A DNA stretch of 63,640 bases, the filler included, from Pachysolen tannophilus NRRL Y-2460 (lineage: Eukaryota): the NCBI GenBank assembly GCA_001661245.1. It is 5 parts of 3 records of this genome, joined end to end, with 100 filler letters (N's around TTAATTAATTAA, not from the genome) between each part and the next. Parts side by side here need not be neighbours in the genome. Positions count along the whole stretch, not along the records: positions 35,191 to 63,640 come from KV454020.1; 4 more parts are not named here. One strand, written 5' to 3'. Positions 1-63,640 of the stretch are shown here, in pieces (position 1 is the first letter of the stretch; every line of letters starts with the position of its first letter). The notes under the pieces are model-generated. The model saw nothing but the letters and a program-made list of their open reading frames with translations, made no database searches and was not told the DNA's origin. A program made the position numbers and the translations under genes.

Positions 1-12794: not shown

Positions 12795-13716
12795 ATATCA
12801 GAAGTTTATGATGCTTTCCTCTTTTTTCTTTTTTTTTTTGTTAATGAAGTTATGTTATTTTCCACTTATTTTATTTTTACAAAAAATTTTTATCATATGC
12901 TGCCACAATGTCTTTTATAAATCATTTATACATTTTTTTTTTTTATTTTTTTTTATTAATAATTATTGTTTGAAGTGTTTCGGGTTGTTGTTCCTCAAAA
13001 AGAGCAGAAAGAGAATGTTTTGTGATTCAAGATTATATACAGAAAAGCAAGAAAGGAAATATATTATTTCAAGTCAAGTTACATATATATAGATCGATAA
13101 TTTTTGTGTTATTTTTTTTTTTTTTTTGAAGGTTTTTATTATCTTTTTGATTTGATGCGGACTATAGATATAATTTATTCTTTTTTTTTTATATATATTA
13201 TGGGAAAATTTTTGTGTTTCTAATTGGTTAATAAGACGTATATGTACTGTTTAATATGTATACGTAAAATATGAATTAATTATATGTTGAAATGAATCAA
13301 TTGTGTGTAAAAAAAAGGGTTCCCCCCCCTCAGTAGGAATGATTACTTTTGTAGCGAGAGTCGGCTTTCCACTTAGTTCACATAGAACAAAAAAAAAAAG
13401 ATGGGAATTTTTCATCTAGATAGATAGAGATGAACCATATTACGATATTTCCAGCAAAAAATTTAACTGACTTCTTATCTATGGTTATTAGAATTACTCT
13501 TGATTTAATATTTTAAAATTGAAGCTTAACTTTTTGTCACTGCCACACATAATCTGTAGTCGCAAGAGCCATTTTTATCTACTACATTTAATACTACTAG
13601 TTTAGGAAAATGCACACACATAAATTACAACCAGTTGAAAATAAATATCAATCATAAATATATTTTATTTTTTAAAATTAATGATTGTAATAATATTCAA
13701 TTGAAAATATACGGAA

Positions 13717-14685
13717 ATGTTTAGGATATTTAATTCTTCAAAATATTTAAGGTTTTATATACAAGATTGGATACTTTTTTTGATATTAATTTCATCAACT
13801 GTATATATGGAATATTTTACGGATCCTTTTCAAAGACAATTCTCTATTGCAGATCCAACAATAAATTTTCCCTTTACACAAGAAGAACAATTTGATAATG
13901 GAAGGTTGGTAAGATATACCGTTTTACTGCCGCTTTTCATTTTTTCGATTTATTATGCTTCAAGATTTTATAAAAAATATACTTTAAAGGGTACTGGTAA
14001 TATAGAAGGTAATGTTAAAATTAGTTTTATTGAATTATTACATTCATATCATATAACTATTTTAGGATTTCTATTAGGATTATCAATTTGTGGTGTTATA
14101 ACAGAATTTCTTAAAAATTTGATTGCAAAACCAAGACCAGATTTTATTGCACGTTGTGGACCTAATTTGAAAAAAATTGATTTTACAGCAATGTTAATCA
14201 ATTATGATTATACAATTTGTACAAGACCTTATGGGGATTACCTTTTCAGAGATGGTTTTAAAAGCTCTCCAAGTGGTCATTCAAGTATAGCATTTTTCGG
14301 AATGGGATATTTGACCTTATGGCTTTATGGACAAATGAAAACATTTAGTGATCAATCAAACACTACTACAAATGGTTCAACTACTACTAATTCTACAGCA
14401 AGTTCTGCTAGAAAACACATACCTATGTTTCACAGGTTACTGCCACTACTACCAATCTTGGTAGCCTTAAAGATTGCAATTTCTAGAACACAGGATTACA
14501 GACATCATTTTAAAGATGTCATTTTAGGATCAAGTATAGGTCTTGTTGGTTGCATTATAACTTACCATTGGTTCTTCAATAGCTTGAACGATAAGAATTG
14601 CGATAAACTGGCAATCTCACATGATGACTATAAGATGTTGAGCGGTGGTGGGAAGGACATATCCAATGGAGATGATATAGTATAA
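13717..14685 (+). CDS. PAP2-family lipid phosphate phosphatase (Dpp1/Lpp1-like)
   Basis: KNLIAKPRPDF, SPSGHSS and SRTQDYRHHFKDV catalytic motifs; TM helices. Confidence 0.9.
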   Translation: MFRIFNSSKYLRFYIQDWILFLILISSTVYMEYFTDPFQRQFSIADPTINFPFTQEEQFDNGRLVRYTVLLPLFIFSIYYASRFYKKYTLKGTGNIEGNVKISFIELLHSYHITILGFLLGLSICGVITEFLKNLIAKPRPDFIARCGPNLKKIDFTAMLINYDYTICTRPYGDYLFRDGFKSSPSGHSSIAFFGMGYLTLWLYGQMKTFSDQSNTTTNGSTTTNSTASSARKHIPMFHRLLPLLPILVALKIAISRTQDYRHHFKDVILGSSIGLVGCIITYHWFFNSLNDKNCDKLAISHDDYKMLSGGGKDISNGDDIV

Positions 14686-15184
14686 GTATAGTATATAAGT
14701 AATAAATAGTATTGACTTGGAGCAGCAATGATGGGGTAGTGTATGTTTTGCCCAAAAGTCCCAATCCGGGTAAATGCATTTGCTCATTTTCTCTAAACTT
14801 TTAGTTTTTGTTTTTAGTAGGAAAATCTGTAGGAGGGCCTGATATATAATTAAATAATACTTGAGATATCAGTAAAGAAGTTTCATAAATATAATATATA
14901 TATATATATATATATTAATCAATTTAGAATAGATTTTGTGTTTTTTTTTATTTCTTTTCTTTTAAAGGGAAAGTAGGTAAGTGCAATTTCTTTTGATTGA
15001 TGTATGGAAAGGATTTATTACTAATTGTTGATTTAGATCAAGGTAATAATAATAAAAAGAAAACATTCACACACGCACACACACACATATAAATATATAT
15101 ATATATATATATACTCACGAAAAGAGATTAGATTCGGAGTTTGAAACAAAAAATCAATAATAACTGAAATTATAAAAGAATAAG

Positions 15185-15625
15185 ATGTCTGCAAGTCCAG
15201 AAGCAGAAGCTCCAGCGGCTGATGTTAAGCCAGATGTCAAACCAGATACTCATATAAATTTAAAAGTTTCTGATGGTTCATCTGAGATTTTTTTCAAAAT
15301 TAAGAGATCAACCCCATTGAAAAGATTAATGGAGGCTTTTTGTAAAAGACAAGGTAAATCTGCTGAATCATTGAGATTTTTAGTTGATGGGCAAAGAGTT
15401 CTTCCTGATAACACGCCTGATGATGTAAGTTTTTATTTATTATATTTATTATTATTTTAATTTTAGATTTCAAAAAAAAAAACACAATTTGGGGTTTAAA
15501 TTAGAATATCTATTTTTTTTTTGACTTTATTTACTAACATTAAGCTTTTATTTTTGTAGTTGGACTTAGAAGATGGTGATGTTATTGAAGCTCATAGAGA
15601 GCAAATTGGTGGCGGTAATTTTTAA
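15185..15625 (+). CDS. SMT3: SUMO, two exons 15185-15424 and 15560-15625
   Basis: [24 protein letters not shown]; intron GTAAGT...TACTAAC(15532)...TAG; exon 2 [21 protein letters not shown]. Confidence 0.95.
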
Positions 15626-15803
15626 TAGTTTACTGATCTGTATGTTTTTATATATATAAAAGAAAAAAAATTTTTTTCTTACTAATATTTTAAAAAAAAA
15701 AAANNNNNNNNNNNNNNNNNNNNNNNNNNNNNNNNNNNNNNNNNNNNTTAATTAATTAANNNNNNNNNNNNNNNNNNNNNNNNNNNNNNNNNNNNNNNNN
15801 NNN

Positions 15804-15975
15804 ACACCTCTCACACCTCTCACACCTCTCACACCTCTCACACCTCTCACACCTCTCACACCTCTCACACCTCTCACACCTCTCACACCTCTACACCACT
15901 CACACCACTCACACCACTCACTGTCATCTCAATCTCATCTCAATCTCATCTCAATCTCATCTCAATGTCATCTCA
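15804..15975 (+). repeat. Candidate telomeric repeat (ACACCTCTC)n with variant units and adjacent (CATCTCAATCT)n
   Basis: ~9-10 perfect 9-mers at contig start, then ~3 ACACCACTC, then ~4 11-mers; C-rich strand at 5' end. Confidence 0.65.
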
Positions 15976-16867
15976 TCAGCCATAGTAGAACCATTTTACT
16001 AAAAGATTCGCTTGTATTACACTTCAAAGAACTATACTCAACTATACTCAACAGCTCTATTGGTGTCGTCTTTTATATCTAGCTTAAATATTGGTAATTA
16101 GCATGTTAACACAAAAAAATGGCTCAGCTGCAATAATATAGTTATGGAATAACATAAGATAGTCTTATAATAGCATGCATTTTTCTGATTTTGTTTTAAC
16201 TTTTGCTGCATAATATCTTGGATAATATCTAACGTCAACTTGTGATCACTTTGTAATTCAAACAATTCTTAATGGTTGCGGTCTTTTAGTCATTTACTTG
16301 TTTCAACAATTCCCCCTGAATGAGGACCATCTCAGATACGAACCTTGTATGCAGCATTATATGCCTTTATTGGTTCAAAAATGACTTCGTCAAAATCTTC
16401 CATTCTGTGTCATTTGCTGTTGTTAAAACACAATGAATGGAGGAGGGCCTTCTACTTTGTTATTTCTTTTTTATGATGTTACTGTGACATCAAAGTTACT
16501 TTCATTTATACGCTGCACAATACTGTAAGAAGACTATTAATGCAAGACTTGCACTCGGAGTATTACTATATTGGTTTACATTCTTGTTTATTGATTGAGG
16601 TTATCCTTAAATAAATATTTGAGTAATATAGAACTTGAGTGATTATTTTCTAGATCCAAGTTTACACAAAAGTTGAATATAAAAGAGGTTTAAATCTACA
16701 TCCGTCGTAATTTTTTTATATTATGACCCTTGTATCAATTCAAAAGTACATTTATTCCGTAATTTATATCATTAAAGTAAAAAAGAATCATACTTTGATA
16801 CTTGAACATAGAACTACAAAAAGTTCAGCCTATAGAAAACACAACAGAAAATATGAAAAATTTAATT

Positions 16868-17728
16868 TCATTCCACAAATCTGGCTTTGGCTTTCTGTCT
16901 GATTGCTTCAAATACACCATCCAACTTGAAAACTTTTATAAACAAGAAACTGACAATTGAGATCGGCAATAATGACAATAAATACCCCAGAGTTGCACCA
17001 GCGCCTCTGGGAACTTCGCGGGATCTATTAGTATGCAAAATATCATTAACAACTTTTTTAGCATACGTTTTTGAATCCATCTTGTGCAGATCGTTCAAAC
17101 TATGTAGTGATTTCTCAGTGGCTTCGGAATAGTAACGAGATGATTCTGGTATGGGTTTAAATAATTCAAAGATCTCAGTATCAACACCACCAGTAATAAA
17201 ATTTAAAACTTTCACATTGAAAGGTCTCATCTCTAAACTTAAAATCTCACAATAATGTTTAAGAGCTGCTTTTGATGCCCCATAAATTGCATTCCATGGT
17301 ACGGGTAAGATGGATGCAACTGAACCTGTAAATGATATACACCCCTTGGAATTGATTAATAATTGAGAGAATTCTTTAGTCATATTTACTCCAGCAAAGA
17401 AATTCACTTCAAAACAAGACCTCATATCTTCTTCCTCAACCTCAATTGCTGGTCCCTGGCAGCTAATTCCTGCATTGTTAAACAAAATGTCCAACTTACC
17501 ATTCGTCTTACTAGCAATCAACTCTCTAACATTGGAAACCTCCTGGGCATTTGTAACATCTAATTGAATTATTTCAATTCCATACTGCTCCAAATCGGCT
17601 AACCTATCCATACGCCTTGCGCATGAATATACATGAAAGCCACGAGAAGCCAATTCTATTGATATGGCCTTACCTATACCTGATGATGCACCTGTTACTA
17701 AAGCATATTTCTGTTCAACTGGTACCAT
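16868..17728 (-). CDS. Short-chain dehydrogenase/reductase, Ayr1-like
   Basis: ALVTGASSGIG, LDILFNNAG, YGASKAAL; first ATG at 17728. Confidence 0.88.
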   Translation of the reverse strand: MVPVEQKYALVTGASSGIGKAISIELASRGFHVYSCARRMDRLADLEQYGIEIIQLDVTNAQEVSNVRELIASKTNGKLDILFNNAGISCQGPAIEVEEEDMRSCFEVNFFAGVNMTKEFSQLLINSKGCISFTGSVASILPVPWNAIYGASKAALKHYCEILSLEMRPFNVKVLNFITGGVDTEIFELFKPIPESSRYYSEATEKSLHSLNDLHKMDSKTYAKKVVNDILHTNRSREVPRGAGATLGYLLSLLPISIVSFLFIKVFKLDGVFEAIRQKAKARFVE

Positions 17729-18538
17729 ATTAAAGACAAATATGGTAGTCAAAAGAAATTAACTTATAGAAAAATAAGCATAAATCATTTGGACTATTCG
17801 CTCCTGATTTATATGCTGAATAAACTCCCTTATTACCTTCTTATTAGTAACAACCAAACTACATTGCTCATTTTAACTTTTACACCAAACCATTTCCGTC
17901 ACCTGTCCTTGTAGAAAAGAAAAACTAAAATTGACAAATTAAAAGAGGAGAATATATATTCTCTATGTCCGATCAATACTGGTTTCTTATTTCCGATTGC
18001 CATATCTACAGATATCTGAGAATCGTGCTTTTCATCCTGCTGAAAACCACTGTAAATCAAAATATACATCGAAATAAAATACGAGAGGCAGCGAATCAGA
18101 GAAGGTTGGTTTCCACGCCACATGAATGAAATAAAAAAATCAACTGCATATCAAGTTCAATTGCATTACGAGCATTTTATTTTCTTGGTATGTGCTATTG
18201 CTTAAATCCTATGTCATTAAACGCTCTCAAAAGATATTAATCCTATTGTTTTACGTTCATGCTTTCTTCTTAAAACGTTTTCAGTTTTTGGAAACAGAAT
18301 TCATCGCTCAAAAACATGTTCTACAATTCAATTACCCAAAGCAAAAGTAATAACATGCCTTTTTCGCCTGAAAACTATGCGAGTATCATTGGAGATCGGT
18401 CGAAAGAATTTCTATAAAAAGGTAAGTACAGATTTTCGGAATTAAGGTAAATGTAATAAAACCTTCTCTCATGCATACGGCAAATTGGACATCCATGCCT
18501 TTATGCATACAATTGGGTACTATAGAATAGATGTTTTA

Positions 18539-18558
18539 GATAAGATCATTTTGATAAA
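18539..18558 (+). promoter_or_regulatory. Tandem GATAA elements upstream of siderophore transporter (possible iron-GATA repressor site)
   Basis: GATAAG (18539) and GATAAA (18553), ~300 nt upstream of ATG. Confidence 0.35.
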
Positions 18559-18846
18559 ATTAGCTTAAAATTTTTAAGAAGCCATTTTATTTTCTATTTT
18601 TTTCTTTCATTAAATTATTCTAAACCTTAAAAAGACATATGAGAATAGTTTAACGGACAAACCGGTCTAGTATTAATTAATATTGATTAATTGCATATAA
18701 TTATGTACGGCACTCTTTATATACTACCTCAACTTATATAAAAGTCGCTTTCTCTTTTATTTTCTCCATTTTTCCATTCTACAATCGAAATTTCAAAGTA
18801 TTATATTCTTATAATACTCTTAACTTTATTCTTTTTTAAAATAAGA

Positions 18847-20745
18847 ATGAGTTCTAAAATTGAAACCGAAACTGCAAAGAAATCTGATGAATCTAACGAA
18901 GTAAATTCAACTTCTCACGATGCAAAAAAAAGTGACGAATTTTCTGTTTCCAATGATGCAGAAAAAGATTCAGATGAAGCGGAAGTAAAAGTTGAGACAA
19001 AGTCAGTAACTTTAAGGAAGACCGAAATTATAGCTGCCCAGTATAATACCGTGTATCATAAGATTGTGATCTTATTTTCAGCCTTTTTGGTTGGTTACGG
19101 GTACGGTTTGGATAGTCAAATCCGTTCTGTCTTTACTTCTTATGCAACCTCTTCGTATAGCACACACCCTTTATTGTCTACTGTTAATGTGATTGAAGCC
19201 GTTGTTGCAGCTGCTACTCAACCACTGTATGCAAGACTAAGTGATGTTTTTGGAAGATTACAGTTATTCATTGTCTCTATTCTATTTTATTCTGTTGGTA
19301 CTATTATCCAAAGTCAATCTTACGATGTACAAAGATATGCAGGTGGTTCTGTTTTGTACTATATTGGTTATACTGGGGTTATCTTGGTGTTATTGTTAAT
19401 ATTATCCGACTTTTCGTCCTTGAAATGGAGATTATTCTACACTTTTGTACCAACATTTCCATTCATCATTAACACATGGATCAGTGGAAATGTTACCGCT
19501 GCAGTTGGTGGTAACAACTGGAGTTGGGGAGTCGGTATGTGGGCATTCATCTTTCCTTTGAGTTGTGTCCCAATGTTATGTTGTATGTTGCATATGCGAT
19601 GGTTAGCAGGTAAGACTGATGAATGGAAACAATTAATGGAAGAGAATCGGATTGAAAAGAGAAGGTTCTCTGTCGCAGCTACCGACTATTACAACTTTGC
19701 AGTACATTTATTTTGGAAGCTAGATGTCATTGGACTATTGTTGTTGGTTACTTCACTAGGTTGCCTTTTGGTACCATTAACATTAGCAGGTGGTGAAGTT
19801 CAAATATGGAGGCAAGGAAAAATCATTGGTCCACTTGTTTTAGGTTTCGTCTTGATACCAATATTTGTGGTTTTTGAGCATAAATTTGCTAAATACCCAA
19901 TTGCACCTTTCGACTTGGTAAAGGATCGTGGAGTTTGGTCCGCTCTTCTTATATCTTTCTTGTACGATTTTATTTTCTATATGGCTTGTGACTATCTTTA
20001 TACTGTCTTGATTATTGCAGTTAATGAATCTACTGAATCTGCAACGAGAATTGACACTATTGGTTCATTTGTTGGTGTTGTCGCATCCCCCTTTTTTGGT
20101 TTATTTATCGTAAAGTTCAAAAGGTTAAAGGGTTTTATGATTTTTGGTTGTACATTATGGTTAGTTGCATGTGGTATGTTATTGAGATACAGAAGTGGCG
20201 AGGAATCACATTCCGGTATTATAGGTGCACTTTGTGTAATGGGTTTGGGTACATGCTTTTTTTCTTATCCTATCAACGTTTCCTTACAGTCAGTTACCAC
20301 CCACGAAAATATGGCTAACGTCAGTTGTTTGGTTTACACAACTTATAGAATTGGAGCTGCTGTTGGATCTTCAGTCTCTGGTGCTATCTGGACCCAAACT
20401 TTGTACAATAAACTTTTAGAGTATATGGGTGATGCAACACTAGCTGCCTCTGCTTATGATTCTCCTTATGAGTTCATCTTGATTTATACTTGGGGAACTC
20501 CTGAAAGAGATGCTATGGTTGAAGCTTACAGGTATGTTCAAAAATTAGAGACATTGGTTGCGGTTGTCTTCTGTGCGCCATTACTTATTGCAACCTTTTT
20601 CTTGAGAGATCCAAAATTGACAGATGAACAAGCACAAACCAAGTTACGTCGCGGAGAACTAGTTTTCAGAGCAGACGATGATGTTATTCAAGTGTGGTTT
20701 GACAAATTATGGAACAAAGTAGTTTTTAAATTAAAATCGAGTTAA
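18847..20745 (+). CDS. MFS siderophore-iron transporter (ARN/SIT family)
   Basis: YARLSDVFGR, SDFSSLKWRL, YTWGTPER motifs; many hydrophobic TM segments. Confidence 0.92.
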   Translation: MSSKIETETAKKSDESNEVNSTSHDAKKSDEFSVSNDAEKDSDEAEVKVETKSVTLRKTEIIAAQYNTVYHKIVILFSAFLVGYGYGLDSQIRSVFTSYATSSYSTHPLLSTVNVIEAVVAAATQPLYARLSDVFGRLQLFIVSILFYSVGTIIQSQSYDVQRYAGGSVLYYIGYTGVILVLLLILSDFSSLKWRLFYTFVPTFPFIINTWISGNVTAAVGGNNWSWGVGMWAFIFPLSCVPMLCCMLHMRWLAGKTDEWKQLMEENRIEKRRFSVAATDYYNFAVHLFWKLDVIGLLLLVTSLGCLLVPLTLAGGEVQIWRQGKIIGPLVLGFVLIPIFVVFEHKFAKYPIAPFDLVKDRGVWSALLISFLYDFIFYMACDYLYTVLIIAVNESTESATRIDTIGSFVGVVASPFFGLFIVKFKRLKGFMIFGCTLWLVACGMLLRYRSGEESHSGIIGALCVMGLGTCFFSYPINVSLQSVTTHENMANVSCLVYTTYRIGAAVGSSVSGAIWTQTLYNKLLEYMGDATLAASAYDSPYEFILIYTWGTPERDAMVEAYRYVQKLETLVAVVFCAPLLIATFFLRDPKLTDEQAQTKLRRGELVFRADDDVIQVWFDKLWNKVVFKLKSS

Positions 20746-21147
20746 CGGATTTTATGTTATACGTTGAGTTTTATGGAATTTTGGACTTTACTAATTTACT
20801 ATCTTATTATTTTAATGTTACATTTTATCTAATAGTTTCTATAGTTTTGGTGAAATAAAGAAATACCTTTTTTTTGCAAAATTACGTCTTAATTCTTAGA
20901 GCGAATTATTCAAACATACTAACTTACATCACTACTTAGAGAACAAATATAAATAGTAAATTTTGAGATCCGTTATTAGAGACACTGGCCATAATTCAAT
21001 ATTTAATTGACTGAATCAATTTCAATAACAGATTTAAAATAACATAAAAAAAATATGAAATGACTACTTACTACCTTGACTAATAGCTGTTTAAATGAAA
21101 ATTACTCCATATCGAAATCAAAACCATAAATTAAAAATCTCGTTCTT

Positions 21148-22017
21148 TTAAACCCAATCAGTTCTATCAGTAGATACGATGACATTTTCCCACTTTTTGA
21201 TTAATGAGAGATTTTCATTCGCATCTTTAGCAATAATTTCGATTGAGTCTTTACCAAAAATAAGAACAGACGGAATTTCTTTACCTTTGAAGTCTCCATC
21301 GTTATGAGCAAGATGTATTAATTTATCAGCAAGTAATCTTGGATCACCAGTTTGTTTTTGATCCCATTTTTGAAATGTTTCCACTACCTCATTTCTCATA
21401 TCGTCATAGTCTGAAATAGCATTAGCAACCACGTCTTTTTTTCGGGTAGACAAATTAGAAAGAAGATTAGTACGAAACATCCCTATTGCAAGGAAGATTG
21501 AACGAATATTGAACTGTTTAATTTCATTATCAAGAGTAATACTCAAACTTTTTAAGGCCAGCTTGGAAGAAGCATACAGTCCTAATATTGGATAGTGATC
21601 AAATGCTGCACTACTTCCTACATTCAAAATTAAACCTTTCTTATTCTTACGAAAGTGAGGAAGAATTGCAGTTACCACCTTAATAGGACCAAATAAGTTA
21701 GTCCTGTACTGTTCCTCCAATACCCGAGAACCACATTCCTCGACAGCTCCATATTCACCGTATCCAGAATTGTTCACAACAACATCAATTGTACCATAGA
21801 CAGAAATTGCATGTTCCATAGATTTTTTAATTTCTGTTTCAGATGAATTAACGTTAAAATCCATACAATAAGCTCCTTTAGACTTTAATTCTTCCAATTT
21901 AGAAGAATTACGACTAGTAGCAATAACTTTGTCTCCTCTCTCCAATGCCTTTAACGAAACATGATAACCTATACCCGACGAACATCCAGTTATAAACCAA
22001 ACTAAGCTTTCACTCAT
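21148..22017 (-). CDS. Short-chain dehydrogenase/reductase
   Basis: VWFITGCSSGIG, DVVVNNSG, YASSK. Confidence 0.9.
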   Translation of the reverse strand: MSESLVWFITGCSSGIGYHVSLKALERGDKVIATSRNSSKLEELKSKGAYCMDFNVNSSETEIKKSMEHAISVYGTIDVVVNNSGYGEYGAVEECGSRVLEEQYRTNLFGPIKVVTAILPHFRKNKKGLILNVGSSAAFDHYPILGLYASSKLALKSLSITLDNEIKQFNIRSIFLAIGMFRTNLLSNLSTRKKDVVANAISDYDDMRNEVVETFQKWDQKQTGDPRLLADKLIHLAHNDGDFKGKEIPSVLIFGKDSIEIIAKDANENLSLIKKWENVIVSTDRTDWV

Positions 22018-23138
22018 TTTCTGTTCTCTTTTCTTTTCATTTTCATAAAATACTAAGAAATTTTGCCAAAAGATGCTGTAATTATATACTTATTCATAAT
22101 CATATTATTCGTATGCTTATTAATACAAACTGAACTCAAATTATTACAGTTATATTTATGCGTACATTTGCATTTGGCGTTGCTTAAGAAAATTTATCTT
22201 CTTGCAATACATATATATATTTAGCTGGATAGAACGTGGCTAAAACTATTGCACGTCATATCATCTCTTTATTTTAAAATTTACATATCTGAAAACTACG
22301 GACTTGCTAGTCCGTCAAGTATCACTAGAAGTCTATTTATTGTCTTTTGAAAATTGTATTTTAGAAATGTGGGGTAAATTGAAATAAATTTTTCTTTCCA
22401 TATAACGTCTTTGACTGAAAACCTATCATAGGTTTATTTGAAATATACATCAATGTGATATATATTAATTGCAACTCAAAAGTTTTAACTTGCGGTGCAA
22501 TTTAATTTTAATATAAAAAGGTTCCATTTATTTCAAAAATTAAATAATTGTTTTCTTTTTGGTGTAATAAGTAATCGTCATATATTGTGGTTTTAATTTT
22601 AAATACCATAAAATGATCCATCAAAATTTAGAGTTGATATAAGATTTGAATAATCTGTTTTCCAGATAAAATCTACCGTTAGGATATGACTAACATGTTA
22701 TACTGAGACCAGGGTTGTTATGGTCGTTAGGATCGTTCTCGAGTTTTTTACATAAAAATACAAAATATCGGGGCAAGAATATCATTCTCATAATATCATA
22801 TTGAAAATATTACTTCACTATATGAGTTCCGCAGATATTTCAGACAACATTAGTCTGATTTCCATACAGATTATTTTTCTTTATTAGTAAAATGATGAAC
22901 CTTCCTATACATGTACGGATCGCTGCCATGTTAATCATCTTGTTCTTTGAAGGTAGAACCAATATCACGTTATTATCATCTAATTTCCGTCGGCATTCTA
23001 TTAATAACCTTTTCACATATTCTATTAGTAATCTTTGATTTTTTTTTTTTTCATGTTTTTCCTAATGGTACTTAACTTGTATTTTTGTCCATGATAAAGT
23101 ATGGAGTTGAGACAAGTCATTAATCTTATTTTTTGAAA

Positions 23139-24365
23139 ATGTCAGGTTTCAGTAAAGATAGAGCTGCTCCAGTTGTTAATTATTTCACTCCAAAACAGCC
23201 AGTTCCAGCTGGTACTGCTTTGGATCCACAACCTAATGGAAAGAAAATTCCAAAATTATTTGAATCGTTGAAAATTAAAGATTTGACCTTCCACAATAGA
23301 ATTGGTGTTTCACCAATGTGTGAGTATTCTAGTAAAGATGGTTTTCCAACTGATTATCATTTGATACACTATGGTTCGTTGGCTTTGAGAGGACCAGGTC
23401 TTATCATTGTGGAAGCAGCAGCTATTAGCCCAGAAGGTAGAATCACTCCAGATGACTTGGGTATTTGGAATGACGAACAGGCTTTAGCTTTGAAAAGAGT
23501 TGTTGATTTTGTCCATTCTCAGGGTCAAAAAATTGGTATTCAGCTTGGACACGCAGGTAGAAAAGGTAGCACAGTTCCTCCATTTTTTCATTTGAAAGAA
23601 TACGCTAAACCAGAAGACGGTGGTTGGCAAACTGTTGCACCTTCTCCAATTTCTTTTAGAGATGGTGTATTACCGGCTCCAAGAGAATTGAAAATTGATG
23701 AAATCAAAGAAATTGCAGAGAAATGGGGTCTGGCTGCTAAGAGATCTATTGAAATCAGTGGATTTGACTTTGTTGAAATCCATGCTGCTCATGGATATTT
23801 GCTTAACGAGTTTATGTCAGAAACATCTAACAAGAGAACTGATGCATACGGTGGCTCATTCGATAATAGAACCAGACTTGTCTTAGATGTTGTTGCTGAA
23901 ATCAAGAAAAATATTGCAATTGCAAAAATTCCATTATTCATTCGTGTCAGTGCTTCAGAAAATCTTGAAGATGTAGATGAATCTGGTTGGAAAATTGAAG
24001 ACACAAACAGATTACTGGATAAACTTATATTAGCTGGTGTCGATGTTATTGATGTTTCTTCAGGAGGAAATAGCGATAATCAAGCTTCCAGAACAAGAGC
24101 TTCAGTTAAAGAAGACTTACACGTCACATTAGCAAGACAAGTTAAAAATCATGTTGGAAACAGAGCTTTGGTTGCTTATGTTCGTGGCCTTAAAACTGCA
24201 TCTGTTGCTGAGAGTCTCTTGGAAGAAAACGTTGCTGATATCGTTTTAGTTGGTAGGAACTTTTTAAAAAATCCTGGATTGGTTTGGGAATGGGCAGATC
24301 AATTGGATATTAGAGTAACTGCAGCACAACAATATGTATGGGGTTTTTATCCTCCACCACTTTAA
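23139..24365 (+). CDS. NADH:flavin oxidoreductase / Old Yellow Enzyme (YqjM/OYE32-like)
   Basis: SPMCEYS, QLGHAGRK, EIHAAHGYL, RTDAYGGSFDNR. Confidence 0.92.
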   Translation: MSGFSKDRAAPVVNYFTPKQPVPAGTALDPQPNGKKIPKLFESLKIKDLTFHNRIGVSPMCEYSSKDGFPTDYHLIHYGSLALRGPGLIIVEAAAISPEGRITPDDLGIWNDEQALALKRVVDFVHSQGQKIGIQLGHAGRKGSTVPPFFHLKEYAKPEDGGWQTVAPSPISFRDGVLPAPRELKIDEIKEIAEKWGLAAKRSIEISGFDFVEIHAAHGYLLNEFMSETSNKRTDAYGGSFDNRTRLVLDVVAEIKKNIAIAKIPLFIRVSASENLEDVDESGWKIEDTNRLLDKLILAGVDVIDVSSGGNSDNQASRTRASVKEDLHVTLARQVKNHVGNRALVAYVRGLKTASVAESLLEENVADIVLVGRNFLKNPGLVWEWADQLDIRVTAAQQYVWGFYPPPL

Positions 24366-24592
24366 TTTATTAATTTTAGAATTTGAACTTTATTATACTT
24401 TATGTAGTCAAATGTCTTCTTTTATTATCTTTTATTTTTATTTTCTGTATGAACGTATGTAATACTGATATACATCTCCCAATTGTATTGAAATAGAAAC
24501 TCTAAATATGAAAATTAAAAAAAAAAATATATATATATAAAAAAAAGATAAAAATATATTTTGAGAATAGTATAATTGGAAGGTACTTATTT

Positions 24593-25885
24593 TTAATCAG
24601 TGTTCATGAACATTGGCTTGAATTCGTAAGTGACAGGATGCTTCCAGTTGGAAACAAGAGCACAGTTACCCATGTCTTGTTTAACAGCTTCAACTTCGGG
24701 TCTAATATCAAAGTCAAAAATATCCATAGGGAGACCAATTGAGGTACATGCATTAGGAACATCAACAATTCCAGCTACATGACCTTCAATTGGGGCAGAA
24801 GACAATAATAAATAGATTTGATAATCATTATATCCATATCTTCTCAAGTACTCAATTACCCTGATACATGCTTGTCTGTATGCAGTAGTAGCACATAAGA
24901 ATTTCTGTTCTCCTTCTTCATCAACAGAAAAACCTTCAAAAGTTAAGTACCTTGATGGCCCATAGTGGTTTTCAACATCACCTGGAATGTACATAGGAGA
25001 TTTCAATTGCAATTTTTTCATTCCACCTTTTATAATGGAGGTCTGAATTGTGATGACACCTGGCATTTCAACAGCACCACAAAAAGAAATCTCACCATCA
25101 CCTTGAGAAAAGTGTAAATCTCCGACTGAAAATTTAGCACCTTTTACATAAACGGGAAAGTAGGCCTTTGATCCTCTGGATAAATTCTTAATATCACAAT
25201 TTCCACCTTGCTCTGGCCTACCAGGGATAGTTCTAGCACCTTCCTTTGCAATTTTTTCTTTCAATTCACCATCAGCCGATCCTGCGTGAGCGTTAATCTC
25301 TTCTGGTAAATTTGCAACAGATGTTTCATGAGAATGCTGAATGTCGTTCTTCAAACCTGATTCTCTAGAATTCCACTCTTTCAAGACTTCATGAGATGGT
25401 GCTGTCCCCATAATTCCGGGATGAATTAAACCGGTAAATTTCACATGAGGTATATGTCTAGAAGTACAATGAATACCTTCAAAATCAAAGATCGCTTTAG
25501 CACATTCCGGATAAAATTTATCTAAAAATCCACCACCATTTTTTTTGTGAAAGATACCACAGTAACCCCAAGGTTGCCTATCTAGTGGTTGAACATCCTT
25601 AATTTCAACCACCAAGCAATCCCCTGGCTCTGCACCTTCAATGTTAAAGGGTCCGGATAGATAGTGAATCCTTGTCAAATCTACAGCTCTCAAATCATCA
25701 GCTGTATCATTATTCCCAATTTGATTTCCAGTCCAGTCCAAACATTCAATTTTAACAGTCTCACCTGGTTTAATTGTTTCGCTAAAAGGAACATCTGGAT
25801 GCCATCTATTATGAGTCTGTGGCTGCTGATCACCAGGCTTTGTTAAATCGACTTTGGTAACGTATCTAATTGGTTCTTTTGGCAT
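24593..25885 (-). CDS. Formamidase (FmdA/AmdA acetamidase-formamidase family)
   Basis: HNRWHPD, GGNCDIKNLSRGS, GDLHFSQGDGEISFCGAVEM. Confidence 0.93.
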   Translation of the reverse strand: MPKEPIRYVTKVDLTKPGDQQPQTHNRWHPDVPFSETIKPGETVKIECLDWTGNQIGNNDTADDLRAVDLTRIHYLSGPFNIEGAEPGDCLVVEIKDVQPLDRQPWGYCGIFHKKNGGGFLDKFYPECAKAIFDFEGIHCTSRHIPHVKFTGLIHPGIMGTAPSHEVLKEWNSRESGLKNDIQHSHETSVANLPEEINAHAGSADGELKEKIAKEGARTIPGRPEQGGNCDIKNLSRGSKAYFPVYVKGAKFSVGDLHFSQGDGEISFCGAVEMPGVITIQTSIIKGGMKKLQLKSPMYIPGDVENHYGPSRYLTFEGFSVDEEGEQKFLCATTAYRQACIRVIEYLRRYGYNDYQIYLLLSSAPIEGHVAGIVDVPNACTSIGLPMDIFDFDIRPEVEAVKQDMGNCALVSNWKHPVTYEFKPMFMNTD

Positions 25886-27187
25886 ATTTCAAGTAAGAGC
25901 AATAGTGATTTCTGTTTTAACTCTTGTGTTCTCATTAAATTTAAAATAACCAACATTTTGGGAGATATCACTTTTTAAAGCATGAAAAAGATAATTTTCT
26001 TCGGCAAAGTTTATCTAAAAAACGGTATCCGATTGTCGATAGACAAATCTATGATGTATATACACAATAAATGATTTTAATTGGTAGTTTAACGTTTTAT
26101 CTATCTTTCCTGCCGCTCCATTAATCCTAATTCAAAACTTATAAATTCATGTTTTCGAAGATCATGAATAATCAATGCAAGGTTTGTTCCCTTTAATTTA
26201 GCGATGTATATCAACCCTAACTGATAAGAGTTTTAAAAAATATTTTTTATCTACACTAAACCTAAGGTTGTAAAGTAAACCGTCACCAAACAATTAGCAG
26301 TCAGAAATATACTGAAGTATACCTTGTTGATAACAGCTGAAACTTGGCGAAATTACTTAAAAAGGAAATAATGTCGGCGATCTAATTCTCCGGCGTACGT
26401 ATTCATATTGCATGATAAAATTTGATGTTTATCTTTATCTAAAAATTTTCAAAAATGGAATTTCAATTGCTCAAAAAGAAGGAAACAAAGAAGTAAAAAA
26501 TAAGAAAATAGCAATTATGGACATCAGTGAAGAATATTTGGATAAAGAAATAAAAAATTAGAGTTAAATCATAGAATTTTTTCATCAAACAGAATCTGTT
26601 AGATGGTGGAACAAATAGCTGCAGTAAATAGTCCCCCAAAAATTAAGGTTTAACTTAAAATTATTTTCTCCACACTCTGCATAATCGATTAGATTCACTA
26701 ATCTGATTGCAATTTTCTTATGTACCGTGGTTTGACTTTTCGTTAGCAAAGGTTACCTACATCTAGAATCAAACTATAGTGAAATAATAGTCGATTAACA
26801 CTATGACAAGTCTCAAAAGAAAAGTCAACCTGCTTTTCTGCTGTCTCACAAATTCAAGTGTGTATGTAGGACTTAATACGGACGTTAACTCCAGGAAAAT
26901 ATTATGATAAGAGATAGATTACTTAAAGATTATCAGACAGATATGATCGGCAAAATCCAAAATTGTCGTAAATCCGTCCTGATTAGTTAAAACAATTTTT
27001 TTGAACTTAACAATTTGTTATTTTGAATGGTTGAGTTTTCTTATCGACTTCAATAACTTTAATATAACCATAAGCAGTGACCTGCTTCAGACAATTGAGG
27101 GTTCATACATATAAAACTCAGGACGTTCGCATAAAAAAATATCTCATCGCTAAAATTCAAACAGAATTAACTTCAAGATTAGCAACA
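25886..27187. promoter_or_regulatory. Divergent promoter rich in GATAA/TTATC (nitrogen-catabolite GATA sites)
   Basis: About a dozen GATAA/TTATC sites, including GATAAG at 26223 and 26906 and CTTATC at 27040. Confidence 0.5.
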
Positions 27188-29290
27188 ATGACAATTGAAG
27201 GTACAATTCTTTCTCAGGCTTATGGGTATGGTTTCGTAGTCGGACTAGGAGCTGCTTTTGCTATTTTGATGGTAATTGTAACAACCATCTTATCAAAATA
27301 TGTTGGTGAGGTTCAGGATTCTGAACATTTTTCTACAGCTTCAAGATCTGTTAAAACAGGTTTGATTTCATCCGCTGTTGTTTCGTCTTGGACATGGCCA
27401 GGTAAGTTGAGAAAATATTTTATTTTTTTTTTTCTATTTTCTTTATTGTCTCATCTTGTAATTTCGTTTTACTAACTTATTCTATTATAAGGTACTTTAC
27501 TTACCAGTTCTGGTATGACCTATGAATACGGTGTTATTGGATGTATGTGGTATGCTTTTGCTTTCACAATTCAAATCACATTCTTTGCTGTTATTGCTTT
27601 AGAAATTAAAAAGAAATGTCCAGCTACTCATACTATAGTTGAGGTTGTTAAGGTCAGATTTGGGAAATACGCCCATTGGATTTTTCTTTTCTATGCTCTT
27701 GGAACAAACGTTATTATCTCAGCAATGTTATTATTAGGTGGTGCTCAAGCTATTTCTGTCTTAACAGGTATGCATATAGTTGCAGCAGCATTCTTATTAC
27801 CTTTTAGTGTTTGTCTTTATACAATGTCAGGTGGTTTGAAAGCAACATTCCTTTCTGATTGGATTCATACCGTTATCATTTATTCTGTTATTTTAACAGC
27901 AATTTTTGTTGCCTACACTTCATCTGAACATATTGGCTCATTTGATAAGATGTATGATCTTTTAACAGAAGTTTCTAAAACATTTCCAAGTGAAGGTTAC
28001 GAAGGAAGTTACTTAACTATGAGAAATAAAGTTGCTATTTTCAATGCTTGGAACATTGTGATTGGTGGTTTCAGTACTGTCTTTTGTGATCCATCTTATG
28101 GTCAAAAAGCTATTGCTGCAAAACCATTAGCTGCCGCAAAAGGTTATTTCTTTGGAGGATTGAGTTGGTTAATAGTACCTTGGGCATTAGGTTCTTGTTC
28201 TGCATTGTCAGCTTTAGCCTTAACTAATAATCCTATTTCACCAACTTATCCAGATATGATTAGTACAAAAGAAATCAATGAGGGAATTCCAATGTTGTAT
28301 GGATTATACTGTTTGATGGGTAAGAGTGGTGCAGCTGCAGGTTTATTAATTATATTCATGGCTTGTACTTCTGCAACATCAGCAGAATTAGTTGGATTTT
28401 CTTCTGTCATAACTTATGATGTTTACAGAACTTATATTAATCCAAAAGCACATGGTTCACAATTAGTAAAAGTTTCTCACTACGCAGTTGCATTTTTTGC
28501 TATTGCAATGGGTGCTTTGACCGTTGTCTTCAATTATATCGGTATTACTATTTCATGGATCATTAGTTTTATTGGTATTATTTTAAGTCCAGCAGTTTTT
28601 GGAGTTACCTTAACCTTGTTTTGGAGAAAGATGACACCATTAAGTTTAATCATTGGTTTACCATTGGCTACTTTAACTGCTTTGCTTAGTTGGATCGGAG
28701 CAGCCAAGAGTCTTTACGGTGAGGTTAATAAAACTACTTTGGGTGAACAATATTCTTGTGCAGTTGGTAACTTTGTTAGTTTATTTTCCTCTCTTATATA
28801 CGTTATTGCCATAACTTATATTAAACCTCCAAAAGAAGAATACGATTTTTCAACTTTGGATTCACAATTCGAAGTCGGAGATGATGCTACCAAACAGGAA
28901 ATTGAAGCAACTACATCATTGAGTGGTGCAGAAGCCAAAAAATTGAAGTTTGCATCAAAGATAACAATGATAACTGCCTGGGTTATTTTCTTTATTTTGA
29001 TCTTTATCGTACCTATGCCGATGTACGGTCAAAGTTATGTTTTTACCAAGAGTTTCTTTAGAGGTTGGATAATTGTTATCATGATATGGTTGATTATCGC
29101 GGCCCTTTACATTACAATTTTCCCTGTTTATGAAAGTTGGGACGTTTTATGTGGACTATTCAAAGCTATCAAGGCTGGTAAAACAATTAAAGTTGAACCA
29201 GCTATCAAAAGCAGTGGTGGTAGTACAGCTGACATTTCTGAAAATGAAGCTGTTGAATTAGTAACAGAAAATTACGAAACTAAGACTTGA
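27188..29290 (+). CDS. Sodium:solute symporter, Dur3-like urea/amide/polyamine transporter; exons 27188-27401 and 27492-29290
   Basis: SAVVSSWTWP-G-TLL, GGLKATFLSDWIHT, YDVYRTYINP; intron GTAAGT...TACTAAC...AAG restores frame. Confidence 0.9.
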
Positions 29291-29645
29291 GTGATAAGTA
29301 ATTGTTTTTTCGGCTTTTGAAATTTAAAAATATATAATTGTTTTATTGTAGTTTTATATATAGAACTAAGATTTGATCTAGTCTTGTCTGCTCTGATCTC
29401 ATCTGCCTTTCTAGCTTTATCTTTTCTATAAATATTATTTATTGTTTACCAATTAAACGTAAATCGCTCTTAAAAGCAAACGATCAGTTTAAGTTACGTA
29501 AAAAAATTACGAAAATGAAAAATGAGAAAAATATAAAAATAAATAAAAAAAAAAATTACACCAAATTATTCTATTTCTATTCGTTATCGGAAGAAATTGA
29601 GCTACATTATTTGGTAAAACTTCTATAAGCAATCAGCAGTATAAA

Positions 29646-31505
29646 ATGAAATTGAATCCGGAATTGGTTGATAACTGCCATAAAGATGAATATATTCAAG
29701 AAGAGTAAGTTTATTTTTTTTTTATTTTTTTCAATTAAGAAGAGGAATAATAAGAACATAAATAAAACTAACTTTTTCAACTAATAAATTTATTTAGAAC
29801 TACGTTAAAACTAGAACAATTAATACCCAGGATTATTCAGGAACGAGGTTCGTTTTTGAATATAACGGAGGCTTCTTTAGAGCAGGAGATTAGTAGCCTT
29901 GATGAAAATAATATTGAGCAGACGAAAAAAGAAATAGATGAAGAAAATGTTGATGATCACACTGGTAGTTCATTGGAGACGACGAATATGATAATCCCAG
30001 AAGACGACACGATCCAGAAGTCATTAGATTCTTCTGCACTTACATATGAGGAATTTGTGAATTATAAAACAGAAGTTGTTAACTTGATGAAATCAGCATT
30101 GAATGAATCATCTTTGTCTTTGGATTTTATATCGTTGTTGATCTCATGTGTGAGACCTGCTGCTGGATCTATTTCTATGTCTCCACATTTAAAGCAGCAT
30201 ATAACGATTGGATCATTGAATAGTGATAAATTGTTGGAAGTTGAAGAAGAAGAAGGTAGCAAAGAAAAGCAATTGGAAAAAACATTGAAAGTTGGTCAAG
30301 GTTGGAAGTTAGAAGGTTTAGAAACTGCTTCTAAAACCTTAAGAGATTCAAGTATAAGACTTTTTGAAGAAATATTAAAAGAAAAAGAATATTGGAACAA
30401 TATCTTTAAAATAGTGAAGGCTAATGAAGTTCTTATTAAAATGAGTAATGTGGGTGGGAGTCTGAAAGATATAGGTGTTAAATATGGTTTTGGAGATTCT
30501 GGTTCAAAATATTTTGACAAAGGTATCGGCATATTGAAAAAAGATTTTAATAGTGGTGAAATTTTTTTCAAGCCTGTCGTAAACAATAATTTAGATAAGA
30601 GCCATAAAATTGTAAAAGTTAAGATTTCATATAAGAAAACTCCAAATATCCATGGTGAGTCCGATGTGGTTAAATTATTCTGCACATCTACAAAGACAGA
30701 TGCAAATGACATAGAGGGAAATCGAGATGAATCAATTGATATAAAAATTCTGAAAGCAAGGTTTTATTTATTTGAAGAAGAATTATTCCATGAATTAATC
30801 CGTGAAGCATCAACTTTGATATCATATCAAGTTCAAGTAATTAATAATGTAATTACTGTAGAATTACATGATCAAATCATTGAGATTGTGGAAGCATCAT
30901 TACCTCAAGGGAAATCGGAAATTGATTGTCCAAAATCACCTTTAGATTTAAAAGCAGAATATGTCTCATCTTTTTTACGGTTAATGCTCTGTGAAGAACA
31001 TAAGCAAAACTTATCATTGAAACATAAGGCACCAAAGCCTTTACCACAACAACATATTCATTCAAACAAAGATAAACCGGCCTTGTTATTGAGACCATTG
31101 ATTGGTCATTCAAGACACAATTTGTACATAAAACAGATGTTAAATATAGTAGAATCCGTGATTCAAGATTTTTACCCACTGGATTCTAAAACAATCATTT
31201 CTGAAAACTTGGATTTGAAAAAATATAATAACGTACCAGAATCAGAATCAAGGGACCCATTCATCAGATGTATAACTTCACCAAATTCCTTGATAGTGCT
31301 CAGGGACTTGAACTCATTATCTGATGATGCTACAAAGCTTAACTTCAAAATCAATATATCGAATACTTTCAATTTTGTAAATTTATTAATGAACCTCAAG
31401 CTTGAAATATTCCAAGATAATAGGACAGAAACTCTATTGGATGTTAACTTCACAGATTTTGAAGCAATTGAAGACTGTCTAAGATGGGCCTTGAAAAGAA
31501 ACTGA
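29646..31505 (+). CDS. SRB4: Mediator head subunit Med17; exons 29646-29704 and 29798-31505
   Basis: LIPRIIQERGSFLNITEASL, LDFISLL, VKYGFGDSGS, FEEELFHELIREA; intron GTAAGT...AACTAAC...TAG. Confidence 0.88.
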
Positions 31506-31675
31506 AAAGAAGAACGTCATTGTGTTAAATCGTTACTTAAATGTGACACTAAAAGTATATAGTAAAGCAAAAAATAGGTAGTGTTAATTTTACCGAGTTT
31601 ATAGTCAAAGAATAGATAGAAGTTGAATACTTTTTAATAATGAGTCAACTTGATTTGAATGATGAGTTGAATTAA

Positions 31676-32734
31676 ATGGTAAAAATGACGGCTAAGGAAA
31701 AGAGAGAGAAGATTTTAATAATTGGAACTGGAGGTGTGGGCATGATAGCGGCCCTTTGCCTTGAGTTGAACAATAATTGTGACATTACCTGTGTTGTTCG
31801 ATCTGATTATACGAAGGCCACAAAAGAAGGTTATAAGATTGAATCGGCAAACTATGGTGTTTTTGAAAACTGGAAGCCAACTAACATAGTCAAATCAGTT
31901 GAGGATGCTGTACAATTTGGACCATTTGAATTTATTGTTGTTTGTACAAAGAATATCCCTGATGGTCCAACTCCTGTCAATACTTTTTTGGAACCGGTAG
32001 TTACACCTATTATTTCAACAATAGTCTTAGTTCAAAATGGTATAGACATTGAAAAAGAATGTATTGCTTCTTTCCCTCAAAATATCTTTTTGAGTGGTGT
32101 TACCTTGATAGGATCAACAAATATGAATTGTCATGTTGTTCAAAGTGGGTTTGATAATTTGAGTGTCGGTTGTTTTTACAATAATTCTAATTTTACTACT
32201 GAAGAACATGATGCCGAAGCAAAAAAATTTATTTCTTTATACTCAAATGAGAAAAACAATGTATCTTATGATGCTAATGTCAGATTGACTAGATGGAAAA
32301 AATTAGTTTATAATTCTTCTATTAATACATGTACTGCAATTGTTGGATTAGATTTTACAAGAGCTTCAATGGCAAATGCTAAAGAGTCAATTATGAGACC
32401 AGCAATTAAAGAAATTTACAAAGTTGCTAAGAGTGATGGTTATGAAATTCCACCTGAAATTGAAGATGTAATGTTAAATATTAGTGATGGTTTATTTTAT
32501 TCACCTTCAATGTTAGTTGACGTTAAAAAAAATAGGTTGATGGAATTAGAAACAATTTTGGGTAACCCAATTAGAATAGCAAAGAAAAATAACGTTGATG
32601 TTCCAATATTAAACACTTTGTACAATTTATTATATATGATTCAATTTAAATTGAAAGAACATAACGGATTAATCAAAGTTGATGAAATTATTGATTCTTC
32701 TAGGAAAAAAGAACAATATGGAAATGGATTCTAG
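31676..32734 (+). CDS. Ketopantoate reductase PanE/ApbA-family oxidoreductase
   Basis: IIGTGGVG, LVQNGI, RWKKLVYN, YSPSMLVD...MELETILGNP. Confidence 0.88.
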   Translation: MVKMTAKEKREKILIIGTGGVGMIAALCLELNNNCDITCVVRSDYTKATKEGYKIESANYGVFENWKPTNIVKSVEDAVQFGPFEFIVVCTKNIPDGPTPVNTFLEPVVTPIISTIVLVQNGIDIEKECIASFPQNIFLSGVTLIGSTNMNCHVVQSGFDNLSVGCFYNNSNFTTEEHDAEAKKFISLYSNEKNNVSYDANVRLTRWKKLVYNSSINTCTAIVGLDFTRASMANAKESIMRPAIKEIYKVAKSDGYEIPPEIEDVMLNISDGLFYSPSMLVDVKKNRLMELETILGNPIRIAKKNNVDVPILNTLYNLLYMIQFKLKEHNGLIKVDEIIDSSRKKEQYGNGF

Positions 32735-32840
32735 TTCTAGTTAATATTATATATCATAGCATAGATATATATATATATATATATAATTATTTATTTATAT
32801 CAACAAAAGTTAGGAAAATTAACTAGATAAAACAAAACAT

Positions 32841-33878
32841 TTATTTATAACTTTTCTTTGGGAATGGATATGATGGACCAACTTCTTGAATTGATAAAGC
32901 AGCTAACCATTGTCCCATATCAATAGATTGATCCAAATCATTACCTTCTACTAAACCTGCCATAAAACCTGCAGCAAAAGCATCACCAGCTCCATTAGTA
33001 TCGACAATTTTAGAAGTTTCTAATGGGTGAACTGGATATTCTTTTATTTCAAATTCATTTTTCTCTATTTTATAAGTTACAGATAAAGTTGGATCTAAAC
33101 CTTGAGTAAAGATTACAACTCTATCTCTTTTAGTATTTACCTTGGTTAATTTTGCAATTGATTTGGCAATTTCTTTCAAATCTGTAGTATCAAGATCATG
33201 AGATTTTGCATAAGAATCAGCTTCAGATTCATTACAAATAACATAATCTGTGTATGGAATAACTTGATCCAATGGATCTTTAAAAAATTGAGGAATAAAA
33301 GGTGCTGAGAAATTTAACAGGAAAACTTTGTTAGTCTTTGCAGCATGTTCACCCAAGAGCTTAATAGCTTCTGGAGAAACAGTTAAATGAAAACCACCAA
33401 TATAGAAAAATTTTGCTGCTTCAATCAATTTCCAATTTTCAGGTTTTAACAAATGTTCTGGTTTAAATTCATTAGCAGCACCTAAATCTGTAGCTAAAGA
33501 TCTATTATTACCATTGATTAAAGCTGCACATTTACCTGTTGAATGATCAGATTGAACCATATATTCAGTTCTTAAACCAACAGATCTGTTTGCTTCAATT
33601 AATTTTTCAGCATACTTATCATTACCAACAGATCCAAAATATACAACAGAATCTTTTGGTAATAAATATTGTGCTCCTCTTGCAGTATTTTGAGCAGCAC
33701 CACCAGCAACAAGTTTCAAAGATGGGTTTGATAAACATTCATCAAAAATTGGCATCTGATGTGGTTCAACCAAGATGGCATCATTCTCTTTTAAACCATA
33801 TTTATCCAAATATGTCTTGTCAACATTGATTTGCATATCCAATAAAGGATTACCTAAACATACTAAAGGAAATGACAT
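32841..33878 (-). CDS. ADO1: Adenosine kinase (upstream in-frame ATG at 33962 possible)
   Basis: CLGNPLLD, GGAAQNTARGAQY, VDTNGAGDAFAAGF (PfkB family). Confidence 0.95.
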   Translation of the reverse strand: MSFPLVCLGNPLLDMQINVDKTYLDKYGLKENDAILVEPHQMPIFDECLSNPSLKLVAGGAAQNTARGAQYLLPKDSVVYFGSVGNDKYAEKLIEANRSVGLRTEYMVQSDHSTGKCAALINGNNRSLATDLGAANEFKPEHLLKPENWKLIEAAKFFYIGGFHLTVSPEAIKLLGEHAAKTNKVFLLNFSAPFIPQFFKDPLDQVIPYTDYVICNESEADSYAKSHDLDTTDLKEIAKSIAKLTKVNTKRDRVVIFTQGLDPTLSVTYKIEKNEFEIKEYPVHPLETSKIVDTNGAGDAFAAGFMAGLVEGNDLDQSIDMGQWLAALSIQEVGPSYPFPKKSYK

Positions 33879-34210
33879 GGTGCTATATTGTTTACTATAA
33901 AACTTTTTCAATAGATTAAATTTAATTCTTGAAAAACACTCTTTAATTATAAACGAATTCATAATACATTTTCTTTAAATTTTTCAATTTTTCAATTTTT
34001 GAAATTTTTGAAATTTTTTTTTTTTTCTCTTTTTTTTTGTTGAGATTTTATCTAAAATTAAATGAAAGTCTAGCACATGTTAAATACTATGATAACTACA
34101 TAGTTTTGAAAAGAAAAATTTTTGTTCTCGAGTACAAAAAAATGATAATCTATTTACTTATTAATATTAATTCTCTCATCAAGTCAAGTCAATTCAATTC
34201 AAGTCAAGTT

Positions 34211-35041
34211 TCATTCTTCTTTAGCTTTTGAACTGACAACCAATTTCTTTTTAGCGATTTTAATCATTTTACTTAACCAATATACATTTAAAGAATTTAA
34301 CATAATATTTAAAGAAATTGTTGTGAATGGTACAAATTTGTAATCAATTTTATTCCAAGCATTTGAATATTCCATAATTAGTAAAAAAGCAGCGTAAAAC
34401 CCCCATAATATTCTTACCAAGAAAAAAGTTAATATTAATAATAAACCATTAATCAAAGTAAATTTTGTATTTATAGAATTTTCTGGTAATTTTGATATGA
34501 ACCAATTGATATTTACAAAAGGTGTTGAGAGTTCAAATATTAAAAATCCAGGAATCCAAGGTTGACAATAAATAAATGTTGTTATAAAAACGTATAACGA
34601 CAGAAATGCATGTAATAAAAAACCAGGTCCAAAAAGAGAGTAATGACGCAAACAAATAATTAAATCCCAAATAAAATAACCTACTGTACAAGCAGCAACA
34701 AATGAACCATACTGAGTTCTACCAAAAACTGGATTTTCAAACCAATTCGAATGTTTAAACATTGGTAAAATGAATAAAATAGATAAAATACATTGTACCA
34801 TTGATACGGTATGTATATCAAAATTTAATTTCAGCTTTTTACTCAATTTTGTACTATAAAAATCTCCAAATATTGCCCCATTGATCAATGGTGAAATCAT
34901 AGAATATAAAACCTGATAAAGTAAAAATGATATAATCATTTCATGACCGTGTAACAAGAAATCATTTGTTATATGTGATTTAAACGGGTGTAATTTTAAA
35001 AAAATATCACTATCAAATGGTGTAAAAATATCAACTCCCAT
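34211..35041 (-). CDS. TLC (TRAM/LAG1/CLN8) domain membrane protein, Tda4-like
   Basis: NFDIHTVSMVQ, GYFIWD, FELSTPFVNINWF, FFLVRILWG. Confidence 0.85.
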   Translation of the reverse strand: MGVDIFTPFDSDIFLKLHPFKSHITNDFLLHGHEMIISFLLYQVLYSMISPLINGAIFGDFYSTKLSKKLKLNFDIHTVSMVQCILSILFILPMFKHSNWFENPVFGRTQYGSFVAACTVGYFIWDLIICLRHYSLFGPGFLLHAFLSLYVFITTFIYCQPWIPGFLIFELSTPFVNINWFISKLPENSINTKFTLINGLLLILTFFLVRILWGFYAAFLLIMEYSNAWNKIDYKFVPFTTISLNIMLNSLNVYWLSKMIKIAKKKLVVSSKAKEE

Positions 35042-35059
35042 GATTTCACACTTTAAACA

Positions 35060-35090
<31 letters not shown>

Positions 35091-35213
35091 NNNNNNNNNN
35101 NNNNNNNNNNNNNNNNNNNNNNNNNNNNNNNNNNTTAATTAATTAANNNNNNNNNNNNNNNNNNNNNNNNNNNNNNNNNNNNNNNNNNNNTATATATATA
35201 TAGTGAAAAATAA

Positions 35214-35287
35214 GCTTCTATAGCTTAACCTGGTTAGAGCAATAAACTGAAGATTTATTGGTAAAAGTTCAAATCTTTTTAGAAGCA
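35214..35287 (+). tRNA. trnF: mt tRNA-Phe (GAA)
   Basis: GCTTCTA/TAGAAGC acceptor; ATAAA-CT-GAA-GA-TTTAT. Confidence 0.92.
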
Positions 35288-35386
35288 TTATGATAAATAT
35301 AATGAAAATTATATTTATACCAAGATATAAAAGTAATAATTATTGAAAAATCTCGATAATAAATAAGAAATAAAAAATAAAAATAA

Positions 35387-35617
<231 letters not shown>

Positions 35618-35698
35618 TATAAGAACTTAATAAACATAAGAACTTAATAAAATTCAATAAATATCATTAAATTAATATTTAATTAATGATAATAATAA

Positions 35699-35778
35699 AA
35701 GCACTATAAATTTATAGGTAAAATATATATATATATTAATATATATTTAAAATATTGGTTCGAATCCAATAGTGTTTG
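35699..35778 (+). pseudogene. tRNA-like element (pseudo-tRNA) with AT-only anticodon arm
   Basis: AAGCACT/AGTGTTT acceptor, ATTGG-TTCGAAT-CCAAT T arm, GGT D loop; no recognisable anticodon loop. Confidence 0.65.
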
Positions 35779-35814
35779 TTGAGATAAATATAATGAAAGT
35801 TATATTTATACTAT

Positions 35815-35908
35815 ATATAAAAGGAAAATAAAAGAATAATAATAACCAATTAATAAATAAAAATTAATTAAAAATAAAAAATGAAAAATAATGACATGAG
35901 AAACATTA
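35815..35908 (+). repeat. 94-bp direct repeat of the nad6 leader plus first 6 codons (partner 37391-37484)
   Basis: 92/94 identical, no indels. Confidence 0.95.
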
Positions 35909-37048
35909 AAAAAATCATCAAATTATAATACAAATAAAATTGAATATATAAAAAAATTAAGTAAATCATTCAATTATTCAGAAGAAACAATAATAAATTT
36001 AACAAACGCTTTATTACTTTATAATAAGGATTTAGATTATGAAAAAATTAATTATAATAATGATGAATTTAAACAATGATTAGTTGGATTTTTTGATGCA
36101 GAAGGATCATTTAGAATGAATAGAAGAAGTGATACTCGTTATGAATTAAATATAGTATTAAAATTACATAAAGATGATATATTAGTATTAGAAAAAGTTA
36201 AATTATTATTTAATGTCGAAGATTTAAAAATATATCATTCTGCGAGTGAAAATACTGTAAGTCTTTCTATAGGTACTAAAAATGTATTATTAAACAAAGT
36301 AATTCCATTATTTGATAAATATCCTTTATTAACTAAGAAAAATTATGATTATAATTTATGAAAAGAAGCATTATTAATATATAATGATGAAACATTATCT
36401 AGAATAGATGCTGTAAAAAAATTAGATTTAATTAAAGCAAAAATTAATAATTATGACGAAAAAAATTCTGATAAATATCCTACTGCAGAATTTGTTAATA
36501 AATACTTTAATTTATTTTGATTAATTGGTTTTATTGAAGGAGAAGGTTCATTTTCAATTAAATCTACTAAAGATGCATTACATTTTTCTTTAACACAACA
36601 TAAAGCATCTATTATTGTAATGCAAAAAATATTAAATTTCTTGTTAGTATCATCTCCTGATAAAAATTGTCCAATAAAAGATGAAATGAAAAAAATTAGT
36701 AATAAATTATACCCTGATAGAAATAAATTGAGAGTTATAACTACTACTGTTGATTTTCATTATTGAGTATTGATACCATTGTTCTTGAAATATCCTTTCC
36801 AAGCTAGAAAAGGTACTGATTTTTTATTATGATCTATTTTAGTTATTCTTAAAAAACATGGAATATTACCAACAGATCAAGGACAACAATTATTAAATGA
36901 AATTAAAAAAATTCATAATTCTAAACGTTATACTAATAAAAATTTAGTTCCTATATCGGATTTAATTAATACTATTAGTTTAGATCCTGTATTTGATCTA
37001 AATTTATCACATGATACTAATTCAAGAAAAAATAGATATAAAAAATAA
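35891..37048 (+). CDS. Free-standing double-motif LAGLIDADG homing endonuclease (385 aa, code 4)
   Basis: Open with TGA=Trp; motifs WLVGFFDAEGSF (36077) and WLIGFIEGEGSF (36518); no intron core or interrupted host exon seen. Confidence 0.9.
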
Positions 37049-37155
37049 ATATATTATTATATATATATAATGTATTATTTATTATAATAAATTAAAAACT
37101 TAATAATAAAAGAAGTATATATATATATCTAATTAATATATAATTATATATTTAA

Positions 37156-37240
37156 GAGAAGATCTCCAATGTTGGTAGTTGGTATTGAGCTGTAAACTCA
37201 ACGATTTATTTCTTCGTGTGTTCAATTCACACTCTTCTCA
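37156..37240 (+). tRNA. trnY: mt tRNA-Tyr (GTA)
   Basis: TTGAG-CT-GTA-AA-CTCAA; long variable arm. Confidence 0.92.
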
Positions 37241-37250
37241 TAAAACATTG

Positions 37251-37300
37251 ATAATAAATAATAAATAATAAATAATAAATAATAAATAATAAATAATAAA
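37251..37300 (+). repeat. (ATAATAA)n 7-mer tandem repeat
   Basis: ~7 copies between trnY and trnN. Confidence 0.8.
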
Positions 37301-37314
37301 GAATAGATATAATA

Positions 37315-37385
37315 GTTTTAATAGCTTAATGGTAAAGCTATGCACTGTTAATGCATTGATTTGGGTTCAATTCCCAATTAAGACT
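37315..37385 (+). tRNA. trnN: mt tRNA-Asn (GTT)
   Basis: ATGCA-CT-GTT-AA-TGCAT. Confidence 0.92.
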
Positions 37386-37466
37386 TTAAAATATAAAAGG
37401 AAAATAAAAGAATAATAATAATCAATTAATAAATAAAAATTAATTAAAAATAAAAAATGAAAAATA

Positions 37467-37949
37467 ATGACATGAGAAATATTAGATTTATCAGTATTAG
37501 GATTTTATTCATTAATAAGTAGTAATTCATTTGAATCAATAGCGATATTAGTTGCTACAATATTACCAGTAATAACTGAATTATGATTTAATTATTCACA
37601 ATTATTTGCATTATTATATACATTAATATATGTAGGAGCTGTAGTTATATTATTTATATTTATATTATCTGTTATTAATGAGAAAGAAGAATATGAATAT
37701 GAATATAGTGGATTAATTATATTATTATTTATATTATTATTAGATGATATTGATGATAATGATGATAATGATAATGATATTTATAATATTAATATAACAG
37801 ATTGATCAGATTGATTAAGTTATAATAATTTATCTGATTTAAATACATTAGGTAATTTATTATTTACTGAATATGCATTATTATTATTATTTATCTCATT
37901 TATATTATTAATGAGTATAATCGGTTTAATTATAGTAGTTAAAAAATAA
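37467..37949 (+). CDS. nad6: NADH dehydrogenase subunit 6
   Basis: Code 4: ALLYTLIYVGAVVILFIFILS and LGNLLFTEY motifs. Confidence 0.9.
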
Positions 37950-38029
37950 ATTAATTATGAATTATAAAGAAAGAAAAAAAATAGATTAATATATTAAAAT
38001 AAATATATTATAATAATAAAAAATAAATA

Positions 38030-39100
38030 ATGTTAAAAAATATAACAAATTATATAATAGATATAATAGATGGATTACAATATTGAATATTTTTATTAGT
38101 ATTTGTAGTAGCTATATTATTATCAGTAGCTTATTTAACAGTAGCAGAACGTAAAACTATGGGATATATGCAACGTAGAGTAGGGCCAAATGCAGTAGGA
38201 TATTATGGTATATTAATGGCATTTGCTGATGCATTAAAATTATTAGTTAAAGAAATAGTATTAGTACATAATAGTGATATTATGTATGTAATAAGTGGAC
38301 CATTAATTACATTATTTTCAGTATTATTAAGTTTAGCTATAATACCATTTGGACCAGGAATATCAATATTAGATAGTGAATATTCAATAATATATATATT
38401 AGCAACTGGTTCTATAGGTATATTTGGTACTATAATAGTAGGATGAATGTCTAATTCTAAATATACTGTATTAGCTACAATTAGAACTACAGCACAATTA
38501 ATAAGTTATGAATTAGTTTTAACAACTATTATATTTATAATAGTTTTATTAGTAAGTTCATTAAATATAAATACAATAATTGAATCACAATTAAATTGTT
38601 TTTATTTTATTCCTTTATTCCCCTTATTTATTCTATTTTTTATTAGTATTTTAGCTGAAACTGGACGTCCTCCTTTTGATAATATCGAAGCTGAATCTGA
38701 ATTAGTTTCTGGTCATATGACTGAATTATCTGCATCTCCTTTTGTTATCTTTTTTTTAAGTGAATATTGTTCTGTTCTTTTTATGAGTGCTTTAACTGCT
38801 ATATTCTTTTATGGTGGTTATTTACCTTTTATTAATTCTTTACATTTATTTATTCTTAATTTATTTGATCAACATAATATCTTTTTCTTTATTATTGAAG
38901 GATTCTTATTTGGTTCTTATTTAATTATTAAAACTAATTTCTTTATGTTCTCTTTTATTTGAATTAGAGCATCTTTCCCTAGATTAAGATATGATTTACT
39001 TATTAATTTCTGTTGATATGTTTTATTACCTATCGTTTTTGCTATAGTTATACTTATCCCCACTATTTTATATAGTTTTGATGCTATTCCTACTATATAA
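38030..39100 (+). CDS. nad1: NADH dehydrogenase subunit 1
   Basis: [34 protein letters not shown]. Confidence 0.97.
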
Positions 39101-39225
39101 TTTATTATTTCTTCTCTCTCATATTTAATTATATTTAATTTAAATATATATATTTAATATATAAAACTGGTTAATAAAGATTATATTAATATAATATAAT
39201 AAAAATAAAAATATTAGAAAAAATA

Positions 39226-40677
39226 ATGGCAATACAATTATTAATAAATGTTAATATAATAGGAGTTATATTAATAATAATATATAATAGATATAAAATT
39301 TATTGAAAAGATAGTGTTATAGGAATGAAACAAATAGGATTAATAATAAGTATATTAAATATATGAATAATAATTAAATTATTAATAGATTATAATAATA
39401 ATTATTATGGATTTCAAAATATAGTTAATTATTTAAATATTAATTGAGGTATAGATGGTATATCATTAATATTAATTATATTAACAAGTATATTAGGACC
39501 AATAGCATTATTATCAAATTGAAAAAATATACGGAAATATAATAAATCATATATAATAACAATATTATTATTAGTAATATTAATGATATTAAATTTTATA
39601 TGTTTAGATTTAATAAGTTTTTATATATTATTTGAATCAACATTAGCACCATTATTTATATTAATAGGAATATATGGAGCTAATAATAAAGATAAAGCAG
39701 CATATTATGTATTAATATATACATTAGCTAGTTCATTATTTATGTTATTATCAATAGTATTATATAATATAATATTAAATACAACTGATTATACATATAT
39801 AAATAGTATAGTGATATCAACGGAATTACAAAGTATATTATGAATTGGTATATTTATAGGTTTAATGGTTAAAACACCATTAATACCAGTACATACATGA
39901 TTACCAATAGTACATTCAGAATCACCATTAGGTGGTTCTATATTATTAGCAGGTGTAATATTAAAATTAGCTATATATGGAATAATAAGATTATTATTAT
40001 CTAATTTATCAGAAATAACTATATCATATACACCTATAGTTTATATTATAGCTATAATAACATTAATTTATAGTAGTTTAATAACATTAAAACAAACTGA
40101 TTTAAAAGTAATTATAGCATATAGTTCAATAAGTCATTTAGCAATATGTATATTAGGTATATTTGCTAATAATTTAATTGGAATTAATGGTTCTTTAATA
40201 TTATGTATAGCTCATGGTTTTGTATCACCAGCTTTATTTATATTAGTAGGTGGAATATTATATGATAGATTTCATAATAGATTAATTAATTATTATCAAG
40301 GTTTATCTAGTTATATGCCAATATTTAGTATTTATTTAGTTATATTTAGTTTCTGTAATACTGGTACTCCTTTAAGTGGTAATTTTGTAGGTGAATTTTT
40401 ATCAATAACTGGTGCAGTTATAAGACATCCATTAATAGGATCATTTGGTATTGCATCAGTATTATTATCCGCATGTTATCAAATGAAATTAACTAATAAA
40501 TTAACTGGAGGTGTATATTCAACATATTTAAATATAACAAATGATATGACAAATAGAGAATTATTTTTATTAAATTGATTATTATTACCTACTATTTTAA
40601 TAGGTATTTACCCTTCATGTATTATTAATTTATTAAATTGTTCTACATCTTGTTTAATTTACACTCTTTATTATTAA
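39226..40677 (+). CDS. nad4: NADH dehydrogenase subunit 4
   Basis: FESTLAPL, HTWLPIVHSESP, IAYSSISH, AHGFVS. Confidence 0.97.
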
Positions 40678-40729
40678 TTTTATTCTTTTCTCATTTTATT
40701 TGAATTTATAAGCAATATATTTATTTTAT

Positions 40730-40800
40730 GGATTAGTGTTGATGGTTCAACATATTAATTGCAAATTAATTATCTTTGAGTTCAATTCTCATCTAATCTT
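40730..40800 (+). tRNA. trnC: mt tRNA-Cys (GCA)
   Basis: ATTAA-TT-GCA-AA-TTAAT. Confidence 0.88.
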
Positions 40801-40842
40801 ATTAATAAATTAATTCTTTTATTTTTCATTTATTCTTATAAA

Positions 40843-40926
40843 GTCATTATGGTGGAATTGGTAGTCACAATACACTTAAAATGTATTGCTTTAATTAGCG
40901 TATAAGTTCGAATCTTATTAATGACA
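40843..40926 (+). tRNA. trnL: mt tRNA-Leu (TAA)
   Basis: ATACA-CT-TAA-AA-TGTAT; long variable arm. Confidence 0.92.
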
Positions 40927-41007
40927 TTAATATTTAATTATCTTATTTAGAGTTTAATTATCACTTTTTTATTAATTAATTAACATATTAATTATTATTC
41001 TTTTTAT

Positions 41008-41079
41008 GGGAGAATAGTTTAATGGTAAAACGTTTGACTTTTAATCAAATTATGTTTGGTTCAAATCCAACTTTTCCTA
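41008..41079 (+). tRNA. trnK: mt tRNA-Lys (TTT)
   Basis: TTTGA-CT-TTT-AA-TCAAA. Confidence 0.92.
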
Positions 41080-41105
41080 TATATATTATTTATATATTAT
41101 ATAAA

Positions 41106-41180
41106 GGTAAATATAATTTAATCGGTTAAAATCGATGCTTGTGGTGCATTTTATCTGAGTTCAATTCTCAGTATTTACCC
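41106..41180 (+). tRNA. trnH: mt tRNA-His (GTG)
   Basis: GATGC-TT-GTG-GT-GCATT. Confidence 0.9.
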
Positions 41181-41231
41181 AAATTAATATCTATTAATAT
41201 ATATTTAATATATATATATCTATTTTTATAT

Positions 41232-41303
41232 GTTAATATAGTTTAATCGGTAAAACAATTGCCTCATATGCAATATATATAAGTTCAAATCTTGTTATTG
41301 ACA
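41232..41303 (+). tRNA. trnM: mt tRNA with CAT anticodon (Met, or Ile if C34 is modified)
   Basis: ATTGC-CT-CAT-AT-GCAAT. Confidence 0.85.
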
Positions 41304-41410
41304 ATAATAAATAAATAAATAATAATAAATAAAAATAAATAGGAAACTATTTGAAAATATATAAAATTAATAATAATGATTAATTATTAAAGAAATAAAA
41401 ATAAAAAAAA

Positions 41411-42517
41411 ATGAGAGAATTAATTAATATATTAGTAATTAATATGGAAAATAAATGGATATTCAAAGATATGATAAAAGAATATATAAAAAATATATTA
41501 AAAAGAATAATATCAATAAAAAAAATAAAAATGATATCTGATTCTAATATTATGATAGATATAAGAAATAATAGAAAATGAAATATTCAGAAATGAAATC
41601 AAATGAATGATTGACAAAGTGTAATATATAAATTTAATAAAACGGAATTAATTAATACAATTATAATGGATAAATTAATTAAAGAATTAATTGAAATTCA
41701 ATTAAATATGGAATTTAATAGAAATAAAAATAGATCGATAATTATAGGAGATATAAGAATAAATCATAGTTTAAATAAAGTAGTAATAGAATTTTATTAT
41801 AATTTAGGATTAAAAAATTTAAGAAGTAATGGTAAATATTATATATCAAGTGTTAATAAAGTATTAAATAATTTAAGTAATAATAATATTATATATAACA
41901 TACCTGATATATTAAGTAAATATTATAATAAAGAAGTGATAATTAAACCTAAATATATAAAATATAGTTATTTAAATAGTGATATATTAGGTAAAACAAT
42001 AATAAATAACATAAATATTAAAAGAACAACATTAAAAGGTAAATATGCTAATTTATTATATAATGTATTACCATCATTAAATAGTAATATAATATCTAAT
42101 AATTATGAAAATAATTATAAAAAATATTTAAATATATTAAATGATAATAGTTTAAATATATTAAATAATGATATATCTTTAAATAATAATAATTCAATTA
42201 TAAATATTAAATCAATATATAAAGATATGATATTAAATAATAATTTAAATGATTATTTACGTTCATTATTATTATATAAATATCTTACTGGTTGATCTAT
42301 ATCTTTAAAAGGTAGATTAAGTAAATCAGGTGTTGATAGAACTAAAACACAAATATTAACTAAAGGAACATTTAATAATAATATTATTAAAAATAATAAT
42401 GTTTTAGTTAACAATTATAAATTAAATTATATTAATAATAGCATTAATAAATCTAAATTTAATTATAACTCAAGATATGGTACTTTAGGTATTAAAATTA
42501 AATTAAATAATATTTAA
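41411..42517 (+). CDS. rps3: Mitoribosomal protein S3 (Var1)
   Basis: N-rich; QMNDWQSVIYKFNK, YLNSDI, LYKYLTGWSISLKGRL, GTLGIKIKLNNI*. Confidence 0.9.
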
Positions 42518-42629
42518 TTATTTATCTTATTTATTTCATTTATATATTAATATATATTATATTTCATTATTAATAATTAATATATGAGAATATATATATA
42601 AAAAAATATAGTAATAATAAAAATAATAA

Positions 42630-42638
42630 ATATAAGTA
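42630..42638 (+). promoter_or_regulatory. Yeast mitochondrial nonanucleotide promoter ATATAAGTA
   Basis: Exact match directly before the candidate RNase P RNA. Confidence 0.55.
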
Positions 42639-42766
42639 ATATAATATTAATAGGAAAGTGGTAAATAATATAATTAAATAAGAAGAGATAATTAATGAGA
42701 AAAAAAATAAATTATATTATAATAGTAAAATAAAGAATAACTAAAACTATCATAATAATATTATAT
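42639..42766 (+). ncRNA. rnpB: Candidate mitochondrial RNase P RNA (~128 nt)
   Basis: AGGAAAGT CR-I-like motif, P4-like GTGGTA/TATCAT, 11-bp terminal stem ATATAATATTA/TAATATTATAT, directly upstream of trnP. Confidence 0.6.
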
Positions 42767-42780
42767 AATAATATATAATA

Positions 42781-42852
42781 CAGATAGATACCGAATGGTT
42801 AGGTACCTTTTTTGGGTAAAGGATCAAGTTAGTTCGATTCTAGCCTATCTGA
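42781..42852 (+). tRNA. trnP: mt tRNA-Pro (TGG)
   Basis: CCTTT-TT-TGG-GT-AAAGG. Confidence 0.92.
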
Positions 42853-42867
42853 TATAAAAAATAAATA

Positions 42868-42940
42868 ACTCTTTTAGTTTAATAGGTTAAAACATATTAT
42901 TTCTAATTATATAATCTACGTTCGAATCGTGGAAAGAGTG
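42868..42940 (+). tRNA. trnR: mt tRNA-Arg (TCT)
   Basis: ACTCTTT/AAAGAGT acceptor; loop TT-TCT-AA. Confidence 0.88.
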
Positions 42941-42944
42941 TAAT

Positions 42945-43017
42945 GAGAATTTAGTTAAATTGGTATAACATTTGTTTTACACACAAAAGTGTAAAGGTTC
43001 AAATCCTTTAATTCTCA
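42945..43017 (+). tRNA. trnV: mt tRNA-Val (TAC)
   Basis: TTTGT-TT-TAC-AC-ACAAA. Confidence 0.92.
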
Positions 43018-43138
43018 ATAAAAATAAAAAATTTGATAAGGAAAATAAAATATATAAATATATAAATAAATAAATATGAATTTATTAGACATTAAATTTA
43101 ATAAAGGAGATTAAAGAGAATGTAAAGAAAACAAAACA

Positions 43139-43948
43139 ATGAGATTAGAGAATAGACAAAATTTACAATTATTTCCGTTCCATTTAGTGACAAGTTCACC
43201 TTGACCATTATCAATATCAATATCATTAATGTCATTAGCCTTAACATTTGCATTAACAATGCATGATTATATAGGAAATAGTTATTGATTAATATTAAAC
43301 TTTATAGTAGTAATATCAAGTATAGGATTATGATTAAGAGATATAATAACAGAAGCAACATTTTTAGGAGATCATACAATAGCAGTAAGAAAAGGAATAA
43401 ATATAGGATTCTTATTATTTGTATTATCAGAAATATTAATATTTACAAGTATATTCTGAGCATATTTTCATTCAGCAATGAGTCCAGCAATAGAATTAGG
43501 AAATAGTTGACCACCAGTAGGAATAAATTCAATAAAACCAACAGAATTACCATTATTAAATACAATAATATTATTAGCAAGTGGTGCAACAGTAACATGA
43601 GCTCATCATAGTATTTTAAATAATAATAGAAAAGGTACATTAGTATCCTTATTTATTACTACTATTTTAATTGTAGTTTTCGTATTATGTCAAGTAGCTG
43701 AATATACTTTCGCTGAATTTACTATCGCTGATAGTGTTTTCGGATCTGTATTCTACTCAGCAACTGGTTTACATTTCATTCATATGGTTATGTTATCAAT
43801 TATGCTTGCAATCTGTTATATAAGAATGTATTTCTATCAATTTACTAGTGGTCACCACGTTGGTTTAGAAGTAACTATCTTATATTTACATGTTTTAGAT
43901 ATTATTTGATTATTCATTTATATCGTTATGTATTGATGAGGTTGTTAA
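43139..43948 (+). CDS. cox3: Cytochrome c oxidase subunit 3
   Basis: [30 protein letters not shown]. Confidence 0.98.
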
Positions 43949-44042
43949 TTAAATTAATTTTTTTAATTAATATTTTCATATTTAATATTATATTATTATA
44001 AGTAATATATTAATATATATATATATATTATATAATATATTA

Positions 44043-44114
44043 GCGGATTTAAGTTAATTGGTAGACAATTTCTTTTCCACAGAAAAAGTGTTTGTTCAAG
44101 TCAAACAATCCGTA
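44043..44114 (+). tRNA. trnG: mt tRNA-Gly (TCC)
   Basis: TTTCT-TT-TCC-AC-AGAAA. Confidence 0.9.
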
Positions 44115-44116
44115 TA

Positions 44117-44187
44117 AGTATAATAGTGTAATGGTAACACATTAGACTCATAATCTAAAGATTCATGTTCAAATCATGATTATGCAA
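44117..44187 (+). tRNA. trnM: mt tRNA-Met (CAT), probable initiator
   Basis: TTAGA-CT-CAT-AA-TCTAA; unpaired 1:72 position. Confidence 0.88.
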
Positions 44188-44263
44188 ATAATAATAGTGT
44201 AAAGGTAACATATTAAATCAATTAAAAGATTTAAAGATTCATGTTCGAATCATGATTATAAGA
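44188..44263 (+). pseudogene. Degenerate tandem copy of tRNA-Met (pseudo-tRNA)
   Basis: Shares ATAATAGTGTAA.GGTAACA and AAAGATTCATGTTC.AATCATGATTAT with 44117-44187; anticodon arm replaced by TTAAATC-AATTAAAA-GATTTAA. Confidence 0.8.
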
Positions 44264-44335
44264 TATAGAAATGAAGATTAAAAAGTAATAAAAAAAATTA
44301 TAAAAAAGAAAAGATCTAAAAAGAGAGATAAAAAA

Positions 44336-45083
44336 ATGAGAGATATAATAATATCAACAAACATTAGAAATGATGTGCCAACACCATGAGGTGTATATTT
44401 TCAAGATTCAGCAACACCAAATATGGAGGGTATAATAGAATTACATAATAATGTAATGTTTTACTTAATATTAATATTAATATTTGTATCATATGTATTA
44501 TATTCAATAATAAAAAATGATTCAAATAGTCCAATAACATTAAAATATTTAAATCATGGACAATTAATAGAAATAATATGAACAACATTACCAGCAGTAA
44601 TATTATTAACAGTAGCATTTCCTAGTTTTATTTTATTATATTTATGTGATGAAGTTATTTCACCAGCAATGACAATAAAAAGCAATAGGATTACAATGAT
44701 ATTGAAAATATGAATACTCTGATTTCATTAATGATGATGGAGAAATTATTGAATTTGAATCATATATTATACCAGAAGATTTATTAGAAGATGGTCAATT
44801 ACGTATGTTAGATGTTGATGCTTCAATAGTAGTACCAGTAGATACTCATATTAGATTTATTGTTTCATCAGCTGATGTATTACATGATTTCTGTGTTCCT
44901 TCTTTAGGTATTAAAATTGATGCTGCTCCTGGTAGATTAAATCAAACATCAGCATTAATTCAAAGAGAAGGTGTTTATTATGGTCAATGTAGTGAACTTT
45001 GTGGAGTTTTCCATTCAGCTATGCCTATTAAAGTAGAAGCTGTATCATTATATGAATTTATTAACTGATTAAATGAACAATAA
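44336..45083 (+). CDS. cox2: Cytochrome c oxidase subunit 2 (one extra A in run 44677-44681 shifts frame)
   Basis: [17 protein letters not shown]; removing one A gives TIKAIGLQWYWKYEY; CuA motif [14 protein letters not shown]. Confidence 0.95.
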
Positions 45084-45214
45084 TATATTAAATATCATTT
45101 ATATTTTTTATAAGTAATATTTAAATTATTAAAATTTAAACAAAATATTTTCTATTTAACTAATATTATCTATTTTATAGATATTTAATATAATATATAT
45201 AATATATATATAAT

Positions 45215-45301
45215 GGATTGATGACCGAGTGGTTGAAGGTGTAATATTTGAGCTATTAAGTACTTGAATAAGTACCGTAGGTTCGAATCCTACTCAATCC
45301 G
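45215..45301 (+). tRNA. trnS: mt tRNA-Ser (TGA)
   Basis: TAATA-TT-TGA-GC-TATTA; long variable arm. Confidence 0.92.
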
Positions 45302-45336
45302 AATAAGATAATAAATATAAATTATAATAAAAATAA

Positions 45337-45407
45337 GGGATTATAGTTTAATGGTAAAACAACTACTTTGCAAGTAGTGAATATTGGTTCAATTCCGATT
45401 AATTCCA
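45337..45407 (+). tRNA. trnA: mt tRNA-Ala (TGC)
   Basis: ACTAC-TT-TGC-AA-GTAGT. Confidence 0.92.
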
Positions 45408-45444
45408 GAATAAGAGAGAAAATAAAAGAAATAAAGAAAGAGTA

Positions 45445-46945
45445 ATAAAAAAAATAAAGAGCATGATGTTGGCTCCGATTAAACGTTATCTAAGAACATA
45501 ATACATGCGAATTAAACTGAGAACAATACGAAAGTAAAAATTGTTTAAAGTGGTGTAAACGTGAGTATATATTGGTATATGAACTATAAATAAAGTTAAA
45601 TACTTAGAGGATAAAATTTAATTTATCTGTTTATAGTCAAGCCAATATTTGATTAGGTAGTAGTTTGAGTAAAAACCAACCTAGCCGAAGATCTAAAACC
45701 AATAATGAAAGTTATAATGGTCACGTTGATTCTGAGATGGATCAATTTCATATAGAAACAGCAGTAAGGAATATTAGACAATGATCTAACGATTGATCTA
45801 GTTACTTAGAAAGATGAATTCTTCACATAAAATTTGTTTTAATAAAATAAAAGAAAAATAAAAGGAGAATATTGATAAAAAATAAAATCTAAATTATAAA
45901 GAAAATAATGATATTATTTATAATGATATGTCTTAACAAAAATTAGTGCCAGCAGTTGCGGTTATACTATGAAGGCAAACGTTAATCATTAAGGCTTAAA
46001 GGATCCGTAGAATAATAATTAATAATTATTAGAGTTCAAAGTGAGATTAAAGAATAATTATAGTAAGGATGAAATAATATTGATCATAATTAGACTGCTA
46101 ATAGTGAAGACATTAATCTAAAAATGAACTGACATTGAGGGATGAAGGCATAAGTATCAAAACGGATTAGATACCCGATTAGTTTATGCAGTAAACGATG
46201 AATACTAATATTATAAAAAAAATTTATAATAATAAGTGAAAACGTAAGTATTCCGCCCGGTGAGTACGTTCGCAAGAATGAAATCCAAGACAATAGACGG
46301 TTACAGATAAAAGCAGTGGATTGTGTTTTTTAATTCGATAATCCCCGATAAATCTTACCATTATTTGAATAGATATAATCTTTTTGATTATATTTACAAA
46401 TGTTACATCGTTGCTTTTAGTTCGTACTTCATGGTGTTAGATTAAGTTCTATAACGAACAGAACTCTATATATATTAAACAATAAAATATATATGTTATT
46501 AATAATATTAATAACTAATGGAATTAAAGCAAATCCTGATGACTTTAATATAATGGGCTAAAGACGCAATACAAAATCTTATACAAAATTATATAATATC
46601 ATTTTTAATGATTTAATTATTAATTAAAATAAGATATCTATTTAATTATTTTTAATTAATATCTAATTTGAATTAATATCTGAAATTCGATATTATGAAA
46701 AAGGAATTGCTAGTAATCAGTTTATCATTATTAAACGGTGAAATTTACCTCTGTTTCGTACTAATTACTCATCATTCGCTTAAATTATTATTTAAACCCA
46801 AAATATATTTACTCTCTATTTATCTATTATTCTCATTTTAGATTAATTTTCTGTTTAATATATAGAAGTTTAATATGAGATAAGTGAGAAGTTGAAATAC
46901 AGTTATCGTTGAGGAATCAGCGGTGGTTTGTTAATTATCTTTTAT
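45445..46945 (+). rRNA. rns: Mitochondrial SSU rRNA (ends approximate)
   Basis: GTGCCAGCAGTTGCGGTTATAC, GGATTAGATACCC, GGAATTGCTAGTAATC, GAAGTTGAAATACAG. Confidence 0.93.
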
Positions 46946-47005
46946 ATTCCCCTATATTTATTAAAAATTTTAATTAATTTTTTATTACTAATTTAATTCT
47001 TTTTT

Positions 47006-47076
47006 AGGTATTTAGTTTAATGGTAAAACAATAACCTTCAAAGTTATATTTGAGAGTTCAACTCTTTCAATACCTG
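47006..47076 (+). tRNA. trnW: mt tRNA-Trp (TCA)
   Basis: ATAAC-CT-TCA-AA-GTTAT; supports TGA=Trp. Confidence 0.92.
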
Positions 47077-47271
47077 TTTATTTTATTGTAACCTATAATT
47101 TACATTAATTATAAATATATTGCAAAATATATTAATAATAATTCTATGTTAAATAAATTATATATATTTAATATATTTAATTTAATAAATAATTATACTA
47201 ATTTAATAATTTATAATATATATATATTTAATCATATATATATAATAGTATAAATTAAAGAAAATCAAAAT

Positions 47272-48432
47272 ATGGCTTTAAGAAAATCACATCCTTATTT
47301 AAGTTTAGTTAATAGTTATTTAATTGATTCACCTCAACCTTCATCACTTAATTATTGATATAATTTAGGTAGTTTATTAGGTTTATGTTTAGTTATTCAA
47401 ATTGCTTCTGGTATATTTTTAGCTATGCATTATAGTTCACATATTGATTTAGCTTTCTCATCAGTAGAACATATTATGAGAGATGTTAATAATGGTTGAT
47501 TAATTCGTTATATTCATGCTAATGGTGCATCATTCTTCTTCGGATGTATGTATATTCATATTGGTAAAGCTATTTATTATGGTAGTTATCGTAAACCTAG
47601 AGTTTTATTATGAGTTGTTGGTGTTGTTATTTTTGTATTAACTATGGCTACAGCTTTTATGGGTTACTGTTTAGTATATGGTCAAATGTCTCATTGAGGA
47701 GCGACAGTTATAACTAATTTATTTAGTGCTATACCATTTATAGGAAAAGATATTGTTCCGTTTATATGAGGAGGTTTCTCTGTATCAAACCCAACAATAC
47801 AACGTTTCTTTGCTTTACACTATTTATTACCATTTATTTTAGCTGCTGCTGTAGTTTTACATTTAATAGCTTTACATACTAATGGTAGTACTAGTCCTAT
47901 AGGAACTACTGCTAATATTGATAGAATTTCAATGCATCCTTATTTCATTTTCAAAGATTTAATTACTGTATTTGTATTCTTATTAATATTTAGTTTATTC
48001 GTATTCTTCTCTCCTAATACTTTAGGTCATCCCGATAATTATATCCCAGGAAATCCTATGGTTACTCCTGCATCAATTGTTCCTGAATGATATTTATTAC
48101 CATTTTATGCAATTTTACGTTCAATACCTGATAAATTAGGTGGAGTTATAGCTATGTTTGCTGCTATACTTATTTTATTATCATTACCTTATACAGATAG
48201 AAGTATAATTAGAGGAAATTGTTTTAAAGCTATTTCTAAATTCTTCTACTGATTATTTGTATTTAATTTTATTTTATTAGGTAATTTAGGACAACTTCAT
48301 GTTGAAATACCTTATACAGATTTAGGTGTATATTGTACTATTTATTATTTCGCTCATTTTGTTGTTGTTTTACCTTTAATTTCATCTTTAGAAAATATCT
48401 TATTTGTTTTAGGTAGAAAAAGTATTAAATAA
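47272..48432 (+). CDS. cob: Apocytochrome b, intronless
   Basis: [39 protein letters not shown]. Confidence 0.98.
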
Positions 48433-48559
48433 TATTAAATATTAAATAATATTATCTATTTAGTATTAGGTAGACGATTATATATATATTTTATATATTC
48501 GTATTTAATATATATATATTTTTATATAATATATATATACAAAAAAATTTTATTCATTT

Positions 48560-50110
48560 ATGTTAGTATTATCATTAATAATAATAATAGTATATGGATC
48601 ATTACAAAATCAAAGTTACAATGAAATTAAATCAATTAATAGATTAGGATTAATTATATTAATATATACATTAATACTTAATTTAAGTATTAATAAGATT
48701 GAATATATAACAATAGGTATTAATTTATATAATAATTTACTATTAATAAATAATCTAAATAATACTATGATAAATATTATATTATTAATTAGTATAATAT
48801 ATATATTATTAATATCATTTAATATAACAGGTATTAAATTAATAGATAAATTAAATTATAGTAAAATAGCATTATTAGAATTAATATTATTTAATATAAT
48901 AGGTTTAACATTATTACCATTAGTTAATGATATAATGTTATTATATATGATAATAGAATTACAATCATATTCATTATATTTAATAACATCAGTATTTAAT
49001 GAATCACATAATTCATTAAAATCAGGATTATATTATTTTATAGTTGGTAGTATAGCATCATTTATAATATTAGATTCTACAGTATCAATATATGATGATA
49101 TAGGATTAACAAATATACAATATATATTAATGTATATTGATAAAATAGATAATTATAATTTATTATGTTTATTATTAGGTTTATTTATAAAAATAGGATT
49201 AGCTCCATTTTATATTTATACTATTACTATTTATACTTTAAGTCCAACTATTATAACTAATTATATAAGTTTAATGCCAAAATTAAGTATATTAACATTA
49301 ATTTATATTATATTATATTATATTAGTATTATTAATAATATTGATATTATTAATATTATATCATTTTTAATAATTATATCTATGATTATAGGTAGTTTAG
49401 GGGGATTAAATGTAATAAAAATTAAAACATTATTAGCTTATAGTAGTTTATTAAATGTAAGTTATATGTTAATAGCTATATTAGGTAATAATAATGAATC
49501 TATTATAGCTTATATTTATTATATTTTTCAATATTCTTTAACTCATTTAGATATATTTAGTATTATTTTATTAATGTCAATTTATTCACCTATAAATACT
49601 AATATTATAAATAATTCAAATAAATTATATAATGATAATAAATTATTAATAAGTAAATATTCTCCAATAGAATATTTAAGCCAATTTAAAAATTTATTTA
49701 TTAATAATATCTATTTAGCTATCTCTTTAATTATATGTTTATTCTCTTTAATAGGTATTCCTCCATTAAGTGGATTTTACGGTAAATTATTAATTTTAAT
49801 ATCTTCTTTAAATAATGGATTTATTTTTTTATCTATTGTATTAATTATATCTAGTAGTATTTCCACTTATTATTATGGTAGTATTATTAGATTAATATCA
49901 TTTGATATTTTAAATAATAAGAAAATTATTAATAATTATAATGAAAATAATAATAATAATATAATAGTTAATAAAATAAAAGATAATGTAATATCAAATA
50001 TAATAAGTTATATTATAAGTGTATTAACTTTAATAATATTATTAATAAATATACAATATCCATCATTAATAAAAGGGACATATTTAGTATTATTATATAA
50101 TGGAATATAG
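48560..50110 (+). CDS. nad2: NADH dehydrogenase subunit 2
   Basis: IELQSYSLY, KIGLAPF, LLAYSS, SLIGIPPLSGFYGK. Confidence 0.95.
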   Translation: MLVLSLIIIIVYGSLQNQSYNEIKSINRLGLIILIYTLILNLSINKIEYITIGINLYNNLLLINNLNNTMINIILLISIIYILLISFNITGIKLIDKLNYSKIALLELILFNIIGLTLLPLVNDIMLLYMIIELQSYSLYLITSVFNESHNSLKSGLYYFIVGSIASFIILDSTVSIYDDIGLTNIQYILMYIDKIDNYNLLCLLLGLFIKIGLAPFYIYTITIYTLSPTIITNYISLMPKLSILTLIYIILYYISIINNIDIINIISFLIIISMIIGSLGGLNVIKIKTLLAYSSLLNVSYMLIAILGNNNESIIAYIYYIFQYSLTHLDIFSIILLMSIYSPINTNIINNSNKLYNDNKLLISKYSPIEYLSQFKNLFINNIYLAISLIICLFSLIGIPPLSGFYGKLLILISSLNNGFIFLSIVLIISSSISTYYYGSIIRLISFDILNNKKIINNYNENNNNNIIVNKIKDNVISNIISYIISVLTLIILLINIQYPSLIKGTYLVLLYNGI

Positions 50111-50111
50111 A

Positions 50112-50531
50112 ATGTTACAAGATTTATTTAATAATTATATAATATTAGTAGGTATTATAGGTATAGCATTAATAGGTATAAATTATTTAATAGTAGAAAG
50201 TAGTAAATTAGATGAAGATAATGGATTTGATTATAGTGAAAAATTAGGACCATTTGAATGTGGATTTAATAGTTTTGAACAAAGTAATAATCCTATTCCA
50301 GTTGCATTCATTTTAGTTGCATTATTATTTTTACCATTTGATTTAGAAGTATCTTCTTTATTACCTTATATTATGTCAATATATTCTGTAGGTATTTATG
50401 GTTTAATTATTTTCATAATTTTCTTATTAATTTTAATTATTGGTTTTATATATGAATTAAATACTAAATCTTTAGTGTTTAATACTTTAAATAAACCATC
50501 ACATGAAATAAAATTATTTATAAATAATTAA
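50112..50531 (+). CDS. nad3: NADH dehydrogenase subunit 3
   Basis: EKLGPFECGF, FLPFDLE, GFIYE; ATG 1 nt after nad2 stop. Confidence 0.95.
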   Translation: MLQDLFNNYIILVGIIGIALIGINYLIVESSKLDEDNGFDYSEKLGPFECGFNSFEQSNNPIPVAFILVALLFLPFDLEVSSLLPYIMSIYSVGIYGLIIFIIFLLILIIGFIYELNTKSLVFNTLNKPSHEIKLFINN

Positions 50532-50773
50532 TTTATTTATTTTTAAAAGTAGTTTCCAATATAAATATTCTGATAAAATCAGTTATATATAATATATTAT
50601 ATTAATTTATTTATGAATTTTAATTTATAAATATTTATGATATAAATTATATAATCTATAAAAAAAATTAATACTATATTAATAGTATAATTTAAGATAA
50701 GTTAAATATATTATAATATTAAAAAATATATATAATATATAAAACGAAACAATAAAAAATAATTAATTTATTT

Positions 50774-54389
<3,616 letters not shown>

Positions 54390-54569
54390 TTATCTATATT
54401 TTTAATTAAATTAGATAGTATTAAATATATAATAAATATATAATATTTATATAAAATAAAATTAAATAGTAAAACAAATATTAAATATTATCTAATTAAT
54501 ATATATATATAAATATATATTAAATATATATAAAAAATATATCTTAAACATAAATAGAATAGAAATAAG

Positions 54570-54716
54570 ATGCCACAATTAATACCATTTTATTATTTAA
54601 ATCAATTAACATATGGTTTTATAGTATTATTTATAATATTATGATTAGTATCACAAATAATATTACCATATATAATACAATTATATATAATTAGAATGAT
54701 AATAGCTAAATTATAA
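54570..54716 (+). CDS. atp8: ATP synthase subunit 8
   Basis: MPQLIPFYYLNQLTYG, 48 aa. Confidence 0.97.
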
Positions 54717-54744
54717 TAATAAATAGAAAGAAATAAAAAAATAT

Positions 54745-55531
54745 ATGAAATAAAAGAATAGAAAACTCGATTTTCGTATTTTCACCATTAGACCAATTTG
54801 ATATTAAATTATTTATTGGTTTTTCATCACCATTTATAGATTTATCATCATTAAACTATACAACATTTAGTTTATATAGTACAATAGTATTATTAATAAT
54901 AACTTATACATATGATTTATCATTAAATAATAATAAAATAATAGGATCAAAATGATTCTTATCAATAGAAGCAATATTTCATACAATATTAAATATGGTT
55001 AAAAGCCAAATAGGAGGTACAAAATATGGAGTATATGTACCATTAATTTATACATTATTTGTATTTATATTAGTAGCTAATTTAATAGGTATGATTCCTT
55101 ATAGTTTTGCATTATCTTCTCATTTAGTTTTTGTTATTAGTTTATCATTAGCTATTTGATTAGGTGTAACAATATTAGGATTATATAATCATGGTTGAGT
55201 ATTCTTTGGATTATTCGTACCAGGAGGAACACCTTTAGTATTAGTACCAGTATTAGTATTAATAGAATTATTATCATATACAGCAAGAGCAATATCATTA
55301 GGATTACGTTTATCTGCTAATACTTTATCAGGTCATTTATTAATGGTTATTTTAGGAGGATTAATTTATAGTTTAATGAGTATTAATACTATAACATTAT
55401 TCTTAGGTTTAATACCTTTACTTGGAGTATTCGGTATTGTTTGTTTAGAATTTGCCATAGCTTGTATTCAATCTTATGTATTTACTATTTTAACATCATC
55501 ATATATAAAAGATGCAGTATACTTACATTAA
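54745..55531 (+). CDS. atp6: ATP synthase subunit 6 (start uncertain, no in-frame ATG)
   Basis: SPLDQF, NLIGMIPYSFA, GLRLSANTLSGHLL, YIKDAVYLH*. Confidence 0.93.
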
Positions 55532-57366
55532 TTTAATTATATTTTAATATAATATAAATATCAATATAAATATTCTAATAAAATAATCTAATAAAAAAAA
55601 AATAAAGAAAATAAAAGAAAGATAATAGATTTGAAAAAAAAATAAGAAAAGATTAAAGAGACAATTAACTGATTGAAAAATATATTGGGAGATGCAATAT
55701 AGATTACTAATAGAGAAGGTTAAAAAGAGATTAATATCAGCATTAATCATAAAACCTAAGGGAAACCGAAAAGAAAACTGAGTGAACTGAAACATCTAAG
55801 TAACTTAAGGAAAAGAAATCGACAGAGATTCTGTGAGTATTGGTGAGAGAAAGCAGAAAAGTTAGTTAATAAGTATATCGTATAAATGATAGAAAAAGGG
55901 ACAAACTAGTTCTAAAACTAAATACTATTAGTAAATATGAATAAGTACCGAAAGGGAAAATCAATAGATTAGTTGTTTTATAAGCAATTAAAGATAAAAA
56001 AAAATCAATAATGTACCTTTTGTATAATGGGTCAGCAAGTTATTATTATTAGCAAAATAAAGATATTAGAATGAAAATGAGAATAAGTAGTTAATAATAA
56101 TAAACCCGAAAGTAAATGATCTTACCATGAGCAGGTGGTTAATCGAGAAATCGAGATCGACCGAACAGGTTAATGTTGCAATATTATCTGATGACTTGTG
56201 GTATGTGGAGAAAGTCAAATCTGATTTACAAATAGCTGGTTTTTTGCGAAATATATTTAAGTATAGCATTTATAGAATATTTAGTCGGTAAAGCAATTAA
56301 TAATAATTGGGGTTCTGATAAAGAATTATCAATATTATTTAATCTCATAATGATTACAATATAATTATAAATAGTCAGATTATTGGTGATAAGGTCGATA
56401 ATCAAAAGGAAAACAGTCCAGATTAATAGATAAGGTTCCAAAATATATATTAAGTGAAAATAATATTAAATAATTATTAAACAATTAGTAGATAGGTTTG
56501 ATAGTAACTATTCTATAATAATCGTGTAACAACGTACTAATTATTATATAATTTAATTATTTAATAGATAATAATCGGATCTAAAATATATTACCGAATC
56601 TTTAATTATGATTATATATTATTAAATATAATTATAAGGTAGCAAAACATTTAATGATAATATAATATATTATATATATTATAATATTTAAATTATTCTA
56701 ATAAATAATAATTTATATTAGAATTATTAATAAAAAATAATTAAATATATTAATTAAATAGAGAATGCTGACATGAGTAACGTAAAAATGGTAAAATCCA
56801 TTTCACTTTGTATCTGAGGTTTTAATATAAAATCGGTCCATAATTATTTAATTAAAAAGTTAAATGAGATAGGTAATTAATAAATTATATAAATGACTAT
56901 TATTATATTAATAATAATTAATATATCTTTATAATAGTACAGGAAAATAAATAATAAAATACCGTAATTAAACCGACACAGGTAGATTAGTAAGAAATGA
57001 AAGTGAATGAGTTAATTATAGTTAATGAACTCGGCAAATCAAACCTCTGACGTTAGTCAAAAAGAGGCAATAAAGCAAATATTATACGACTGTTTACTAA
57101 AAACACAGCACTTTGCAAAAACGAAAGTTGTTGAATAAAGTGTGAATTCTGCCCTATGTTTAATAATAAAAAAATAAATTATTTGGTTTATTTTCTAAAG
57201 TTAAATAAATGGCGGCTTTATACTGAGAGTCATAATGTAGCGAAATTCATTGGCCACTAATTATGGTCCTGCATGAATGGAGTAACGATATAATAACTGT
57301 ATCAACTATAAGCTCAGTGAAATTGAATTTGCAGTGAAGATGCTGTATACCTAAAGTAAGACGAGA

Positions 57367-58007
57367 GTGCGACTAGATAAGTACTTATTAATAATGTGGT
57401 GAAAATCCACCTAATAATCCATTATTTGAGCTCAATATAGCATGCATTAGAAGTAATTCTTTTGTTTGAAGCCTATATTATTTATATCCTCCCTATTTTT
57501 AATTTTTTATTATTATAGGTAGGTGAGCTAGATTACTATGAATAGGAGATCGAACTCATGTTAGAAGCGTTACTAAAAATTACACAGAGAAAAAATATTG
57601 GTAATAATAATTGTTGATTGTAGAAAAAAGTTCTCGATTTTTTCTTAATGGATCATAATATCAACATACGTATAGTGAGATTCTAAGGTAATCATAAAAG
57701 TATTAATAAGTAAACTAGGTAAACCCAATATTAACCATTTAAATTATAAATTATAAATTATAAATTATAAATAATGGAAGTTAAATTGCAAAATTTAATA
57801 AATAATAGTGGGTAAAGGATGTTCTAAAAAGCTAATGTCTTATATTAATCGTAAGAATAGAATCATTTGATTTAATTTGAAAAAATGCAGACTTAGAACA
57901 GGTGTAAATTAAAATAATGATAATTTATGCTCGAGCCGTATGCGATGAAAGTTGCACGTACGGTTCCACGAGGGGGAAAATTTAGTAATAGATCGACCTA
58001 TCTCAAC
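57367..58007 (+). mobile_element. ORF-less group II intron in rnl at the E. coli 2059-equivalent site (641 nt)
   Basis: GACGAGA|GTGCGAC ... domain V GAGCCGTATGCGATGAAAGTTGCACGTACGGTTC ... CAAC|AGACCCTATG. Confidence 0.93.
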
Positions 58008-58711
58008 AGACCCTATGCAGCTTTACTATAATTAAATAGGTTGTATTTATTTTGAATATTTTTAGCATATAAAGTAATAGATTATATAACCATGAAATAC
58101 TTTTATTATTTAAAATAAATACTCCAATATTAGGGTTTTTTATATTATTTATAATATTATAAAAAAATAATCATAAAATTTAATTATGAAATTATCTAAT
58201 TAAATATAGAAATAATTTCTATTTTGATGACAGCCTTTAATTGATAGTTTGAATGGGGTGTTGATTTCACATAAAATAACTGAATATGTCCAATTACATA
58301 TTATATTATTATTAAATAATTTAAAATTAATGAATTAATCATTAAAATTGTTAAAAAAGAGAATTATTTTTCTTTATTTTAGAATAAATTATGTACAGTA
58401 CATTTGATCTGAAATCAAATTATAACAATATTGTTATATATTTATTAGTATAATAGTGGATAACTGTGCTATAATTTGACACTTACAAGTGGAAATGATA
58501 CGTAAGTATGGTATAATGAACAGATTATTTCGATAGTAAGAGTAATCGATAACGAATAAAAGTTACGCTAGGGATAACAGGGTAATAACATGAGAGAGTA
58601 GATATTGTCAATGTTGTTTGCCACCTCGATGTCGACTCAACCTATCCTATTGGTTGTATCCGCTAATAAGGGTTTGACTGTTCGTCAATTAAAAGGTTAC
58701 GTGAGTTGGGT

Positions 58712-60028
58712 ATGTATTTGCCCGGTAATTCTGCAAAGAATTATAATAATTACTGGCTGAAAACGGTGAAGATTAAAATATATTTTTAATATATCATATT
58801 AATACCGTGGGAAATTATATATATATTATATAATCCTGTAACGACTCAATATATAATTTATATATTGGACTTATTATAATAATAATAATAGGTAAAACGC
58901 CAGCATTATTAATAAATTATTAAATAAATTAAATTAAATAAATATAATAAATAAATGTATGAAATAAATAATCACATTATTATATGATAAAATTAGAAAA
59001 TAAATTAACTGATCAATATATATGTGGTTTAGTACAAGCTAATGGTTCTTTTTCAATATCATTAATTAAAACGAAAAATAATTTAAGATTACAACCAATA
59101 TTTAAAATAACTCAACATATTAATAATAAAGATTTAATATTAGCTATTAAATCTAAATTTAATAATATAGGTTATTGACGTATTATTAATAAAAATAATA
59201 TAATATATGAAATTAATAATTTAGAAGAATTAAAAGATATTATAATTCCATTTTTTATTAAGAATGATTTAAAAAGTAATAAACAAATAGATTTATTTAA
59301 ATTTAAATTTATTATTGAATTATTATATTTAAATATTGGAAATATTAATAAAAATTTATTAATAAGTTTAATTAGTATAGCAAATACTATTAATAGAGAT
59401 AAAGATTTAAAAGATATTAGATATTTATCATCTAATGAAATAGATATTGTGAAAAATGAAGAAGTATTAATAAATATTAGTGATTTAACTAATATAATTA
59501 ATAATTATAAATCAAGTAAATTAAATAATGAATATATTTGAGGTTTATTTGATGGTAATGGATCATTAATTTGTAATATAACTACAAAAAAAGATATAAA
59601 TTTTGTATTATCAATAACTCAAAATATTAATGATATAAATTTAATTAAAAAAATTAAAGAATATTTTAATGATATAGGACAAATAAATTATAGTATATCA
59701 AATAATAAAGATATTAAATGATCTGTTAATAATAATAAAGAAATTAAAGAAATATTATTGTTATTAAAGAATAATAATAATAAATTACCTATAATAAAAA
59801 ATAATAAAGTGTATTATACTTTATTAATAATAAATGAAATAAATAAAGAGAATTATGATAAAAATAATGATGAACAATTATTTAAAATAATAAAATTATC
59901 ATATAATTTAATAAATAATAGAAATAATATGAGAGAAATAGAATACATAAATAAAATCAAGGATAAATTTAATAAAAATTAATAATGAAGATATAGTCTA
60001 AACAATTATGAAAATAATTGATAATTTG
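58712..60028 (+). mobile_element. Group I intron in rnl (E. coli ~2584/2585 site) with LAGLIDADG ORF
   Basis: GAGTTGGGT| ... G|TTAATACGTCGTGAGACAG; core elements GGCTGAAAACGGTGAA, AATACCGTG, GTAACGACT, AAGATATAGTCT. Confidence 0.9.
58984..59982 (+). CDS. Intron-encoded double-motif LAGLIDADG protein (332 aa) with Asn at both catalytic positions
   Basis: Open in code 4; YICGLVQANGSF and YIWGLFDGNGSL. Confidence 0.88.
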
Positions 60029-60379
60029 TTAATACGTCGTGAGACAGTATGGTTTCTATCTGCTTTAGGAAATTGTCAAATAAGAATTATAACTTAGTAC
60101 GAAAGGATTAGTTATAATTAATCAATGGTTTAACTATTGCATTATTTTAGTTAGATTAATAATCTAATTAAATATAAAGATTTAATTTAATGCATAGTAG
60201 TAAAGCTACATTAATAATAAATAAGTATTGAACGCATATCAAATACGAAATTGATCTTATTAGACATTTTAATTATTATGTTATACTAACATATAGATAG
60301 GTTAATGATAGTTTATCTATTTAATACTAATTAATAATTTTCTTTTCTTTATATCTAATTTATTATCTTTAATTTTTTT

Positions 60380-60453
60380 GTTATAATTGCATAATTGGTT
60401 ATTGCGTTTGTTTTGTAATCAAAAGATTTTAGGTTCGAGTCCTAATTATAACT
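60380..60453 (+). tRNA. trnT: mt tRNA-Thr (TGT)
   Basis: GTTATAA/TTATAAC acceptor; loop TT-TGT-AA. Confidence 0.9.
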
Positions 60454-60579
60454 AATATAATTGTTTTCATTTATTATATATTTAATATTATATAATAAAT
60501 ATAGAATATAAGAAATATTAAATATAGATCTTTTATAATAATGATAAATTTAATATAAATAAATAGGTATAATGATTAT

Positions 60580-60651
60580 GACCTTTTAGTCTAATGGTTA
60601 TGACATTAATTCTTCATATTAATAGTATTGGTTCGATTCCAATAAAGGTTA
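60580..60651 (+). tRNA. trnE: mt tRNA-Glu (TTC)
   Basis: TTAAT-TC-TTC-AT-ATTAA. Confidence 0.88.
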
Positions 60652-60659
60652 AATAATAA

Positions 60660-60731
60660 GGTTCTATAGCTTAATAGTAAAGCCTCATTTTGTCACAATG
60701 AAAGATGCCTGTTCAAATCGGGTTGGAATCG
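60660..60731 (+). tRNA. trnD: mt tRNA-Asp (GTC)
   Basis: TCATT-TT-GTC-AC-AATGA. Confidence 0.9.
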
Positions 60732-60755
60732 AATAATTAATATTATTATAAATAA

Positions 60756-60836
60756 GGAAATTTAATCATTGGTAAGATAAATTATTTGCTACATAATTGA
60801 AGTTATTCAGTAAGGGTTCGAATCCCTTAGTTTCCG
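60756..60836 (+). tRNA. trnS: mt tRNA-Ser (GCT)
   Basis: ATTAT-TT-GCT-AC-ATAAT; long variable arm. Confidence 0.88.
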
Positions 60837-60885
60837 TTTTATATTTATATTATATTATATAATTATCATTTAATTATATAAAATT

Positions 60886-60958
60886 TAGAATTATAGCTTA
60901 ATGGTTAAAGCAGCTCACTCATAATGAGCCAATCGGAGTTCAATTCTCTGTAATTCTA
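60886..60958 (+). tRNA. trnM: mt tRNA with CAT anticodon (third copy)
   Basis: GCTCA-CT-CAT-AA-TGAGC. Confidence 0.88.
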
Positions 60959-60971
60959 TTTTTATTTTTTA

Positions 60972-61044
60972 TGAATCGTAGACTAATAGGTAAGTCACTT
61001 GCTTTTGAGTCAAGAATATAATAGTTCGAATCTATTCGATTCAA
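60972..61044 (+). tRNA. trnQ: mt tRNA-Gln (TTG)
   Basis: TGAATCG/CGATTCA acceptor; loop TT-TTG-AG. Confidence 0.88.
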
Positions 61045-61053
61045 TTTTTTTTT

Positions 61054-61124
61054 ATACCTTTAATTTAATGGTAAAATAATAATCTACGGAATTATAAATA
61101 TAGGTTCAATTCCTATAGGGTATT
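61054..61124 (+). tRNA. trnR: mt tRNA-Arg (ACG)
   Basis: ATAAT-CT-ACG-GA-ATTAT. Confidence 0.9.
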
Positions 61125-61176
61125 TATAGATTTTATTAATTTAAATTATATATTATTTATATTATAATTAATAGGA

Positions 61177-61249
61177 ATGACTATGGCGAAACGGTAGACG
61201 CGATTAATTAAGGATTAATTTTTTATAGGTTCAAATCCTATTAGTCATA
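61177..61249 (+). tRNA. trnL: mt tRNA-Leu (AAG), short variable loop
   Basis: Leu-type D arm TGGCGAAACGGTAGACGC; ATTAA-TT-AAG-GA-TTAAT. Confidence 0.82.
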
Positions 61250-61290
61250 TATTATATTTTTTATAAGGAGAGATTAATTAAAAAAAAAGA

Positions 61291-61539
61291 ATGGAATTAA
61301 TATTATTAGTTTTAGTTGCAGTTGGTTTAAATATAATTGATATATTTATTATGATAGAAATATTAATTATAGGTTGTACTGTTAACACAATATATATAAG
61401 TAGTTTAGATAATGATATGATAGGATTAATATTTAGTTTAATTCAAATTATTATATCAGGTATTGAATCTGCTATAGGTTTATCTATATTAGTTAGTTAT
61501 AATAGAATAAGAGGTGATAATACAGATATTAAAATATAA
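61291..61539 (+). CDS. nad4L: NADH dehydrogenase subunit 4L
   Basis: GIESAIGLSILVSYNRIRG; TAATG stop/start overlap with nad5. Confidence 0.95.
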   Translation: MELILLVLVAVGLNIIDIFIMIEILIIGCTVNTIYISSLDNDMIGLIFSLIQIIISGIESAIGLSILVSYNRIRGDNTDIKI

Positions 61540-63469
61540 TGATATATTTAAGTATATTTTCATCCTTAATTGGTAGTTTAATTAGTGGTTTATTAGGTAG
61601 ATATTTAGGACCTAATAGTTCTAAATGAATAGTTTGTTTTACATTATTTATTTCATTAATAAGTATATATATATTATATATAGATATAATATATAATAAT
61701 ATAGAATATTCAATATATTTAATGAATTGAATAGTTGTAGATAATATTGAAATAAATTGATCATTAACTTTAGATAAATTATCAATTTCAATGTTAATAC
61801 CAATAATAACTGTATCATTTTTAGTTCATATATATTCATGTTCATATATGAGTCATGATCCACATCAACAAAGATTTTTTAGTTATTTATCAATGTTTAC
61901 TTTTGCAATGATAATATTAGTAACAGGTAGTAATTATTTAATTTTATTTGTTGGTTGAGAATTTATAGGTATAGCTTCTTATTTATTAATATCATTTTGA
62001 TATACTAGAATTAATGCATCTAAAGCAGGTTTAAGTGCTTTATTAGTTAATAGATTTGGTGATGCTTTTTTAGTTTTAGGTTTAAGTTTCTTATTAATGA
62101 CTACAGGTAGTTTAGATTATAATACTATTTTCGCATTAGGTAATTTTATTAATACTGATTTATTAATTATTATTTTATTATGTTTCTTAATCGCAGCTAC
62201 AGCTAAGAGTGCTCAATTAGGATTGCACTCTTGATTATTACTCTGGCTATGGAAGGACCGACACCAGTATCTTCATTATTACATGCTGCTTGTTTAGTTA
62301 TAGCAGGTGTTTTTTTATTAATAAAATCATCACCTATATTAGAATATAGTCCTATGATTTTATTATTAATTTTATGATTAGGTGGTTTATCTACATTAAT
62401 ATCAGGATTAATCGCTGTAGTATCAAATGATATTAAAAGAATAATAGCATTATCAACTATGAGTCAAGTAGGATTTATGATGATTGCTATAGGAGTATCT
62501 GCATATAATTTAGCATTATTTCATTTAATATGTCATAGTTTTTTTAAAGCATTATTATTTATGTCAGCTGGTTCAGTTATACATAGTATAGCTTCAGAAT
62601 ATCAAGATTTACGTGTATTTGGTTCATTTAAACAATATTTACCTTTAACTTATACTTGTATGTTAATAGCTTCATTATCATTAATGGCTATTCCTAGTTT
62701 AACAGGTTATTATTCTAAAGATATAATAATTGAATCAATGTATGGTAATTATGAATTTAGTGGATATATTGTTTATTTATTCGCTTTAAGTTCTGCTACA
62801 TTAACATCGTTATATTCATTAAGATTAATTTATTATACATTTATACATACTCCTAATAATTCTAAATATATTTATTATTATTTATTTGAAAATGATATTA
62901 TTTTAATTATTCCTATGATAATATTAACAATATTATCAATATTTATAGGTTATATTTTAAGAGATGTTTATTTAGGAATGGGTTCTTCATTTTATAATTT
63001 ATTTATTCATCCTAATAATTTAAATTTAATTGATACTGAATTTAGTTTAAATTCAATATTAAAAATATTACCTTTAATTACTAGTATTGGTGGAGGTTTA
63101 ATTATGTTATATATATATGAATTTAATTATAAATTATTTTATGTATTTAATAATAAATTATTAAGATCATTATATATCTTTTTTAATCAAAAAATTATGT
63201 ATGATCAAATATTTAATAATATTATATTGAGATTTAGTTTATATATAAGTTGATTATTAAATAAATATATTGATAAAGGTTTATTAACTTTCTTAGGTCC
63301 TTTAGGATTATCTCAATTTATTAAATTCTTTAATTTAAAATTGAATAAATTAGTTTATCTTAATTTTGGTTTAATTATCGAATTAATTATTTTAAGTTGA
63401 TTCTTAATTATTATTAATGCTAATTATTTATCATATATTTGTATCGGTATTATTTTATTTATTATTTAA
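61539..63469 (+). CDS. nad5: NADH dehydrogenase subunit 5 (2 surplus nt near 62238-62245 shift frame)
   Basis: [23 protein letters not shown] in one frame; [15 protein letters not shown] and HSFFKALLF in another. Confidence 0.95.
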
Positions 63470-63549
63470 TTTCATTTATTTTATATTATTTCATTATTTT
63501 AATTCCTTATTTTTTTTTATAAGAAATTGAATATTGATTTTTTTTTATT

Positions 63550-63621
63550 AAGTCTATAATTTAACGGTTAAAATGCTTCTTTGATAAGGAAGAAATAGGT
63601 GTTCGATTCTCCTTAGACTTA
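63550..63621 (+). tRNA. trnI: mt tRNA-Ile (GAT)
   Basis: CTTCT-TT-GAT-AA-GGAAG. Confidence 0.9.
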
Positions 63622-63640
63622 TATATACTATATATATATA

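Follow-up and report, generated by a model that had tools for sequence, protein, structure and literature searches.

The mitochondrial part of the window (the whole stretch of DNA analysed, 63,640 nt with filler) is 28,450 nt in length and occupies window positions 35,191-63,640 of the Pachysolen tannophilus NRRL Y-2460 sequence [GenBank accession number KV454020.1; assembly GCA_001661245.1]. Its coordinates agree base for base with the published P. tannophilus feature table. All of the features described below from trnF to nad6 are on the + strand. The trnF(gaa) gene (35214..35287; ARAGORN, Rfam tRNA at 69.7 bits, published table) opens a conserved block that extends through atp9 to nad6. The atp9 gene (35387..35617; 197..427 in the published table at an offset of 35190) is complete and ends in its own stop codon at 35615-35617. 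It is followed by ORF385 (35891..37048), a putative free-standing two-domain LAGLIDADG_1 homing endonuclease gene, then by trnY(gta) (37156..37240; ARAGORN, published table and gene orders) and trnN(gtt) (37314..37386; ARAGORN, Rfam, published table and gene orders), both single copy residents, and by an intact nad6 of 160 codons (37467..37949; Pfam PF00499, E 5.8e-16), the product of which shares 76% identity with K. phaffii nad6. The record contains single-base frame breaks in two other genes: cox2 (about 44,680), where the break falls in a run of A, and nad5 (about 62,245).

ORF385 has been annotated before. The published feature table lists it as "orf394, LAGLIDADG" with the start given as TTA at 35864. 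The duplication of the nad6 leader described here is absent from the main text of the paper that carries the table.

ORF385 and its predicted product

ORF385 consists of 385 codons (translation table 4), with TGA used for all six Trp residues. The stop frequency in the surrounding DNA is 0.087 per codon, and the probability of a random open frame of 385 codons is about 6e-16. Pfam LAGLIDADG_1 (PF00961) was detected in two stretches (E 2e-30), and both halves of the predicted protein match enzymes of known structure (phmmer against PDB, E 4.5e-23 to 1e-20). The two motifs, LVGFFDAEG (E71) and LIGFIEGEG (E218), align to the GEG/AEG of I-PnoMI and aHE15, and the E71 and E218 codons read the same under code 3 or code 4. 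An AlphaFold model (pLDDT 90.7, pTM 0.89) has I-PanMI, I-OnuI and I-SmaMI as its top Foldseek matches (E 8e-15 and below, probability 1.00), with TM scores of 0.70-0.79 on the target at 23-29% identity. In the model, the protein adopts the paired alpha-beta-beta-alpha-beta-beta-alpha fold that would form the DNA-binding saddle. The earlier description of this gene, as a free-standing LAGLIDADG ORF of 385 codons with an acidic residue in each motif, was made from the DNA alone and agrees with the Pfam match, the PDB alignment and the predicted fold, by which the gene is full length. ORF385 is thus predicted to encode a complete monomeric LAGLIDADG enzyme of the I-OnuI/I-SmaMI type, for which nuclease activity would be expected.

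At the N-terminus of the model, low confidence extends over a long stretch only in residues 1-11, and the segment derived from nad6 (see below) is not a structural part of the predicted protein. The protein also carries an N-terminal extension of roughly 60 residues, with two predicted helices at residues 14-44, that is common only to ORF385 and seven close relatives. The GC content at third codon positions (GC3) is 0.060, near the 0.064 of the core genes, and with six of six Trp codons being TGA, the gene appears by composition to be a resident of this genome.

No host gene is interrupted by ORF385, which lies between atp9, with its own stop, and trnY, and both trnY and nad6 are intact. The flanks are 112 nt (9.8% GC) and 107 nt (4.7% GC), and on the 5′ side two segments, of 94 nt and 29 nt, duplicate leaders found elsewhere. 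No intron is listed at this position in the published feature table. An Rfam search for group I and group II introns over 33000-41000 (E<=1) gave no match, a weak negative given that the control, a cox1 intron that the table classes as group IB, was missed as well. The original prediction placed ORF385 outside any intron, and the atp9 stop codon, the intact trnY and the short AT-rich flanks point the same way.

Duplication of the nad6 5′-end

The 76 nt leader and first six codons of nad6 (37391..37484; MTWEIL) have a second copy at 35815..35908, where the six codons (MTWETL) are in frame with the endonuclease ORF, and nad6 itself is left whole. The copies are identical at 92 of 94 positions, the mismatches being at 35846 (C/T) and 35904 (C/T), and their starts are 1576 nt apart. 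The extent of the repeat, its identity and its spacing are as first described from the sequence, and the coordinates likewise bear out that the copies bracket ORF385, trnY and trnN. The left edge of the repeat is sharp, weaker similarity extends to 35917/37493, and the flanks of the two copies differ on both sides. The longest exact run common to the copies is 57 nt. When the 28,450 nt of mitochondrial sequence were shuffled 50 times with dinucleotides preserved, the longest exact run averaged 18.3 nt and never exceeded 21 nt, and among the 17 families of direct repeats reported, the nad6 leader pair is the only long, high-identity one. One of the mismatches alters codon 5, which is ACA (Thr) in ORF385 and specifies a hydrophobic residue in nad6 and its relatives. 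This would fit a relaxed constraint on the grafted segment.

Upstream of codon 76, ORF385 has a single in-frame ATG, which falls within the leader copy, and the ATG at codon 76 comes after the first LAGLIDADG helix. The sole ATG able to give the whole enzyme is therefore inside the copy, which would supply the start of ORF385, and the published TTA start likewise lies inside it. As the start is supplied by the copy, the duplication is best interpreted as a capture of expression signals.

The two gene families differ at their N-termini in a way that supports copying from nad6 to the endonuclease gene. The N-terminus of nad6 is orthologous in all 14 of the relatives aligned, with an invariant D7 and an almost invariant L6; the three closest begin M-x-[L/W]-E-[I/L]-[L/M]-D-L. 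The closest relatives of ORF385 begin otherwise, with MKKSYI, MRW, MKIF and others. The seven closest (36-54% identity), proteins of 288-401 aa with no domains other than LAGLIDADG, can be aligned to ORF385 from residue 9 onwards, and the in-frame junction of the graft is exactly where the N-terminal region conserved in the family begins. The capture of a 5′-end by the nuclease gene, as originally proposed, is supported in that nad6 is the source and the start lies in the copy. That the capture was recent is plausible given two differences in 94 positions, though ongoing gene conversion between the copies would look alike. A further suggestion, that an ancestral start MKKS persists after the graft as KKSS, is kept as a hint, as BLASTP aligns the proteins only from residue 9.

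A search of longer proteins for a close fused form of ORF385 found none, with eight matches among 5184 candidates, all at <=32% identity. Relatives in metagenome contigs (3 loci, 25-33% identity) and viral contigs (7 loci, 27-32% identity) were distant only and did not enter the comparisons above, and none were found in prokaryote genome contigs.

The region upstream of the leader copy is also composite. Directly 5′ of it is a 29 nt segment (35783..35811) that is the second copy of an element located just 3′ of trnF and before atp9 (35292..35320), the latter being either its source or its sister. These are the two matches to the element in the window, identical at 28 of 29 positions, and none are expected (100 shuffles). 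Further upstream is a degenerate tRNA-like element (35699..35778), which was detected by ARAGORN at a lowered threshold only and lacks a sensible anticodon. Its acceptor stem and T-arm are intact, an AT run replaces the anticodon arm, and its predicted fold is only slightly more stable than those of shuffled sequences (z -1.67). It occupies the slot of trnL in K. pastoris, Pichia and P. toletana, and was possibly retained as an RNA-processing signal. Comparison with the tRNAs of the window revealed no clear parent, the best match being trnR(acg). Descent from trnL is argued for by position alone and was not adopted, as both trnL genes score low.

Three short motifs were also considered. The ATATAAAAG motif, with which the repeat begins and which is also found before atp9, occurs nine times against 5.4 expected, a count reached in eight of 100 shuffles. 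Duplication of a promoter was rejected, as TATAAGTA, which we take to be the classical yeast mitochondrial promoter-like motif, is present in three other spacers and does not occur in the leader. AACTTAATAA, found twice after atp9 and once after ORF385, was rejected as a shared 3′ signal because its four matches against 1.64 expected are not significant (eight of 100 shuffles reach four).

Gene order in relatives and origin of the arrangement

In Komagataella pastoris, placed as sister in the mitochondrial tree strings (PMC9154068), the order is F-atp9-L-Y-N-nad6-nad1, and in Pichia kudriavzevii (3 strains), P. kluyveri and B. custersianus it is atp9-(L)-N-S-Y-nad6 (Table S3, PMC9154068). Table S3 leaves out ORFs and does not list every tRNA (the P. 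tannophilus row reads 'P atp9 N nad6'), so the argument from synteny stands on an imperfect table. As N and Y are found between atp9 and nad6 in these relatives, trnY and trnN are ancestral residents and the leader copy proximal to nad6 is the original. Two parts of the original prediction are not supported. It had raised the possibility of a mobile cassette carrying the two tRNAs, the cargo of which should be missing here from relatives lacking the element, and trnY and trnN are present in K. pastoris (L-Y-N-nad6) and in five further Pichiaceae rows of that incomplete table. It had also proposed that the cassette could be excised through the repeats, and such an event would not be harmless, as the 28,450-nt genome has no other trnY or trnN and would lose both.

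From the anatomy of the locus, the predicted fold, the direction of copying and the residency of the tRNAs, which we count as established, we consider it rather probable that a resident free-standing endonuclease gene had its own 5′-end replaced by that of nad6, copied locally, and that this aids its expression. ORF385 occupies the spacer bounded by the decayed tRNA and trnY, within the long-standing block trnF-atp9-(trnL)-trnY-trnN-nad6. Its 5′-end would have been replaced non-allelically by the 76 nt nad6 leader, the ATG and five more codons from 1.5 kb downstream, a likely route being ectopic gene conversion or template switching. Translation of yeast mitochondrial mRNAs requires gene-specific factors acting on the 5′ UTR, and such activators are known in S. 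cerevisiae; we know of none specific to nad6. As these factors act on gene-specific leaders, the grafted 5′ untranslated region and start codon probably enable translation of the selfish ORF385 alongside nad6. The 29 nt copy of the atp9-upstream spacer and the retained tRNA-like element upstream suggest that, like those of atp9 and nad6, the 5′-end of the ORF385 message may arise when a polycistronic transcript undergoes tRNA-type processing.

An older origin, in which ORF385 is a fixed, immobile relic, domesticated or simply not yet decayed, and gene conversion maintains the identity of the leaders with no role in expression, is less probable but is the strongest of the alternatives. It is common for homing endonuclease genes to remain in place once fixed, the composition of ORF385 is fully host-like, and the data set of another study contains 0.84 of the words sampled from 35195-38100, which is too many for an allele lacking the ORF (at most about 0.60). 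However, a frame of this length is very unlikely to have lasted unselected (P about 6e-16), both catalytic glutamates are retained, and the in-frame junction falls precisely where the conserved region of the family starts. The same 0.84 of words, being in a run from another study, also argues against a mis-join of reads as the source of the upstream leader copy. Although the frame breaks in cox2 and nad5 indicate that the base accuracy of the record is imperfect, the copies differ at two positions and have distinct flanks on both sides, the junction gives an intact in-frame ORF, and an independent re-annotation carries the same coordinates, and we regard an assembly artefact as highly improbable.

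The head-end equivalent of a mobile ORF insertion, the form in which the cassette was earlier conceived, is also unlikely. Here an endonuclease element would have entered nad6 after codon 6, leaving ORF385 with the original leader, and a replacement leader with six codons, trnY and trnN would have arrived on the 3′ side, so that nad6 stayed functional. Tail-end versions of such insertions are known, the direct repeats enclose exactly ORF385, trnY and trnN, the upstream copy lies directly after the tRNA-like element in the atp9-trnL slot of the relatives, and N. holstii has Y and N together elsewhere in its genome. Against this, the tRNAs are not cargo (L-Y-N-nad6 in K. pastoris, with N and Y in five other Pichiaceae rows), the leader copies are 98% identical rather than one native and one diverged and foreign, and the adjoining 29 nt patch from the atp9 spacer points to local patchwork.

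Replacement of the ORF385 5′-end by a local nad6 copy could have a further consequence, which we put forward as speculation with a low probability. Translation of the nad6 type and linkage to the single trnY and trnN might together act as a two-fold retention device that locks the selfish gene in. If so, a host that silenced ORF385 through a shared nuclear activator of nad6 would lose a complex I subunit, loss of ORF385 by recombination between the 94 nt repeats would delete the single trnY and trnN, and the decayed upstream tRNA would be kept solely as a processing signal for the ORF385 message.

How a free-standing endonuclease gene is expressed where each mitochondrial mRNA needs leader-specific factors is rarely addressed. 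This locus is a clean natural example, in which the only usable start for the full enzyme is in a grafted leader of a neighbouring gene, with the source 1.5 kb away. It may be of use in examining whether, in a yeast containing complex I, the nad6 leader by itself suffices for a foreign ORF to be translated, and adds a head-end case to a phenomenon known mainly from gene tails. The weight of the case is limited in that ORF385 was already annotated, related duplications have been published, and the activity and expression of the enzyme are predictions.

Comparison with known systems

I-OnuI, I-SmaMI, I-PanMI and I-PnoMI (PF00961) likewise combine two LAGLIDADG_1 domains in a single chain, and each of their motifs ends in a glutamate. 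Enzymes of the I-OnuI group are mostly encoded within group I introns or in rps3, whereas ORF385 stands alone in a spacer and its first six residues are derived from nad6.

Mobile ORFs (mORFs) with duplicated ends of host genes are found in Allomyces macrogynus atp6 and in Glomeromycota. As in ORF385, the endonuclease ORF is fused in frame to part of a host gene, which is itself kept whole by another copy of that part. The known mORFs duplicate the 3′-end, lie inside the host gene, and have a native copy together with a diverged foreign copy. In contrast, the 5′-end is duplicated in P. tannophilus, only six codons are shared, and the two copies, separated by 1.5 kb, are 98% identical. ORF385 is not inside nad6, the copies flank the resident trnY and trnN as well as the element, and with 92 of 94 positions identical neither copy is a diverged foreign one. 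Synteny points to a local copy and not to an insertion into nad6.

The Saccharomyces ORF1 (F-SceIII) and ENS2 (F-SceI) are also free-standing LAGLIDADG genes of yeast mitochondrial DNA that are tied to a respiratory neighbour, and no named Saccharomyces protein was among the 76 matches in the homologue search with ORF385. In the available text of the preprint (bioRxiv 10.1101/028324), ORF1 begins within COX2, the final 19 nt of which serve as its first 19 nt. As described there, ORF1 thus overlaps the 3′-end of its upstream neighbour without duplication, unlike the duplicated 5′-end of a downstream gene in P. tannophilus, where two tRNA genes lie between the copies.

In Phialocephala subalpina, a duplicated atp9 leader (124 bp upstream) and the first 14 bp feed an unrelated inserted ORF, ORF_01, according to the portion of the article available (PMC3434094). 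ORF_01 differs from ORF385 in that its 123 aa product is not described in that portion as an endonuclease, and that it is associated with duplication of the whole of atp9; it is described there as broken or missing in most of 8 species. As far as that account extends, the likeness to ORF385 is that in both, the duplicated leader and start of a core mitochondrial gene serve an unrelated ORF.

Composition of the window and published annotation

Positions 1-35091 of the window are yeast nuclear DNA, with genes for Mediator Med17, a PfkB kinase, a TLC-domain protein and a solute symporter (SSF), and positions 35191-63640 are AT-rich mitochondrial DNA in which TGA encodes Trp, a complete record of 28,450 nt. 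The two N runs around TTAATTAATTAA at 35092-35190 resemble a contig-joining spacer and mark a join between records, not a nuclear insertion of mitochondrial DNA. Within the nuclear part, positions 1000-8000 have a GC content of 0.40-0.47 (about 0.30 in the remainder) and numerous short ORFs, overlapping one another on the two strands, and may be rDNA or a repeat.

Christinaki et al. 2022 [PMC9154068] provide, in Table S7, a list of features under the heading Pachysolen tannophilus NRRL Y-2460 whose coordinates match the window once 35,190 is added throughout, and Table S1 gives the mitochondrial genome size as 28,450. Because the coordinates coincide, the endonuclease gene studied here (ORF385, 35891-37048, + strand) is already annotated. 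It is orf394 ('hypothetical protein, LAGLIDADG', 674-1858 in Table S7), preceded by trnF (24-97) and atp9 (197-427) and followed by trnY (1966-2050), trnN (2125-2195) and nad6 (2277-2759). The string orf394 has 0 occurrences in the main text of that paper, and no description of the leader that the gene shares with nad6 was found in the literature searched on the topic. The record contains single-base shifts that break the frames of cox2 (44336-45083; shift near 44680, within five consecutive A) and nad5 (61539-63469; shift near 62245, where there is no homopolymer). The published CDS lengths of 748 nt for cox2 and 1931 nt for nad5 are not multiples of 3 [PMC9154068], and the shifts could be either sequencing errors or programmed frameshifts.

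A free-standing LAGLIDADG gene

ORF385 has 385 codons and all of its Trp codons (6/6) are TGA. Stops occur here at 0.087 per codon, which puts the probability of an equally long random frame without a stop at about 6e-16. The predicted protein contains two LAGLIDADG_1 domains (E 2e-30), with motifs LVGFFDAEG (E71) and LIGFIEGEG (E218), and matches the solved monomeric meganucleases I-PnoMI (4.5e-23) and I-SmaMI, I-PanMI and I-OnuI (1e-21 to 1e-19). A structure model predicted from a 31-sequence alignment (pLDDT 90.7, pTM 0.89) superposes on I-PanMI, I-OnuI and I-SmaMI (Foldseek E down to 7.8e-15; TM 0.70-0.79 on the target). Both its sequence and its predicted fold place the product among ordinary I-OnuI-like LAGLIDADG proteins. 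The main text of PMC9154068 assigns mitochondrial code 3 to P. tannophilus and code 4 to the rest of the clade. ORF385 includes 4 CTN and 15 ATA codons, none within the LAGLIDADG motifs, and a tRNA at 61177-61249 was called as Leu with anticodon AAG.

Upstream of ORF385 the atp9 gene has its own stop codon (35615-35617), and downstream trnY and nad6 are whole, in agreement with the free-standing ORF originally described, which has acidic residues in both motifs. The flanks of ORF385 are 112 nt (9.8% GC) and 107 nt (4.7% GC), with 94 and 29 nt on the 5′ side being copies of other leaders; in the cox1 intron, for comparison, the tail outside the ORF is 363 nt with 22% GC. As the flanks are short, AT-rich and partly leader copies, there appears to be no space for a ribozyme core around the ORF. 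Rfam intron models gave no match at E<=1 over 33000-41000, but this carries little weight, since the same search over 50500-60400 missed the cox1 intron classed as group IB in the published table [PMC9154068]. Over that second interval solely group II domain V was found, at 52276-52380 (cox1 intron 1) and 57931-58007 (inside rnl), and no group I model matched the listed group IB intron or the surroundings of the rnl LAGLIDADG ORF at 58984-59982; 52426-53758 is a further interval listed with these cox1 intron and Rfam observations.

The nad6 leader copy and the region upstream of ORF385

The segment at 35815-35908 is 92/94 identical to 37391-37484 at the start of nad6, with mismatches at 35846 (C/T) and 35904 (C/T), a sharp left edge and a longest exact run of 57 nt. 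In 50 dinucleotide-preserving shuffles of the mitochondrial part, the longest exact run had a mean of 18.3 and a maximum of 21. Each copy comprises a 76 nt leader, the ATG and five further codons (MTWETL in ORF385, MTWEIL in nad6), and the copies, spaced 1576 nt apart, enclose ORF385, trnY and trnN; the alignment thus confirms the bracketing repeat that had been described from the sequence.

After its first ATG, ORF385 has no further in-frame ATG until codon 76, which lies past the first LAGLIDADG helix, and the published orf394 start (TTA at 35864) [PMC9154068] is also within the copy. With both starts there, initiation of the complete enzyme depends on nad6-derived sequence. By analogy with S. 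cerevisiae, the copy would bring nad6-specific translation factors to ORF385. A promoter-like sequence, TATAAGTA, which resembles the S. cerevisiae mitochondrial promoter core, occurs in three other spacers (42631, 43997 and 45109) that precede tRNA clusters (rps3-trnP, cox3-trnG and cox2-trnS) and is absent from the leader and from the vicinity of ORF385 and nad6. As the leader lacks it, a 5′ UTR is more probable for the copy than a promoter. AACTTAATAA has two occurrences, as a 17-nt tandem, immediately downstream of the atp9 stop (35624-35650) and one 49 nt past the ORF385 stop (37097-37106); its count is not significant (4 vs 1.64 expected).

At 35699-35778 there is a degenerate tRNA-like element of 80 nt whose acceptor stem and T-arm are intact, with an AT run in place of the anticodon arm. 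ARAGORN matched it at a lowered threshold only, with no sensible anticodon, its fold is weakly better than shuffles (z -1.67), comparison with the window tRNAs gave no clear parent, and it is missing from the published feature table [PMC9154068]. A 29-nt element directly 3′ of it (35783-35811) recurs, 28/29 identical, directly 3′ of trnF and upstream of atp9 (35292-35320), giving 2 matches where chance predicts 0. Both copies have ATATAAAAG 2-4 nt downstream. Three units are therefore seen, namely trnF, 29-nt element, atp9 leader; tRNA-like element, 29-nt element, nad6 leader copy, ORF385; and trnN, nad6 leader, nad6. Given this layout, the region upstream of ORF385 is a patchwork of the upstream regions of both neighbours, which points to local copying, and mRNA 5′ ends would form by tRNA-type processing. 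Elsewhere, the 3′ half of the second trnM copy (44153-44183) is repeated 76 nt downstream (44229-44259; 31 nt, 94% identical), another tRNA piece before a protein gene, about 77 nt ahead of the cox2 start. An (AATAAAT)n tandem run at 37240-37302 occupies most of the trnY-trnN spacer.

Origin of the copy and comparison with known systems

Gene order in the window runs I (at the far end of the record)-F-atp9-tRNA-like element-ORF385-Y-N-nad6-nad1. Table S3 of PMC9154068 gives nad4L-nad5-G-I-F-atp9-L-Y-N-nad6-nad1 for K. pastoris CBS 7435, the sister of P. tannophilus in the tree strings of that paper, I-F-atp9-L-N-S-Y-nad6-nad1 for 3 strains of Pichia kudriavzevii, I-F-atp9-I-L-N-S-Y-nad6 for P. 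kluyveri and I-F-atp9-N-S-Y-nad6 for B. custersianus; N and Y lie between atp9 and nad6 in 6/11 Pichiaceae rows. The table leaves out ORFs and lacks some tRNAs, and for P. tannophilus itself it shows 'P atp9 N nad6'. Because relatives carry both genes at the same place in this incomplete table, trnY and trnN appear to be old residents. The tRNA-like element occupies the slot of the relatives' trnL, and on gene order the endonuclease gene is the apparent newcomer, between this element and trnY-trnN, the nad6-proximal leader being the original. A mobile cassette carrying both tRNA genes, proposed earlier as a possibility, is not supported, given atp9-L-Y-N-nad6 in K. pastoris and the further Pichiaceae orders. 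Both genes are single copies in the 28,450-nt genome, so simple excision by recombination between the repeats would lose the only trnY and trnN, and a respiring cell should be unable to live on the product alone. The atp9-nad6 interval does turn over, as orders vary in other CUG-Ala yeasts (atp9-L(-C)-nad6 in P. toletana; atp9-V-nad6, with Y-N elsewhere, in N. holstii) [PMC9154068].

All 14 nad6 relatives found align from the start, with D7 invariant and L6 nearly so, and the three nearest begin MNLEILDL (K. phaffii, 76% identical), MNLELLDL and MIWELMDL. This common pattern indicates that MTWEIL is native to nad6. Among 3972 candidates, 76 endonuclease relatives were found at E<=0.001. The seven nearest are 288-401 aa long, share 36-54% identity and have no domains other than LAGLIDADG. 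Their alignments with ORF385 begin at its residue 9, and the proteins start MKKSYI, MRWFSG, MKIFTI, MLCKQN, MLKDKH and MKLQNS, the seventh being truncated. No close fused form was found among longer proteins (8 matches in 5184 candidates, all <=32% identity). As the relatives' N-termini differ and none is fused, the graft probably took the place of roughly six initial codons in a stand-alone gene that already existed. Codon 5 is Thr in the copy and Ile, Leu or Met in nad6 and its relatives, consistent with a relaxation of constraint there; the model shows these grafted residues as disordered (pLDDT 47 for the first ten-residue block).

Third-position GC is 0.060 in ORF385 and 0.064 in core genes, and this equality argues against recent acquisition from a genome of different composition. 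The two mismatches in 94 nt are compatible both with recent copying and with ongoing gene conversion. In a sequencing run from a different study, 0.84 of sampled words of 35195-38100 were present. This exceeds the ceilings for an allele without the ORF (about 0.60) or without the 1,576-nt unit between leader starts (about 0.46), so by word counts most of the unit is present there too. The original interpretation survives as a capture of nad6 start signals, the sole whole-enzyme starts being in the copy, but not as a tRNA-carrying cassette, the tRNA genes being resident. We consider it reasonably likely that the ORF385 leader arose by local capture.

Among endonuclease ORFs, those that carry a duplicated 3′ end of atp6 or another gene are well known. 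Free-standing LAGLIDADG genes linked to a neighbour gene are known in yeast mitochondria, and the first 19 nt of one of them, Saccharomyces ORF1 (F-SceIII), are common with the COX2 end [bioRxiv 10.1101/028324]. In Phialocephala subalpina, the duplicated leader and first 14 bp of atp9 feed an inserted ORF [PMC3434094], and Stemphylium is reported to have a 630-nt duplicate of the nad2 start [PMC5626475]. New at the P. tannophilus locus is a 5′ UTR and six-codon graft on a complete LAGLIDADG gene, with the source copy 1.5 kb off, across two resident tRNA genes, in a complex-I-bearing yeast.
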